Virus genome (UHGV): UHGV-0151214
Length of the DNA stretch: 12,009 nt
Reading direction: 5' to 3' (one strand)
Source: a virus
In this document: in pieces, positions 1-12,009 of the stretch
Position numbering within the stretch: position 1 is the first letter of the stretch
Layout: every line of letters starts with the position of its first letter
Made by a program: the position numbers and the translations under genes
Notes under the pieces: model-generated
What the model saw: the letters and a program-made list of their open reading frames with translations, nothing else
Databases searched by the model: none
What the model was told of the DNA's origin: nothing

Positions 1-1488
1 GACCCTTATGCGCAAGCTGGAGAAACAATTGGCGGGTATTTAGTTCCAGGAGTTGGAACGGCAGGAAGCATGGCTATAGGATCACTGGCAGAAGCCGCAA
101 ACCAGAAAGGCGATTTCGCGCAAAATGCAGCCATAAACGCCGGAGTTAACCTTGCCGCTCAGGGTGTTCTTTCCGCAGCAGCAAAGGGAATAGGGCGTGG
201 AATAACGGCTATAAAAGGCGATATCGCGCCAGAAGTAGCGAAAAAAATTGCCACCTCAGAATCGATGGGCGTGACACCTATGACATCTGATGTTATCCAG
301 CCGAAAAATGCTTTCACTCGCGGTCTTACTCAGGATGCCGAGGGGGCTTTGCTCGGGACAGGCTCAAAGCGAGCGGAGCAATATGCAACGCGTAGTAAGT
401 TGGTAAGTAATTATTTTGACCGTTTTGGTGAGTACAACCCGGATGATGTGGTGAAATCTCTGACCACCACGTTAAGGGGACGGAAGGATGCCGCTGGCGC
501 TGTTATCAATGACGTCACCAATAAAATGGGTAATGCCGCAGTTGATACCACAAATACCATGAATGCTCTGAATACAGCGATCGCAAGACAGGAACGGCTT
601 GGGACGTCTGCCAATCAAAGCCTGCTTACATCCTTGCGTAACCTACGTGAAGAATTAGCAAACCCTGCAACTGATTTGGATGTTACGTTTGATCTCTTGC
701 GTCAGCACAGAACAGCATTTAGATCTAATGTTCAGGGAGATGCTATGGTCTTCCCCAACCAGGCAAAAGCAGCTACCAATATGGTAGAGAATGCAATGTC
801 AAAAGACCTTCGTAACGCAGTTGCTAAAAACCTCGGTGCATCAGACGCAGCAAAATACCTTAAAGCAAATTCCGATTATGCAAACGTTTATAATAAGGTG
901 CTTAATAAAAACATTGCTAACAAACTCAACAAGGCAAGCAGTGAAGCCAGTCCTGAACTTATAAATACCGTTGTATTAAGCAGAAAACCATCTGACGTGA
1001 AACGAATCTGGAGCGCACTGGATGATAAAGGGAAAGATGCTATGCGTGCAGCTTACGTCAGCAAAATAGCGGAAAAGGCCGGTGACTCTCCAGCCAAGTT
1101 CATCACTGAAGTTAATAAGCTGAAATCTCAGTCAGGCGGTGAAATTTACAACACTATTTTTTCTGGAAAGCACATGAAAGAACTTGATGCTCTTCATGAA
1201 GTTCTACAGCAAACAGCAAGGTCAGACACCGCAAATGTAGTAACTCAGACGGGGCAATCGCAAGCCAACAGGATAAGGACGATTGGCGCAACTGCGACTC
1301 TTGGCGTATCAATGGGGCTTGAGGCTGGTTTCGGTGCAATGATGCGCTTGTATGAATCCAAAGCAGCAAGGAATGCTCTCTTACGCTTGGCAAACACCAA
1401 AGCAGGAACACCAGCCTATGAAAGAGCGCTAAATAATGCTGCGAATGCCATCAGACCGCTGTTTGCTACTGAGGCAACACAGCAGTGA
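1..1488 (+). CDS. DNA ejection (injection) protein, P22 gp16-like, 5'-partial; the reading frame is open from base 1 so the true start is upstream of the window
   Basis: Frame 1 has no stop from position 1 to TGA at 1486-1488 (at least 495 codons in window). The product is Ala/Asn/Lys-rich and low-complexity, typical of P22-type ejection proteins. It sits immediately upstream of an mnt/arc/ant region and tailspike, where P22 has gene 16. Assignment is by composition and synteny only. Confidence 0.55.
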
Positions 1489-1505
1489 CTAAATGCCATG
1501 GATGG

Positions 1506-1955
1506 CTATTTTTTAGTGTAATAATCATCAAAATCGCAAGAAACAGATATCACAAAACCTGAAGTCATAGAAAAAGACAGGGTTTCACATGCCTTTCCGG
1601 CTTGATGGTATGCATTGATGCCACCGTATACGGATTCTCTTGATGAAAACAATGATTTTTCACCGTTTTTTTCTACAAGAATATGCCCATCTGAATCATT
1701 AATAAACCAAACAGAAATAGAGGAGCTTTCGCCAAGGAATGTTCTGTTGAATACCATGGGTGATTTACCCTTGACAACATTTTCTGCGCGCATAATCAGC
1801 TCAGCATTTTTTTTGCTATTTTTTTGTTCTGTATAGATTTTGTCTGCCACAAAATAAACAATGGCAATGGCTAACAAAGATAGGGAAATCAGCAATGCCT
1901 TTTTAATCAATTTTTTTGCATCCCTGTAAATCTCAACTGATAATTTTTCACTCAC
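1506..1955 (-). CDS. Hypothetical membrane-anchored protein (one N-terminal TM helix, about 110-aa C-terminal domain); candidate superinfection-exclusion protein by position (SieA-like locus)
   Basis: Minus-strand ORF with likely GTG start at 1953-1955, preceded by a perfect AAGGAGG Shine-Dalgarno (plus 1961-1967) at 5-nt spacing. Hydrophobic segment ALLISLSLLAIAIVYFVA follows a Lys-rich N-terminus. The longer 221-aa version in the ORF track would overlap the divergent gene and lacks an RBS. It occupies the slot between gene 16 and mnt where P22 carries sieA. Confidence 0.55.
   Translation of the reverse strand: MSEKLSVEIYRDAKKLIKKALLISLSLLAIAIVYFVADKIYTEQKNSKKNAELIMRAENVVKGKSPMVFNRTFLGESSSISVWFINDSDGHILVEKNGEKSLFSSRESVYGGINAYHQAGKACETLSFSMTSGFVISVSCDFDDYYTKK
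1916..1944 (+). promoter_or_regulatory. Candidate sigma70 promoter for the 1986..2351 gene (TTGCAT, 17-bp spacer, GATAAT)
   Basis: TTGCAT at 1916-1921, a 17-bp spacer, GATAAT at 1939-1944, about 40 nt upstream of ATG 1986. It overlaps the 5' end of the divergent minus-strand gene. Motif match only. Confidence 0.3.
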
Positions 1956-1985
1956 ACCAACCTCCTTAGTTTTGCGCAGGATACC

Positions 1986-2351
1986 ATGAAAAAAGTTAAC
2001 ATTGGAAACGTACCAAAGATGCTCGTTCCGCTCTTTGAGAGCGGTACAATTGTGTTTTGTAGAGACTTTCCAGAATGGCAACGCCTGCATCAAAAACTTG
2101 GCGTTGACGTGCATGACTCGGACGCCAACGGAGCGTCTCATACAATGAGTAGCGAGAATGGTGTTTTGCATGTGATAGGCGTGTTCAATGGCAAACTATC
2201 TACTATTGCCCATGAGTGCGCTCACATGGCATTCGATATCTGCTCAAGGGTAGGTGTTGATGTTGAACCAGGAAGAGCCAACGAGACTTACTGCTACTTA
2301 ATGAGCAGGCTTGTTGAGTTCTGCGAGCGACATATCAAAAAGCCGGAGTGA
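1986..2351 (+). CDS. Small (121 aa) hypothetical protein with an HExxH motif (TIAHECAHMAF); possible minimal zincin-like metallopeptidase fold
   Basis: ATG at 1986 with AGGA 4-5 nt upstream; clean 121-codon ORF. The HExxH sits in a predicted helical context with Glu residues 14-20 aa downstream as possible third ligand. No family recognised by eye. Confidence 0.6.
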   Translation: MKKVNIGNVPKMLVPLFESGTIVFCRDFPEWQRLHQKLGVDVHDSDANGASHTMSSENGVLHVIGVFNGKLSTIAHECAHMAFDICSRVGVDVEPGRANETYCYLMSRLVEFCERHIKKPE

Positions 2352-2410
2352 ACCGGCTTGATTATTACTTTTTGCTGTCTGGAGTTCGCTTATCCAATAC
2401 CCAGCCATGA

Positions 2411-2647
2411 CCTGGCTTTTTAGCAACTGCAGATCGCACAATCAATGTTCCATTCCACGGAACAAATCTCTTTTTGGTCAGCATTAACAATGAACCTTAC
2501 GTTCCTATGAAACCCGTTGTAGAAGGCATGGGTATGGTTTGGGCTGCTCAATTTGTTAAATTAAAACAGAGAGTTGTCAAAGGTATTTCGGAAATCGAAA
2601 TACCTTCTGCTGGCGGCGCAGGCTGCACCAAAAAAGAAACCAATTAA
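2411..2647 (+). pseudogene. Remnant of an antirepressor (Ant-like) N-terminal domain; no ATG start at the homologous N-terminus
   Basis: Frame open from stop TGA (2408-2410) to TAA (2645-2647). Translation TINVPFHGTNLFLVSINNEPYVPMKPVVEGMGMVWAAQFVKLKQ aligns with residues about 11-55 of the intact Ant encoded at 3960..4862 ([45 protein letters not shown]). Similarity ends after KLKQ and the frame terminates about 25 codons later. Confidence 0.55.
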
Positions 2648-2690
2648 TATATTTTTCATTTTGATTCCAAATAGTTATAGGATGAAAGTT

Positions 2691-2876
2691 ATGACCATAG
2701 AAGAACGCCTGAACAACATTGAGTTGAATCAAACCCTGCTTGACCAGCGACTTTCAGATCTTGAGCTTAAAGATCTAGATGCGCAAATATTAGAAGCAGA
2801 AGCCAAGCTCTCCAGCTTAAACCACCGTAAGAAGCAAATCCGCAATAGAATTACTCAGGGACGCGGAAGCCGTTGA
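2691..2876 (+). CDS. Small hypothetical coiled-coil protein (61 aa; alternative start ATG 2682)
   Basis: ATG at 2691 with AGGA (2679-2682) 8 nt upstream. Product MTIEERLNNIELNQTLLDQRLSDLELKDLDAQILEAEAKL... has heptad-like Leu spacing and a basic C-terminus. The TTG-initiated 100-aa version in the track overlaps the ant remnant and is less likely. Confidence 0.4.
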   Translation: MTIEERLNNIELNQTLLDQRLSDLELKDLDAQILEAEAKLSSLNHRKKQIRNRITQGRGSR

Positions 2877-2885
2877 AATCCTAGT

Positions 2886-3203
2886 CTATTTTTTCTCAGA
2901 GCTCATATTGTAATAGGTGGTATAAATAGAGATTGATTTCTGACATGCTTCAAGAAATTGCTGCGGAGTCATCCCAAGCCTTGCTTGCTCTGTAGTAAGG
3001 AATCTCTGTAAGAATTCATTCCCACCTGGCATGTTTGTAGATTCTTGGAATATTGCCATTTGTTTGATTGCACCACACATACCAGCCATTTTCGAAGCTA
3101 TCATGAGGCCTTGTATTTCATCAAAACTGCTATCGTCTGATTTTGTTTCTGCGTTAGCTATGCTCGAGAGACACAGGAGCAATAGGATAGCGATGCGTTT
3201 CAT
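2886..3203 (-). CDS. Small secreted (periplasmic) protein, 105 aa, with cleavable signal peptide and two Cys in the mature part; co-transcribed and translationally coupled with mnt
   Basis: Minus-strand ATG (3203-3201) overlaps the mnt stop (3202-3200) as ATGA. N-terminus MKRIAILLLLCLSSIANA-ETK is a classic Sec signal peptide with an AxA cleavage site. Two Cys in the mature part could form a periplasmic disulfide. Confidence 0.6.
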   Translation of the reverse strand: MKRIAILLLLCLSSIANAETKSDDSSFDEIQGLMIASKMAGMCGAIKQMAIFQESTNMPGGNEFLQRFLTTEQARLGMTPQQFLEACQKSISIYTTYYNMSSEKK

Positions 3204-3451
3204 TTTTCACCGTTGCCATGCATACATTTTAACTTCTCAACCTCATGCTCAAGCTCTATCAACCGCGATGCTATAGTTGCAATATCTAGTGCTTGAATAT
3301 GTTTATTTTTTTCAGTCCATGCCTCAAGTGCTGCTACCATCTCAGCATTTAATGAACGAGAATTAGCCTCAGCCAGCTCAATAAGACGTTCCTTTATCTC
3401 TACAGGAAGCCTCAGATTCACTTGAGGGTTTTTGTACTTACGATCAGACAT
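3200..3451 (-). CDS. mnt: Mnt-like ribbon-helix-helix repressor (83 aa)
   Basis: NLRLPVEIKERLIELAEANSRSLNAEMVAAL matches the P22 Mnt N-terminal RHH region (NFRMPMEVREKLKFRAEANGRSMNSELLQIV, from memory). Same length as P22 Mnt (83 aa) and divergent from the arc-ant operon as in P22 immI. AGGA SD 8 nt upstream on the minus strand. Confidence 0.85.
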   Translation of the reverse strand: MSDRKYKNPQVNLRLPVEIKERLIELAEANSRSLNAEMVAALEAWTEKNKHIQALDIATIASRLIELEHEVEKLKCMHGNGEK

Positions 3452-3488
3452 CGGCGCATCCTGAATAATTATTTACCACAGGATATGT

Positions 3489-3537
3489 AGGTATCTATTG
3501 ACTATCAATGCGTACCTAAATACTATGTATGCGTACC
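3489..3537. promoter_or_regulatory. Divergent promoter/operator region between mnt and arc: candidate rightward promoter (TTGACT, 17-bp spacer, TACTAT), an overlapping 29-bp imperfect dyad, and two 9-bp direct repeats
   Basis: -35 TTGACT at 3498-3503, a 17-bp spacer, -10 TACTAT at 3521-3526, about 30 nt upstream of arc ATG 3557. Dyad AGGTATCTATTGACTATCAATGCGTACCT (3489-3517) matches its reverse complement at 20 of 29 positions and is centred on the -35. ATGCGTACC occurs at 3508-3516 and 3529-3537 (21-bp period). Confidence 0.45.
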
Positions 3538-3556
3538 ACATACAGCGGAGGATGCA

Positions 3557-3697
3557 ATGAAGGTAAAAACACTGCGTATGCCAGAGAAGTTAGAAAAAAT
3601 CCTTGAAGAGAAAGCAAAGGAAGAGTGTCGCTCATTTAGCGCAGAAGTAATTAAACGGGTGTTGGACAGCCTGAAAAGAGAGGGGATAACAGTATGA
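3557..3697 (+). CDS. arc: Arc-like ribbon-helix-helix repressor (46 aa)
   Basis: [46 protein letters not shown] aligns with P22 Arc (…RWPREVLDLVRKVAEENGRSVNSEIYQRVMESFKKEG, from memory). GGAGGA SD upstream of ATG 3557. Below the ORF-track size cut-off, found by manual translation. Confidence 0.8.
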   Translation: MKVKTLRMPEKLEKILEEKAKEECRSFSAEVIKRVLDSLKREGITV

Positions 3698-3897
3698 GTA
3701 AAGAATGTTGTTTCTGCGGCATTAGCGAATCAGACGCTGATCAAACATACATTTACTCTAAAGAAACAGGTCGGATGCTGTGTAGTGACTGCGTGTTGGA
3801 CATCATAAGATACAAGCATCTTGGATGTTCTGCCAGCATTAGCAATATAGGTGAAGTATACGAAGGGAAAGATATAACTGATAGAGCAGAAAGTTGA
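3694..3897 (+). CDS. Hypothetical small Cys-rich protein (67 aa; possible zinc-ribbon-like), translationally coupled to arc
   Basis: ATG 3694 overlaps the arc stop (3695-3697) as ATGA. Cys at positions 5, 6, 8, 30, 33 and 45 (CCFC … CSDC … C). It lies between arc and ant where P22, as remembered, has a short intercistronic region. Coding status uncertain. Confidence 0.4.
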
Positions 3898-3959
3898 AGC
3901 CCCAACTGCGGGAACAGTCAGGGCTTCGGTTGTCAGTAAATCCGTGGAGAAAAACCAAC

Positions 3960-4862
3960 ATGAATAGTATAGCAATTTTAGAAGCAGTGAACACCTCTTA
4001 CGTACCATTCAACGGTCAGCAAATTATCACCGCCATGGCTGCCGGAGTTGCATATGTTGCGATGAAGCCAATCGTTGAAAACCTTGGAATGAGCTGGTCA
4101 ACGCAGCAAACAAAACTCATGAAGCAGATTAGCAAATTCAACTGTGTTCATATGAACATGGTTGCCGCTGATGGGAAGCTTCGTAAGTTACTCTGCCTTC
4201 CTTTGAAGAAGTTAAATGGATGGCTGTTCAGCATCAACCCTGAGAAAGTTCGTGCTGACATCCGCGATAAACTGATTCAGTACCAGGAAGAATGCTTTAC
4301 TGTGCTGCATGACTACTGGACAAAGGGAAAGGCAGAAAATGCACGTAAGAAAACATCTGTTGATGACAGGACTCCGCTTCGTGATGCTGTAAATATGCTG
4401 GTCAGCAAAAAGCATCTAATGTACCCAGAAGCTTATGCAATGATTCATCAGCGTTTCAATGTGGAAAGTATTGAAGAGCTTGATGCATCTCAGATACCGC
4501 AAGCCGTAGAGTACATCCACAGGGTAGTGCTTGAAGGTGAGTTCATCGGCAAACAAGAAGAGTTACCAGCGCCGAAACTGGATATTAACTTCCCGATTTC
4601 ATGGTTTGCTGAAAATGCACCTTACGCCATTATCAGGCAGCAATGCGGTGATACTGTTGCTCTTGACCGCAGCGCACTCGTTGAATGCAGTCCGGCGTAT
4701 AAACTAATCGATATTCTGACAAAAGCGGGGTATGACGTTTCAGCAGTAAGAGCCGAGCTAAAAGCACTTCGCCATTTAATGGCTGAGCAAAGCTGGGCAC
4801 TTAAAGAGATAGCTTCATTCGCAGCGATACGTGATAGAGCGTGCCACTCAATTAAACTTTAA
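3960..4862 (+). CDS. ant: Antirepressor Ant (300 aa), P22 Ant-like
   Basis: Downstream of arc in the same orientation. ATG 3960 preceded by GGAG; 300 aa, the same length as P22 Ant. Its N-terminal domain is duplicated as a remnant at 2411..2647. The track's upstream start at 3894 overlaps the preceding ORF and lacks an SD. Confidence 0.8.
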
Positions 4863-4902
4863 CTACCTGCACGAAAAGTGTAGGTCAATAACCAACGCAA
4901 CG

Positions 4903-4927
4903 ACCCAGCTTCGGCTGGGTTTTTTTT
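4903..4927 (+). terminator. Rho-independent terminator downstream of ant
   Basis: Stem ACCCAGC / GCTGGGT with loop TTCG, followed by a T8 tract (4920-4927). Confidence 0.7.
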
Positions 4928-4985
4928 ATGCCCAAAATTCACCGTAGCCATGCTGCGGCCATTCCTTGTATCTGGAGCAAATTAA

Positions 4986-7928
4986 ATGACAGACATTACA
5001 GCCAATGTTGTAGTGAGTATGCCATCGCAACTCTTCACTATGGCACGTTCTTTTAAAGCCGTAGCCAATGGAAAAATTTATATCGGTAAAATTGACACTG
5101 ACCCGGTAAATCCTGAAAACCAGATTCAGGTTTGTGTAGAGAACGAAGACGGTTCTCACGTTCCTGTTTCGCAACCAATCATTATTAACGCTGCTGGTTA
5201 TCCGGTATACAACGGACAGATTGCCAAGTTTGTAACCGTGCAAGGCCATTCTATGGCTGTTTACGATGCTTATGGGGCGCAGCAGTTCTATTTTCCTAAT
5301 GTGCTGAAGTATGATCCTGATCAGTTACGGCAGCAATTAGAAGACCCAGATGGAGCGAATAAATACCCAAAACTTCAGATAGCAAGATGGAGAGACAGTT
5401 ATGATGTAAGAGGTTGGGGGGCTATTGGTGATGGTGTTCATGATGATACATCAGCTCTATCAGAATTACTTTCTGTTGCAACAGGTGGTGAAAAGATAGA
5501 TGGGCGAGGGCTTACTTTTAAAGTATCAACTCTTCCAGATGTCAGTCGATTTAAAAATGCTCGTTTTTTATTTGAGAGAATACCGGGTCAGCCTCTTTTT
5601 TATGCTTCTGAAGATTTTATCCAGGGAGAGTTATTTAAAATTACAGATACACCGTGGTACAACGCCTGGACGCAGGATAAAACGTTTGTATATGACAATG
5701 TCATCTATGCGCCTTTTATGGCTGGAGACCGCCATGGTGTAAATAACCTCCATGTTGCATGGGTTCGCTCAGGAGATGACGGGAAGACCTGGACAACGCC
5801 GGAATGGCTTACAGATTTACATGAAAACTATCCCACAGTTAACTATCACTGCATGAGTATGGGGGTTGTCAGAAATCGCCTTTTTGCTGTAATTGAGACG
5901 CGGACCGTGAGCGGAAATAAACTGCAGGTTGCAGAGTTGTGGGATCGCCCAATGAGTCGCAGCCTTCGCGTTTATGGTGGTATAACGAAAGCAGCAAATC
6001 AGCAAGTCGCTTATATTCGCATTACTGATCACGGATTATTTGCTGGTGATTTTGTCAACTTCTCAAACTCTGGTGTTACAGGTGTTACCGGGAATATGAC
6101 GGTGACTACTGTTATTGATAAAAATACCTTTACAGTTACGACGCAAAATACCCAGGATGTGGATCAGAATAACGAGGGTAGATACTGGAGTTTTGGTACA
6201 TCATTTCACTCGTCACCATGGAGAAAAACCAGTCTTGGAACTATTCCTTCTTTTGTTGACGGAAGCACTCCTGTTACTGAGATTCACAGTTTTGCGACGA
6301 TTAGCGATAACAGTTTTGCTGTTGGCTACCATAATGGTGATATTGGTCCACGCGAGCTTGGGATACTCTATTTCTCTGATGCTTTCGGTTCTCCTGGTAG
6401 CTTTGTTCGCAGACGCATACCTGTAGAATATGAGGCGAATGCATCTGAGCCATGTGTAAAATATTATGATGGCATTCTGTATCTGACGACCAGGGGGACA
6501 TTAAGTACTCAACCCGGTAGTTCATTGCACAGAAGCTCTGATTTAGGTACATCATGGAATTCTCTTCGCTTCCCAAATAATGTTCATCACTCAAACCTTC
6601 CTTTTGCCAAAGTTGGCGATGAGCTGATTATTTTTGGCAGTGAGCGCGCATTTGGTGAGTGGGAAGGAGGAGAACCTGATAACCGTTATGCAGGAAATTA
6701 TCCAAGAACATTTATGACCAGAGTTAACGTCAATGGGTGGAGTCTGGATAATGTAGAGTGGGTTAATGTTACTGATCAGATTTATCAGGGCGGAATAGTT
6801 AACTCTGCGGTTGGTGTTGGTTCAGTTTGTATCAAAGACAACTGGCTGTACTACATTTTCGGTGGGGAAGACTTTCTAAACCCATGGAGCATAGGGGATA
6901 ACAACAGAAAATATCCTTATGTTCACGATGGTCACCCGGCTGATTTGTATTGTTTCAGGGTGAAAATTAAACAGGAAGAATTTGTTTCAAGGGATTTTGT
7001 CTACGGAGCCACTCCTAACAGAACGCTTCCTACTTTTATGTCGACGTCAGGCGTGAGGACGGTTCCTGTACCCGTTGATTTCACAGATGATGTTGCCGTC
7101 CAGTCACTGACTGTCCATGCAGGTACATCAGGACAAGTTCGCGCGGAAGTCAAACTTGAGGGTAATTACGCCATTATTGCGAAGAAAGTACCGTCTGATG
7201 ATGTTACCGCTCAGAGATTAATCGTTAGCGGCGGTGAAACAACGTCTTCAGCAGATGGTGCAATGATAACGTTGCATGGTTCCGGAAGCAGTACTCCACG
7301 TCGCGCGGTATATAACGCACTCGAACATCTTTTTGAGAACGGAGATGTTAAACCTTATCTTGATAATGTAAATGCTCTTGGTGGTCCGGGAAACAGGTTC
7401 TCGACAGTTTATCTTGGCTCCAATCCTGTGGTTACCAGTGACGGAACATTAAAGACAGAGCCGGTCTCTCCTGACGAAGCATTGCTGGATGCCTGGGGTG
7501 ACGTCAGGTATATCGCTTATAAATGGCTGAACGCTGTCGCTATAAAGGGGGAAGAAGGGGCGAGGATACATCATGGTGTAATCGCGCAGCAACTTCGTGA
7601 TGTTCTTATTTCTCACGGACTCATGGAAGAAGAAAGCACAACATGCCGCTATGCCTTTCTTTGCTATGACGATTATCCCGCAGTATATGATGACGTCATT
7701 ACTGGCCAAAGGGAAATGCCGCTGACTGATAATGACGGGAGCATCATTGTTGATGAGGATGATAATCCAGTGATGGTAATGGAAGACATCATTGAGCGCG
7801 TTGAAATAACGCCAGCAGGATCTAGATGGGGGGTCAGACCTGATCTCTTATTCTATATCGAGGCAGCATGGCAGCGCAGAGAAATGGATAAGATAAAAGA
7901 GCGGGTTCAGTCTCTGGAAGAACGTTAA
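4986..7928 (+). CDS. Tailspike protein (980 aa): P22-type head-binding N-terminal domain, sialidase-like catalytic region with two Asp-boxes (probable endosialidase, GH58-like), and C-terminal self-cleaving chaperone domain (peptidase S74-like)
   Basis: N-terminal about 110 aa ([11 protein letters not shown]…[22 protein letters not shown]…VLKYDPDQ) closely matches the P22 gp9 head-binding domain. Asp-boxes SGDDGKTW (aa 262-269, nt 5769-5792) and SSDLGTSW (aa 517-524, nt 6534-6557). [15 protein letters not shown] motif is also present. The C-terminus has S-DGTLK (Ser818 at nt 7437-7439) and [11 protein letters not shown], resembling the autoproteolytic chaperone domain of endosialidases and tail fibres. 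Confidence 0.85.
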
Positions 7929-7954
7929 AAAAAAGCCCGCAAAATATTGCGGGC
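7927..7954. terminator. Hairpin terminator at the tailspike 3' end; the U-tract is on the minus-strand side, so it is stronger for leftward transcription
   Basis: A8 run (7927-7934), then stem GCCCGCAA (7935-7942), loop AATA, stem TTGCGGGC (7947-7954). On the minus strand this reads hairpin plus T8. On the plus strand the hairpin is followed by ATCAAAAACGG. Confidence 0.5.
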
Positions 7955-8234
7955 ATCAAAAACGGAGTTGGTGAAAAGTTATCTTTGAATTCTATCATGA
8001 ATCAGTACGTATTTTAAATACATGTTCAGGTTTATTACACCATAGCATTATTAAATACAAAATTAAGTCTATGGTTCCTGTACAACTGCCCCCACTCTGC
8101 TGGCTCGTTCTGTAAAATCATTAGTACTTTTATTGAGATATATGATATGGAACAATAATGATTCATATATGGTTTACTATGCGGGTTTAGTCATCAATAA
8201 TTGACTGGCTTATAGATAGTAAACAGGAGAAAGT

Positions 8235-8639
8235 ATGTCTGCTCAAGTAACAAGTGAGCAATTAAATCAGTTGCTTAGTTTTGGTTCTCTTGCTGCAGTT
8301 ATTGCAGGTGTCCCTCCGGAGGTTGCTTTAGGGGCTTTGGCTGGGGCGGTAATTTTTGTTACCTCTGCAGTAGAGTACCCTATCCGTCGCCGGGTGCTCC
8401 TGTCGATGCTCAGCTTTCTTTGCGGCCTTCTCTTTTACAAACCAGCAGCATCAATTCTTATCGGCATAGCCAGCCTGATCCCTACCATCACGCAGGACTC
8501 TTTTGAAAAAGGGATTGTTTTCTCTGCAGGCGCATTCGTGTCAGCAATTGTCGCTGTGCGTATTGGTATATGGCTCTATCACCGTTCCGATAATCCACGC
8601 GAGTTAATTCCGGGGAGAAAAGACGATGGTAACGCATGA
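8235..8639 (+). CDS. Holin-like or antiholin-like membrane protein (134 aa, about 4 hydrophobic segments, charged C-terminal tail)
   Basis: ATG 8235 with AGGAG 7 nt upstream. Multiple TM-length hydrophobic stretches and a charged C-terminus ([19 protein letters not shown]). First gene of a cluster with a second holin-like gene, endolysin and spanins. Confidence 0.5.
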   Translation: MSAQVTSEQLNQLLSFGSLAAVIAGVPPEVALGALAGAVIFVTSAVEYPIRRRVLLSMLSFLCGLLFYKPAASILIGIASLIPTITQDSFEKGIVFSAGAFVSAIVAVRIGIWLYHRSDNPRELIPGRKDDGNA

Positions 8640-8934
8640 GTTTTTTTTGCTTATCACTAATGCAGTTATTTGCACTGGCATAGCAATTCGCGTTGTCACA
8701 TTCCGGCGTAACGGCTCTCAACATCGAAGGTGGGGAGGATGGCTTGCTTATTTCCTGATTGTTGCTGCGGCCAGTATTCCTGTTCGAGTCGCCTATGCAA
8801 TCTGGTTACGTACGCCAATGGCTGTGGATTTATCTGAGGTCATTATCAACGCTGTCATGCTGGCTGCGGTTATTAAAACGCGCGGTAACGTCGTTCAAAT
8901 TTTTAAAGTATCGAGGTCTAAACATGGAGATTAA
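8626..8934 (+). CDS. Putative holin (102 aa, 3 TM segments, basic C-terminal tail)
   Basis: Three hydrophobic segments and C-terminal [19 protein letters not shown]. Overlaps the preceding gene by 14 nt and the endolysin start by 11 nt. Confidence 0.6.
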
Positions 8935-9553
8935 ACAATTCCAGCGAGCTGCTGGTATCAGCGAGGCACTGGCCGCACGCTGGTTCTCGCATATAACTTC
9001 TGCGATGAAAGAGTTTGGTATCAGCAAAGCAGAAGATCAGGCAATGTTTATTGCTCAAGTCGGGCATGAGTCTGGGGGCTTCACCAGGTTGCAGGAGAAT
9101 TTCAACTACAGTGTCAGCGGACTGGCTAACTTCGTTCGGGCTGGGCGTCTCACTCAGGGGCAGGCTAATGCACTGGGGCGCCGTGCTGGTGAACCACCAT
9201 TGCCACTTGAGCGCCAGCGCGCGATCGCAAATCTGGTATACAGCAAACGCATGGGGAACAATGCCCCTGGTGATGGCTGGAATTACCGAGGGCGCGGACT
9301 TATCCAGATTACCGGTTTGAATAACTATCGTGATTGCGGAAACGGTCTGAAGGTTGACCTGCTGGAGAGCCCTGAACTGCTGGCGCAGGACGAATATGCG
9401 GCTCGTAGCGCGGCGTGGTTCTTCGCCAGCAAAGGATGCATGAAGTATACCGGCGATATTGCACGTGTAACTCTGATTATCAATGGTGGCCGGAACGGCA
9501 TCGACGACCGGCGAGCGCGGTACATCACTGCCAGTAAGGTGCTGGCGGTATGA
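8924..9553 (+). CDS. Endolysin, glycoside hydrolase family 19 (chitinase-like phage lysozyme), 209 aa
   Basis: GH19 signatures [12 protein letters not shown] (catalytic Glu in HES), a second Glu in LQENFNY, and [19 protein letters not shown] 8924 preceded by GAGG. The track's longer version from 8759 reads through the holin in a frame with no lysozyme similarity. Confidence 0.85.
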
Positions 9554-10032
9554 TCTGGGCATTCGTAAAAGCATACTGGAAACAGTTTCTTATCGTGGCA
9601 GTGCTTGCTGTTCTGGTCATATCAGGAGTGGTTGCCTGGAATATACACGGCAGTCGCCAGTACGATGCCGGGTATGCTCAGGCGGAAGAAGACCGCAAAG
9701 CCGAAGAAGACAAAGTTCGTCAGTACTACGAACAGGAGAAAGTGACCAATGAACGTGAAGCTCAGCAGAGGATCGACCAGGCGCGCAATGATGCTCTTGA
9801 TGCTGCCGCTAGCGCTGGCCGGTTGCAGCAACAACTCTTTGCCATCCGTGAGCAGCTCAGGCAGTATAACGCCATTGTCGGCGCTGGGTCGTCAGCCGCA
9901 GACACCGGAGTTTTGCTTGCCGACGTGCTCAGCAAATCTCTCGAGAGAAACAGACAACTGGCAGAGTATGCTGACCGGGCAGCCGAAGCCGGAAGAGTCT
10001 GCGAAAAACAGTACGACACTTTGACCAGATAG
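9550..10032 (+). CDS. i-spanin (Rz-like inner-membrane spanin subunit), 160 aa
   Basis: ATGA overlap with the endolysin stop. N-terminal TM ([18 protein letters not shown]), a long charged coiled-coil periplasmic region, and a Cys near the C-terminus. Sits immediately after the endolysin and contains an embedded lipoprotein ORF. Confidence 0.75.
9788..10024 (+). CDS. o-spanin (Rz1-like outer-membrane lipoprotein), embedded in the +1 frame of the i-spanin gene
   Basis: [13 protein letters not shown] has a lipobox (LAGC) and a signal-peptidase II site. The mature part is about 58 aa, Ser/Pro-rich with additional Cys. It lies entirely within 9550..10032 in another frame. Start taken at ATG 9788; the track's 9749 start adds an unlikely N-terminal extension. 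Confidence 0.65.
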   Translation: MMLLMLPLALAGCSNNSLPSVSSSGSITPLSALGRQPQTPEFCLPTCSANLSRETDNWQSMLTGQPKPEESAKNSTTL

Positions 10033-10184
10033 CATGGCATTTTTCATGGTACTGATTTCCGGTGACGGTATATAAAACGGTACGGGAAAAATTGAGATTT
10101 GGAAAAATGTTATCACTCAATTGGTTATGGTTATCGTAAATAATTGAGTGGAATGATTTGACCCTGCACTATGAATGAACAAAA

Positions 10185-10210
10185 CCCTCTGTTACTACAG
10201 AGGGTTTTTT
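10185..10210. terminator. Bidirectional rho-independent terminator between the lysis cassette (+) and the convergent minus-strand operon
   Basis: Stem CCCTCTGT (10185-10192), loop TACT, stem ACAGAGGG (10197-10204), then T6 (10205-10210). Preceded by AAAA, so it is usable from both strands. Confidence 0.7.
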
Positions 10211-10248
10211 ATACTCACGAATCATAGGCTTGAAGTTACTGACATCGC

Positions 10249-10788
10249 TTAGTTAAACCAGCTGTCCGATTTGTTCTCTTCTGCTTTGCCCACGCTTTTC
10301 ATCAGATCTCGACCGCCCTCAGTCATATTCCTGTTTGCGTCAGCTTCAGATTGCACCACATCGGTTTGCGCAGCTTTGTGCTTCAGTTCCTGATCGATAA
10401 ATTCGTTTTCTCGCTTAACGCGGGCTTCTTCTTTCGCCAGCGCCAGTTTTTGTTTCTGAATCTCTAAGCTGCGTAGCTCATCTTCATAACTTTGATCGCG
10501 TTTTTTGTCCGCAGAGGCTTCGGCGTCCAGTTTATCCTGACGAGCTTTCTTATTTGCCGCTGCCGTTGCCGCTCTTTTGTTAGCGGCGGCCTGGGCGTTT
10601 GCGCGACGTTGCTTCTCTTGCTGGATTTCCCTGTTGCGCTCCGCGACCCATTCGTCATGCTGCCTTTGCTCTTCATTTTTACCTTGCTGTTCCGCTTCTG
10701 CGACAGCAGAGAGTTGATCCTGCAATGATGAGGCGATAGCCGGATAGCTTAAGGAGGCTAAGATGGCGCAAAGAAAAACTTTCTTCAT
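10249..10788 (-). CDS. Secreted Lys/Glu/Ala/Gln-rich (coiled-coil-like) periplasmic protein, 179 aa, with signal peptide
   Basis: Strong GGAGGAG SD upstream of the minus-strand ATG. N-terminus MKKVFLCAILASLSYPAIA-SS is a Sec signal peptide. The rest is highly charged and helical (…QQEKQRRANAQAAANKRAATAAANKKARQDKLDAEASADKKRD…). Lies 16 bp downstream of the lipoprotein gene on the same strand, so probably an operon. Confidence 0.6.
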   Translation of the reverse strand: MKKVFLCAILASLSYPAIASSLQDQLSAVAEAEQQGKNEEQRQHDEWVAERNREIQQEKQRRANAQAAANKRAATAAANKKARQDKLDAEASADKKRDQSYEDELRSLEIQKQKLALAKEEARVKRENEFIDQELKHKAAQTDVVQSEADANRNMTEGGRDLMKSVGKAEENKSDSWFN

Positions 10789-10803
10789 GACTCCTCCTGA
10801 TCA

Positions 10804-11322
10804 TTAGCTCTTTTCAGGACATTTGGTATTTGGCTGAATACGCGTTTCGTTATACGTCGTGGTAATAACAACGGCTAAACCTGTCGTAAACTGGCACTCT
10901 TTACCCACCTGGGTGGAGGTATACACTTTGGTGCCTTCCTTATACGTTAGAGAAACACCTTCCACTAAGGTTTTATCATTCACCATAGAACCCGCTGCCG
11001 CGCCAACAGCTCCGCCGCCAACTGCACCTGCCGTCGTTCCGGAATTGCTGCCAGACCCGACGTTGTGGCCAATAACACCGCCAGCGACTGCACCAATAAG
11101 CGCGCCGAAGGCTTGTGCGTTTCGTTTATTTTGGGAGTTGTCTACGGCAACTTTTGCGGGAAGAATGGAAATAATATTAACGGTTTTAGTTTCTTGTTTG
11201 GTATTCAGTTGATCGGTTTGATAAACATCGGCGGCATGATCATCAGCATTTGACTGGCATCCTGCCAGAGTGAATGACGCTAACATTGCCACAGGCAGAA
11301 GACATTTTTTAAATTTCATCAC
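10804..11322 (-). CDS. Outer-membrane lipoprotein with glycine-zipper region (SlyB/Pcp/YcfJ-like family), 172 aa
   Basis: Lipobox FTLAGC after a signal peptide. Gly-zipper segment GALIGAVAGGVIGHNVGSG…AGAVGGGAVGAAAG resembles the glycine-zipper motif of YcfJ/SlyB-type lipoproteins (recalled, not searched). AAGGA SD 7 nt upstream. The upstream region 11323-11510 is strongly AT-rich. Confidence 0.65.
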   Translation of the reverse strand: MMKFKKCLLPVAMLASFTLAGCQSNADDHAADVYQTDQLNTKQETKTVNIISILPAKVAVDNSQNKRNAQAFGALIGAVAGGVIGHNVGSGSNSGTTAGAVGGGAVGAAAGSMVNDKTLVEGVSLTYKEGTKVYTSTQVGKECQFTTGLAVVITTTYNETRIQPNTKCPEKS

Positions 11323-11632
11323 TATTCCTTGTTATACACATTACGAAAAATAAGACATTTAAGATCATCAAAAGAGGAAAGTAAATGTATTGCGTATAAA
11401 GGAATAGATTAAATTTATTAAAATTCATGTGGAAAATAATTTATAAAAATACATCATTAAAACATATGTATTAATTTTATATTTATTTCGCAGCCAAACA
11501 GGATAAACATCAGTCAGGACAAAGACGTAAAATTTAAGATGAAAGAATATCTGCCGCTTTGATAATCCCAAAGAGCAAAAGCATCCGACAGCGAGGTGCC
11601 GTTATGTTCTGTGAAAGTGGAGAAGGTAACCG

Positions 11633-11806
11633 CTAACGTTGTACCGGTGATTCGACGGAGAGTGTGGATTGCTGAGCTTCTTTTTTGCTCTGATGGTGCT
11701 GCCATGCACCGACGGACGAGTAGATAAAACGGCCAAAGAAGAAGATAAAGCTGATGAGCAGTACGATACGGGTCATGCGACTGTTAAATCGGTGTCGTTT
11801 TCGCAT
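11633..11806 (-). CDS. Possible small membrane protein (57 aa from ATG 11806; alternative start ATG 11776)
   Basis: Minus-strand ORF encoding MRKRHRFNSRMTRIVLLISFIFFFGRFIYSSVGAWQHHQ… with one clear TM segment. The track start is GTG with no convincing SD. Coding status uncertain. Confidence 0.2.
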   Translation of the reverse strand: MRKRHRFNSRMTRIVLLISFIFFFGRFIYSSVGAWQHHQSKKEAQQSTLSVESPVQR

Positions 11807-12009
11807 ACTGGTTGCCTGACTCACAAAAGGTTCCTTGATGTATGTCCCACGCTGTGGACGGTACTTACATTAAGGCACAACAGGACAAAATGGTCAATTC
11901 TTCGTTATGTAAAAAAGCGTCAGTGGATACATATTTTAATGTTATGGAAGTTAATTTAATTATTTACAATGATGATGTAATAATGATGAATTAACATGAT
12001 AAACGTAAT

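Follow-up and report, generated by a model that had tools for sequence, protein, structure and literature searches.

A rare occupant of the sieA slot and the adjoining hkcC gene of a P22-like prophage are probably independent accessory cassettes

The 12,009-nucleotide stretch of viral DNA analysed here (UHGV virus genome UHGV-0151214; hereafter the window) carries a P22-like prophage locus in which two divergent genes lie between the 3' end of gene 16 and mnt. We conclude that these genes are probably two independent accessory cassettes that abut by chance, rather than a functional pair: one, mem149, occupies the sieA slot, and the other, hkcC, is predicted to have a peptidase role. This corrects the first reading of the locus, in that the adjacency of the two genes would reflect cassette shuffling at a shared boundary sequence.

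The locus and its genes

On the left of the variable slot, and as its fixed neighbour, is gene 16, the ejection-protein gene, of which the window holds the 3' part (the last 472 codons; 70..1488, plus strand). The window gp16 has 73% identity to its P22 counterpart and 99-100% identity to gp16 in five retrieved loci (L003 and L005-L008), and RefSeq names for its homologues are 'DNA transfer protein' and 'P22-gp16 family'. The right-hand flank is mnt (3200..3451), which has an Arc/Mnt match in Pfam. Between the stops of gene 16 and of the slot gene lies a boundary element (1495..1514, plus strand), GCCATGGATGGC followed by TATTTTTT, which combines a small hairpin with a T-run and delimits the exchangeable cassette on the left. 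P22, HK620 and three further prophages share the sequence CCAxGGAxGG with the window, and the DNA on either side of it differs (alignment A5).

The gene in the slot, mem149 (1506..1955, minus strand), encodes a 149-aa bitopic membrane protein and is a low-GC cassette, at 35% GC versus 46-47% in the neighbouring genes. Sequence inspection places its GTG start at 1955-1953, preceded by the Shine-Dalgarno (SD) sequence AAGGAGG at 1967-1961 with a 5-nt spacer. A longer version of the ORF, with an ATG start, extends to 2171; we rejected that start in favour of the GTG at 1955, because counting from the GTG gives the 149-aa length of the homologues in RefSeq and of the family members. On the other side of a 30-bp gap (1956..1985), hkcC (1986..2351, plus strand) encodes a 121-aa cytoplasmic protein, predicted to be a minimal gluzincin-type zinc peptidase. 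A preliminary description of this DNA had given the same coordinates and strands, the GTG, the AAGGAGG and the gap, and all are confirmed in the sequence. Its other structural statements also stand: the minus-strand protein has one N-terminal transmembrane (TM) helix (residues 20-38 are hydrophobic, and a C-terminal part of 111 aa comes after them), the plus-strand protein has an HExxH motif (TIAHECAHMAF, residues 73-83), and the locus is the sieA/moron hotspot, with mem149 at the position of P22 sieA, directly after gene 16. Both are real genes rather than chance ORFs, because their families are conserved down to 25-30% identity and AlphaFold2 models of both proteins are confident (pLDDT 88-89).

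The preliminary description had not recognised the family of the plus-strand protein, but it is the product of a named gene, hkcC of phages HK620 and P22. The window protein is identical to HK620 HkcC at 120 of 121 residues, their DNA agrees at 98% of positions, and they share a terminator; a PHROGs search matched HkcC to phrog_1365 (function unknown) at 1.7e-39, the only match for HkcC in scans of Pfam, NCBIfam, PHROGs and PADLOC. The terminator is a bidirectional intrinsic terminator, AAGCCGG-AGTGAA-CCGGCTT (2340..2359), which overlaps the hkcC stop and is common to hkcC and the convergent gene orf59a. Our scan detected it on both strands; the HK620 annotation calls it bidirectional, and the P22 annotation names it 't mnt'. 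hkcC belongs to the 'ant moron' of P22 and HK620 and has no known function; our literature search found it in only two papers, each of which gives it as a function-unknown gene.

mem149 and hkcC as separate cassettes

We retrieved 17 contexts of the mem149 family, and in every one the family member directly follows gene 16; hkcC is adjacent to it in five of these, about 1.8 kb away in one, and absent from the other 11. Among 5426 complete E. coli genomes, mem149 is found in five, where its upstream neighbours are a hypothetical gene with a YafO toxin gene (two genomes), hkcC (one), a gene for a P63C protein (one), or a Panacea-domain gene with a hypothetical gene (one). Complete E. coli genomes with hkcC number 131, and only one of them has the pair. 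Five divergent members of the mem149 family (25-34% identity), all in P22-like phages, lie 1-22 nt from the position of the convergent gene 16, and in three of these five loci mnt is 37 nt upstream of the family member. Locus L027 has the mem149-family gene alone between gene 16 and gene 9, and in L026, L028 and L029 mnt is its only companion.

The company kept by hkcC also varies on the slot side: its neighbour is sieA in P22 and hkcB in HK620. By contrast, its conserved partner is orf59a (YjzC-like) rather than the slot gene. Full-length orf59a adjoins hkcC convergently in 10 of the 11 other contexts, among them siphovirus prophages from Klebsiella and Rosenbergiella; in the pair as defined here, it lies about 13-20 nt downstream of hkcC on the opposite strand, with a common terminator. 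Homologues of hkcC also occur co-oriented inside late operons. Close homologues lie between tail-chaperone and tape-measure genes, more distant ones between lysis and terminase genes, and others are found in virulent N4-like and T7-like Pseudomonas phages, which do not carry immI.

These distributions bear directly on the reading of the preliminary description, in which the two genes are a module with coupled regulation. In its fullest form, this would be one coupled system, such as a membrane sensor or anchor with a metallopeptidase effector, acting in exclusion, abortive infection or anti-defence through overlapping divergent promoters. The genes are indeed divergent and 30 bp apart, the promoter region of the slot gene lies within hkcC, and the pair recurs in loci L006, L008, L009 and L012. 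However, the mem149 family has hkcC beside it in only five of 17 contexts, and in four it stands alone or with only mnt; hkcC is found with sieA, with hkcB, among siphovirus tail genes and in phages that are virulent; one hkcC-bearing complete E. coli genome in 131 has the pair; and there is no PADLOC match. Moreover, recombination at the shared boundary sequence accounts for the recurrence of the pair. The co-occurrence data already largely refute a coupled system, to which we give hardly any chance. The preliminary description had itself named a failure of the pair to co-occur in related prophages as grounds for rejecting the module, and we find no consistent co-occurrence; the two-gene module fails on these counts, and coupled regulation is not supported.

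The expression signals of the slot gene occupy 1956..2040 (minus strand), that is, the 30-bp gap and the first 55 bp of hkcC, and comprise the SD (AAGGAGG, 1961-1967) and DNA matching the putative P22 PsieA. Outward from the GTG, the DNA is almost identical in P22 (where it precedes sieA), HK620 (hkcB) and the window, and the homology stops at the start codon (alignment A4); the P sieA annotation maps to window positions 1986-2016. The expectation that the minus-strand promoter region would overlap the other gene is thus borne out, with the putative PsieA DNA inside the coding region of hkcC. For exclusion by P22, an upstream stretch of 85 bp before sieA is enough (PMC10883804). Since the GTG, the SD and the upstream DNA are common to mem149, sieA and hkcB, mem149 is probably made in the lysogen. 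No minus-strand sigma-70 site upstream of mem149 emerged from our consensus promoter scan. The sole plus-strand promoter-like site (1915-1944) falls in non-conserved DNA, and neither the scan nor the alignment identified a conserved hkcC promoter. The P22 RNA-seq paper (PMC8575938) makes no mention of sieA, hkcC or orf59a.

mem149 as a candidate exclusion protein

The N-terminus of mem149 is basic, and the segment at residues 20-38 is its only hydrophobic one (Kyte-Doolittle 19-residue mean 2.34). The charges flanking this segment (+6/-3 on the N-terminal side and +4/-3 on the C-terminal side) do not settle the topology. We modelled both proteins, as the preliminary description had suggested, and AlphaFold2 predicts an 8-stranded beta-barrel at residues 67-146 of mem149 (pLDDT 88) and a zincin-like fold for HkcC (pLDDT 89). 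C123 and C140, the only cysteines in mem149, are invariant in its family. Searches with mem149 gave no significant match in Pfam, NCBIfam, PHROGs or PADLOC and no tblastn match over 50,697 phage records; likewise, a profile search of genome contigs with the mem149 alignment found no relative. Scans of viral contigs with profiles P0037 and P0041 found no match.

We infer that mem149 is most likely a lysogen-expressed exclusion protein analogous to SieA. Since Pfam, NCBIfam, PHROGs, PADLOC, BLASTP and tblastn searches show it to be unlike every characterised exclusion protein, it is by position that mem149 is assigned this role. The slot codes for exclusion in P22 (SieA) and in BTP1 (STnc6030), and elsewhere it also carries cargo other than exclusion genes. 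Nonetheless, the suggestion in the preliminary description that the membrane protein is a lysogen-expressed exclusion candidate remains plausible: its start, SD and putative PsieA DNA are common with sieA, and in divergent phages it lies directly 3' of mnt.

The comparison with P22 SieA shows how far the analogy extends. Both genes sit in the same slot, directly after and convergent with gene 16; they have in common the GTG start, the SD and the upstream DNA with the putative PsieA; and both encode membrane proteins that, among the retrieved contexts, are found only in P22-like phages and prophages. By contrast, the proteins have no sequence similarity (BLASTP against P22 SieA, type A: E = 33), and SieA has three to four TM helices whereas mem149 has one, followed by a 111-aa soluble beta-barrel part. 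The cytoplasmic SieA motif FxRYPxEAxxFNK is absent from mem149, which has no RYP motif at all. As a control for the hydropathy window, P22 SieA gave several overlapping hydrophobic segments, in agreement with the three TM domains reported for it, and contained the motif as FGRYPGEANGFNK. Neither type-A SieA nor HkcB is encoded in any of the mem149-family loci, so that type A and mem149 were never found together.

Small single-pass or lipid-anchored proteins that are expressed in lysogens and block the entry of related-phage DNA at the membrane include lactococcal Sie2009, Ltp of TP-J34, gp15 of HK97, and Imm and Sp of T4. mem149 resembles these in being a small prophage-encoded envelope protein with what is predicted to be an extracytoplasmic domain, although we detected no sequence relationship with any of them.

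In genomic terms, mem149 is a rare alternative to sieA in the slot that follows gene 16, and its single N-terminal helix is predicted to anchor it in the inner membrane. The model, together with the two invariant cysteines, suggests a small disulfide-stapled 8-stranded barrel, which would most likely be exposed to the periplasm. There, mem149 could meet the gp20/gp16 conduit of a superinfecting P22-like phage, or the docking site of that conduit at the inner membrane, and block DNA delivery as SieA does, with a wholly different structure. SieA, being a polytopic membrane protein, is hard to study. If mem149 excludes phages, its soluble periplasmic barrel would lend itself to purification and to binding assays with gp20 and gp16, making the question of the ejection conduit directly approachable.

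A predicted membrane-tethered barrel could also serve other ends. mem149 might be a periplasmic inhibitor of peptidoglycan hydrolases with a PliC/MliC-like barrel, either protecting the lysogen from lysozyme, as a moron for host fitness or virulence, or blocking the wall-degrading activity of an incoming virion. PliC is a soluble periplasmic protein and MliC a lipoprotein. mem149 is only 8-11% identical to PliC and has no match to the family HMMs (Pfam MliC/PliC, E <= 1), and its strict linkage to the gene 16 slot, in 17 of 17 contexts and in P22-like phages, would be unexpected for a general inhibitor. We consider a hydrolase inhibitor quite improbable. Alternatively, mem149 might be an abortive-infection effector of the Cap15 type, whose barrel would lie in the cytoplasm and sense a ligand or phage product, and whose TM helix would respond by oligomerising and disrupting the inner membrane. 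Cap15 acts together with a CBASS cyclase, but the mem149 contexts all lack a cyclase or other signalling gene in the vicinity. In addition, mem149 has no PADLOC match and is only 5% identical to Cap15, and the fact that its sole two cysteines are both invariant suits an oxidising compartment better than the cytoplasm. An effector of this type is very unlikely indeed, and an exclusion protein remains the reading that we prefer for mem149.

HkcC as a predicted zinc peptidase

Residues H76, E77 and H80 of HkcC are invariant in alignments of 18, 8 and 46 sequences, down to 28-29% identity. E100 is kept over the same range of identity, and both it and G90 are invariant in the 46-sequence alignment; all five residues are also kept in the homologues from virulent Pseudomonas phages. 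We propose H76, H80 and E100 as putative zinc ligands and E77 as the putative catalytic base. The AlphaFold2 model (pLDDT 89, pTM 0.83) has the order b-b-a-b-b-a(HExxH)-a(E100), with strands at residues 11-13 and 21-25, a helix at 28-37, strands at 49-56 and 59-66, and the HExxH helix at 71-88; E100, within an (N/Q)E(T/P) motif, starts a helix that extends from 100 to 116. The possibility raised in the preliminary description, that the HExxH protein is a minimal metallopeptidase, is thus supported by a confident zincin-like predicted fold and an invariant HExxH...E. Four conserved cysteines (C25, C78, C86 and C103) were considered as a second metal or Fe-S site defining the family; we rejected this, as distant homologues have other residues in their place and yet retain HExxH...E.

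The family, with members of about 105-140 aa, is widespread among phages and has the predicted layout of a minimal gluzincin: a sheet, a backing helix, the HExxH helix, and a helix bearing the putative third-ligand Glu 20 residues after the second His. Like other minimal gluzincins, HkcC would have a small sheet and a backing helix ahead of the long helix that bears HExxH, and the position of its invariant Glu, 20 residues past the second His and on the next helix, resembles a thermolysin-type site; in thermolysin the corresponding spacing, from H146 to E166, is the same. In a structure search of BFVD, HkcC had 26 matches at E <= 1e-3, with TM-scores of up to 0.83, and those with names were called 'SprT-like' or 'Metalloprotease'. 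Similarly, 26 of the 46 family members match the Pfam SprT-like family (PF10263), all below its gathering cut-off of 25.6 bits (best family E 0.016; some scores of 13-14 bits), and no other family recurs; the window HkcC itself has no match to PF10263. HkcC may thus be distantly SprT-like, which these matches hint at. In SprT, Wss1 and Spartan, the third ligand is a His downstream of HExxH, whereas HkcC has no conserved His after H80 and has a conserved downstream acidic residue, E100. Profile searches of PDB sequences with the HkcC alignments gave nothing, or spurious additive matches to designed tandem-repeat proteins, and no PADLOC-DB 2.0 family matched either HkcC or mem149 at E <= 1. The plasmid protein ArdC carries a SprT-like protease domain; our search of the literature for anti-defence proteases of this type in phages gave no relevant result.

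The preliminary description had extended a lysogen-expressed exclusion role to the HExxH protein as well. This does not fit the genomic contexts, since HkcC homologues sit in late operons and in virulent phages, which argues against an exclusion role specific to lysogens. We infer that HkcC is most likely a small lytic-cycle zinc peptidase. It would be cytoplasmic, would bind zinc, would be expressed alongside late or lytic genes, and would cleave some host or defence protein.

A different role is suggested by the location of hkcC beside mnt-arc-ant in P22: HkcC might be a regulator tied to the adjacent immI, either as an ImmA/IrrE-like protease with the repressor Mnt, Arc or C2 as its substrate, or as a non-catalytic protein with a zincin fold. 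Weak BFVD matches to 'IrrE' (E 0.03-0.07) are in keeping with the first form. However, no family member has a Pfam Peptidase_M78 match, and there is no adjoining Xre-type HTH partner. The homologues among tail or lysis genes, and those in virulent Pseudomonas phages without immI, also speak against a link to immI, as does HK620, in which no more than a remnant of immI is left but hkcC is retained. As to the non-catalytic form, catalysis is argued for because the catalytic Glu is invariant. We judge a regulatory role tied to immI to be very unlikely, and prefer a lytic-cycle peptidase.

The two preferred roles can be sharpened into a joint proposal. Leavitt et al. (2024; PMC10883804) divide SieA into types A-C. 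Relative to these, mem149 would be a fourth class of P22-type exclusion protein, unrelated in structure, a single-pass inner-membrane protein whose periplasmic disulfide-stapled barrel directly caps the gp20/gp16 conduit or causes it to mis-assemble. Separately, HkcC would act in lytic growth as a minimal zinc protease, destroying one particular host or defence protein. In this specific form, the proposal is unlikely to be right. If it were true, the mem149 barrel would be a soluble and tractable probe of how podovirus ejection proteins cross the periplasm. For hkcC, which has been labelled 'unknown' in P22 and HK620 genomes for some 25 years, there is now a concrete prediction that can be tested by mutation in a tractable model phage.

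The region downstream of hkcC

Beyond the terminator at the end of hkcC, the window retains only a remnant of orf59a, consisting of its last 17 codons and stop (2365..2419, minus strand); tblastn matched residues 43-59 of Orf59a and no others. Homology to P22, HK620 and DETEC-S589 stops at 2419 (alignment A7), and the 5' two-thirds of the gene have been replaced in the window. The string 'AKKPG' in the remnant was considered as the mark of an internal in-frame deletion; we rejected this, as the DNA homology ends at 2419 and never resumes. Beside the truncated orf59a lies a fragment of an antirepressor N-terminal domain, P22_AR_N (2474..2647, plus strand), which matches Pfam PF10547 at E = 4.6e-10 over profile positions 13-59 of 115 and is a recombination scar.

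mem149 and hkcC are very probably independent genes

The window represents the right arm of a P22-like E. coli prophage. Leftmost is ejection gene 16, of which the 3' part is present (70..1488), followed by mem149 and hkcC, recombination scars, mnt, arc, the sar RNA and ant, and the tailspike gene; beyond the tailspike gene are a separate lysis cassette and then the host genes yfgI, yfgH and yfgG. mem149 (1506..1955, minus strand) has a GTG start preceded by AAGGAGG with a 5-nt spacer, and hkcC (1986..2351, plus strand) encodes 121 aa containing TIAHECAHMAF. Both ORFs, the start codon and Shine-Dalgarno sequence of mem149, the 30-bp gap between the starts and the HExxH motif are as first described, as is the membrane protein, which has a single hydrophobic segment (residues 20-38) and a 111-aa C-terminal part. 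The plus-strand gene had not been recognised as one of a known family, but it already has a name: its product is identical to HK620 HkcC at 120 of 121 residues, and the stretch 1947/1953 to 2419 matches HK620 and P22 DNA at 98% identity. The P22-pbi record leaves the hkcC ORF unannotated, with "P sieA" drawn over its first 30 nt; other records carry the annotation. The epsilon34 genome paper names the gene 16-gene 9 region the "ant moron" and gives the function of P22 hkcC and 59a as unknown (PMC2629481); we found no function for hkcC in the literature searched, where it is listed as unknown.

The preliminary description proposed that the two genes form one coupled module. mem149 is present in five of 5426 complete E. 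coli genomes, in all five lying 17 nt after gene 16 and convergent with it, while its neighbour on the other side varies: a hypothetical gene and a YafO toxin in ExPEC XM and PU-1, hkcC in DETEC-S589, a P63C-domain gene in 23CRST044, and a Panacea-domain gene with a hypothetical gene in 20AR0300. We considered 17 contexts of the mem149 family, a total that takes in seven IMG/VR contigs (close relatives or the homologue in L014) and five loci with divergent members, two of these being near-duplicates. hkcC adjoins mem149 in five contexts (the window, L006, L008, L009 and L012), is separated from it by a P63C gene in one (L010), and is absent from the other 11. hkcC itself occurs in 131 of the 5426 E. 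coli genomes, and its neighbour is sieA in P22 and hkcB in HK620. The pair thus fails to co-occur in related prophages, an outcome that the preliminary description had itself named as refuting a module. A coupled module is therefore largely excluded, and we are confident that mem149 and hkcC are independent genes.

The position of hkcC holds other cargo in the sister prophages L003, L004, L007 and L010: a hypothetical gene with a YafO-family toxin gene, a Panacea-domain gene with a hypothetical gene, or a P63C-domain gene. This variety suggests that a second slot here is variable and takes up toxin-antitoxin or defence-like genes.

mem149 represents a small family tied to the gene 16 slot

mem149 has no similarity to P22 SieA or HK620 HkcB, no tblastn match in 50,697 phage records, and no match in Pfam, NCBIfam or PADLOC. 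A word-indexed search of 5.8 billion proteins found four clusters of relatives, and HMMER, run exhaustively against 1.84 billion representatives, gave 15, 11 of them at E <= 1e-10. Members with a name at source come from E. coli, E. albertii and Salmonella, and all are called "hypothetical protein". The family alignment, in which distant members are 25-39% identical, conserves Y10, D12, K14, A57, R71, W83, D87, G120, C123 and C140, with P66, D89, H91 and A119 nearly invariant; C123 and C140 are the only cysteines of the window protein. The GC content of mem149 is 35%, versus 46-47% in gene 16 and hkcC, a low value of the kind usual in imported cassettes.

IMG/VR contigs yielded five divergent members (25-34% identical). 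In every case, 1-22 nt separate the end of the gene from a convergent ORF of 604-886 aa, after which come an Inj_translocase (gp20) gene and a gp7-sized gene; on the other side is a Head_binding tailspike gene. In three of these loci (L026, L028 and L029) the gene 16-gene 9 region consists of mnt, identified by Arc and Repressor_Mnt Pfam matches, and then the mem149 homologue, 37 nt on and on the same strand, so that in three cases the homologue probably shares a transcript with a lysogeny repressor gene. The homologue of L027 is the sole gene of the region, and that of L014 follows an HNH gene. Overall, the family occupies the gene 16 slot of P22-like phages in all 17 contexts, alongside at least three types of gp16 C-terminus, and was never found together with type-A SieA or HkcB in the retrieved loci. 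mem149 thus belongs to an autonomous family tied to this slot.

In the window, mnt (3200..3451, minus strand) adjoins a gene for a 105-aa protein (2886..3203, minus strand) with a clear Sec signal peptide (MKRIAILLLLCLSSIANA, then E). The protein matches phrog_19844 (unknown function), with no match in Pfam, NCBIfam or PADLOC. A 4-nt overlap between the start of its gene and the mnt stop makes co-transcription with mnt probable; the arrangement is that of mnt and the mem149 homologue in L026, L028 and L029. We consider this gene a candidate second lysogen-expressed envelope moron.

The slot is an exchangeable cassette with shared expression signals

Alignment of the right slot boundary in the window, P22, HK620 and DETEC-S589 revealed that, starting at the slot gene's GTG and moving outwards, the DNA is nearly identical through the Shine-Dalgarno sequence, the 30-bp gap and hkcC, whereas sieA, hkcB and mem149 are unrelated to one another from the second codon on. 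At the left boundary (1495-1514), CCATGGATGGC and then a T-run lie between the stop codons of gene 16 and the slot gene, and this joint persists across L001-L007, including loci in which neither flanking gene is the same; it may mark the boundary at which cassettes are exchanged, or act as a weak terminator of the late operon. The conserved joints on both sides indicate that the slot is an exchangeable cassette, and the near-identity outside the GTG implies that mem149 inherits the expression signals of sieA. P22 sieA with only 85 bp of upstream DNA, in single chromosomal copy, confers >10^7-fold exclusion (PMC10883804). The equivalent DNA in the window, 1956-2040, consists of the gap and 55 bp from the start of hkcC; a simple consensus scan flagged no minus-strand promoter upstream of mem149. 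The initial suggestion that the promoters overlap coding DNA holds insofar as the minus-strand promoter region lies inside the neighbouring gene, but this is a property of the slot and not evidence of coupling.

The 5' end of hkcC contains a perfect inverted repeat (CCGCTC-TTTGA-GAGCGG, 2029..2045) that, read on the minus strand, lies shortly before the putative PsieA; the repeat is identical in P22, HK620 and DETEC-S589. It could be an operator, an RNA hairpin, or a plain coding constraint.

A possible exclusion role for mem149

An AlphaFold2 model of mem149 (14-sequence alignment; pLDDT 88, pTM 0.71) predicts a long helix (residues 2-61) holding the transmembrane segment, and eight strands at 67-146. 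Structural likenesses of the predicted barrel include a designed barrel and the C-terminal domains of D-aminopeptidase and PBP-like enzymes; with identities of only 3-11%, they define a fold class rather than a family. We think it improbable that mem149 is a PliC-like lysozyme inhibitor, and more improbable still that it is a Cap15-like abortive-infection effector. In the model, the b5-b6 loop and the end of b7 carry the invariant cysteines, and from this we infer a periplasmic C123-C140 disulfide; the charges flanking the transmembrane segment do not decide the topology.

Lambdoid phages commonly carry variable membrane-protein morons at such joints. We tentatively propose, at somewhat less than even odds, that mem149 is expressed in the lysogen as an N-in/C-out inner-membrane protein whose periplasmic barrel would interfere with the gp20/gp16 conduit of superinfecting P22-like phages; in this role it would be a structural alternative to SieA. 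The argument is circumstantial, drawing on the slot, the shared signals, the linkage to mnt, and the same-slot precedents of SieA and STnc6030, an antisense RNA of BTP1 that excludes BTP1 (PMC7067206). With mem149, a representative of an undescribed small family, a known exclusion slot gains an occupant of different structure.

The partner of hkcC is orf59a

The tail-chaperone (YdaY) and tape-measure genes of siphovirus-type prophages in Klebsiella oxytoca, Rosenbergiella and two metagenome contigs have a gene for an HkcC homologue (57-63% identical) between them. Each such gene is followed after ~14 nt by a convergent gene for a 59-aa protein 78-83% identical to P22 Orf59a (e.g. L015:5001-5563, L017:5001-5556, L018:5001-5526), indicating that hkcC-orf59a moves between unrelated phage morphotypes as a two-gene moron. 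Full-length orf59a adjoins hkcC in 10 of 11 contexts; the real partner of hkcC is orf59a. Orf59a shows weak similarity to YjzC (Pfam E = 0.006), with a tblastn match to a "YjzC family protein" of a Clostridium phage. The window retains the bidirectional terminator common to both genes (2340-2359) and the last 17 codons of orf59a (codons 43-59; 2365..2419, minus strand), P22 homology stopping at 2419. This remnant, together with a P22_AR_N antirepressor-domain fragment (2474..2647, plus strand; Pfam 4.6e-10), indicates that the window's ant moron was rebuilt by illegitimate or short-homology recombination.

HkcC is a predicted minimal gluzincin

A profile search with HkcC found 337 proteins at E <= 0.01. 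Close homologues (57-78% identical) retain four cysteines besides HECAH and NET; distant members have lost the cysteines, and the only residues that never vary across 46 sequences are G49, H76, E77, H80, G90 and E100. L-, ST64T- and epsilon34-type phages have a paralogous gene between the lysis genes and the terminase gene, adjoining the Dec decoration-protein gene (Orf-129 of ST64T, L021:2501-2890; gp70 of epsilon34, L020:2501-2890; 38-40% identity). Other distant relatives are mEp044_72, after lysis genes, phCDa_24 of an N4-like Pseudomonas phage, and Kurepalu1_00034, which has the ligase and RNA polymerase genes as its neighbours in a T7-like Pseudomonas phage. Some P22-like genomes (ST160, UAB_Phi20 and Phi75) have matches in two places.

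The AlphaFold2 model of HkcC (pLDDT 89, pTM 0.83) has the order b-b-helix-b-b-helix-helix, with HExxH in the helix at 71-88 and E100 in that at 100-116, the layout of a minimal gluzincin. H80 and E100 are 20 residues apart, the same spacing as in thermolysin. A Foldseek search of BFVD matched 26 proteins of very diverse phages at E <= 1e-3 (TM-scores up to 0.83), the few named ones being "SprT-like family protein" or "Metalloprotease". Sub-threshold Pfam SprT-like matches occur in 26 of the 46 family members, no other Pfam family recurs among them, and one homologue carries the source name "SprT-like family protein". HkcC falls outside the Pfam SprT-like family, on score and on third ligand. 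These predictions agree with the original suggestion of a possible minimal metallopeptidase: HkcC appears to be a distant, minimal zincin of gluzincin type, with putative zinc binding and catalysis. We consider a zinc-peptidase fold likely and peptidase activity an even bet; an ImmA-like regulator is a very unlikely alternative.

hkcC is co-oriented with late genes in all these temperate-phage contexts, and we found no conserved promoter of its own, the sole plus-strand promoter-like site (1915-1944) lying within non-conserved mem149 coding DNA. These features, and the presence of homologues in virulent phages, favour a role in the lytic cycle over the lysogen expression first suggested. The specific role that we propose, at low odds, is that HkcC would attack a host or defence protein as a zinc peptidase during lytic growth. 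For this already named gene, the fold and active-site prediction, the wide distribution and the pairing with orf59a are new; the predictions for mem149 and HkcC are directly testable in the P22 and HK620 systems.

Other features of the window

A 67-aa cysteine-rich ORF (3694..3897, plus strand) lies between arc and ant, directly before a canonical sar antisense RNA (3892..3959, minus strand; Rfam RF00262, 95.6 bits); the ORF is absent from the P22 locus L002 and 100% conserved in L011 and L012. The immI region thus looks intact but with an added small gene. The window has no tRNA gene. The lysis cassette directly after the tailspike gene (8235..10032, plus strand) encodes Phage_holin_8, Phage_holin_3_7, a GH19 endolysin and DUF2514, and abuts yfgI (DUF5384), yfgH (glycine-zipper lipoprotein) and yfgG (DUF2633) at 10249..11824 (minus strand). 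The cassette with its yfgI junction occurs in 374 of 5426 complete E. coli genomes, and is probably a prophage remnant flanking the P22-like element.

What the first reader, a model, noticed from the sequence alone, without database searches (positions are those of the whole stretch)
1986..2351. Small HExxH protein: possible minimal zincin, unusually with Cys inside the motif
The motif is H-E-C-A-H followed by MAFDICSRVGVDVEPGRANETY, giving candidate third-ligand Glu residues at +14 to +20, a spacing compatible with gluzincin-like folds. At 121 aa it is much smaller than Lit- or ImmA/IrrE-type phage-associated metalloproteases. A short linear motif can occur by chance, so this needs a fold-level check.
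Basis: inference. Interest (0 to 1): 0.6.

Follow-up and report, generated by a model that had tools for sequence, protein, structure and literature searches.

The report
Small phage zinc protease, target unknown
The ORF is hkcC, a long-known "unknown function" gene of P22-like phages, and it most likely encodes a very small zinc-dependent protease from a widespread but uncharacterised phage family whose target is still unknown.

The parts
1986..2351 (+). hkcC coding sequence (121 aa plus stop), the predicted minimal gluzincin
   Evidence: ORF list and sequence. 99.2% identical to HK620 HkcC NP_112089.1 and to the same stretch of P22. PHROG 1365, E 1.7e-39. PGAP annotates the same CDS. 29 synonymous against 3 non-synonymous changes.
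1978..1981 (+). Shine-Dalgarno-like AGGA, 4 nt before the ATG
   Evidence: Read directly from the sequence; inference only.
2211..2225 (+). Codons for H76-E77-C78-A79-H80: two proposed zinc ligands and the proposed catalytic base
   Evidence: Invariant H, E, H in 115 and 128 diverse homologues. Lies in predicted helix 71-88.
2253..2255 (+). G90, conserved glycine just after the active-site helix
   Evidence: At least 90% conserved; invariant in the 10 context-diverse homologues.
2280..2297 (+). N99-E100-T101-Y102-C103-Y104: proposed third zinc ligand E100, with Y104 at E+4 and a small residue at E+3
   Evidence: E100 99-100%, Y104 95%, C103 79% (otherwise Ala or Thr), N99 69%. E100 is the first residue of predicted helix 100-116. 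The second His to Glu spacing is 20 in 200 and 19 in 43 of 254 sequences. It aligns with thermolysin NEAISD in a weak PDB hit.
2340..2359 (.). Hairpin overlapping the hkcC stop codon, a bidirectional terminator
   Evidence: Terminator scan finds it on both strands. Annotated as tORF59A in HK620 and t mnt in P22.
1506..1955 (-). Context, not part of the enzyme: a divergent 149-aa membrane-type gene in the variable 'sieA slot'. The listed 221-aa ORF 1506-2171 is an antisense extension over hkcC.
   Evidence: PGAP CDS in an identical E. coli prophage. No Pfam, PHROG, NCBIfam or PADLOC hit. 12 unrelated sequence types occupy this slot in 81 loci.

Best explanation
hkcC encodes a soluble cytoplasmic zinc metallopeptidase of about 13.6 kDa with a minimal gluzincin architecture. 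The N-terminal part is a small sheet with one helix (strands 11-13, 21-25, 49-56, 59-66; helix 28-37). It is followed by the active-site helix 71-88 carrying H76-E77-x-x-H80, a loop starting at conserved G90, and a 'glutamate helix' beginning at N99-E100. Proposed mechanism (inferred): H76, H80 and E100 bind one Zn2+, and E77 activates the zinc-bound water. Y104 sits one helical turn after E100, at the position of Asp170 in thermolysin's NExxSD motif. It may support a His ligand or the transition state. The gene reads in the direction of the late operon (gene 16 to tailspike). It lies antisense to the flanking leftward transcription units that P22 expresses in the lysogen (sieA, mnt). It is therefore most likely made late in lytic growth. 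It is an accessory function that acts on a still unknown host or phage protein, not on the Mnt/Arc repressors. Shown here: the gene is real, the family exists, the four residues are invariant, the secondary-structure layout is as predicted, and the family is restricted to phages. Inferred: metal binding, catalysis, timing of expression and substrate class.
Confidence: 0.62

Rival explanations
1. ImmA/IrrE-type anti-repressor protease that cleaves the neighbouring Mnt/Arc (or C2) repressors.
For: hkcC lies in the immI region near mnt and arc. ImmA/IrrE proteins are HExxH...E zincins encoded next to their repressor substrates (established knowledge). Two BFVD neighbours are labelled IrrE, but only at E 0.03-0.05.
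Against: HK620 has a 99% identical hkcC but only remnants of mnt and ant. Homologues in virulent T7-like and N4-like phages and in late modules have no adjacent HTH or Arc gene. None of 115 members hit Peptidase_M78 at E<=0.1. The sequence downstream of hkcC falls into 8 unrelated types.
Confidence: 0.04
2. SprT/Spartan/Wss1-like DNA-dependent protease that removes proteins stuck or crosslinked on phage DNA before packaging.
For: Sub-threshold SprT-like Pfam hits in 19 of 115 relatives. SPRTN ranks third in Foldseek against the PDB (E 0.18). Some relatives are labelled SprT-like. Several homologues sit beside terminase, portal, Endonuclease VII or RusA genes.
Against: Where an alignment was shown, the SprT-like match covers only the 18-residue HExxH helix (11.6 bits against a cut-off of 25.6). 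hhalign against E. coli SprT/YggI gave 5.6% probability. The family has an invariant Glu as third ligand, where E. coli SprT shows a His after the motif and Spartan/Wss1 use His (own knowledge). There is no zinc ribbon or basic tail. The pI is 6.4 (family median 6.06), so it is not a typical DNA binder.
Confidence: 0.1
3. Prophage-expressed defence moron. A Lit-like latent protease made in the lysogen that aborts or excludes superinfecting phages, in keeping with its position beside the sieA slot.
For: It sits next to a hypervariable slot that holds sieA in P22 and other small membrane or lipoprotein genes elsewhere. It is followed by a hairpin terminator and preceded by a weak promoter-like site, a moron-like layout. 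Lit is an HExxH protease encoded by a prophage (established knowledge).
Against: Homologues are present in strictly virulent phage families. There is no PADLOC hit. The gene is antisense to both flanking lysogenic transcripts. The promoter scan found no more sites than chance, and the candidate site lies in the variable upstream DNA.
Confidence: 0.1
4. Not an enzyme: a zinc-binding or zincin-derived scaffold that acts by binding (a pseudo-protease or inhibitor), or a metal hydrolase acting on a non-peptide substrate.
For: Structural similarity to solved peptidases is weak. C103 next to E100 could fill the fourth coordination site. One natural variant has HKAAH.
Against: The general-base Glu77 is 99-100% conserved, which inactive zincin derivatives usually lose. 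C103 is Ala or Thr in 21% of members.
Confidence: 0.1

Closest known systems
HK620 HkcC / P22 hkcC (PHROG 1365)
   Same: Same gene: 99.2% amino-acid identity and the same position between gene 16 (plus a small leftward gene) and the immI/tailspike region. The literature lists it as of unknown function in the 'ant moron' (PMC2629481, PMC4837284).
   Different: Nothing substantive. What is added here is the functional reading (metallopeptidase signature, family breadth, contexts), which I did not find in the papers held.
Gluzincins with thermolysin-type spacing (MEROPS M4: HExxH-x19-NExxSD)
   Same: HExxH, a Glu exactly 20 residues after the second His and preceded by Asn, a small residue at E+3, a conserved residue at E+4, and two consecutive helices.
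   Different: 121 aa against about 316 aa. There is no C-terminal domain. Y104 replaces Asp at E+4. The sequence match is not significant (E 0.09 for the single sequence, 1.3 for the profile). There is no Peptidase_M4 Pfam hit.
SprT-like / Spartan / Wss1 minimal zincins (Pfam PF10263)
   Same: Small single-domain HExxH proteins that are common in phages. There are sub-threshold profile hits, and relatives carry automated 'SprT-like' labels.
   Different: The third ligand is Glu, not His. There is no zinc ribbon or DNA-binding tail. The Pfam threshold is not reached and the match is confined to the motif helix.
Minigluzincins (proabylysin/projannalysin, about 105 aa soluble archaeal scaffolds related to M48/M56; own knowledge; term also used for Wss1/Spartan in PMC4559962)
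   Same: Comparable size and concept: a stand-alone catalytic core with HExxH plus Glu.
ImmA/IrrE (M78) and CapP; Lit (U49)
   Different: Those proteins are much larger, and no Pfam hit links them to this family. ImmA/IrrE also need a partner repressor gene, which is absent here.

Membership tests
HkcC orthologue group / PHROG 1365 | Full-length significant match to the family profile and to HK620 HkcC | tested here: met
   PHROG 1365 at E 1.7e-39 over residues 1-121; 99.2% identity to HK620/P22.
Zincin / gluzincin metallopeptidases (clan MA) | Conserved HExxH located in an alpha-helix | tested here: met
   H76, E77 and H80 invariant in 115 and 128 homologues; predicted helix 71-88 at pLDDT about 95.
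Zincin / gluzincin metallopeptidases (clan MA) | Third zinc ligand is a Glu on the next helix downstream | tested here: met
   E100 is 99-100% conserved, the spacing is 20 or 19 in 243 of 254 sequences, and it is the first residue of helix 100-116. The geometry itself was not measured.
Zincin / gluzincin metallopeptidases (clan MA) | Significant fold similarity to solved zincin catalytic domains | tested here: inconclusive
Zincin / gluzincin metallopeptidases (clan MA) | Binds zinc and hydrolyses peptide bonds | not testable with these tools
   Needs biochemistry.
SprT-like (Pfam PF10263) | Score above the Pfam gathering threshold | tested here: not met
   No hit for the window protein at E<=1. 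19 of 115 relatives hit only below threshold, best E 1e-4. One example scored 11.6 bits against a cut-off of 25.6 and covered only the motif helix.
SprT-like (Pfam PF10263) | His as third ligand, and a zinc-binding or DNA-binding extension | tested here: not met
   No conserved His downstream of the motif; Glu is conserved instead. The protein ends at residue 121 and has pI 6.4. hhalign against E. coli SprT gave 5.6% probability.
ImmA/IrrE (Peptidase_M78, COG2856) | Pfam match, and a gene adjacent to an HTH or Arc repressor substrate | tested here: not met
   No M78 hit in 115 members. HK620 lacks mnt/arc/ant. No repressor gene lies next to the homologues in virulent phages.
Thermolysin family M4 | Significant match to the M4 catalytic and C-terminal domains | tested here: not met
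   Only a motif-level alignment at E 0.09-1.5; no Pfam hit; 121 aa in total.
Known anti-phage defence proteins (PADLOC) incl. Lit-type | Match to a defence-system model | tested here: not met
   No PADLOC hit at E<=1.

The most novel reading that the evidence does not exclude
The HkcC family is a phage-wide class of minimal zinc proteases made together with the late structural, packaging and lysis proteins. Their job would be to cut a host protein, for example an immune sensor that is triggered by late proteins such as terminase, portal or capsid. Alternatively they could be packaged and delivered with the ejection proteins to disarm the next host. Either way this would be a new type of phage counter-defence enzyme, present in the model phage P22.
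Probability: 0.15. Interest if true: 0.75.

Novelty: new variant of a known kind. Interest (0 to 1): 0.42.

Why it matters
P22 and HK620 are model phages, and hkcC has been listed as "unknown function" since the HK620 record (AF335538; function "unknown"). Recognising it as the founder of a large family of about 120-residue HExxH-x19-(N)ExxxY proteins gives a concrete hypothesis that point mutants can test. The family is confined to phages and has no Pfam model. It also marks an uncharacterised protease activity that many temperate and virulent phages carry in their late gene modules. If the substrate proves to be a host defence or housekeeping protein, this would add a new enzymatic counter-measure. 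If not, it remains a tidy re-annotation.

Tried and rejected
1. Pfam, NCBIfam and PADLOC scans of the protein gave nothing meaningful. The lantibiotic hits are compositional noise.
3. hhalign of the family profile against the single E. coli SprT/YggI sequence gave no relationship.
With the close alignment it returned only near-identical P22-like loci.
5. I looked for fusion partners in the longer family members (173-283 aa) and found no Pfam domains.
6. I looked for a conserved neighbouring gene and found none. Neighbours differ in every lineage.
7. Idea: HkcC removes the N-terminal 20 residues of ejection protein gp7. Rejected, because that cleavage is attributed to the host OpdA protease (PMC8402733).
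8. Idea: the Cys residues form a cluster or disulfide. Rejected, because there is no co-occurrence beyond expectation.
9. Idea: a plasmid leading-region anti-defence gene. Rejected: only 8 of 72,556 plasmid records match, and several of those are phage-sized replicons.
10. Literature searches for hkcC, and for SprT-like proteins in phages, found no functional study.
11. The 221-aa antisense ORF 1506-2171 was rejected as a gene. The real gene starts at GTG 1955.

Full report
**What is there.** The window is the late-region end of a P22-like (Lederbergvirus-type) prophage of E. coli K1 strains.
- Gene 16-type DNA-transfer protein, 70-1488.
- A small leftward membrane-type gene, 1506-1955.
- The target ORF, 1986-2351.
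- A remnant of an ant gene and two small morons.
- mnt (3200-3451, minus strand), arc (3557-3697) and ant (3894-4862).
- An endosialidase tailspike (4986-7928) and a lysis cassette.
- The chromosomal genes yfgI/yfgH.

It has 121 codons, HECAH at residues 76-80, E94 at +14 and E100 at +20.

**Is it more than chance?** The motif alone is not. In shuffles of this His- and Glu-rich sequence, 2.6% contain HExxH and 0.29% also have a Glu at +19/+20. A non-coding frame in the same window also contains HEKCH. Comparative data settle the question.
- The ORF is hkcC of phages HK620 and P22 (99.2% identical). It belongs to PHROG 1365, annotated "unknown function" (E 1.7e-39).
- In 83 loci there are 37 distinct nucleotide alleles. 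They differ by 29 synonymous and only 3 non-synonymous codon changes. So the protein is under selection, not merely the promoter and terminator DNA that overlap it.
- An exhaustive HMMER scan of 1.84 billion cluster representatives found 278 clusters at E<=1e-3. Nearly all are proteins of 100-160 residues.
- In alignments of 115 and 128 such sequences (mean column identity 21%), H76, E77, H80 and E100 are invariant or 99% conserved. G49, G90 and Y104 are at least 90% conserved.
- The distance from the second His to the Glu is 20 residues in 200 sequences and 19 in 43, out of 254.
- Of the seven sequences that lack HExxH, six are frameshifted, truncated or fused gene calls and one is an HKAAH variant.

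**The Cys.** C78 is invariant only among close enterobacterial relatives. Across the family the position is Leu 35%, Cys 29% or Ala 16%, which fits a buried hydrophobic position. The various Cys positions do not co-occur beyond expectation. There is therefore no sign of a Cys cluster or disulfide. C103 is 79% conserved, sits three residues after E100, and is otherwise Ala or Thr. It looks like a small packing residue, as Ser169 is in thermolysin's NEAISD. A role as a fourth ligand or "cysteine switch" cannot be excluded.

**Structure.** AlphaFold2 with 19 homologues gave pLDDT 89.3 and pTM 0.83. The elements are strands 11-13 and 21-25, helix 28-37, strands 49-56 and 59-66, helix 71-88 (containing HExxH) and helix 100-116 (starting at E100). 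This is the order of elements in the zincin catalytic core: a sheet with a backing helix, the active-site helix, then the "glutamate helix" of gluzincins. The comparison with zincin topology rests on established knowledge of the fold.

- Foldseek against the PDB found nothing at E<0.1, and SPRTN ranked third.
- The AFDB library was unavailable.
- Against predicted viral structures there are 26 matches at E<=1e-3 (TM up to 0.82). All are small phage proteins from phages of Pseudomonas, Ralstonia, Achromobacter, Erwinia, Serratia and Eggerthella, and from crAss-like phages. A few are labelled SprT-like or metalloprotease.
- The tools return no coordinates, so I could not measure the His/His/Glu geometry. 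This is the main gap.

**Remote sequence relationships.**
- The single sequence hits B. cereus neutral protease and thermolysin at E 0.09-0.7. The alignment superposes HECAH on HELTH and GRANET on GAINEA, which contains E166, the third zinc ligand of thermolysin.
- The family profile finds 13 PDB sequences at E<10, and all of them are zincins aligned on the motif helix.
- 19 of 115 members give sub-threshold SprT-like Pfam hits (best E 1e-4). A few hit DUF4344, M48 or DA1.
- Where an alignment was shown, the SprT-like match covers only the 18-residue motif helix and scores 11.6 bits against a cut-off of 25.6.
- A profile comparison with E. coli SprT/YggI was negative.

The protein is therefore a zincin by signature and layout, but it belongs to no described family.

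**Context.**
- In P22 and HK620 the gene lies between gene 16 (plus a leftward gene) and the immI/tailspike region. It points the same way as the late operon. The annotated sieA promoter overlaps its 5' end, and a bidirectional terminator overlaps its stop codon.
- Among 81 loci with HkcC at least 99% identical, the 570 nt upstream fall into 12 unrelated sequence types. These include sieA, hkcB, lipoproteins, small membrane proteins and the 149-aa protein here. The 600 nt downstream fall into 8 types. hkcC is thus a constant island beside a hypervariable cargo slot, with no fixed partner.
- HK620 keeps hkcC but has only remnants of mnt and ant.
- More distant homologues (23-40% identical) all keep H76, E77, H80, G90, E100 and Y104. 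Their positions are:
  - after the lysis cassette and before dec/terS in L, ST64T and epsilon34 (orf129);
  - directly after a lysozyme gene and before Endonuclease VII;
  - between a tail-fibre gene and holin/lysozyme;
  - upstream of terS/TerL;
  - between TerL and portal;
  - after lysozyme in mEp554;
  - after endolysin and spanin at the right end of the T7-like Ralstonia phage RSB3;
  - among small genes in N4-like phages phCDa and ECBP1;
  - beside helicase and queuosine genes.
- Some P22-like phages carry both paralogues.
- Only 8 of 72,556 plasmid records have a match.

**Interpretation.** The best reading is a soluble zinc metallopeptidase with a minimal gluzincin core. There is no signal peptide or membrane segment, and the pI is 6.4. 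It is probably made with the late genes and serves an accessory role in lytic growth. The timing is inferred from gene orientation, from the known read-through of the P22 late transcript to gene 9, and from the late-module positions of most homologues. The substrate is unknown.

The rivals fare as follows.
- Repressor cleavage (ImmA-like) is unlikely, because HK620 and the virulent phages lack such partners.
- A prophage defence role (Lit-like) is made less likely by the virulent-phage homologues and by the absence of a PADLOC hit.
- A Spartan-like role on DNA-protein adducts is possible. However, the protein is not basic, has no DNA-binding extension and uses Glu rather than His as third ligand.
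- Processing of ejection protein gp7 is already attributed to the host OpdA protease (PMC8402733).

**Novelty and score.** The gene itself is long known. Two papers list it as of unknown function (PMC2629481, PMC4837284), and PGAP calls it hypothetical. New here are the signature HExxH-x19-(N)ExxxY, the size and phage-restricted spread of the family, and its late-module contexts. That makes it a new family-level variant of a well-known enzyme kind. It is a useful, testable re-annotation in a model phage, but not a surprise in kind. Interest 0.42.

Noticed in passing
window 1506-1955 (-) and the same slot in L003-L082: The space between gene 16 and hkcC is a hypervariable cargo slot. 12 unrelated small leftward genes occupy it in 81 otherwise near-identical loci: sieA, hkcB, lipoproteins and small membrane proteins. 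The 149-aa protein here, which has an N-terminal hydrophobic stretch, has no Pfam, PHROG, NCBIfam or PADLOC match. These may be alternative superinfection-exclusion genes.
   Followed up: partly
window 1506-2171 (-): The listed 221-aa ORF is an artefact. An antisense frame over the 5' end of hkcC stays open (MQNTILATHCMRRS...) in almost all related loci and extends whatever gene sits upstream. PGAP starts the real gene at GTG 1955.
   Followed up: yes
window 2474-2647 (+): A 57-aa ORF is a remnant of the N-terminus of an antirepressor (PHROG 524 Ant, E 2.6e-17; 50% identical over 28 aa to the intact Ant at 3894-4862). It marks a mosaic junction just beyond the point (about 2419) where similarity to P22 ends.
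   Followed up: yes
window 2691-2876 (+) and 2886-3203 (-): Two small morons of unknown function lie between hkcC and mnt. One is a 61-aa coiled-coil-like protein (PHROG 7586). The other is a 105-aa protein with a signal-peptide-like N-terminus (PHROG 19844). Both recur in several related prophages.
   Followed up: partly
window 3694-3897 (+): A Cys-rich 67-aa ORF (CCFC...CSDC, PHROG 7150, unknown function) overlaps the arc stop codon (ATGA). It fills the arc-ant interval where P22 has the sar antisense RNA region.
   Followed up: partly
window 4986-7928 and 8235-10032: The tailspike is an endosialidase (K1 capsule-specific, as in CUS-3-type prophages). Directly after it come two holin-family genes, a GH19 endolysin and an Rz-like spanin, and then the chromosomal genes yfgI/yfgH. 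A lysis cassette after the tailspike is not the P22 gene order. It may belong to a second, decayed prophage.
   Followed up: partly
phage records ST160, SE1, UAB_Phi20, ST-32; L095 3501-3890: Some P22-like phages carry two diverged paralogues (38-40% identical). One is hkcC in the ant moron. The other is orf129 after the lysis cassette, next to the decoration protein gene dec.
   Followed up: partly
L086, L088, L095, L096, L098 (homologue loci): In 5 of the 11 independent contexts tallied, family members lie within one or two genes of an endolysin, holin or spanin gene. In four others they lie beside terminase or portal genes. It was not resolved whether this reflects a link to lysis or packaging, or only the habit of accessory genes to collect at module boundaries.
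   Followed up: partly
proteins P0012, P0015, P0027, P0028, P0029, P0166: Frameshifted, truncated or fused hkcC alleles exist in databases, including one fused to the C-terminal domain of an antirepressor. One distant member has HKAAH in place of HExxH. This suggests occasional decay or loss of activity.
   Followed up: no
window 2292-2294 (C103): A Cys three residues after the proposed Glu ligand is 79% conserved family-wide. It could be only a small packing residue, or it could be a fourth ligand or redox switch like the cysteine switch described for Wss1 (PMC4559962).
   Followed up: no

Follow-up and report, generated by a model that had tools for sequence, protein, structure and literature searches.

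The window analysed here, 12,009 nucleotides of viral DNA, comprises in its positions 1..7899 a P22-like (Lederbergvirus) prophage stretch of the CUS-3 type that extends from the DNA-injection gene 16 to the tailspike gene. The region between these two genes in P22-like phages was named the 'ant moron' by Villafane et al. (PMC2629481). Its order in the window is the end of gene 16, a 149-aa gene, hkcC, a terminator, a short open frame with a fragment of an antirepressor gene, a 61-aa gene, a 105-aa gene, mnt, arc, a 67-aa gene, sar, ant and an endosialidase gene (Table 1).

Table 1. Features of the ant moron and of the antirepressor gene fragment within it (positions are those of the window)
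Feature	Position	Strand	Remarks
149-aa gene	1506..1955	-	
hkcC	about 2019..2351	+	
Terminator hairpin	2340..2359		bidirectional; between hkcC and the fragment; t-mnt in P22-pbi, 'terminator' in HK620
orf59a/hkcD 3' remnant	2365..2419	-	last 17 codons (KPGHGWVLDKRTPDSKK) and stop; first 42 codons and start gone
Chimeric 41-aa TTG ORF	2365..2490	-	orf59a remnant joined to antisense ant, an accidental ORF; in the ORF list
Open frame	2411..2647	+	78 codons and stop (TAA, 2645-2647)
Left junction	2417..2421		1-nt overlap at 2419 in a run of five T; from alignment and blastn end points
Putative remnant of donor sar promoter (Psar)	2417..2445	-	-35 TTGATT (2440..2445) and 17-nt spacer intact
ant-derived DNA proper	2419..2616	+	198 nt; nt 9-206 (codons 4-69) of a foreign P22_AR_N-type ant
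Candidate starts in the open frame	TTG 2474; ATG 2507; ATG 2528; ATG 2534	+	57 aa from TTG 2474, 46 aa from ATG 2507, 37 aa from ATG 2534
Chimeric 32-aa ORF	2561..2659	-	first 17 codons (2608..2659) a Kapi1_060-like signal-peptide start, MKNILIGF.FGAACAAS; rest antisense to ant
Right junction	2608..2616		9-nt microhomology TGCTGGCGG
Non-ant tail of the open frame	2617..2647	+	AGCTKKETN and stop; antisense to the initial codons of the truncated signal-peptide gene
61-aa gene	2691..2876	+	intact; 'hemolysin XhlA family' in relatives (many E. coli records, Kapi1; CDD)
105-aa signal-peptide gene	2886..3203	-	3' of mnt on the same strand
mnt (resident)	3200..3451	-	Arc-family repressor; PF03869
arc (resident)	3557..3697	+	
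67-aa gene	3694..3897	+	between arc and ant
sar (resident)	3892..3959	-	antisense RNA directly upstream of the ant start; Rfam RF00262, 95.6 bits, E = 1.5e-20
ant (resident)	3960..4862	+	intact, 300 aa; P22_AR_N positions 2-114 of 115, E = 2.9e-45
Endosialidase tailspike gene	4986..7928	+	

The resident immI region is complete. Its Ant protein possesses the P22_AR_N domain and lacks P22_AR_C, and its sar RNA, which scores well above the gathering score of RF00262 (43), shares 6 nt (3892..3897) with the 3' end of the 67-aa gene. The product of this 67-aa gene is cysteine-rich (CCFCG...CSDC, zinc-ribbon-like) and has no match in Pfam; the gene is absent from P22, and similar genes of 67-73 aa occupy the same position in E. 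coli CUPS04 and other contigs. The 61-aa gene, for which Pfam gives no match at E <= 0.01, converges on the 105-aa gene with 9 bp between the two stop codons, which leaves no room for a terminator. The sequences that border very different ant alleles are conserved across NRG 857C, Kapi1, P22 and CUS-3 (79-84% identity for 3895..3975, 97-98% for 4888..4999), which suggests that homologous recombination within these conserved sequences exchanges ant alleles as cassettes; the bsq1 and bsq2 sequences annotated in CUS-3 may be compared.

The open frame follows directly on a TGA codon (2408-2410), its first in-frame ATG is the one at 2507, and the ATG of the backbone at 2407 is out of frame with it. 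In BLASTP, residues 7-57 of its 78-aa translation match residues 9-59 of the resident Ant (20 of 51 identical, 39%; E = 4e-11), and in Pfam it matches positions 2-58 of the 115 positions of P22_AR_N (PF10547) with E = 5.9e-14 and 52.7 bits, the cut-off of the family being 30.7 bits. By these scores the likeness to Ant is far beyond chance, and the similarity proposed in a sequence-only reading of this DNA, there given as Ant residues about 11-55, was roughly correct in extent and holds under proper scoring. That reading was also right that the frame lacks an ATG at the homologous N-terminus, nucleotides 1-8 of ant being gone. Its description of a frame that diverges from Ant and then stops is accurate as to the stop; the apparent divergence is a change of gene, as the fragment leaves ant at codon 69 and runs for 10 codons on the reverse strand of another gene until the stop. 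The placement 'upstream of mnt' is loose, since the 61-aa and 105-aa genes intervene.

Sensitive blastn against phage records splits positions 2380-2900 into three sharply bordered blocks. P22, HK620 and relatives match as far as 2419; the ant genes of phage YYZ-2008 and other Stx phages match 2419..2616 with 92.9% DNA identity over 198 nt, beginning at base 9 of the 924-nt coding sequence of YYZ-2008; and phage Kapi1 matches from 2608 on with 96.3% identity. The allele closest to the middle block is the ant in the immI region of a P22-like prophage of E. coli NRG 857C (96.9% over 196 nt), to which the fragment is identical without a break for about 126 nt. Full-length ant genes of this type (93-97% DNA identity) are held by 314 complete E. 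coli genomes and also by many Stx phages. Codon by codon, the fragment follows the Stx allele in codons 4-11 and the NRG allele in codons 12-69, and this mosaic points to an unsampled recombinant allele of the Stx/NRG ant group as the donor. Private substitutions number one or two at most: F55V is the only change that is absent from every compared allele and is clearly private, and the residue change I6T is also found in the CUPS04 allele. Two other sources were considered for the fragment. An Stx phage as the specific donor is weakened by the greater closeness of the NRG 857C prophage allele and by the mosaic of both types. A tandem duplication of the resident ant was rejected, because the resident gene has no similarity to the fragment at the DNA level and is related to it only by the 39% protein identity, in contrast to the 93-97% DNA identity of the foreign alleles.

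Both joints of the fragment are abrupt and non-homologous, and both lie inside genes rather than at gene borders. At the left joint the backbone match of CUPS04 (as of P22 and HK620) ends at 2419, the base at which the match to the YYZ-2008 ant begins. At the right joint (right-junction sequence ATACCTTCTGCTGGCGGCGCAGG) the match to Kapi1 and CUPS04 begins at 2608 and the match to ant continues to 2616; the shared nonanucleotide TGCTGGCGG is common to nt 198-206 of ant and to the 5' part of a minus-strand signal-peptide gene. The flanks of the fragment are collinear in E. coli CUPS04, with 97.7% identity over 1952-2419 and 97.0% over 2608-3698. In place of the ant piece, the collinear relatives (CUPS04, phage Kapi1 and P22) have 366 bp, which together with their flanks encode two intact minus-strand genes, the 59-aa orf59a/hkcD and a 60-aa signal-peptide gene. 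The orf59a products of P22 and CUPS04 are identical at 58 of 59 residues, which identifies a conserved gene lost at this site. The 60-aa gene is annotated as Kapi1_060 in Kapi1 (L003 2370..2552, minus strand) and is unannotated yet intact in the CUPS04 RefSeq record (L002 2776..2958, minus strand). The window has lost two-thirds of each gene, the 5' part of orf59a and the 3' part of the 60-aa gene, so that both are destroyed.

These comparisons bear out the proposal that the frame derives from a second antirepressor-type gene, and they supply the intact ancestor, a foreign allele and not a copy of the resident one. The deletion end points that the sequence-only reading had asked for are placed to the base at 2419 and at 2608-2616. 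An intact small ant-type gene at this position in related genomes would have spoken against a remnant; the relatives have there the two minus-strand genes, unrelated to ant, whose place the fragment has taken. Between the two origins that had been offered, recombination or decay, the two illegitimate joints and the replacement of native DNA favour recombination, and a count of no more than two private substitutions does not favour slow decay.

The fragment departs from a functional Ant in every defining respect, namely the domain, the C-terminus, the start codon with its ribosome site, and the presence of arc and sar upstream. It contains positions 2-58 of the 115 of P22_AR_N, a domain that spans positions 2-114 in both the resident Ant and the NRG 857C Ant, and it has no C-terminal domain (P22_AR_C or an alternative, about 180 residues). 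It has what is expected of a gene remnant: high DNA identity to an intact gene, abrupt breakpoints, collinear relatives without the insert, and truncated flanking genes. The arc-Pant-sar control region, which stands before every intact copy of ant, is missing here together with nt 1-8, the start codon, the ribosome site and some 240 downstream codons; upstream of the fragment are found hkcC, the terminator and the tail of orf59a, and neither arc nor sar.

Signals for expression of the fragment are few. A promoter scan of the plus strand from the terminator at 2340-2359 to the ORF detected no sigma-70-like promoter, and an Rfam search detected no sar-like RNA or other family in the fragment and nothing near 2419. 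The Psar of P22 is annotated at nt 7-35 of ant, which align with window 2417..2445, and this stretch would accordingly represent the Psar of the donor. Its -10 element (2417..2422) is cut by the left joint, TAAACT of the donor type having become TAAAAA in the window with loss of the final T, and the promoter scan does not report it; it is probably a dead promoter. The P22-pbi t-mnt terminator (L012 913..935) maps to window 2337..2359, and in the P22 annotation the minus-strand transcript of mnt ends at t-mnt, with the antisense strand of the fragment in its path; the antisense strand would thus be the likelier RNA in a lysogen. A possible minus-strand RNA from 2425 to 2330 has unexceptional folding (z = -1.3). 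Late transcription in P22-like phages crosses the ant moron to the tailspike gene and reads through terminators (PMC2629481), and the sense strand of the fragment is therefore probably transcribed late in infection. Passive transcription in both directions, sense from the antiterminated late operon and antisense from the mnt operon, may thus be the lot of this DNA.

The arrangement is not confined to one assembly. An exact-protein look-up found the 57-aa ORF on 7 other contigs, and the five that were listed come from five samples and from both Logan and ENA assemblies. Their neighbouring genes are the same in all cases, and their DNA is 99.8-100% identical to the window, with 100% identity across the fragment and its joints; contig L007 has no mismatch to window 1..6127. 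The scar belongs to one circulating prophage lineage. It was not encountered outside this lineage: exact-pattern scans for both junctions had no match in the representative-genome and viral collections, a scan for the right junction had none in the JGI metagenome collection, and among complete E. coli genomes none covers at least 80% of window 2380-2900 and none has the scar arrangement. An assembly or sequencing artefact made of chimeric reads from two prophages has next to no probability, even though the window looks hybrid further to the right, within the endosialidase gene, since different samples, assembled independently in Logan and in ENA, show the same joints with 100% identity; the scar is real.

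The hybrid character of the window as a whole is a separate matter. Positions 1..6127 correspond to the CUS-3-like Lederbergvirus contig L007, and from about 6287 the pattern of mismatches turns to that of the Uetakevirus phage vB_EcoP_ZX5 (99.6% identity over 5507..10158), which places the switch at about 5912-6287. Past 7899 the window departs from the CUS-3-type contigs, as compared to its end at 12009: the endosialidase gene is followed by the holin/endolysin/DUF2514 lysis cassette of ZX5 and by TL-2011b-like genes, and not by the neuO/integrase region of P22-like phages. The window is either a real recombinant between two phage genera, joined in their shared endosialidase gene, or an assembly chimera.

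It is very unlikely that the remnant functions as a mini-protein, which would start at TTG 2474 (57 aa), ATG 2507 (46 aa) or ATG 2534 (37 aa) and, as a half N-domain of Ant, might be a decoy or dominant-negative partner of full-length Ant or of a repressor. All 78 codons are still open, and on the 7 contigs gene prediction yields a 57-aa protein with a match to P22_AR_N; the frame has no start at the homologous N-terminus, and the C-terminal tail of any product is the accidental antisense of another gene. The Shine-Dalgarno duplex energies are -3.5 kcal/mol for TTG 2474, +0.4 for ATG 2507, -3.3 for ATG 2528 and -6.2 for ATG 2534, in comparison with -9.5 for arc, -8.3 for the 67-aa gene and -6.4 for the resident ant. 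The value for TTG 2474 is no worse than those of real neighbours with weak sites, the 105-aa gene (-3.0) and hkcC, and such weak values at real nearby genes make this scoring indecisive. The favourable value of ATG 2534 is due to a GAAGG 7 nt upstream, but both this motif and the internal starts exist in intact ant genes and so were inherited rather than evolved. The known copies are essentially identical, with the one clearly private substitution, and purifying selection on them may be present or absent; location of the sense strand within the late operon (PMC2629481) makes a peptide possible. Such a peptide would amount to half of a compact domain, short of strands at one end or at both. AlphaFold models the N-domain of the resident Ant (mean pLDDT 77) with six strands and five helices, of which the fragment would lack the final strand and the final two helices; the product from TTG 2474 would in addition be missing the first two and a half strands, and independent folding therefore seems unlikely. 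A sequence search found no solved structure of Ant. Relatives of the N-domain model in Foldseek (Mbp1/APSES DNA-binding and Ski/Dachshund domains) were weak, with E >= 0.03, and were set aside. A protein search gave no indication that a short ORF with a start of its own is conserved in diverged genomes, as it returned the 57-aa ORF from one lineage only, and a look-up of the ATG-2507 product found no called gene on record. A 57-aa product from TTG 2474 (or one from ATG 2507) is formally open, and nothing supports it.

Other short proteins with P22_AR_N do not form a conserved mini-gene family with this one. P0003 (73 aa) and P0015 (50 aa) were rejected as members: their genes (L013 5001..5222, L014 3159..3377, L015 5001..5153) stop at a contig end or no more than about 25 bases from one, and they share an odd tail, NRPGNPGD, that is attached at different positions of ant, so that they are probably artefacts of assembly ends and not true truncated genes. 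P0010 (115 aa) was rejected as a different truncation in another type of prophage. It is a truncated P22_AR_N ORF with an unrelated end sequence, present on 11 contigs of another E. coli prophage type (such as L016 5001..5348, L017 1026..1373 and L018 578..925), where it adjoins tail-fibre genes and, in L018, also a lysis cassette. Its existence indicates that 5' remnants of ant arise repeatedly.

An action as RNA is highly improbable. A minus-strand RNA made in the lysogen would be antisense to nt 9-206 of the mRNA of NRG- or Stx-type ant and would dampen the antirepressors of co-resident or superinfecting phages; its source could be read-through from Pmnt or from the promoter of the signal-peptide gene to t-mnt (2340-2359), or the crippled Psar remnant. 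The fragment does lie in the path of the mnt-operon transcript, the end of which in P22 is t-mnt, and a scan of the minus strand from mnt to the fragment found no terminator-like site, but the convergent 61-aa gene may hinder read-through, and the Psar remnant, deprived of the final T of its -10 element, does not score as a promoter. The fragment would pair with a circulating ant allele at 93-97% identity, perfectly over about 126 nt, and the natural regulator of ant, sar, is itself an antisense RNA; the ribosome site of ant, which is the target of sar, nevertheless lies outside the fragment. The case is wholly inferential, and accident alone explains the structure fully. More generally, it is very unlikely indeed that the ant piece has been kept because it is useful, whether as a 198-nt antisense RNA against the 5' coding sequence of a rival ant allele of NRG 857C or Stx-phage type, as a patch of homology, or as a 57-aa half-domain peptide that interferes with Ant.

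The feature is thus very probably a recombination scar, inert and without function, in which 198 bp from the 5' part of a foreign ant are lodged in the ant moron of a CUS-3-like prophage of the P22-like group. With no promoter, start or ribosome site and half of one domain, the remnant is most likely inert passenger DNA. A plausible origin of the scar is an exchange between two ant morons, in which recombination at TGCTGGCGG would have linked the ant of the foreign moron with the resident signal-peptide gene, the other side possibly being anchored by homology downstream of ant (window 4888-4999). The result of this first joint would have been a transient double immI region, from which a second illegitimate deletion, extending from orf59a to nt 9 of ant, would have removed the redundant copy of mnt-arc-sar. 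Headful packaging limits genome length in P22-like phages and may have favoured such a shortening deletion. The junction scans of the representative-genome, viral and metagenome collections and the complete E. coli genomes yielded no intermediate in which immI is duplicated, and the two-step route is therefore a conjecture in which the order of events is unproven.

Remnants of this kind have precedents. Villafane et al. 2008 (PMC2629481) describe the ant moron as a region in 'rapid flux' and report both truncated genes and 'degraded ant genes' for HK620 and Scho1, and the immI region of phage L is possibly degrading (PMC8022706). The scar resembles the degraded ant genes of HK620 and Scho1 in its location between gene 16 and the tailspike gene, in its gene family, and in being a leftover of flux with truncated neighbours. 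It differs from them in that it adjoins an immI region (mnt, arc, sar and ant) that is complete and apparently functional, derives from an ant allele other than the resident one, and has both joints resolved to the base. Relative to the intact Ant of NRG 857C (WP_000204917) and of YYZ-2008 (YP_002274201), the fragment has 93-97% DNA identity over nt 9-206 with the frame kept, but it comprises only 66 of 307 codons, without the second half of P22_AR_N and the whole of P22_AR_C. The window has a full resident copy of the mnt-arc-sar-ant immI region of P22, and the fragment keeps the -35 element and spacer that correspond to Psar; unlike the P22 region, the fragment has no arc, Pant, operators or sar-coding DNA, and its Psar -10 element is disrupted. 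Homology-facilitated or microhomology-mediated illegitimate recombination has been proposed for the junctions of mosaic phage genomes. The scar shares with such junctions its abrupt breakpoints within genes and its overlaps of 1 nt and 9 nt, whereas its mechanism is deduced from the sequences of the end points alone.

As biology the scar matters little, being an ordinary one of a type already described in the ant moron. It is a clean, base-resolved example of how illegitimate recombination reshuffles this region, here with the loss of two accessory genes, and the 9-nt microhomology joint and the foreign fragment record a past meeting of two different immI regions. For annotation, the gene-called 57-aa 'P22_AR_N' protein should be flagged as a pseudogene fragment. 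The scar would be relevant to competition between phages only if the remnant acts as an antisense RNA or as an interfering peptide against the antirepressors of other phages; an antisense RNA, if true, would shield the lysogen from induction by the antirepressors of co-resident or incoming phages.

Follow-up and report, generated by a model that had tools for sequence, protein, structure and literature searches.

The 105-aa ORF that follows the maintenance repressor gene mnt is a genuine gene for a predicted exported protein, and its start overlaps the mnt stop in an arrangement that is conserved in related loci. Both genes lie on the minus strand of the window, the 12,009-nt stretch of the virus genome UHGV-0151214 that was analysed here. 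The window belongs to a P22-like prophage of E. coli, whose tailspike carries a K1 endosialidase, and represents its immI or "ant moron" region. The 105-aa gene is an uncharacterised further cargo gene that rides the transcript of the secondary-immunity repressor in a known variable locus. On balance, we lean towards reading it as an accessory 'moron' gene of the mnt unit, whose product would be made by the lysogen as a periplasmic protector, most probably blocking the entry of superinfecting DNA.

The mnt region and its transcription unit

The genes and control elements of the window that are relevant to this reading are the following.

70-1488, plus strand: gene for a gene-16-type DNA transfer protein
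2340-2359, minus strand: terminator hairpin with T-run, identical to the P22 mnt terminator except for one loop base
2365-2420, minus strand: remnant of the 3' end of orf59a (ending in KPGHGWVLDKRTPDSKK before the stop), about 55 nt or the last ~18 codons, recognised by alignment with P22 and E. coli CUPS04 and from the P22 orf59a translation
2474-2647, plus strand: 57-aa ORF, an Ant fragment resembling the antirepressor N-terminal domain (BLASTP, 50% identity to the window Ant)
2682-2876, plus strand: convergent 64-aa ORF, phrog_7586; its Kapi1 counterpart Kapi1_061 carries an XhlA CDD note
2886-3203, minus strand: gene for the 105-aa predicted exported protein, phrog_19844
3200-3451, minus strand: mnt-like maintenance repressor gene, 83 aa, Arc/ribbon-helix-helix (RHH), PF03869, phrog_795
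3452-3556: mnt/arc intergenic control region with promoter-like sites and a palindrome, of inferred activity
3508..3480 and 3497..3468, minus strand: promoter-like Pmnt candidates
3498..3526, plus strand: promoter-like Pant candidate
3484-3522: operator candidate, an inverted repeat with 18-nt arms
3557-3697, plus strand: arc, PF03869, divergent from mnt
3694-3897, plus strand: 67-aa ORF, phrog_7150
3894-4862, plus strand: ORF of the antirepressor gene ant, PF10547 (E=3e-45)
4986-7928, plus strand: tailspike gene, P22 head-binding domain fused to K1 endosialidase

Small accessory ORFs fill the stretch between the gene-16-type gene and mnt, and the convergent 64-aa ORF among them has 96% DNA identity to Kapi1. 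Two more minus-strand genes of the envelope type are located 3' of the lysis cassette, one encoding a DUF5384 protein and the other a glycine-zipper/TraT-like protein. The true start of ant is probably an internal ATG.

The product of mnt has an N-terminal Arc-like ribbon-helix-helix domain, as residues 7-50 match PF03869 (E=3.1e-10), and it also matches phrog_795 (E=9e-24). The window mnt is 92.7% identical to CUS-3 mnt (ECRS218_0005), the gene beside CUS-3 arc/ant, and residues 8-78 of its product align in a tblastn search with Mnt of the P22/ST64T type at about 43% identity. The C-terminal Mnt tetramerisation domain PF11423 (Repressor_Mnt) gave no match in the window Mnt at E<=0.1. As is typical of a P22-type mnt, the gene is divergent from arc-ant and faces a palindromic operator candidate and overlapping promoter-like sites, a layout that parallels the overlapping Pant/Pmnt and the operators annotated in P22 (BK000583).

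The initial annotation had taken mnt of P22 to be monocistronic, so that the window would depart from P22. This does not hold, because the curated record BK000583 places an mnt-labelled terminator after orf59a. As an orf59a remnant and a P22-type hairpin are retained in the window, the mnt unit is probably about 1.15 kb long. It would probably comprise mnt and the 105-aa gene, then run antisense through the 64-aa ORF and the ant-like fragment, and reach the orf59a stub and the terminator; judged from its identity with the P22 element, the hairpin at 2340-2359 is probably the end of this unit, about 1.15 kb from the promoter. The 105-aa gene is antisense to gene 16, the tailspike gene and the late operon, which makes the lysogenic promoter the most plausible source of its expression.

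The prediction that the secreted protein is made whenever Mnt is made agrees with a shared mnt transcription unit, since neither a promoter-like nor a terminator-like site was seen between the two genes in the window. It has to be tempered as regards the amount of product: mnt transcripts are below the detection threshold of RNA-seq in Kapi1 lysogens (PMC12922286), so that a 105-aa protein driven by mnt expression may be very scarce. Poor transcription is also found for sieA.

The overlap of mnt and the 105-aa gene

The junction of the two genes consists of two elements.

3200-3203, minus strand: ATGA stop/start overlap, with the mnt TGA at 3202-3200 and the ATG of the 105-aa ORF at 3203-3201
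3207-3211, minus strand: weak Shine-Dalgarno-like GGTGA within the last mnt codons, 3 nt before the ATG of the 105-aa ORF

The overlap on the minus strand had been taken as a sign of translational coupling, and it is indeed present at 3203-3200. Scripts were used to analyse 85 related loci, which came from public sequence of phages, prophages, and metagenomes. The exact 4-nt overlap with the stop of an RHH/Mnt gene is found in 35 distinct loci (45 rows, 10 of which are duplicate contigs), and it is kept behind at least four types of Mnt alleles, namely the window type of 83 aa, the P22 type of 84 aa, the Kapi1 type of 78 aa, and a type of 82 aa. The overlapped homologues span subtypes that are 100, 72, 71 and 65% identical to the window protein. 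A P22-like prophage of Vibrio fluvialis has the same ATGA overlap with a homologue of 44% identity, and its Mnt has a different C-terminus ending in YKDRK. Across Mnt alleles, the 105-aa gene is accompanied by the same final ~8 codons of mnt. Judged from these comparisons, the overlap of mnt and the 105-aa ORF is more than chance.

All overlapped copies have only a weak ribosome-binding site (GGTGA, GGACG or GGGTG), whereas copies located apart from mnt, which include the Kapi1 type, loci L011-14 and the Yersinia copies, have a strong site of their own, namely TAAGGAGG (AAGGAGG), GGGAG or AAGGAG, and often start with GTG. This difference is as translational coupling predicts. The pair thus combines location on the same strand, overlap, a weak ribosome-binding site, the lack of an intervening site, and conservation, which are the features of a translationally coupled pair in which re-initiation would take place. 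With the conserved overlap and the contrast in ribosome-binding sites, the coupling of mnt and the 105-aa gene is better supported than the initial annotation could know.

An RNA structure that occludes the start of the 105-aa ORF was considered as well and rejected, because the RNA around the junction has less structure than shuffled versions of it (z=+2.4). As the junction is unstructured, coupling would run via termination-reinitiation and not via the unmasking of a hairpin, and the start of the 105-aa ORF could also work independently of mnt translation.

In the proposed mechanism, transcription would be initiated at the mnt promoter, proceed antisense to the late operon and end at the P22-type terminator at 2340-2359, with the promoter and the terminator both assigned by analogy to P22. 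Ribosomes that end translation of mnt at UGA would restart on the overlapping AUG, aided by the weak GGUGA, as the anatomy of the junction and its conservation suggest. By this route, the lysogen would make the 105-aa protein along with Mnt, probably in small amounts.

The exported protein, its family and its possible function

The 105-aa protein is divided into two parts.

3150-3203, minus strand: signal peptide
2889-3149, minus strand: mature part, 87 aa, 9.8 kDa, pI about 5

The N-terminus of the protein (MKRIAILLLLCLSSIANA, followed by ETK) has the n-h-c layout of a Sec/SPase I signal. It consists of the charged n-region MKR, the hydrophobic core IAILLLLCLSSI with a Kyte-Doolittle value of 3.15, and the A-x-A site ANA in front of E, and a lipobox is absent from it. 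The signal peptide proposed at the outset is thus borne out by a Sec-type signal in the window and by the homologue Kapi1_059, for which the depositors' annotation reads 'DeepTMHMM: signal residues 1-22'. Beyond this single cleavable signal, the protein has no hydrophobic segment. The two Cys that had also been pointed out are C43 and C87 of the mature part, both of which are conserved, and a further (third) Cys falls within the signal peptide.

With a deep alignment, AlphaFold predicted a confident three-helix bundle (pLDDT 93, pTM 0.77) with helices at residues 6-38, 43-58, and 62-85 of the mature chain. Fold searches yielded no specific solved relative, and a sequence-profile search of the PDB yielded a single chance match (E=0.71). 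Sec would export the precursor, which would be cleaved after ANA18, and a C43-C87 disulfide would probably tie helices 1 and 3 of the acidic 87-aa bundle together. Pairwise dN/dS values of 0.10-0.23 show that the ORF encodes a protein under purifying selection.

The protein matches the uncharacterised family phrog_19844 at about E=1e-69 over residues 1-105 of 105 and is named hypothetical protein by PGAP (WP_000820796.1). No match to Pfam, NCBIfam or PADLOC (0 families in PADLOC) was obtained for the window protein or, chance matches aside, for 65 relatives, so that the homology to a common cytoplasmic domain that would have spoken against a secreted factor was not found in these collections. 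When 65 family members were compared with Pfam at E<0.01, nothing was obtained except two isolated chance matches. A word-indexed search returned only 11 close clusters; a profile search of 1.84 billion representatives returned 256 clusters (50% identity) at E<=1e-3 and 167 at E<=1e-10, nearly all with proteins of ~100 aa.

In an alignment of 65 sequences, C43, Q53, E72, R75, and C87 are invariant and K38, G41, G44, F52, T56, G61, F64, R67, F68, and Y94 are nearly invariant. The resulting family motif is G-x-C-G...F-Q-x-x-T-K-x-x-G-G-D-x-F..R-F..T-E-x-A-R, all features of which are present in the window protein. A hydrophobic N-terminal segment was found in 106 of 107 members, and 101 of the 107 have exactly two core Cys. 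Longer members contain no informative domain fusions and are explained by mis-called starts, low-complexity tails, one tandem duplication and one lipoprotein version.

Named members of the family, all of them annotated as "hypothetical protein", are known from E. coli, Salmonella, Citrobacter, Morganella, Vibrio fluvialis, Pseudomonas fragi, and a Halioglobus MAG. The gene is carried by 54 of 5,426 complete E. coli genomes (~1%), always on the chromosome, and in every row among the matches listed the match also touches an Arc-family gene annotation. Carriers include the pathogenic lineage O104:H4 2009EL-2071 and ETEC isolates from pigs as well as isolates from chicken. A literature search on orf59a, hkcC and the RefSeq accession of the 105-aa protein retrieved nothing relevant.

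In P22-like prophages, the gene is always located between mnt and gene 16 on the mnt strand. In a Citrobacter prophage (L007), mnt is followed by the homologue of the 105-aa gene and then by a sieA gene of type B (204 aa, RYPGEA motif, 25% identical to P22 SieA). Directly 3' of the homologue and on the same strand, locus L017 has a gene for a 161-aa lipoprotein and locus L015 a Rap1a-family gene (PF18602, E=5e-17). The three neighbours all encode envelope proteins, and an envelope-protective role, either in superinfection exclusion or in immunity, would fit them.

RHH genes accompany the family in other settings as well. The whole insert between gene 16 and the tailspike gene in locus L084 consists of an RHH gene and the family gene, 16 nt apart and without an antirepressor, and the family gene follows an Arc/Mnt-like gene in the immI-like module of a siphovirus (L058) and an Arc/Mnt-type repressor gene in Yersinia prophages (L061/62). 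On a lambdoid-type contig (L080), it lies near a CI-like repressor gene and is convergent with it. In locus L056, it is found 3' of an unassigned 163-aa gene that is divergent from a cro/YdaS-like gene, and what might have been a truncated mnt upstream amounts to only ~20 nt of similarity. Other family genes adjoin an integrase gene or sit in other integrative elements, and in 17 of 82 rows no RHH gene accompanies the family member. One and the same protein sequence is found alongside gp16 variants whose identity is only 30-100%.

The last part of the proposed mechanism concerns the target of the protein. In the periplasm, the protein would most likely bind a conserved envelope target via K38, Q53, T56, R67, E72, R75, and the GG[DN] loop and thereby protect the lysogen. 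Its most probable role would be to block the periplasmic DNA-entry step of superinfecting phages, beside or instead of SieA, which is the least supported step of the mechanism. Neither a homology match nor a fold match backs any specific mechanism, and phage exclusion is ranked first because of the partnership with SieA and the history of the locus. Polar residues of the surface are kept strictly in Vibrio, Pseudomonas-like and enterobacterial phages with several tail types. Such conservation points to a conserved target, either a host component or a small molecule, rather than to phage ejection proteins, which evolve fast. This argument weakens the version in which DNA entry of the P22 type is blocked.

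Together with the differing tail types and the varied gp16 partners, the conserved surface brings a role as immunity protein not far behind phage exclusion. The 105-aa protein would then neutralise a periplasmic toxin, such as a T6SS peptidoglycan hydrolase, a bacteriocin or a lysozyme, and would protect the host in bacterial competition and not against phages. Immunity proteins of the Rap1a/Tai4 type are small, periplasmic, all-helical and of a disulfide-bonded type, a profile that the small, predicted periplasmic, all-helical and probably disulfide-bonded 105-aa protein resembles. The Rap1a-family gene directly downstream in L015 points in the same direction, and a binding surface that is strongly conserved across genera and phage types would suit a conserved non-phage target. 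However, none of the 65 family members matches PF18602, and a gene for a cognate effector was not seen near the homologue in any locus; we regard this role as rather unlikely.

A modulator of host fitness or virulence, which would act by lysogenic conversion on stress response, adhesion or serum resistance and not on phages or toxins, is a more improbable reading. It is suggested by the occurrence of the gene in O104:H4 2009EL-2071, in the ETEC pig isolates and in the chicken isolates, by the K1-capsule specificity of the window phage with its endosialidase tailspike, and by the minus-strand DUF5384 and glycine-zipper/TraT-like genes 3' of the lysis cassette. Yet only the 54 genomes mentioned above carry the gene in E. 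coli, the family also occurs in environmental taxa (the Halioglobus MAG, Pseudomonas fragi, Vibrio), and a link to any virulence family was not found. Least probable of all, and only a slight chance in our view, is that the protein serves the phage itself by reporting the state of the envelope to the lysis-lysogeny decision or by modulating the phage's own lysis or ejection proteins, in which case the Mnt link would reflect a shared regulatory role: the tight recurrent link to RHH repressors, including the antirepressor-free two-gene module of L084, and the last ~8 mnt codons that move with the gene would agree with this, but a periplasmic protein has no direct route to the cytoplasmic repressor circuit, the gene is missing in many P22-like phages (P22, L, CUS-3), and 17 of the 82 rows are without any RHH gene nearby.

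For now, the 105-aa gene is still hypothetical, though well documented, and its locus was already known to gather genes of this kind. If its product protects lysogens, as in the preferred reading, a soluble periplasmic player would be added to the envelope defences of P22-like prophages, of which only the membrane protein SieA, O-antigen modification (gtr) and an antisense RNA have been known so far. A protective function would also be gained for a family present in ~1% of complete E. coli genomes, the O104:H4 outbreak lineage among them, and also in Salmonella, Citrobacter, Yersinia, Morganella, Vibrio, and Pseudomonas-type phages. In addition, the conserved overlap with mnt offers a simple handle on the link between cargo genes and lysogeny.

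Comparison with known systems

P22, CUS-3, and Kapi1 place differing genes behind mnt, which indicates that cargo at this position is the rule in P22-like phages and not a novelty. In CUS-3, four genes follow mnt on the same strand, namely a second mnt of the P22 type, a 199-aa ORF, a gene for a YafO-like toxin, and hkcB. In Kapi1, a 69-aa gene (Kapi1_062) overlaps mnt by 4 nt and is followed by genes for two signal-peptide proteins, one of which is a homologue with 47% identity to the 105-aa protein. Phage L has a terminator immediately 3' of mnt. The 105-aa gene is absent from many P22-like phages including P22, L, and CUS-3. In the literature, this highly variable region goes by the name "ant moron" (PMC2629481; PMC8022706). 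P22 orf59a and Kapi1_062 occupy the same slot in the mnt transcription unit as the 105-aa gene, and Kapi1_062 shares the 4-nt overlap with it. In contrast to the 105-aa protein, their products are small hydrophilic proteins without an export signal, and they are unrelated to it in sequence.

The same locus encodes functions in superinfection exclusion in other phages. It harbors sieA in P22, the product of which blocks DNA injection (PMC10883804), and in BTP1 it yields a lysogen-expressed exclusion RNA (PMC7067206). The gene for SieA lies between gene 16 and mnt on the mnt strand like the 105-aa gene, and SieA is expressed from the prophage and stops DNA entry at the envelope (PMC10883804). 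[quoted passage not shown] Neither the multi-pass membrane topology nor the FxRYPxEAxxFNK motif that define the SieA family (PMC10883804) was found in the 105-aa protein.

The operon logic, a protective gene on a repressor transcript that is expressed only in the lysogen, is shared with lambda rexAB and BTP1 bstA (cI-bstA operon, PMC7067206). These are, however, cytoplasmic or membrane abortive-infection systems encoded behind cI, whereas the 105-aa protein is predicted to be exported and is encoded behind Mnt. The T6SS immunity proteins Rap1a/Tai4 (PF18602) are small, periplasmic and helical like the 105-aa protein, and a Rap1a-family gene adjoins its homologue in L015. Apart from the lack of PF18602 matches in the 65 members, these proteins are also absent among the fold-search matches.

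Among functional analogies, Spackle (Sp) of phage T4 comes closest to a soluble exclusion factor in the periplasm. Spackle is made as a precursor of ~97 aa with a signal peptide and is a small, helical, disulfide-containing periplasmic protein, which inhibits the tail lysozyme and excludes superinfecting phage. We put forward tentatively, as a possibility with less than even chances, that the whole family of ~250 clusters is an unrecognised class of soluble periplasmic prophage protection factors, which would be wired to lysogeny repressors, by overlap with Mnt in P22-like phages of hosts ranging from E. coli to Vibrio and by adjacency to RHH repressor genes in other phages, and act on a conserved envelope target against superinfection or periplasmic attack. 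If this is true, prophages of the podovirus, siphovirus, and lambdoid kinds would have in this family a temperate-phage counterpart to T4 Spackle.

Module boundaries around mnt

The final ~8 codons of mnt (..MYG[KN]GEK*) co-travel with the gene of the 105-aa predicted exported protein across otherwise differing Mnt alleles, including P22-type Mnt, as revealed by a comparison of the mnt ends at the junctions of the related loci L002, L007, L015, L022, and L024 with window positions 3204-3230. The boundary at which the module recombines must therefore lie within mnt. Window positions 2340-2420 contain a remnant of P22 orf59a, consisting of its final ~18 codons, together with the hairpin that the P22 annotation assigns to mnt as its terminator. 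The stub and hairpin mark the site where cargo modules entered or were swapped, between mnt and its ancestral terminator.

Cargo genes and their expression in related prophages

In related loci, the homolog of the 105-aa gene is followed by a further gene:

L015, 4329-4676, directly after the homolog in a P22-like prophage: Rap1a-family gene (PF18602, T6SS amidase immunity)
L017, 4341-4826, same strand as the 105-aa gene and behind it: 161-aa lipoprotein (MKKSLLIIPLLLAGC..)

The Rap1a-family gene may be an orphan T6SS immunity gene carried by the prophage. The 161-aa lipoprotein recurs behind the 105-aa gene in L011-14, L031, and L033-42. CUS-3 (L001, 1665-3240) carries two mnt-like genes in tandem, the first of the window type and the second of the P22 type with PF11423. 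Next on the same strand come an ORF of 199 aa and a gene resembling the YafO toxin.

In RNA-seq of the Kapi1 lysogen, mnt (Kapi1_063) was under the detection threshold, while Kapi1_059-062 are absent from the list of undetected genes (PMC12922286). This hints that the Kapi1 cargo genes downstream of mnt may be driven by a promoter of their own.

Small ORFs between gene 16 and mnt

1506-2171 (-): ORF of at most 221 aa with one hydrophobic segment, adjoining gene 16
1986-2351 (+): 121-aa ORF, phrog_1365, overlapped by the preceding ORF
2474-2647 (+): 57-aa ORF, upstream of the 64-aa phrog_7586 ORF

The ORF at 1506-2171 occupies the gene 16-adjacent position, which is held by sieA in P22, and is a candidate for a further envelope cargo gene. 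It had no matches in Pfam, PHROG, PADLOC, or NCBIfam; in E. coli CUPS04, PGAP calls it as a 122-aa protein (WP_001334102.1). The 57-aa ORF appears to be a fragment of an Ant gene, as it shares 50% identity with the N-terminal domain of the antirepressor encoded in this window.

Tailspike and downstream region

4986-7928: tailspike with P22-type head-binding domain, K1 endosialidase domains, and S74 chaperone
7929-12009, after the tailspike: lysis cassette with two holin-family ORFs, a GH19 endolysin, and a DUF2514 Rz-like ORF
within the same region (-): two envelope-type genes, encoding a DUF5384 protein and a glycine-zipper/TraT-like lipoprotein

The tailspike shares its domain combination with that of CUS-3, and the host is therefore probably a K1-capsulated E. 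coli. Sequence identity over region 7929-12009 is 95% with Escherichia phage TL-2011b and 99.5% with vB_EcoP_ZX5, and the region differs from the gtr/att/int arrangement of P22. The phage of this window is thus a mosaic.

Follow-up and report, generated by a model that had tools for sequence, protein, structure and literature searches.

A predicted C4 zinc-finger gene between arc and sar in a P22-type immunity I region and its likeness to the ClpX zinc-binding domain

The immunity I region and the arc-ant interval

The immunity I (immI) region of phage P22 is a textbook regulatory circuit composed of Mnt, Arc, sar and Ant. We found the same gene order in the window, the whole 12,009-nucleotide stretch of viral genome UHGV-0151214 that was analysed, from a P22-like prophage of E. 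coli: mnt and a gene for an Arc-type ribbon-helix-helix (RHH) protein are divergent, ant lies 3' of arc, and sar lies over the ant ribosome-binding site. The mnt gene (3200..3451, minus strand) encodes an 83-aa Mnt/Arc-family repressor (Pfam Arc, E 3.1e-10), and its DNA is 94% identical to mnt of phage CUS-3. The arc-like gene (3557..3697, plus strand) encodes a 46-aa RHH repressor with the C-terminus SLKREGITV (PF03869, E 3.7e-8); in identical E. coli prophages, PGAP names this ORF 'Arc family DNA-binding protein'. The ant gene (3960..4862, plus strand) encodes a 300-aa antirepressor of the epsilon34 type (Pfam P22_AR_N, E 2.9e-45). A consensus scan gave a putative Pant promoter at 3498-3526 (plus strand) and a putative Pmnt promoter at 3508-3480 or 3497-3468 (minus strand), and an inverted-repeat search gave an operator-like palindrome (3484-3501/3505-3522) within this divergent promoter region (3468..3526). 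These assignments follow from position and analogy with P22/epsilon34, and the evidence for divergent promoters (the sites in 3468-3526 and the palindrome of 3484-3522) is at the consensus level only. From arc to ant, the consensus scan revealed no terminator-like plus-strand site.

Between arc and sar lies ORF67 (3694..3897, plus strand), a predicted small C4 zinc-finger gene of the ClpX zinc-binding domain (ZBD) type, recognized by phrog_7150 (E 3.4e-50) and by homologues in the same position. As an earlier note on this DNA had described, it encodes 67 amino acids (MSKECCFCG...CSDC...C), and its ATG (3694-3696) shares bases with the TGA of the arc-type ORF in an ATGA overlap. A putative Shine-Dalgarno sequence, GAGGGG (3680..3685, plus strand), can be read 8 nt 5' of this ATG, within the last arc codons. 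The cysteines follow the pattern CxxC-x21-CxxC, with C5, C8, C30 and C33 as candidate ligands, and the TGA stop (3895-3897) falls within the foot of the sar terminator. The distance from arc to ant, previously given as 263 nt, is 262 nt, as ant starts at 3960; the extra distance is explained entirely by the interposed ORF67.

The antisense RNA sar (3892..3959, minus strand; 68 nt), whose sequence is complementary to the region of ant where ribosomes bind, matched Rfam model RF00262 end to end (95.6 bits, E 3.8e-21; gathering score, 43). Its minus strand has a predicted folding energy of -29.4 kcal/mol (z -5.15), compared with z -1.56 for the plus strand, and its 3' end overlaps the ORF67 stop by 6 nt. 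The inverted repeat that had been flagged just upstream of the ant ribosome-binding site is real, with its left arm at 3896-3902 rather than 3894-3900. It is the stem of the sar terminator: the full stem comprises 3896-3908/3915-3927, and the stem-loop (3896..3927, minus strand) is invariant in all variants of the arc-sar slot, each of which carries a standard sar. We conclude that ORF67 has no part in antisense control by sar, which stays intact and of normal size.

The window and the immI regions of P22/epsilon34 share mnt, divergent promoter-like sites, an arc-type RHH gene, a 68-nt sar and ant, in that order, and the 211 bases from 3890 on, including the ant start, are shared with epsilon34 at 100% identity. 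The window differs in having an extra cistron between arc and sar, in the C-terminus of arc (KKEGRIGA in the P22/epsilon34 type) and in the arc-ant distance, which is only 68 nt in P22/epsilon34; the epsilon34 arc ends at the 3' end of sar. In CUS-3, the ORF67 protein is identical and the mnt-arc-ORF67-sar DNA is 94% identical to the window. In the CUS-3 record, the entire stretch between mnt and ant carries the label 'bsq2; boundary sequence', with no annotation of arc or ORF67. The region has been described as a highly variable moron ('ant moron', Casjens and co-workers, PMC2629481), and CUS-3 was inferred to be without arc (PMC2629481). This published view of CUS-3 appears to be wrong: the interval contains both an Arc-family ORF and ORF67.

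Homologues of ORF67 and the arc-sar slot

The exact ORF67 protein occurs on at least 1000 contigs, the full-length variants listed are all 67 aa, and the ExPEC strains UTI89, NU14 and RS218/CUS-3 are among the carriers. Databases name the protein solely 'hypothetical', and PGAP leaves it out of all the RefSeq records that were examined or listed. Some natural alleles are C5Y, and one assembly (P0001) carries an in-frame Arc-ORF67 fusion. In 37 of 5000 shuffled versions of the interval, this frame still ran for 67 codons without a stop. An antisense 92-aa ORF (3730-4008) was rejected, as it is not conserved in Salmonella.

A word-indexed homologue search returned near-identical proteins only; relatives from Salmonella were reached after seeding with P0014. 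This protein was also the sole true relative in an exhaustive HMMER search, whose top matches (E to 2e-20), to vertebrate Ig-repeat proteins, were spurious and comprised 4-9 short stretches on the low-complexity tail. A scan of genome contigs yielded no confirmed relative. In Salmonella P22-like prophages, the 68-aa homologue (P0014, P0019) likewise sits between arc and sar: arc spans 3846-4004 and the ORF spans 4001-4207, the two overlap in ATGA or GTGA, and sar and ant come next. A third lineage has a 63-aa form in this slot and keeps the start-stop overlap with arc. The three lineages are 26-37% identical and share invariant C5, C6, F7, C8, G9, S22, K23, T25, C30, C33 and I37; the SKxT motif is retained throughout. 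Past codon 9, the DNA of ORF67 matches that of the Salmonella homologue at 35 of 90 positions, and residues 10-67 alone give a pairwise E of 2e-6, a score equalled by 0 of 5000 shuffles. The DNA is conserved at two junctions only, namely the arc C-terminus with the first 27 nt of the ORF, and the TGA stop within the foot of the sar terminator; the body between them is not conserved. From these comparisons, we conclude that ORF67 is a real gene, beyond chance, because its length, its overlap and its four cysteines recur despite nearly unrelated DNA.

Two Salmonella alleles differ at 17 nucleotides. Codons 20-47 are free of changes, and the two synonymous ones affect the codons for Cys5 and Cys8. 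The whole-gene dN/dS, based on these 17 differences, is ~1.2, and purifying selection between the alleles is visible only in the core. Close E. coli alleles of ORF67 show few differences, mostly non-synonymous. Intact ORF67 is accompanied by three different Ant types.

Many E. coli copies are disrupted: 304 of the 374 RefSeq records with ORF67 carry a frameshifted copy. In EHEC lambdoid prophages this is one inherited +1 T insertion within a recently shared module, and EHEC O145 has retained arc next to a disrupted ORF67. The EHEC-type alleles P0003 and P0004 contain further indels, for which assembly errors are possible. Programmed frameshifting at the EHEC T6 run was rejected, as a -1 slip leads into the wrong frame, and to judge by its sequence the frameshifted copy is more likely a product of decay, a plain pseudogene. 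Frameshifts in otherwise conserved DNA, which the earlier note had named as the sign of an RNA element, were thus found in the EHEC lineage alone, and they are outweighed by the deeply diverged homologues that remain intact.

We surveyed 113 sar loci, a redundant and non-exhaustive sample, and found a cassette between arc and sar in 53 and arc abutting sar in the other 60. The occupied slots hold at least nine kinds of small gene, with C4 fingers in 25 of the 53; of the nine observed cassette types, five encode ClpX-ZBD-like fingers, and unrelated cassettes encode a TM protein and proteins of 57, 73 and 80 aa. The same arc types are found with differing cassettes, and other arc types adjoin sar directly. 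These data indicate that the arc-sar slot is a site of interchangeable small cassettes with conserved junctions at its flanks. As unrelated cassettes occupy the slot and ORF67 is absent from P22 and epsilon34, ORF67 is dispensable for immI function. One slot-mate, P0020 (WP_115194777, 60 aa, from enterobacterial prophages), is named 'ClpX C4-type zinc finger protein' and is a clear ClpX-type finger (Pfam 1.9e-9, 37.7 bits; 1OVX, E 3e-6). Like ORF67, it has a start-stop overlap with arc, a stop in the sar terminator foot and the same domain class; its function is uncharacterised, and it represents a separate cassette family with no detectable pairwise similarity to ORF67 (E 0.14). In Salmonella, a gene for a ClpP-like peptidase fused to the mnt operon co-occurs.

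Resemblance to the ClpX zinc-binding domain

The suggestion that the interval had gained a small metal-binding protein is supported, in that ORF67 belongs to a conserved C4 zinc-finger family for which metal binding is predicted. The protein had been likened to a small zinc-ribbon; the predicted C4 finger holds, and it appears nearer to the ClpX ZBD, a treble clef, than to a classical ribbon, whose two zinc knuckles sit on beta-hairpins that build a three-stranded sheet and lack a helix at the second knuckle. The ClpX ZBD (PF06689, zf-C4_ClpX; PDB 1OVX, 2DS5-2DS8) and ORF67 have in common the pattern CxFCG...(I/L)CxxC(V/I) with four Cys ligands (predicted ones in ORF67), a helix beginning at the second CxxC (also predicted in ORF67), a conserved pocket Phe and a domain of ~40 residues. 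ORF67 differs in being a stand-alone protein of 67 aa without the AAA+ module, in the spacer between its Cys pairs (21 residues, compared with 18 in ClpX) and in its additional features, namely a conserved Cys6, the SKxT motif and a variable C-terminal tail.

When the family was aligned with the ClpX-ZBD alignment by hhalign, the probabilities were 78% and 76% (E ~2e-5, 29 columns), with shallow profiles (Neff ~2), and all four Cys ligands of ORF67 were paired with ClpX ligands. The alignment also matches the invariant F7 of CxFCG to ClpX Phe16. The ZBD of ClpX binds one Zn, dimerises, and takes up adaptor tails or substrates. It does so through a hydrophobic pocket to which Phe16 and Ile46 contribute; SspB, RssB and trigger factor all bind at the pocket containing Phe16 (PMC7804408). 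Against the whole PDB sequence set, a family profile built from five sequences gave a single match, the ClpX N-terminus (E 0.013), and a four-sequence profile gave no ClpX match; phmmer with ORF67 alone matched only the RNF4 RING in the PDB (E 0.005-0.4). Phrog_5259 matched ORF67 (6.7e-5), P0020 (9e-8) and residues 1-60 of authentic E. coli ClpX (5.5e-7) in the same register, comparison of ORF67 with the ClpX ZBD gave p ~0.012 by shuffling, and the UniRef name of P0019 is 'ClpX-type ZB domain-containing protein'. ORF67 itself had no reported match to PF06689 at E up to 1, thus not reaching the 27-bit threshold; with the same cut-off, P0014 scored 13.2 bits and the 63-aa relative 12 bits, and P0019 had no match. 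Searches of NCBIfam and PADLOC with ORF67 returned nothing. A low-confidence AF2 model places a helix at 31-39, directly after the second CxxC, and the fold matches of this weak model are generic treble-clef protein-interaction modules (RING, ZZ). From these profile comparisons, the view that ORF67 is a divergent relative of the ClpX N-terminal ZBD is supported but not proven. Our literature search found nothing on stand-alone phage ZBD proteins.

Possible roles of ORF67

ORF67 could be a real zinc finger that resembles the ClpX ZBD at the level of fold only, and that acts in the immI circuit or on another target; we regard this as a tentative possibility. Such a protein might bind Ant or Arc and thereby tune the antirepressor, bind nucleic acid, or contribute to anti-defence or host takeover outside ClpXP. 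In its favour, ORF67 lies just 5' of ant and would share a transcript with arc, to which its translation would be coupled, it is fused in frame to Arc in P0001, its fold matches are generic while the Pfam ClpX model is unmatched, and the unrelated cassettes suggest that the slot is a general site for accessory genes rather than a ClpX-specific one. However, every significant sequence-profile link leads to the ClpX ZBD, and one slot-mate is a genuine finger of the ClpX type. A partnership with Ant or Arc is further opposed by the occurrence of intact ORF67 with three Ant types and of the same arc types with other cassettes. It is improbable that the interval has no function, whether as a 'boundary/linker' that aids module exchange or as a decaying pseudogene that is open by chance. 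The label in CUS-3 and the silence of PGAP would agree with that idea, as would the module's 97.6-100% identity between mosaics with strongly different arc and ant flanks, the retention of frameshifted EHEC copies and the dN/dS in Salmonella. Against it, diverged homologues keep the ORF, its length, the arc overlap, the four cysteines and SKxT; the synonymous changes fall on Cys codons with the core unchanged; conservation of the DNA is confined to the two junctions; and the indels of P0003 and P0004 fit decay after inactivation.

Two further readings appear very unlikely to us. One, that the interval houses an extended or additional antisense RNA, such as a longer sar or a structured ant leader, draws on its position adjoining sar and on the overlap of the sar 3' end with the ORF67 stop. 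Yet sar fits the full 68-nt model, its terminator lies at 3896-3927, and both are the same in all slot variants, while 3694-3897 has no Rfam match and no excess folding (z -0.30 and -0.18 on the two strands) and its DNA is unconserved in the Salmonella homologues; the longer antisense element proposed earlier is thus unsupported. The other, that the Arc-like RHH protein and ORF67 form a pair resembling a type II toxin-antitoxin system, is suggested by an RHH gene followed by a small ORF with a 4-nt overlap. This pairing is contradicted by the lack of toxin, defence-family or PADLOC matches for ORF67, by the arc types that precede unrelated cassettes or abut sar directly, and by EHEC O145, with its arc beside a disrupted ORF67; moreover, the operon is the well-known autoregulated Pant unit.

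We favour, with moderate confidence, the interpretation that the Pant operon of this variant immI region has a genuine third cistron, ORF67 (in the order arc - orf67 - ant), which encodes a ClpX-ZBD-like C4 finger. The anatomy, the conservation and the identity of sar are established by the sequence comparisons; we infer zinc binding, expression and any ClpXP-directed mechanism of the protein. Translation of ORF67 would be coupled to that of arc through the ATGA overlap, assisted by its own Shine-Dalgarno sequence, so that the protein would be made only in the short post-infection Pant burst, together with Arc and Ant. The predicted finger would consist of the CxFCG knuckle, a beta-hairpin and a helix that starts with the second CxxC; the tail C-terminal to it varies and is probably disordered. 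Acting as a free ZBD mimic, ORF67 might bind what the ClpX N-domain normally binds (adaptor tails or ZBD-dependent substrates), or pair with the N-domain itself. In either case, the ClpXP-dependent degradation of proteins from phage or host would change for a short time at an early stage of infection. On the sequence likeness, such mimicry of the ClpX N-domain with altered ClpXP proteolysis is conceivable and somewhat doubtful.

An unlikely, broader proposal is that ORF67 and its slot-mates constitute an undescribed class of phage decoys of the ClpX N-domain, made only in the post-infection Pant burst. Such decoys might titrate SspB, RssB, replication proteins of the lambda-O type and perhaps Ant, or might cap the ClpX N-domain, and would briefly reprogram host ClpXP during the lysis-lysogeny or anti-immunity decision; the ClpP-like gene of Salmonella would then form part of this theme.

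Nearly half of the related prophages in this redundant, non-exhaustive sample thus have arc and sar separated by an additional small gene, predicted to be coupled to arc in translation. If ORF67 does mimic the ClpX N-domain, it would offer a compact natural probe for adaptor-dependent ClpXP proteolysis and would represent a novel kind of factor by which phages take over the host. If it does not, it would provide a cleanly defined family of small proteins with a simple genetic test system.

The immI region and its sar RNA

The window is a portion of a P22-like (Lederbergvirus-type) E. coli prophage. In its immI region, the minus-strand gene mnt (3200-3451) is followed by a palindrome-bearing stretch of divergent promoter-like sites (3468-3526), and then by an Arc-family gene of 46 aa (Pfam Arc, 3.7e-8; 3557-3697), the 67-codon ORF67 (3694-3897) and ant (3960-4862; P22_AR_N, 2.9e-45). 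The ORF67 ATG overlaps the arc TGA (ATGA), as the earlier note had claimed, and a GAGGGG Shine-Dalgarno sequence lies 8 nt 5' of it; the product, MSKECCFCG-x20-CSDC..., also agrees with that description. The arc-ant spacing is indeed enlarged, at 262 nt rather than the 263 nt first given, and the inverted repeat reported upstream of ant is present, with its left arm at 3896-3902, 2 bases rightward of its original placement.

This repeat is the 14-bp terminator stem of sar, the antisense RNA that crosses the ant ribosome-binding region. The full-length sar model (RF00262) is matched by minus-strand positions 3892-3959 (95.6 bits, where the gathering score is 43; E 3.8e-21), and no other Rfam family matches in the window. 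Folded as minus-strand RNA, the terminator stem is stable (-29.4 kcal/mol, z -5.15); on the plus strand it is unremarkable (z -1.56). The DNA becomes homologous to P22 and epsilon34 at 3890, with 100% identity to epsilon34, in which arc ends exactly where sar ends; ORF67 is therefore inserted between arc and an otherwise canonical sar-ant module. The suggestion that the interval houses a longer antisense element found no support: the sar match is a standard one, and neither strand of the 204-nt ORF67 region folds unusually (z -0.30 / -0.18), making an extended RNA unlikely. A 92-aa antisense ORF (3730-4008, minus strand) covers sar and the greater part of ORF67. Its frame is uninterrupted in the E. 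coli copies and has no counterpart in the homologous Salmonella loci; it is probably a side effect of the sense frame.

Other features of the window were also recorded. The divergent Pant and Pmnt promoter-like sites have between their -35 elements the centre of an imperfect 18-nt palindrome (3484-3501/3505-3522; 78% complementary), the likely Arc/Mnt operator of the present immI variant. A 105-aa ORF (2886-3203, minus strand) has an N-terminus resembling a signal peptide (MKRIAILLLLCLSSIANA...). It matches phrog_19844 (unknown function) and no Pfam family, and its overlap with the mnt stop (ATGA) makes co-transcription with mnt probable. The stretch from 4986 to 12009 opens with a K1-specific endosialidase tailspike gene (End_beta_propel in Pfam, E 1e-232; 4986-7928). 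Immediately after it come a holin gene (8235-8639) and genes for a DUF2514 Rz-like protein (9550-10032), a DUF5384 protein and a TraT/Gly-zipper lipoprotein, an arrangement common to phages TL-2011b and vB_EcoP_ZX5 (95-99% identity) but not to CUS-3.

Coding capacity of ORF67

Phage CUS-3 encodes an identical ORF67 protein, as do UTI89, NU14 and other genomes. Identity is 99% or higher in 70 RefSeq records, and the protein, named "hypothetical protein" and matching phrog_7150 (unknown function), occurs on at least 1000 contigs. PGAP made no ORF67 call in the RefSeq records examined or listed. Such close copies are abundant yet little informative, and it is the diverged relatives that are decisive. 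An exhaustive HMMER search recovered a 68-aa homologue (P0014) and a subsequent seeded search a second (P0019), both from Salmonella P22-like prophages and both in the same slot: arc (3846-4004), the ORF (4001-4207; ATGA/GTGA overlap), then sar and ant. Their first 27 nt hardly differ from the window and form a junction shared with the arc C-terminus; past this point, only 35/90 DNA positions match. Nevertheless, residues 10-67 of ORF67 alone match the Salmonella homologue with an E of 2e-6, a score equalled in 0/5000 shuffles. A third lineage is represented by a 63-aa form from sar-bearing viral contigs. Across the three lineages (26-37% identity), C5, C6, F7, C8, G9, S22, K23, T25, C30, C33 and I37 are invariant. 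The two Salmonella alleles differ at 17 nt, all outside codons 20-47, and the two synonymous substitutions are at the codons for Cys5 and Cys8. Ant proteins of three different N-terminal types accompany intact ORF67, and the frame is open by chance in 0.7% of shuffles. Together, the diverged relatives, the Salmonella allele pattern, this mosaic context, the absence of the antisense ORF from Salmonella and the chance test support a coding function well, and we consider it very likely.

The earlier note had held that frameshifts within conserved DNA would point to an RNA element, and this is literally what the EHEC copies present. In O157:H7 and O145, the complete mnt-arc-ORF67-sar-ant block is inserted as a moron, flanked by the lambda-type tail genes L and K (L002 3859-4323; L004 3907-4374; e.g. 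Sakai Sp6), and an extra T in the T-run at codons 6-7 of ORF67 yields MSKECCFLRH and a stop, a +1 frameshift fixed in the lineage. The frameshifted allele accounts for 304 of the 374 RefSeq records with the ORF and for 11/40 IMG/VR loci. We read it as decay because the copies trace to one inherited mutation in a module of recent spread (97.6% identity), arc is also truncated in O157, and EHEC-type alleles with additional indels exist (P0003, P0004). Since whole-gene dN/dS among the Salmonella alleles is ~1.2 and some natural alleles carry C5Y, which replaces the first zinc ligand with Tyr (P0026, P0034), constraint is visible only in the finger core. We consider a non-coding reading of the interval unlikely.

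Two further alleles were observed. One allele of an unrelated 60-aa ClpX-type finger likewise has Tyr in place of Cys at its first ligand position (L005 2321-2503; KYSFCG vs KCSFCG in P0020). A 112-aa protein on one 2.6-kb Logan contig (P0001) joins Arc and ORF67 in a single frame (...SLKRGGDGMSKECC...), as a 2-nt deletion at the arc end would produce; either a sequencing error or a natural fusion could account for it.

Protein type and the arc-sar cassette site

ORF67 reached no Pfam or NCBIfam family, and formally lies outside Pfam membership for the ClpX-type finger; its best PDB sequence match was the RNF4 RING domain (E 0.005). A five-sequence family profile searched against 177,635 PDB sequences gave exactly one match, the Neisseria ClpX N-terminus (E 0.013). 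Similarly, hhalign aligned the family to the N-terminal zinc-binding domain (ZBD) of ClpX at 78% and 76% probability (E about 2e-5), with the four ligands and the FCG motif in register. In the same register, phrog_5259 was matched by ORF67 (6.7e-5), P0014, P0019, the 60-aa finger P0020 (9e-8) and authentic E. coli ClpX residues 1-60 (5.5e-7), and the UniRef name of P0019 is "ClpX-type ZB domain-containing protein". The 60-aa slot occupant of other E. coli P22-like prophages (Pfam 1.9e-9; 1OVX, E 3e-6) is, by its sequence, unmistakably a ClpX-type finger. These data suggest that ORF67 is probably a ZBD-type homologue.

To define the slot, IMG/VR was scanned for the sar terminator, and the upstream gene was read in at least 113 usable loci, a redundant sample. 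In at least 60 of these, arc directly abuts sar (44 being of the P22 type); in at least 53, a cassette follows an arc ending ...SLKREG(I/V)x(V/I). The cassettes comprise at least nine different small genes of 57-89 aa, one cut down to 12 aa: ORF67, intact (at least 16 loci) or frameshifted (at least 4), a 63-aa relative of it (at least 1), the 60-aa ClpX finger (at least 2), a 74-aa CxxC...CxxC protein (at least 2; Pfam ClpX, 0.0015), a 57-aa protein including the form deleted to 12 aa (at least 13), an 89-aa membrane protein (at least 7), a 73-aa protein (at least 6) and an 80-aa protein (at least 2). Among the loci listed, every cassette starts on the arc stop and ends on a TGA in the sar terminator foot (TGAAGCCCC), which supplies the stop codon of ORF67 and of every alternative occupant. 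Casjens and colleagues noted "ant moron" variability (PMC2629481); the cassette site is this variability, resolved to a defined position. The same study inferred that CUS-3 apparently lacks arc. The CUS-3 record annotates the whole mnt-ant interval only as "bsq2; boundary sequence", and we found within it an unannotated 46-aa Arc-family gene (CP000711, 3346-3486) as well as ORF67; the Arc-family ORF contradicts the inferred absence.

In the Salmonella prophages with the 68-aa homologue, a gene for a 178-aa ClpP-like peptidase (PF00574, E 1.1e-11; L008 2967-3503, minus strand; same position in L009-L013) lies immediately after mnt in the same orientation, its start overlapping the mnt stop; by eye, its Ser, His and Asp are seemingly kept. 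The ClpP-like and ClpX-ZBD-like genes of one immI moron may be linked functionally, or merely by descent.

Possible function and significance

Within the Pant unit, ORF67 forms a cistron that separates arc from ant, and we found no terminator-like site on the plus strand between those two genes. In P22 immI, Mnt represses Pant in lysogens and Arc shuts it off soon after infection; ORF67 would thus be made in a brief early burst. The ClpX ZBD dimer binds SspB, RssB, trigger factor and lambda O via a hydrophobic pocket that includes Phe16 and Ile46 (PMC7804408), and hhalign pairs Phe16 with the invariant F7 of ORF67. Acting on its own as a ZBD-like module, ORF67 might compete for ZBD ligands or pair with the ClpX N-domain, and either route would alter ClpXP proteolysis early in infection. 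We put this forward tentatively, as the most economical function. The main rival, a zinc finger with a different target, is an equally tentative proposal. That ORF67 serves as a dedicated partner of Arc or Ant is argued against by its not being tied to one Ant type or one Arc type, and a toxin-antitoxin role is unlikely.

ORF67 was already known as a database hypothetical protein and a PHROG of unknown function, as were the domain class and immI as a classic system; a literature search found nothing on stand-alone phage ZBD proteins. New here are the recognition of ORF67 as a third Pant-operon cistron, probably ClpX-ZBD-like, the definition of the cassette slot in which it lies, and the corrected annotation of CUS-3.

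Follow-up and report, generated by a model that had tools for sequence, protein, structure and literature searches.

The open reading frame (ORF) at positions 4986..7928 (+ strand) of a 12,009-nt viral metagenome sequence, hereafter the window, very probably encodes the precursor of a CUS-3-type, K1-capsule-specific endosialidase tailspike that would operate by the mechanism proposed below. The window corresponds to contig positions 1-12009 of NODE_69 in ENA metagenome assembly ERZ773421, a short-read contig at 12.9x coverage, and the exact 980-aa sequence was found in one metagenome contig only. The ORF has the domain content of such a tailspike, conserves every residue named below and is 98-99% identical to characterised or deposited genes; by analogy with these homologues, the protein would be expected to be enzymatically active, to cleave itself and to dock onto a virion. 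Genes of this type are already on record, and this one is ordinary; the unusual point is its join, possibly artefactual, to a second prophage type.

The gene begins at an ATG codon preceded by a GGAG ribosome-binding site recognised from the sequence (4974..4977, +; 8 nt 5' of the ATG), and specifies 980 aa with a mass of 109.1 kDa, the same ORF and length as given in an earlier note on this DNA. Terminator scoring identified an intrinsic-terminator-like hairpin followed by a T-run between ant and the tailspike gene (4902..4929, +; 8-bp stem with five GC pairs, T8 tail). Just 3' of the stop codon lies a GC-rich hairpin, GCCCGCAAAATATTGCGGGC (7935..7954, no strand assigned), which scores as a minus-strand terminator because of an A8 run upstream.

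Six Pfam domains were recovered in the ORF, five of them matched over the whole profile and the sixth, Peptidase_S74, over 1-57 of 58 positions; PHROG tail-spike families also matched. The P22-type head-binding domain, for virion attachment, occupies aa 1-113 (4986..5324, +; PF09008 1-113/113, E=6.5e-66), which bears out the suggestion that the first ∼110 aa are P22 gp9-like. It is 97.3% identical to that of CUS-3, and its PDB matches are to P22, Sf6 and related tailspike N-domains (E-values of 1e-44 to 7e-64), including 1LKT, 2XC1 (P22) and 7SG7 (a 623-aa chain named 'Gene 14 protein'). A linker in the gap between Pfam domains (aa 114-145; 5325..5420, +; 96.9-100% identical to CUS-3 and 720R6) leads to the endosialidase N-terminal extension (aa 146-212; 5421..5621, +; PF12218 1-67/67, E=8.9e-37) and then to the six-bladed beta-propeller catalytic domain (aa 213-662; 5622..6971, +; PF12217 1-367/367, E=1.2e-232), into which a polySia-binding beta-barrel is inserted (aa 324-406; 5955..6203, +; PF12195 1-83/83, E=1.2e-46). 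The triple beta-helix (tail-spike) stalk follows (aa 663-817; 6972..7436, +; PF12219 1-160/160, E=7.5e-78); it contains the Arg804 folding sensor and ends at Thr817. The C-terminal intramolecular chaperone, or Peptidase_S74 domain, comprises aa 818-980 (7437..7925, +; 18.7 kDa; PF13884, 3GW6).

The earlier note had read the central region as a sialidase-like depolymerase and had made that reading depend on sialidase homologues and a six-bladed propeller. The top homologues are endosialidases, the endo-N-acetylneuraminidases of CAZy family GH58, with the endoNF crystal structures 1V0E and 3GVL matching at E=0 across aa 145-817, and the propeller profile is covered from end to end. The propeller is 69.3% identical to the K1F endoNF crystal structure; at 69% identity to solved structures the fold can be taken as settled, and it rests on this homology because single-sequence AlphaFold2 prediction of aa 146-817 yielded no usable model (pLDDT 32.3, pTM 0.24). 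All of the catalytic residues listed for K1F endoNF (PMC12632334) are conserved in the alignment, with H350, R549, E581, R596 and R647 corresponding to H250 (codon 5733-5735), R456 (6351-6353), E488 (6447-6449), R503 (6492-6494) and R554 (6645-6647), all on the + strand. Motif searching recovered exactly two Asp-boxes, as previously counted, SGDDGKTW (aa 262-269; 5769..5792, +) and SSDLGTSW (aa 517-524; 6534..6557, +); a relaxed pattern gave none further, and the chance expectation from composition-matched shuffles is 0.007 per protein. The GenBank record of CUS-3 siaK1 refers to a direct assay (PMID 16689790) as evidence of endo-alpha-sialidase activity, and the same activity is to be expected of the present protein at 98% identity to SiaK1.

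A GDGxxDDT motif, which the earlier note associated with beta-helix polysaccharide-degrading domains, had left some doubt as to the substrate. The motif is present, as GDGVHDDT (aa 148-155; 5427-5450, +), and is the one feature favouring a beta-helix (pectate-lyase-like) depolymerase that acts on another polysaccharide. However, it lies within the N-terminal extension (Pfam End_N_terminal), where it aligns with GDGVTDDT of the endoNF crystal structures, and a Pfam search of the ORF to E<=1 returned no pectate-lyase or beta-helix family (e.g. Pectate_lyase_3), so that the doubt over the substrate is removed. Given this placement and alignment, together with the full-profile matches of propeller, barrel and stalk and the retention of all endoNF active-site residues, the beta-helix interpretation was rejected at the sequence level and is exceedingly improbable.

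Both chaperone signatures proposed previously (S-DGxLK and GxIAQQ) were located in the C-terminal region by motif search and residue mapping, as SDGTLK with the Ser818-Lys823 dyad (aa 818-823; 7437-7454, +) and as GVIAQQ with Gly864 (aa 864-869; 7575-7592, +), and the domain predicted to be released, at 163 aa, agrees with the 'roughly 160' aa proposed. The Peptidase_S74 match (PF13884, 1.6e-10) covers aa 818-878; among solved structures, that of the endoNF chaperone (3GW6) aligns with aa 698-979 at 1.7e-93, and 3GUD matches at 5.5e-08. The dyad, whose role in S74/chaperone domains has been described (PMC3742443), is conserved, S818 and K823 aligning with endoNF S911 and K916; likewise, R804 aligns with R897 and G864 with G956. 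The spacing between R804 and Thr817, 13 residues, equals that between Arg1250 and Thr1263 in T5 (PMC4690869). The position of endoNF N912, reported to be essential (PMC3742443), is occupied here by Asp819; Asp is also found in CUS-3 and ZX5, and the matching residue of MYRF is Asp579 (PMC3742443).

Cleavage had been placed after Ser818, and this required correction: the predicted scissile bond is Thr817|Ser818, so that the cut would fall before Ser818. The prediction follows from the K1F record, where residue 910 is the last of the mature peptide and Ser911 the first of the chaperone, and from T5 pb1, which is cut at Thr1263-Ser1264 so that the serine stays on the released chaperone, 'as for K1F' (PMC4690869). 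The endoNF crystal chains stop at the Thr aligned with Thr817. The predicted products have computed masses of 90.4 kDa (mature protein) and 18.7 kDa (fragment). Autoproteolytic release following trimer folding is predicted by analogy with these systems, and the prediction that S818A would block cleavage stands regardless of the corrected bond.

In the mechanism that we propose, three 109-kDa chains would assemble, with the 163-aa C-terminal chaperone nucleating trimerisation and the folding of the triple-beta-helix stalk. Once the stalk had folded, Arg804 of a neighbouring chain would help to form the oxyanion hole, and the Ser818/Lys823 dyad would then cut Thr817-Ser818, taking off the 18.7-kDa fragment and leaving a 90.4-kDa mature, kinetically stable trimer. 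The head-binding domain (aa 1-113) would dock this trimer onto the tail hub of a P22-like (Lederbergvirus) podovirus. The propeller, through H250, R456, E488, R503 and R554, would hydrolyse internal alpha-2,8 linkages in polysialic acid, the barrel and stalk would provide additional polySia-binding sites, and the three together would open a path for the virion through the K1 capsule.

The P22, Sf6 and HK620 tailspikes attack O-antigen with a right-handed beta-helix enzyme and are not known to have a cleaved chaperone. Their catalytic domains are wholly unlike the CUS-3 endosialidase (review PMC5380687), and P22 chains in the PDB carry the name endorhamnosidase; the likeness of P22 gp9 and related tailspikes to the present protein lies in the homologous head-binding domain described above and in the location of the P22 tailspike gene after ant in the late region, as here. 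K1F endoNF (gp17; PDB 1V0E, 3GVJ-L, 3JU4, 3GW6) has the same catalytic, stalk and chaperone modules and shares the two Asp-boxes, the active-site residues, the Ser-Lys dyad and the processing site, at identities of 57.7% overall, 69% in the propeller and 51% in the chaperone. It differs in its T7-type N-terminal domain, in Asn912 (Asp819 here) and by indels of 7 aa in the propeller region and 8 aa in the chaperone.

The architecture had been likened to that of CUS-3 SiaK1 (ABQ88383.1, CP000711; Stummeyer et al. 2006, PMID 16689790), and the comparison holds for the protein, which has the same head-binding, endosialidase and chaperone arrangement and is 98.0% identical (98.6% at the nucleotide level over gene nt 1-2914), as well as for the mnt/arc/ant genes upstream. 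It does not hold for the 3' end of the gene and beyond. SiaK1 has 981 aa rather than 980, its last 14 aa are unlike those encoded here and the 3' 43 nt are identical at only 20/43 positions; furthermore, 28 nt differ within the first 291 nt of the gene. Downstream, CUS-3 has neuO, int and argW, whereas the window has holins, a GH19 endolysin, spanins and guaA/yfgI. The closest deposited protein is the tail fibre protein of the Lederbergvirus vB_EcoP-720R6 (URC09763.1; 98.6% aa identity, 99.0% nucleotide identity of the gene), whose linker, N-extension and stalk are identical to those of the window protein. It differs in having a CUS-3-like C-terminal 14 aa and at C50Y, V59I, A98T, G454D and G584E, and its flanks are a different mosaic, on the bio operon side. 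Private to the window are one SNP in the cassette described below (gene nt 1751, G584; Glu in CUS-3, 720R6 and ZX5, Asn in K1F) and one head-domain substitution (C50; Tyr in CUS-3 and 720R6).

The third relative, the tailspike of Uetakevirus vB_EcoP_ZX5 (QTH80017.1), is 99.7% identical from gene nt 522 to the stop codon, and the likeness continues for 306 nt downstream at 99% identity and includes the same lysis cassette and attR. The ZX5 protein is longer (1039 aa), lacks the P22 head-binding domain and has an unrelated N-terminal adaptor (12% identity over aa 1-145), called T7-tail-fibre-like by its authors (PMC9782041). Integration of the ZX5 type at the guaA 3' end is documented (PMC9782041), and prophages matching ZX5 occur at guaA/yfgI in K1 strains such as IHE3034, APEC O18 and N25.

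The two flanks of the gene are accordingly of two types, as the comparisons with CUS-3 and ZX5 have set out. To the left lie P22-like genes for a gp16-family ejection protein (1-1488), Arc (3200-3451 and 3557-3697) and Ant (3960-4862), which place the tailspike gene in a P22-like late-operon position after mnt/arc/ant and ejection genes; to the right lie the holins, one of them at 8235-8639, and the GH19 endolysin, spanins and attR at guaA/yfgI of the Uetakevirus (ZX5-like) K1 prophage type, and the link between the flanks may be an artefact. A Lederbergvirus-type downstream end (neuO-like conversion genes, int and attachment site) was not found, the Uetakevirus-type lysis cassette and attR being there instead, and the window contains neither the neuO heptanucleotide repeat (AAGACTC)n, which follows siaK1 in CUS-3, nor a tRNA gene. 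Comparison of Lederbergvirus-type (L-type) and Uetakevirus-type (U-type) genes delimited a 2.4-kb endosialidase cassette (5507..7885, +) that is 99.7% identical to both L-type (CUS-3, 720R6) and U-type (ZX5, N25) genes. The remaining 3' end, encoding the last 14 aa (7886..7928, +), is U-type, with 43/43 positions identical to N25, 42/43 to ZX5 and 20/43 to CUS-3. Only three type-informative sites precede it (gene nt 552, 603 and 927, all L-type; none from 928 to 2900), so that the switch from L-type to U-type, somewhere within 5913-7885, can be confined only to a ∼2-kb interval.

Among 5,426 complete E. coli genomes, 194 contained the cassette (>=99% identity), at 263 places in all, and many of these 194 are from named K1, ExPEC or APEC strains; the U-type gene was carried by 72 of the 5,426. 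In APEC O18, both cassette copies lie in the same orientation, ∼166 kb apart. L- and U-type K1 prophages thus have a 2.4-kb endosialidase cassette that is nearly the same in both, and the two often share a chromosome. The L-left/U-right join, by comparison, was absent from all 5,426 complete genomes, where the best places all begin at gene nt 522, and from 66 IMG/VR loci, where the genes that were complete and typed at both ends with DNA probes were either L/L (18) or U/U (20). No second example of an L-head/U-tail hybrid was found in INPHARED phage records, and none of the 40 members read of a 3,581-member protein cluster combined an L head with a U tail. Since the combination was found nowhere else, the precise allele may be a product of assembly; a join unseen elsewhere, on a short-read contig at 12.9x, points to a rare recombinant or else to a 2.4-kb repeat that was threaded wrongly.

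We give an even chance to an assembly chimera, in which the assembler passed from P22-like DNA into the shared cassette and came out of it into Uetakevirus DNA. This supposes an E. coli in the sample with two prophages, one of CUS-3 type (at argW) and one K1 prophage of Uetakevirus type (at guaA/yfgI), and such co-residence is common, as the 263 places in 194 genomes and the paired copies of APEC O18 attest. The short-read origin and coverage of NODE_69 favour it, as do the mere 5.5 kb of P22-like DNA before the contig ends, the location of the switch in ∼2 kb that lacks informative sites and is 99.7% identical to both types, the absence of the join from the complete genomes, and the uniformly L/L or U/U state of the IMG/VR genes complete and typed at both ends and of the full-length cluster members listed. 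However, assemblers usually break at the cassette repeat, as seen in 2.3-kb cassette-sized contigs (P0010, P0013) and in IMG/VR contigs ending at aa 232-240, whereas the window contig runs through, and its three 5' informative sites are consistently L-type with a single clean switch. Were the contig chimeric, the assignment to this protein family would still stand, and the error would be confined to the 14 C-terminal aa and the genomic context.

That the join is real, having arisen by homologous recombination through the cassette between co-resident K1 prophages, is given a chance just short of even. Unequal exchange between 2.4-kb direct repeats of 99.7% identity, available in strains such as APEC O18, would yield exactly an L-left/U-right junction, in this case the novel junction of a ∼166-kb tandem duplication of the argW to guaA interval. 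Alternatively, the product may be a hybrid Lederbergvirus with the Uetakevirus lysis, attP and int end, sitting at guaA/yfgI; as the tailspike is near attP and int in both phage types, two crossovers could give a viable hybrid. The contig is unbroken, with an intact reading frame and one clean switch, but it is a low-coverage short-read contig that ends 5.5 kb to the left, and the join went unseen in the complete genomes, IMG/VR loci and cluster members listed. It is put forward tentatively, and with some doubt, that the contig is accurate and records ongoing recombination between two temperate podovirus lineages of one K1 strain, a CUS-3-like Lederbergvirus (argW) and a ZX5-like Uetakevirus (guaA). 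If so, its product would be the ∼166-kb duplication junction or a hybrid phage with virion genes of P22 type and a lysis and integration end of Uetakevirus type.

The gene might also be an intact yet idle relic of a defective prophage that no longer makes virion tailspikes, which we consider unlikely. Of the prophage, no more than the right-hand 10 kb can be seen, IS3 or intron insertions occur next to or within the gene in IAI39, CE10 and FY26, and partial copies are found in the complete genomes N58, MS20673 and N63. Against this, the ORF is full-length with a ribosome-binding site and no frameshift, the neighbouring late and lysis genes are intact, and only the G584 and C50 changes are private to the window.

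As an endosialidase tailspike, the gene predicts that the phage receptor is the K1 polysialic acid capsule and makes a K1 strain the probable host, the capsule being a virulence factor in neonatal-meningitis and avian pathogenic E. coli. These predictions are textbook for CUS-3-type prophages. What goes beyond the known is only the cassette common to Lederbergvirus-type and Uetakevirus-type K1 prophages, which is both a recombination substrate and a trap for short-read assemblers; where tailspike 'chimeras' are annotated from metagenome contigs, the joins need to be checked against the reads.

The tailspike ORF (window 4986–7928, plus strand) begins with ATG, encodes 980 aa, and carries a GGAG ribosome-binding site 8 nt upstream; a terminator-like hairpin (4902–4921), with a T-run in addition, lies between it and the antirepressor gene ant. 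These coordinates and every motif of the earlier note were recovered from the window sequence. A motif scan placed Asp-boxes at aa 262 (SGDDGKTW) and aa 517 (SSDLGTSW), GDGVHDDT at aa 148, SDGTLK at aa 818 and GVIAQQ at aa 864. A relaxed pattern yielded no additional Asp-boxes in the protein, so the earlier count of exactly two stands, and the pair exceeds chance since composition-matched shuffles gave 0.007 Asp-boxes per protein.

Pfam returned a complete series of domains, without overlaps apart from an inserted barrel: Head_binding (aa 1–113, E = 6.5e-66), End_N_terminal (146–212, 8.9e-37), End_beta_propel (213–662, 1.2e-232, profile positions 1–367 of 367) with End_beta_barrel inserted at 324–406 (1.2e-46), End_tail_spike (663–817, 7.5e-78) and Peptidase_S74 (818–878, 1.6e-10). 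Structure matches (aa 1–127 to solved N-domains of P22-type tailspikes; aa 145–817 to the phage K1F endosialidase endoNF, including 1V0E and 3GVL, E = 0; aa 698–979 to the endoNF stalk-plus-chaperone structure 3GW6, 1.7e-93) and PHROG families were consistent with this series, bearing out the proposed fusion of a P22 head-binding domain, an endosialidase and an S74 chaperone. In an alignment with K1F gp17, the endoNF catalytic residues H350, R549, E581, R596 and R647 (PMC12632334) were all identical, corresponding to H250, R456, E488, R503 and R554. The earlier note had read the GDGxxDDT motif as a hint of a beta-helix domain that left the substrate uncertain. We rejected this reading and the doubt is removed, because the motif lies in the endosialidase N-terminal extension, where it aligns with GDGVTDDT of endoNF, and Pfam found no beta-helix family in the protein.

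The gene is of a type already known, as the earlier note correctly recognized, given its near-identity to characterized relatives, its wide occurrence and the published fusion of a P22 head-binding domain to an endosialidase in CUS-3 (reviewed in PMC5380687). Nucleotide identity was 98.6% to siaK1 of prophage CUS-3, whose GenBank record cites direct-assay evidence for endo-alpha-sialidase activity, and 99.0% to the tail-fibre gene of Lederbergvirus vB_EcoP-720R6; protein identities were 98.0% (CUS-3), 98.6% (720R6) and 57.7% (K1F). The central 2.3 kb occurred at ≥99% identity in 263 places within 194 of 5,426 complete E. coli genomes, many of them named K1, ExPEC or APEC strains. Two residues are private to the window: Cys at aa 50 (5133–5135), which is Tyr in CUS-3 and 720R6 and presumably also in P22 gp9, and Gly at aa 584 (6735–6737), where CUS-3, 720R6 and ZX5 have Glu and K1F has Asn. 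Each may reflect natural variation or an error in an assembly of 13x coverage. Elsewhere, two viral contigs of IMG/VR 3300045988 (L057 and L062) encode an endosialidase that shares only 86% identity. Its C-terminus resembles that of K1F (...RLSALEQK) and its N-terminal region is of a third type, making it a further adaptor variant of the endosialidase cassette.

The self-cleavage residues of endoNF were likewise conserved in the K1F gp17 alignment (S911 = S818, K916 = K823, R897 = R804, G956 = G864). The predicted scissile bond is Thr817|Ser818, based on three observations: in K1F record AM084414 codons 2–910 are given as the mature peptide and the chaperone begins at codon 911, the Thr aligned to Thr817 is the last residue of the endoNF crystal chains, and T5 pb1 is cut at Thr1263-Ser1264, the serine leaving with the chaperone as in the K1F tailspike (PMC4690869). 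The signatures of an autocleavage site at Ser818 were thus present as proposed, but the cut is expected before rather than after this residue, and would convert a 109.1-kDa precursor into a 90.4-kDa mature protein and an 18.7-kDa released domain (computed masses). The suggestion that S818A should block cleavage is sound. With this correction and that to the GDG motif, both small, the original observation is confirmed and its interpretation supported.

What the sequence shows directly is the order of the domains, the conserved residues, the near-identity to a characterized enzyme and the P22-like context upstream. By analogy with homologues (PMC3742443, PMC4690869, PMC12632334, and the K1F and CUS-3 records), the chaperone domain would drive trimerization and triple-beta-helix folding and then release itself via a Ser-Lys dyad; the head-binding domain would dock the trimer to a P22-like tail, and the propeller would cleave alpha-2,8-polysialic acid held by the barrel and stalk.

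DNA upstream of 5507 is P22-like, through the head-binding domain. It opens with a gene for a P22 gp16-family DNA ejection/transfer protein (1–1488, plus strand; phrog_770, 3e-216; no Pfam match), of which only the 3' portion is present because the source contig starts within it. Next comes a moron-like, low-GC (0.36–0.41) run of small ORFs (1506–3203), none with a Pfam match: a 149-aa ORF with an apparent hydrophobic segment by eye and no PHROG match (1506–1955, minus), a 121-aa ORF with a HECAH (HExxH) motif (1986–2351, plus; phrog_1365, function unknown), a small ORF (2691–2876, plus; phrog_7586) and a 105-aa ORF with a putative N-terminal signal peptide by eye (2886–3203, minus; phrog_19844). 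The last overlaps by 4 nt the Arc/Mnt-family repressor gene (3200–3451, minus), which begins a P22 immI-like region (3200–4862) continuing with a second Arc-like ORF (3557–3697, plus), a Cys-rich 67-aa ORF (3694–3897, plus; phrog_7150) and the antirepressor Ant (3960–4862, plus; P22_AR_N). The region combines known pieces in a new mosaic. The left 5.5 kb was not covered to at least 80% in one place by any complete E. coli genome; the best reached 66%, in four pieces.

Window positions 5507–10158 share 99.6% identity with Uetakevirus vB_EcoP_ZX5. A perfect 8-bp GC-rich hairpin (7935–7954) directly follows the tailspike stop codon and scores as a terminator on the minus strand only, because its A8 run lies on the 5' side. 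Beyond a low-GC (0.38) intergenic stretch (7929–8234) lies a Uetakevirus-type lysis cassette (8235–10032) of two holins (8235–8639, 8626–8934), a GH19 endolysin (8924–9553) and an Rz-like i-spanin (9550–10032), in which an embedded +1-frame ORF (9749–10024), with LALAGC resembling a lipoprotein lipobox, is presumably an Rz1-like o-spanin. Homology to ZX5 stops at 10158, probably the attR of the guaA 3'-end site, where ZX5 integration has been shown experimentally (PMC9782041). A terminator-like hairpin (about 10184–10210) and host genes yfgI (10249–10788), yfgH (10804–11319) and yfgG (11633–11824), all three on the minus strand, follow; the stretch up to 12009 matches K1-strain prophages between guaA and yfgI.

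The Uetakevirus-type tailspike (U-type) has 1039 aa and an unrelated N-terminal adaptor. Across gene nt 522–2900, genes of Lederbergvirus type (L-type) and U-type share 99.7% identity with the window and also between themselves. After nt 2900, CUS-3 matches the window at 20/43 nt and U-type strain N25 at 43/43, and the window remains U-type into the lysis cassette and attR; the CUS-3 neuO repeat is absent from it. Only three sites within the shared endosialidase cassette are type-informative (nt 552, 603 and 927). Since the window is L-type at all three and U-type at its gene's 3' end, one L-to-U switch lies within 5913–7885.

The exact tailspike protein is recorded from a single contig, NODE_69 of ENA metagenome assembly ERZ773421 (54 kb, 12.9x coverage), of which the window forms the first 12 kb. 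An L-type head with a U-type end occurred in none of the 5,426 complete E. coli genomes, and the best genome places for a 3.7-kb query spanning both junctions all began at gene nt 522. Among 66 IMG/VR loci, complete genes typed at both ends were all L/L or U/U (18 and 20 with DNA probes); further IMG/VR checks found no L-head with a U-tail, and full-length members listed from a 3,581-member protein cluster paired like ends with like. Hosts carrying both prophage types are common (263 cassette places in 194 genomes). APEC O18 (locus L007, NZ_CP006830.1 1462233–1476513; genome matches H37/H166) carries two endosialidase genes as direct repeats ∼166 kb apart, a CUS-3-type copy at argW, adjoining an acyltransferase gene, intS and a tRNA-Arg gene, and a Uetakevirus-type copy at guaA/yfgI.

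An assembly mis-threaded through the shared cassette would yield an L-left, U-right path, as would a genuine join, whether a hybrid phage or a novel junction left by a tandem duplication; we regard artefact and real join as about equally likely. One point speaks against an artefact: short-read assemblies usually break at the shared endosialidase cassette, giving ∼2.3-kb fragment contigs that consist of it or contigs ending at aa 232–240 (examples among cluster members P0010, P0013 and P0015 and IMG/VR loci L064–L068), yet NODE_69 is unbroken. The cassette thus routinely breaks short-read assemblies, and many public drafts hold the gene in pieces only. We give slightly less than an even chance to a real recombination event between K1 prophages of two lineages sharing a host; if true, this would be of modest interest. 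Whichever reading of the join holds, the functional assignment is the same, because the difference is limited to the last 14 residues of a domain shed once folding is complete and to the neighbours of the gene.

Follow-up and report, generated by a model that had tools for sequence, protein, structure and literature searches.

The DNA analysed here, hereafter the window, is a stretch of 12,009 nucleotides from virus genome UHGV-0151214. It is the first 12 kb of contig NODE_69_length_54064_cov_12.89 from ENA ERZ773421, a SPAdes-style short-read metagenome assembly, and position 1 is the end of that source contig, inside a gene of P22 gp16 type; the part of this prophage upstream of that gene is outside both window and contig. 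The following features were assigned.

1–1488, plus strand: 3' part of the gene for a P22 gp16-type DNA-ejection protein
1506–4862: P22 immI-like region, with small ORFs, Arc/Mnt-family genes and the antirepressor gene ant
3200–3451, minus strand, and 3557–3697, plus strand: Arc/Mnt-family genes, within the immI-like region
3960–4862, plus strand: antirepressor Ant, within the immI-like region
4986–7928, plus strand: tailspike, 980 aa
5507–7899, plus strand: endosialidase module of 2,393 bp
5589–6127, plus strand: switch from P22-like to epsilon15-like haplotype inside the tailspike ORF, by crossover or by a change of assembly path
7927–7954, minus strand: intrinsic-terminator-like hairpin (stem 7935–7942/7947–7954, loop 7943–7946, T8 tail), abutting the tailspike stop codon
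7929–8234: AT-rich spacer, most likely the vacant variable (conversion-gene) slot that epsilon15-like phages have between tailspike and lysis genes
8235–8639, plus strand: membrane protein of the Phage_holin_8 family, similar to epsilon15 gp23; the lysis cassette starts with this gene
8626–8934, plus strand: holin, Phage_holin_3_7, three transmembrane segments
8924–9553, plus strand: GH19 endolysin, 209 aa, with the start as called in the contig and in ZX5
9550–10032, plus strand: Rz i-spanin, DUF2514
9749–10024, plus strand: Rz1 o-spanin embedded in Rz, with lipobox LAGC
10143–10158, plus strand: attR core of an epsilon15-like prophage, at the guaA 3' end
10249–11824, minus strand: host chromosome, with yfgI (10249–10788), yfgH (10804–11322) and yfgG (11633–11824)

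The left part of the window has the character of a P22-like prophage: an ejection-protein gene, an immI region with arc/mnt-type genes and ant, and a tailspike with a P22 head-binding domain. Homologues of the first gene in the P22-like prophage loci L016–L024 carry the Pfam domain Phage_P22_gp16, and the immI-like region, whose gene layout recurs in at least seven other assemblies, gives Pfam matches to Arc and P22_AR_N. The tailspike matches Head_binding (6.5e-66), End_beta_propel (1.2e-232) and other Pfam families; its domains are the P22 head-binding domain (aa 1–113), a K1 endosialidase N-terminal domain, a beta-propeller, a beta-barrel, a stalk and a C-terminal intramolecular chaperone. 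The late end of the window, however, is not that of a P22-like prophage, as a lysis cassette follows the tailspike gene. In L016–L024, CUS-3, 720R6, phiv205-1, E15 and CE10 the tailspike gene is followed instead by neuO or an acyltransferase gene, int or ybhB-bio.

The lysis cassette is complete and has the same orientation as the tailspike gene, as a preliminary description of this DNA had stated; it occupies 8235–10032 and includes Rz/Rz1. To its right lie the E. coli core genes yfgI, yfgH and yfgG (K-12 annotation), and this host part was matched by all 5,426 complete E. coli genomes searched. Homology to K-12 starts at 10143, in the last codons of guaA, and homology to phage vB_EcoP_ZX5 stops at 10158; the two overlap on ATTGAGTGGAATGATT. 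The 17-mer ATTGAGTGGGAATGATT is the attP/attB core at the guaA 3' end, experimentally verified for ZX5, and it also serves phiV10 and epsilon15 (PMC9782041). Because the K-12 and ZX5 homologies overlap on this verified core, we place the end of the prophage at 10143–10158, directly after Rz and with host DNA next to it. The window has 16 nt here, one G fewer than the 17-mer; the full 17-mer was present in 8/8 comparison sequences and the one-G deletion in the window only.

The interval between the tailspike and lysis genes

The tailspike gene ends with a TAA stop codon at 7926–7928 and the next long ORF begins at 8235, leaving a gap of 306 bp (7929–8234). The GC content of this gap is 0.33, against 0.44 for the tailspike gene, 0.52 for the lysis cassette and 0.445 for the entire window. 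No ORF of 60 aa or more lies within it, and the largest that touch it have 54 aa (minus strand, overlapping the end of the tailspike gene) and 43 aa; the preliminary description of an AT-rich spacer of about 300 bp devoid of such ORFs was therefore accurate. A good ribosome-binding site, caGGAGaaagtATG, precedes the ORF at 8235, and the gp23-like gene at the head of the lysis cassette would thus have a ribosome-binding site of its own.

The same description took the spacer to be a junction between modules. This proved not to be the case. Window positions 5507–10158 align with phage ZX5 in one ungapped collinear match, 99.6% identical over 4,653 nt, and the 2.4 kb at the 3' end of the tailspike gene, the spacer and the lysis genes form a single block within it. 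When the spacer alone was used as a query against 50,697 phage records, it matched only ZX5 and two Phi05 records. It was present in 72 of the 5,426 complete E. coli genomes at 97–99.7% identity, and in all 72 genomes and all three phage records the context was that of a ZX5-type prophage. In strain IHE3034 the spacer lies inside a complete epsilon15-like prophage whose lysis cassette adjoins yfgI.

Gene order points the same way. ZX5 has, in succession, tailspike, 306 bp, membrane protein, holin, endolysin, Rz and int, and the IHE3034 prophage has tailspike, 306 bp, lysis genes and attR-yfgI. In epsilon15, phiV10, TL-2011b and EC.W1-9 the tailspike gene is followed by a variable insert, then by the lysis genes, attP and int. 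The contents of the interval are as follows.

epsilon15: a terminator, then gp21 and gp22, minus strand
phiV10: oac, minus strand
TL-2011b: oac, plus strand
EC.W1-9: two small ORFs, plus strand
ZX5 and the window: 306 bp, geneless

Tailspike-then-lysis is the conserved order of epsilon15-like phages, with a variable slot between the two that can house lysogenic-conversion genes; this slot appears to be empty in the K1-specific epsilon15-like members. The arrangement is ordinary for such phages and has already been published for ZX5. The preliminary description had allowed that a tailspike-then-lysis order conserved among well-characterised P22-like phages would make the present one an ordinary variant; in substance the order is conserved, in epsilon15, phiV10 and ZX5 and not in P22-like phages. 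In an epsilon15-like lysogen, the lysis genes, lying after the tailspike gene and before attP/int, would sit at the right edge of the prophage. Comparison with ZX5 shows, by homology and gene order, that the spacer and the lysis cassette make up the native right arm of a prophage of ZX5 type, integrated at guaA.

We also looked for traces of former occupants. Searches with tblastn and short-word blastn, in which epsilon15 gp21/gp22, phiV10 and TL-2011b oac, neuO-type acyltransferases and the 720R6 downstream ORF served as queries, found no conversion-gene remnant in the spacer above chance (best E = 0.03 over 22 aa). Over seven ZX5-type copies, seven sites varied in the 306 bp of the spacer against eight in the 1,798 bp of the lysis genes; the spacer is therefore some five times more variable per base than the adjoining genes, a difference that is based on small numbers and would be compatible with weak constraint. 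Beyond ZX5 and the two Phi05 records, no diverged homologue of the spacer was found among the phage records, so that there was no material for a covariation or conservation test. By its position and by comparison with related phages, the spacer is most likely an unoccupied or vestigial conversion slot.

The hairpin next to the tailspike stop codon is consistent with such a slot. Its stem of 8 bp contains six GC pairs and closes a 4-nt loop, and the A8 that precedes the stem on the plus strand reads as a T8 tail after it on the minus strand; beyond the hairpin, the plus strand continues with ATCAAAAAC, which has no T-run. The U-tract thus lies on the minus-strand side, as had been noted before. 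With a GC-rich stem-loop and a U-run, the minus-strand hairpin has the make-up expected of an intrinsic (Rho-independent) terminator, and it was the one terminator-like site in 7700–8500, against 0.5 expected. In epsilon15 an annotated terminator occupies the equivalent place, between the tailspike stop and the end of the leftward gp21, and we infer from this position that the hairpin represents the terminator position of a leftward slot cassette. It would halt leftward transcription of the slot before this could enter the tailspike gene in antisense. Because the plus-strand hairpin has no U-tract, late transcription could run on past the tailspike gene and reach the lysis cassette.

Two other interpretations of the spacer were considered. 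One, that of the preliminary description, is that the 306 bp are themselves a recombination scar or an att remnant, left where the end of a P22-like late operon acquired a lysis module or a second, tandem prophage. The GC content falls to 33% exactly between the two modules and the last ~30 nt of the tailspike gene (7900–7928) are unlike those of CUS-3-type sequences, as a scar might lead one to expect; however, homology to ZX5-type sequence runs unbroken from 5507 through the spacer to 10158, and the spacer was never found outside a ZX5-type context. The preliminary description had proposed a search of the spacer for repeats of an att core; none was found there, the sole copy in the window being that after Rz, at 10143, and the direct repeats in the spacer were only short matches of chance size. 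We regard a scar at this position as extremely improbable.

The other interpretation is that the spacer is functional regulatory DNA rather than a vacant slot, and it takes up an earlier suggestion that the spacer holds a promoter for the lysis cassette or a small RNA. A minus-strand promoter (TTTAAA-18-TAGAAT with TG, at 8018–7989) together with the terminator at 7954–7927 would give a small RNA of ~55 nt, antisense to nothing annotated, and/or plus-strand promoters at 8133–8201 would drive the lysis cassette independently. In favour of such a function, the promoter-like and terminator-like sites on the minus strand are in the correct order, the fold z-score of that strand is −3.9 and the spacer is kept at high identity in the 72 genomes. 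Against it, the five promoter-like hexamers in the spacer (2.1 ± 1.5 expected) are no more than AT-rich DNA would yield, and the terminator stem by itself accounts for the fold score, that of the plus strand being unremarkable (z = −1.76). An Rfam scan of 7700–8500 at a permissive E-value gave only matches below the gathering score, all of them on the terminator hairpin, and no known RNA family. The variability of the spacer relative to the adjacent genes, and the want of diverged homologues on which covariation could be tested, also weigh on this side. Finally, overexpression of the ZX5 repressor reduces holin and endolysin transcripts by >99.9% (PMC9782041), as would be expected under lytic-cycle control but hardly with a constitutive promoter in the spacer. 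The earlier suggestion thus drew no support from Rfam, promoter counts or folds, and we consider a regulatory spacer, which would be compatible with either origin of the hybrid discussed below, to be improbable.

The change of prophage type within the tailspike gene

If the spacer belongs to the right arm, the boundary with the P22-like part has to be sought elsewhere. Homology of the window to CUS-3-type sequences extends as far as 7899 and that to ZX5-type sequences begins at 5507, so that the two overlap over 2,393 bp. This endosialidase module is common to P22-like (CUS-3-type, here C-type) and epsilon15-like (ZX5-type, here Z-type) prophages at 99.5–99.8% identity, and it was found at 263 places in 194 of the 5,426 genomes.

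An exact-protein look-up with the Ant protein of the window identified the P22-like parent. Positions 1–6127 of the window are 100% identical to the P22-like prophage L016, and the P22-like layout of the window recurs in at least seven other assemblies, there with a 981-aa tailspike and then ybhB-bioABFC. The window differs from L016 at 6128, 6287, 6346, 6353, 6424, 7232 and 7641 and then from 7886 onward, and at the sites of difference it carries ZX5-type alleles. The A at position 5537 of the window, in turn, is the base found in 52 of 56 C-type copies; 0 of 31 Z-type copies have it. There is a single switch, therefore, and it falls within a 540-bp SNP-free stretch that is identical in both copies. 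An attempt to paint the crossover against CUS-3 and ZX5 alone was misleading, as most polymorphisms are common to both classes; alleles of the module are shared widely between them. A clean single switch is what a real crossover is expected to give, and random bubble-popping would seldom give one.

The preliminary description had suggested a mosaic join. It was right in that P22-like and non-P22 modules meet in the window, but the joint lies in the tailspike ORF, at 5589–6127, and not in the spacer. At this point, within the shared ~99.6% module, the window passes from a P22-like to a ZX5-type prophage, and the P22-like left part belongs to a separate prophage that is normally located beside ybhB-bio.

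Assembly error or crossover between prophages

The join could have arisen in the assembler or in the bacterium. The two parents are separate prophages that reside together in single genomes: the 263 places in 194 genomes imply at least 60 double carriers, and CE10, IAI39, M21816 and Br_54_kylling hold both parents unrecombined, with IHE3034 and others as further examples of co-residence. The switch lies within a near-identical repeat that, at 2,393 bp, is longer than short-read inserts. The exact 980-aa tailspike protein is on record in the NODE_69 contig of ERZ773421 only, and the hybrid was found in none of the 5,426 complete E. coli genomes: the best of them covers 55% of the window, where coverage of at least 59% would be expected of a carrier.

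Hybrids do recur among short-read metagenome contigs. With the tailspike as query we searched IMG/VR and a metagenome collection, and 96 further loci were examined by typing both ends. Among loci with both ends typed, those derived from isolates comprised 25 non-hybrids and no hybrid, and those derived from metagenomes 36 non-hybrids and two hybrids; the association is modest, with Fisher p = 0.02 when the complete genomes are included and 0.27 when they are left out. One hybrid, L095, joins an argW-type CUS-3 prophage (99.85%) to a right arm of the IHE3034 type (99.8%) as a SNP mosaic with multiple switches. In ST95 genomes the two copies of the module are direct repeats that lie 166 kb from each other and enclose hda, dapA and other genes. 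A C-to-lysis junction from a single crossover there could be found only on a circle cut out of the chromosome or within a tandem duplication. Because these direct repeats flank essential genes, the L095 junction cannot have arisen as a simple viable product, and L095 is almost certainly an assembly chimera, in which the endosialidase repeat misled the assembler in just the manner envisaged for the window. Two further lines were examined and set aside. Locus L108, considered as the reciprocal product of the crossover in the window, was rejected since it is ZX5-type up to 7892, and the contig ends in IMG/VR were rejected as evidence of breaks at the repeat since the records there are prophage predictions trimmed to gene boundaries.

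The alternative is a real crossover in a K1 strain, in the shared module, between a P22-like prophage at ybhB-bio and an epsilon15-like prophage at guaA. It would invert ~2 Mb across the terminus and leave two hybrid prophages whose att sites do not match. The geometry allows it, as the C-type tailspike gene is on the plus strand next to ybhB and the Z-type gene, next to yfgI, is on the minus strand; they lie at 0.84 and 2.94 Mb in CE10 and at 0.79 and 2.75 Mb in IAI39. In genomes of this type the copies are inverted repeats on opposite replichores, and a viable inversion between them would give exactly the junction of the window. The clean single switch in a stretch identical in both copies also favours a crossover, as do the allele sharing between the module classes, which implies recombination in nature, and the occurrence in another sample of a contig of reciprocal polarity, L108. 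However, L108 is not the reciprocal of this particular crossover; the junction is missing from all 5,426 complete genomes, including at least four that hold both parents in suitable geometry; the exact hybrid protein is known from one low-coverage metagenome contig only; and L095 is a like hybrid in a geometry that forbids a simple viable product, which argues that assemblers do make such joins. The earlier idea of recombinant prophages therefore survives, but as a minority alternative to an assembly chimera, and we think it unlikely.

Given a source contig of low coverage, assembled from short metagenome reads, and a hybrid that was found in no finished genome, the P22-like/epsilon15-like join is most likely an assembler error, probably a path error through the repeat, a judgement that was made on assembled sequences rather than at read level. 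Taking the two parts of our interpretation together, we put at about 0.68 the probability that 5507–10158 is the native ZX5-type right arm of a K1-specific prophage and that its join to the P22-like part arose in assembly.

The main value of this result is as a caution. A 2.4-kb module of ~99.6% identity is present in two unrelated prophage lineages that are often co-resident in K1 E. coli, and assemblers of short-read metagenomes can cross it and produce hybrid prophages that resemble striking mosaics. If the join were real, a receptor-binding module would be a substrate for prophage-mediated inversion of the chromosome around the terminus. The resulting hybrid prophages, with their mismatched att sites, would not be excised by site-specific recombination, and one of them would combine P22-type virion genes with an epsilon15-type lysis cassette. 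Prophage-mediated inversions around the terminus are known in other bacteria, and a real join would for this reason be of only moderate interest.

Comparison with known phages and chimeric contigs

On the P22-like side, the closest relatives are CUS-3 and the K1-specific P22-like prophages (Lederbergvirus; phiv205-1, vB_EcoP-720R6), which share the ejection gene, the immI-type region and the head-binding endosialidase tailspike. Window positions 1–7899 are 99.86% identical to a member of this group at the ybhB-bio site. In every member of the CUS-3 group examined, however, the tailspike gene is the last late gene; after it come neuO or an acyltransferase gene, int or att, and host DNA of argW or ybhB-bio, and never lysis genes. 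The end of the tailspike gene differs as well, over the last ~30 nt noted above, and the product has 981 aa in the ybhB-bio-site relatives and 980 aa here.

The window resembles repeat-induced chimeric contigs in its 2.4-kb, ~99.6% repeat, its SPAdes-style source at 12.9x and the recurrence of such a join in L095. It is unlike them in that it shows a clean single SNP switch and not a random mosaic.

ZX5 (Uetakevirus; MW722083; Pathogens 2022, PMC9782041) is the named phage closest to the right part. It shares with the window the catalytic part of the endosialidase and the chaperone, the spacer, the lysis genes and the guaA att core, and equivalent prophages are found in the K1 strains IHE3034, APEC O1, CE10 and IAI39. 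ZX5 differs in its 1,039-aa tailspike, which has an N-terminal adaptor of epsilon15/T7 type, and in the epsilon15-like virion genes upstream, in place of which the window carries a head-binding domain of P22 type and P22-like genes; the att core of the window is also one G short. The right part of the window therefore has the gene order of a Uetakevirus (tailspike, slot, gp23-like gene, holin, GH19 endolysin, Rz/Rz1) and is collinear with a named member across the 3' part of the tailspike gene, the spacer and the lysis genes, but epsilon15-type adaptor and virion genes are replaced upstream by the Head_binding domain and by gp16-type and immI genes. Because of this head-binding domain and these upstream genes, the window as a whole is not a single Uetakevirus prophage.

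The type Uetakeviruses epsilon15 and phiV10 have the same order of modules as the window, and the DNA of their lysis cassettes is 82–90% identical to that found here; their published attP core is the 17-mer given above. They differ in that the slot is filled by leftward O-antigen conversion genes (gp21/gp22 and oac, respectively) and in that their tailspikes target O-antigen, whereas an endosialidase of the type found in the window targets the K1 capsule.

Polymorphism in the endosialidase module

In the 2,393-bp endosialidase module of the tailspike gene (5507-7899), the majority of polymorphisms were found to be common to the P22-like (C-type) and epsilon15-like (Z-type) classes, as typed at loci L029-L124, which include some metagenome contigs. 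For example, 10 of the 56 C-type copies have the alleles of the Z type at 7886 and 7889, and T at 5588 is carried by nine of the 31 Z-type copies. This sharing of alleles suggests that the P22-like and epsilon15-like prophage lineages have repeatedly undergone gene conversion or exchange with each other. Position 6736 is G in the window and A in every one of the 87 further copies of the module that were typed (56 P22-like and 31 epsilon15-like), and this G is a variant private to the window's contig.

Further hybrid contigs and the terminator hairpin

Two more hybrid contigs are present in public metagenome assemblies. In the first of these, L095 (OLNK01001912.1), a CUS-3-type left side is joined to the spacer and lysis cassette of ZX5 type. 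The second, L108 (ERZ812616 NODE-5006, coverage 3.6), has a ZX5-type N-terminus joined to a C-type downstream region; it is Z-type as far as 7892, and beyond this point it shares 99.8% identity with the downstream region of locus L100.

The spacer that follows the tailspike gene contains a terminator hairpin (stem 7935-7942/7947-7954), the four-nucleotide loop of which (7943-7946) reads AATA in the window, AF14, PYO2 and IHE3034, whereas in ZX5, E23 and SF-468 it reads TATT. As these are reverse complements of each other, the loop has been inverted between the inverted-repeat arms that flank it. At 7954, C is found in no copy but that of the window, where it makes the closing pair of the hairpin G-C instead of G-T.

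Attachment core, prophage arrangement and host flanks

It can be seen that the attR core of the window (10143-10158, ATTGAGTGGAATGATT) is the canonical 17-mer, ATTGAGTGGGAATGATT, without one G. The 17-mer is present in all eight comparison sequences (ZX5, IHE3034, AF14, PYO2, TL-2011b, epsilon15, phiV10 and the K-12 attB). The shortened core may be a real mutation, which would impair excision, or it may be a low-coverage assembly error.

We also noted that the chromosome of GCA_052982035.1 (CM129759.1) carries the P22-like endosialidase prophage twice, 40 kb apart (L018 and L019, at 3.28 and 3.32 Mb). Beyond one copy lies ybhB-bio, and beyond the other lie int and xis, an arrangement suggestive of tandem prophages at the ybhB-bio site.

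In the intergenic region between host yfgH and yfgG there is a strongly AT-rich stretch (11301-11500, GC 0.215), and SNPs between E. coli lineages are densely clustered at 11430-11518. Host chromosome is contained in two phage records. That of TL-2011b (NC_019445.1) includes yfgI, yfgH and yfgG on the far side of the att core (record positions 41360-43105), with its yfgH homologue annotated as 'DNA methyltransferase', and that of 720R6 (ON470605.1) extends into ybhB and the bio operon. Host DNA can seem phage-derived through matches to these two records.

Follow-up and report, generated by a model that had tools for sequence, protein, structure and literature searches.

The two minus-strand genes that lie beyond the phage lysis genes in the 12,009-nucleotide stretch of DNA analyzed here (hereafter, the window) are the Escherichia coli chromosomal genes yfgH and yfgI, and they are host DNA, not phage cargo. 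Both are already known genes. By far the best explanation of the locus, which we hold with high confidence, is that it represents the chromosomal yfgH-yfgI operon of E. coli, made of host DNA and without functional link to the phage beside it. None of the results provided counter-evidence to the identification or to the host origin. At the loci examined, yfgI is strictly co-inherited with yfgH, on phage P7 and plasmids as well. This pattern offers a hypothesis that can be tested for the functionally uncharacterized YfgI and contributes to ongoing research on SlyB-type outer-membrane stress lipoproteins.

Prophage boundary and host origin of the gene pair

The features that define the junction between phage and host DNA, and the genes to the right of it, are as follows.

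8235..10142, plus strand: right arm of the prophage, with two holins, a GH19 endolysin, a DUF2514 Rz-like spanin (Pfam), and 110 nt of attP arm
10143..10158, no strand: attR copy of the attachment core, ATTGAGTGGGAATGATT, from alignment of the window, ZX5 attP, and MT102 attB
10181..10208, no strand: bidirectional intrinsic-terminator hairpin with a 12-bp stem, the loop TACT, and U-tracts on both strands
10249..10788, minus strand: yfgI, encoding a DUF5384 protein of 179 aa (Pfam PF17358; identity to WP_000755173.1)
10804..11322, minus strand: yfgH, encoding an outer-membrane lipoprotein of 172 aa (ORF; PF05433; match to SlyB 7OJF)
11633..11824, minus strand: yfgG (DUF2633, 63 aa; PF11119, 97.6 bits), the next host gene, outside the operon

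A three-way alignment of attR, attP, and attB placed the prophage boundary at the attachment core, and all DNA to the right of this core is host DNA. The 17-bp core consists of the last 15 nt of guaA followed by TT and agrees with the core published for phage ZX5 (PMC9782041). The copy in the window, ATTGAGTGG(G)AATGATT, is 16 nt long, with one G of the GGG run missing. In the free phage ZX5, an integrase gene, not yfgI, is found across attP.

The corresponding empty site was examined in the prophage-free strain MT102, which has the gene order xseA-guaB-guaA-yfgI-yfgH-yfgG-pdeF and encodes YfgH and YfgI proteins that are 100% identical to those of the window. The yfgH-type gene thus stands at the orthologous position, between yfgG and yfgI and near guaA. 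The window proteins are also 100% identical to WP_001295476.1 (YfgH) and WP_000755173.1 (YfgI, as annotated in MT102 and GPEC1337). By megablast, the DNA from 10143 to 12009 was found in all 5426 complete E. coli genomes, and at least 80% of this query was covered in 5401 of them; the phage arm was present in only 499 of the 5426. The arrangement of the whole window was also sought in these genomes, and none covered more than 55% of positions 1-10300 in one place. Outside E. coli, the order guaA-yfgI-yfgH-yfgG-pdeF is kept in E. albertii, Citrobacter, two further Enterobacteriaceae, and S. bongori.

The preliminary description of this DNA had offered two options for the pair, prophage cargo or flanking host DNA. 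Synteny comparison found the genes at the same chromosomal position in prophage-free strains, where they occupy the interval between guaA and yfgG, and they are therefore flanking host DNA. The same conclusion follows from their place outside the attachment core and their presence at the empty site and in every complete genome searched, and the cargo option was abandoned.

The yfgHI genes converge on the Rz-like gene (9550-10032, plus strand), and they had been described as sharing a terminator with the lysis cassette. The convergence was confirmed, and a strong hairpin (10181-10208) does lie between the two; however, this hairpin is the native terminator of the convergent genes guaA and yfgI and belongs to the host DNA right of the attachment core. 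Its sequence is identical in prophage-free MT102, and in this lysogen it stands 3' of the phage Rz-like gene. The predicted folding energy was -17.9 kcal/mol (z = -5.4), and 0 of 200 shuffled sequences were as stable. A simple consensus terminator scan did not pick up this hairpin, perhaps, we think, because extension of the stem consumes the T-run.

Operon layout and the AT-rich upstream spacer

Three noncoding elements of the pair are considered here.

10789..10803, minus strand: 15-nt gap between yfgH and yfgI, in which the Shine-Dalgarno sequence AGGAGG (10798-10793) precedes the yfgI ATG by 4 nt
11357..11385, minus strand: candidate sigma-70 promoter of yfgHI, with -35 TTTACT (11385-11380), a 17-nt spacer, and -10 TTAAAT (11362-11357)
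11323..11632, minus strand: AT-rich yfgG-yfgH spacer, 30% GC overall, ending at the yfgG stop codon (11632)

In two papers, the pair appears as the 'yfgHI' operon. The portrayal of the genes as an envelope-targeted two-gene unit was supported by the co-oriented minus-strand ORFs, the 15-nt gap with its AGGAGG sequence, and the lipobox and signal peptide of the respective products. The candidate promoter lies ~35-65 nt ahead of the start codon. It is the only strongly conserved stretch of the yfgG-yfgH spacer among E. coli, E. albertii, two further Enterobacteriaceae, Citrobacter, and S. bongori, and this pattern of conservation suggests that it serves as the yfgHI promoter. The block matches the consensus at 8 of 12 positions and for this reason was not listed by a consensus promoter scan. 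The numbers of promoter and terminator sites that such scans returned for the window were no higher than chance.

As previously indicated, the DNA immediately upstream of yfgH (~190 bp) is extremely AT-rich. The 188 nt from 11323 to 11510 have 21.8% GC, the lowest value in the window: of 11821 equally long segments, only 19 have 21.8% GC or less, and every one of them falls within this region. The yfgG-yfgH spacer of related genera has 29-34% GC, and its sequence is kept only near the promoter. A terminator-like hairpin 3' of yfgG (11601-11586) is weak, and the count of such hairpins equals the chance expectation. Searches of the AT-rich spacer and of both strands of the gene pair against Rfam gave no match at gathering thresholds, and a permissive search returned only a chance-level match to a eukaryotic lncRNA (E = 0.63).

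This base composition had been taken as typical of H-NS-silenced, horizontally acquired genes, and yfgHI could accordingly be an acquired islet that is silenced by H-NS acting on its AT-rich promoter. We regard this explanation as unlikely. Besides the 21.8% GC of the upstream 188 nt, it can draw on the in vitro binding of H-NS reported for the adjoining yfgF/yfgG spacer (PMC3946193), on the clear movement of the module between lineages on a deeper timescale (small plasmids, P7, Commensalibacter, and Serratia), on an integrase gene ~2.3 kb downstream of the Serratia locus, and on the reported absence of the locus from S. Typhimurium and its presence in S. Typhi. However, the coding GC of yfgH and yfgI is ordinary (47.0% and 49.6%, respectively), and presence of the pair is not variable, being universal in E. 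coli and syntenic as far as S. bongori and Citrobacter; any acquisition must therefore be older than these genera. The part of the published table covered here (PMC3946193) gives no H-NS site for the yfgG-yfgH spacer. Finally, yfgH is induced by envelope damage and needed under stress (bioRxiv 10.64898/2025.12.22.696046), so it is not simply silent.

YfgH is a SlyB-like outer-membrane lipoprotein

YfgH had been likened to SlyB from its sequence, and the sequence and structure searches agreed with this assignment. The protein has the lipobox L19-A20-G21-C22, with Gln23 and not Asp at position +2, a configuration for outer-membrane sorting, and the lipobox cysteine is invariant in an alignment of 28 homologues. 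The glycine-zipper 2TM domain PF05433 was detected with 33.2 bits (cut-off, 24.2). Its two-helix hairpin spans approximately residues 62-111, with helices at 62-86 and 93-111 in the predicted model, and the glycines G72, G76, G80, G84, G98, G102, G106, and G110 are invariant in the homologue alignment. The C-terminal beta domain contains two more invariant cysteines, which probably form a disulfide. A phmmer search matched YfgH to SlyB over its full length (7OJF_A; E = 3.9e-10; residues 8-164 to 5-154). The YfgH monomer model is of low confidence (pLDDT 50.6) and was used solely to confirm the SlyB match; with Foldseek, SlyB 7OJF_A was its sole significant match (E = 5.1e-6, probability 1.00, TM 0.57 on target).

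Experimental work on YfgH has been reported (bioRxiv 10.64898/2025.12.22.696046; PMC3219608). After export, the lipoprotein, a SlyB paralogue, receives its lipid on Cys22 and is targeted to the outer membrane (bioRxiv 10.64898/2025.12.22.696046; PMC3219608). According to the former study (bioRxiv 10.64898/2025.12.22.696046), fractionation places YfgH in the outer membrane, loss of yfgH results in sensitivity to SDS/EDTA and in leaky cells, and knockdown of lptD, bamA, or lpxC leads to more yfgH transcription. BamA, LptD, and porins co-purify with YfgH, and the deletion phenotype is suppressed by clsA mutations and complemented by yfgH by itself. Rings of YfgH are, as the authors state, so far AlphaFold3 models only.

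YfgI is a predicted secreted protein of the DUF5384 family

YfgI matched Pfam family PF17358 with 208.2 bits (E = 7.5e-62; cut-off, 25) over profile positions 1-145 of 145. Together with the occurrence of this DNA in every complete E. coli genome, the match indicates that the ORFs are real genes and not chance. The N-terminus is a signal-peptide-like segment, MKKVFLCAILASLSYPAIA/SS, in which cleavage is predicted, by eye, at A-I-A/S after residue 19; the P7 homologue carries an annotated signal peptide. The mature protein comprises 16% Ala, 13% Glu, 11% Gln, and 11% Lys, and AlphaFold2 predicts one helix from residue 17 to 177 (mean pLDDT 87), a single long helix in a monomer model being a weak guide to the real oligomeric state. 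These properties are in line with the earlier view of a secreted, Lys/Glu/Ala/Gln-rich, helical protein. Alignments of the family revealed conservation of an N-terminal motif and of the C-terminal half (residues 95-179), between which lies a spacer helix that varies and has few hydrophobic residues. The C-terminal half ends in S-W-F-N in YfgI and in W-F-N/K across homologues.

No DNA-related domain was found in YfgI by Pfam or by the solved-structure search. Relatives of solved structure were sought and none was identified, the best hit being the low-complexity tail of a capsid protein (E = 0.61). The literature search found no papers on DUF5384 and nothing on the mechanism of YfgI or on a link between YfgI and YfgH. 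The sole published yfgI phenotype, which was read as a DNA-damage response, is that of a deletion mutant whose survival was 7% of wild type on nalidixic acid, 98% on kasugamycin, and 74% on ampicillin (PMC3536626). In some database entries, YfgI is called 'nalidixic acid resistance protein'.

yfgH and yfgI are inherited together

Homologues of YfgH and YfgI were encoded by adjacent, co-oriented genes in 21/21 loci examined, and the YfgH gene was directly upstream each time. Twelve of these loci came from a genome scan for YfgI homologues, and the others include searches starting from YfgH. The genome-scan loci include two from Pseudomonas, one from Cellvibrio, in which the genes overlap by 4 nt, and one from an alphaproteobacterial metagenome-assembled genome; the search from YfgH added pairs in Xenorhabdus, Serratia, Pantoea, and Commensalibacter. 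The pair was also present in S. bongori, on a small S. Cerro plasmid, in phage P7 (upf50.5/upf50.0), and on a 7.5-kb ColRNAI-type plasmid, and in one case of carriage on a small ColE1-type plasmid it lay beside a phosphoethanolamine transferase gene. Spacing between the two genes elsewhere was -4 to 37 nt, with one exception of 264 nt.

The flanking genes vary among the loci, so the yfgH-yfgI pair is a conserved unit. Adjacency this strict suggests, from gene order, that YfgI is a partner of YfgH, and the adjacency across 21 loci goes beyond the literature searched. A fusion of the two proteins was considered as well: the lone long DUF5384 protein (P0247, 409 aa) has an unrelated coiled-coil stalk as its fusion partner instead of YfgH, and was rejected as a Rosetta-stone protein.

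A possible outer-membrane repair module

The authors of the YfgH preprint proposed a mechanism that we adopt as the most likely one. YfgH, like SlyB, would assemble into membrane rings by means of its glycine-zipper hairpin, and upon membrane damage these rings would enclose cardiolipin-rich patches and outer-membrane proteins. YfgI would be translated from the yfgH mRNA, 15 nt downstream, secreted to the periplasm, and act there with YfgH. It would most likely dock on the periplasmic face of YfgH assemblies and organize or tether them; the mature protein of ~160 residues is predicted to be a single helix of up to ~24 nm. The nalidixic acid sensitivity of yfgI mutants may thus stem from outer-membrane permeability instead of faulty DNA repair. 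Defects in the outer membrane ease the entry of hydrophobic quinolones, nalidixic acid among them.

We tentatively suggest, with confidence somewhat short of even, that YfgI is an obligate periplasmic partner of YfgH, that its helix organizes or tethers the YfgH rings, that its 'DNA-damage' phenotype reflects permeability, and that the two proteins constitute a mobile 'outer-membrane repair' module passed on as one unit in Gamma- and Alphaproteobacteria and carried, too, by P1/P7 phage-plasmids and small ColE1-type plasmids. YfgI is not mentioned in the main text of the YfgH preprint, where mass spectrometry of the ~17-kDa band from the YfgH pull-down named Slp and SlyB, not YfgI (bioRxiv 10.64898/2025.12.22.696046). 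Because yfgH alone complements the deletion, YfgH has no strict need of extra YfgI; chromosomal yfgI may still be expressed in such cells.

Alternatively, YfgI could act in the DNA-damage response apart from YfgH, with the adjacency representing an operon of convenience. This would fit the low survival of the deletion mutant on nalidixic acid relative to kasugamycin and ampicillin, and the database name given above. However, YfgI has a signal peptide and lacks a DNA-related domain, so direct action on DNA is implausible, and its gene remains next to that of YfgH in distantly related lineages and on mobile elements whose other neighbors are unrelated. In S. Typhi, sdiA regulates the orthologous yfgHI locus, and Salmonella tests detected no significant effect of sdiA on how sensitive the cells were to nalidixic acid or UV. 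We therefore judge an independent role of YfgI in DNA damage to be very unlikely.

Phage records and phage-borne homologues

There is next to no chance that yfgH and yfgI are prophage cargo (a 'moron') expressed from the lysogen to alter its envelope, an explanation that att mapping and the empty-site comparison ruled out. The genes do adjoin the phage lysis cassette, the GenBank and RefSeq records of phage TL-2011b list identical genes as phage genes, PHROGs has full-length families for both proteins, and phage P7 and P1-like plasmids carry homologous pairs. However, the attachment core separates the phage from the genes, the integrase gene takes their place beyond the ZX5 attP, and the genes keep their position in prophage-free strains. 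The TL-2011b record extends across yfgG and takes in a fragment of pdeF, and so reaches beyond the phage into host DNA. The P7 copies are 67% (YfgH) and 47.5% (YfgI) identical and are thus paralogous, not the source of the locus.

In the TL-2011b record, the YfgH homologue is mislabelled 'DNA methyltransferase', and the matching PHROG family has the same label. Automated readers that rely on homology to a 'phage protein' would be misled at yfgHI. The ambiguity is settled here: the pair is ordinary host DNA beside a prophage end and not lysogenic-conversion cargo.

Comparison with known systems

The locus corresponds to yfgHI of E. coli K-12, located between guaA and yfgG, with identical proteins, neighbors, spacing, and terminator. 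The genes themselves are no different, and the window differs in having a prophage 90 nt past the yfgI stop codon, at the att site in guaA. For this adjoining element, the closest likeness is to Uetakevirus vB_EcoP_ZX5, which shares the att core and shows 99.6% identity to the window in the lysis cassette and attP arm. Both vB_EcoP_ZX5 and TL-2011b are Uetakevirus (epsilon15-like) prophages that integrate at guaA, a likeness that concerns the adjoining element only. The left part of the window is closer to the P22-like phage CUS-3 than to Uetakevirus. This switch, across positions 5507-7899, may reflect a true hybrid of a P22-like phage and a Uetakevirus or an assembly joined at the endosialidase gene that the two share.

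The two genes also occur together, with unchanged order and orientation, in P7 (upf50.5/upf50.0) and P1-like phage-plasmids, where signal peptides are annotated. Unlike the pair in the window, the P7 copies are true mobile-element cargo, located between the immunity region and the late tail-tube operon.

TraT, a plasmid-encoded surface-exclusion and serum-resistance lipoprotein that forms decamers (9E2V and 9FS5), resembles YfgH in its outer-membrane location and its glycine-rich helical hairpin. TraT is larger than YfgH, and the similarity is weak and limited to the glycine-zipper and beta region (YfgH residues 57-162; E = 0.0019 against the PDB). YfgH was not accepted as a TraT member (PF05818, 28.1 bits; cut-off, 31). 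Neither YfgH nor YfgI matched a PADLOC defense model at E <= 0.01, and an anti-phage defense system was rejected on this basis. A role in phage exclusion or serum resistance, which had been raised for the pair, could draw only on the sub-threshold TraT similarity, and nothing links YfgH to either function.

Among known systems, YfgH also resembles SlyB, a PhoPQ-regulated outer-membrane lipoprotein whose cryo-EM structures (7OJF and 7OJG) are of SlyB rings around BamA and lipids. SlyB and YfgH have in common the lipobox, an N-terminal strand, the glycine-zipper two-helix hairpin, and a C-terminal beta domain, and both function in outer-membrane stress protection. The two proteins are only ~26% identical, and YfgH, unlike SlyB, has two extra invariant cysteines in its C-terminal domain. 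Suppressors differ as well, mapping to clsA for yfgH and to the Mla pathway for slyB (bioRxiv 10.64898/2025.12.22.696046), and YfgH is paired with a DUF5384 gene in each of the 21 loci.

Two E. coli genes beside the prophage end

The two genes are yfgH and yfgI of E. coli, already known, and are ordinary host DNA beside the end of the prophage. They lie on the minus strand 15 nt apart, with AGGAGG 4 nt 5' of the second ATG as read from the sequence.

Features of the window
10804-11322, minus strand: yfgH ORF, 172 aa
10249-10788, minus strand: yfgI ORF, 179 aa
11633-11824, minus strand: yfgG, the next ORF, Pfam DUF2633/YfgG
11385-11357, minus strand: conserved promoter-like block, -35 TTTACT, 17 nt, -10 TTAAAT
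11842-11994, plus strand: 50-aa ORF in the AT-rich yfgG/pdeF spacer, RefSeq hypothetical protein WP_000017552.1
3892-3959, minus strand: sar antisense RNA of the P22 immI region, Rfam RF00262, 95.6 bits

The N-terminus of YfgH, MMKFKKCLLPVAMLASFTLAGCQS, carries a lipobox with Cys22 and Gln at +2, and the protein matches the PF05433 glycine-zipper 2TM domain of Pfam (33.2 bits against a cut-off of 24.2). YfgI has a signal-peptide-like segment at its N-terminus (...SYPAIA/SS), the mature protein contains 16% Ala, 13% Glu, 11% Gln, and 11% Lys, and the 179-aa protein matches Pfam DUF5384 at 208 bits. The 188 nt 5' of yfgH (11323-11510) have a GC content of 21.8%, the window minimum. These observations confirm the preliminary description of two co-oriented genes, for a glycine-zipper lipoprotein and a signal-peptide protein rich in Lys, Glu, Ala, and Gln, downstream of an AT-rich stretch.

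Window positions 10040-12009 were compared by megablast with all complete RefSeq E. coli genomes (n = 5426). All 5426 matched, 5401 of them over at least 80% of the query, and the features annotated beneath the matches were yfgI (DUF5384), yfgH (glycine zipper 2TM or outer membrane lipoprotein), and yfgG. For the majority of genomes, matching sequence began at query position 104 (window 10143), with guaA as the adjoining gene. The prophage-free strain MT102 has the order xseA-guaB-guaA-yfgI-yfgH-yfgG-pdeF-ppx-ppk1, and its YfgI, YfgH, and YfgG are 100% identical to those of the window. A few of the matched genomes carry IS200 or IS3 inserted in the yfgI-yfgG region. Strain E105 retains only the yfgG end of this region, and yfgHI are therefore dispensable in at least some strains.

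The prophage end, attachment core, and terminator

When the window, the attP region of Uetakevirus vB_EcoP_ZX5, and the empty site of MT102 were aligned, the window tracked the phage to 10142, followed by a core shared by all three, ATTGAGTGGGAATGATT, and by host sequence beyond. Exactly the same 17-bp core was reported for attP and attB of ZX5, at the guaA 3' end (PMC9782041). The attR copy (10143-10158) has one G fewer than this core (GG for GGG), which could impair excision or be a homopolymer sequencing error. Of the two origins proposed for the genes, prophage cargo is ruled out, since they follow the core, occupy the same position in MT102 without the prophage, and occur in 5426/5426 genomes, whereas the 110-nt phage arm was found in 499. 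Their position in MT102 is the very result that the preliminary description had named as refuting the cargo origin. The att alignment and the MT102 empty site instead establish flanking host DNA.

The yfgI/yfgH pair is convergent with the phage Rz-like gene (9550-10032), and a hairpin between the Rz-like gene and yfgI (10181-10208; -17.9 kcal/mol, z = -5.4) has U-tracts on both strands. It lies on the host side of the core and is identical in MT102, and is therefore the native guaA/yfgI terminator and not phage-owned. The terminator first described as common to the lysis cassette and the operon is this host element. The ZX5 attP region (about 7150-7250 of ZX5 locus L004) has its own hairpin, AACCCTCTGTTTTTACAGAGGGTTTTT, nearly the same as the host terminator; after integration, guaA at attL would thus keep a terminator on its 3' side. 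Strain GPEC1337 (loci L003/L002) has two tandem copies of a guaA-integrated Uetakevirus-like prophage, in the order lysis cassette, integrase, ... second lysis cassette, yfgI.

The adjoining prophage is a mosaic. Positions 1-7899, which include an endosialidase tailspike with a P22 head-binding domain (Pfam), are ~98% identical to the P22-like K1 phages CUS-3 and phiv205-1, and positions 5507-10142 are 99.6% identical to ZX5; the overlap (5507-7899) holds the endosialidase gene common to both phage types. Mnt/Arc-like and Ant-like ORFs lie near the sar RNA. None of the 5426 genomes combines the P22-like and ZX5 parts at one site, and no single site covers over 55% of window 1-10300. Either a real hybrid arose via the endosialidase gene, or the assembly was joined across the 2.4 kb that the two phage types share.

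Age of the locus and its promoter

S. bongori retains the order ppk-ppx-pdeF-yfgG-yfgH-yfgI-guaA-guaB-xseA, as do E. albertii, one Citrobacter, and two further Enterobacteriaceae, and the coding GC of the two genes is 47.0% and 49.6%. The window copy is therefore ancestral to that clade, contrary to the proposal that the genes were horizontally acquired. The yfgG-yfgH spacer is AT-rich (29-34% GC) in all compared relatives, and its sequence is kept only in one proximal block (11385-11357), probably the yfgH promoter. A genomic-SELEX table enters in vitro H-NS binding at the neighboring yfgF/yfgG spacer and none for the yfgG-yfgH spacer (PMC3946193). The yfgG/pdeF spacer with this reported binding also houses the 50-aa ORF (PMC3946193).

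Mobile copies and a database artifact

Taken as a whole, the yfgH/yfgI family is mobile, and divergent pairs occur in Escherichia sp. E1V33, beside fli flagellar genes and a putative integrase-fragment ORF (judged by eye); on a 3.9-kb S. Cerro plasmid (L017), adjoining a carbonic anhydrase gene; and in Commensalibacter and Serratia, the latter with an integrase gene ~2.3 kb downstream. On 7.5-kb ColRNAI-type mobilizable plasmids, the neighbor is a divergent phosphoethanolamine transferase, CptA-like and scoring far below family cut-offs; in E. coli plasmid pRHBSTW-00573_2 (L026, 7.5 kb), pair and transferase span 3593-6967. The pair of phage P7 (L025, 2976-4040), upf50.5/upf50.0, is 67% and 47.5% identical to YfgH and YfgI and is flanked on one side by the c4-icd-ant immunity region and on the other by the late tail-tube operon. 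The copy of ~47.5% identity seen in P1 and P7 recurs in about 186 records of large plasmids (80-157 kb), which for this reason are presumed to be P1-like. The P7/P1-like pair is a candidate lysogenic-conversion module. In S. Typhi the pair is regulated by SdiA, and S. Typhimurium was reported to lack it (PMC11619404).

The locus also illustrates a database artifact, the entry of host genes in a phage record. The phage TL-2011b record (NC_019445.1; L027, 1-3425) extends ~3.6 kb beyond attR into host DNA and counts yfgI, yfgH, yfgG, the 50-aa ORF, and part of pdeF among the phage features. Both this record and the P7 RefSeq record mislabel the YfgH homolog 'DNA methyltransferase'. Both proteins have full-length matches among the PHROG families, in 1277 and 1094, and the first of these bears the same wrong label.

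YfgI as a possible partner of YfgH

YfgI belongs to a small family, with 278 clusters (50% identity, E <= 1e-3) among 1.84 billion representatives, and no relative with a solved structure was found. AlphaFold2 (59 sequences) predicted a single helix over residues 17-177 (pLDDT 87), in keeping with the helical second product first described; fully extended, at 0.15 nm per residue, it would measure ~24 nm. By its conservation, YfgI falls into three parts.

Parts of YfgI
Residues 20-40: conserved N-terminal motif
Residues 41-94: variable spacer, 7% hydrophobic, differing in length between E. coli alleles
Residues 95-179: conserved C-terminal half, ending S-W-F-N

E. coli alleles range from 170 to 179 aa through in-frame indels in an AAANK[RK]A repeat (residues 65-76, window 10558-10600). 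In a common variant, P0056 (169 aa; 724 contigs; named for O145:H28), the N-terminus is replaced and the signal peptide is absent; in that lineage yfgI may be non-functional.

In 21/21 loci examined, a DUF5384 gene lies directly 3' of a yfgH-type gene, with gaps of -4 to 37 nt except in P. rhizoryzae (L013; 264 nt), and flanking genes are unrelated from locus to locus. From this adjacency amid unrelated flanks, we infer that YfgI is a periplasmic partner of YfgH. A literature search on DUF5384 gave no papers, none of the papers searched deals with how YfgI works, and yfgI is named nowhere in the main text of the YfgH preprint (10.64898/2025.12.22.696046). The sole published yfgI phenotype is 7% mutant survival on nalidixic acid, which that study interpreted as a DNA-damage response (PMC3536626). 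A secreted YfgI is unlikely to act on DNA. Nalidixic acid is a hydrophobic quinolone, and, from general knowledge, altered permeability to it would be the simpler reading. The value left in the locus is this YfgH-YfgI partnership hypothesis.

YfgH and SlyB

A genetic interaction between lptD and yfgH was reported, and vancomycin causes blebs in yfgH mutants (PMC3219608). A 2025 preprint located YfgH at the outer membrane and described SDS/EDTA sensitivity, NPN leakage, yfgH induction on lptD, bamA, or lpxC knock-down, copurification of BamA, LptD, and porins with YfgH, and clsA suppression (10.64898/2025.12.22.696046). It also proposed SlyB-like YfgH rings enclosing cardiolipin (10.64898/2025.12.22.696046). 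We adopt this model, in which YfgH would surround cardiolipin, ring formation being modeled only.

YfgH aligned over its full length with SlyB (PDB 7OJF; E = 3.9e-10). Its AlphaFold2 model, though of low confidence (pLDDT 50.6), runs as SlyB does from a strand through two helices to a beta domain, and SlyB was its sole significant Foldseek match (E = 5e-6). Alignment and Foldseek search both support the reading of the first product as SlyB-like. In addition to what it has in common with SlyB, the aligned YfgH subfamily keeps two cysteines of the C-terminal domain invariant.
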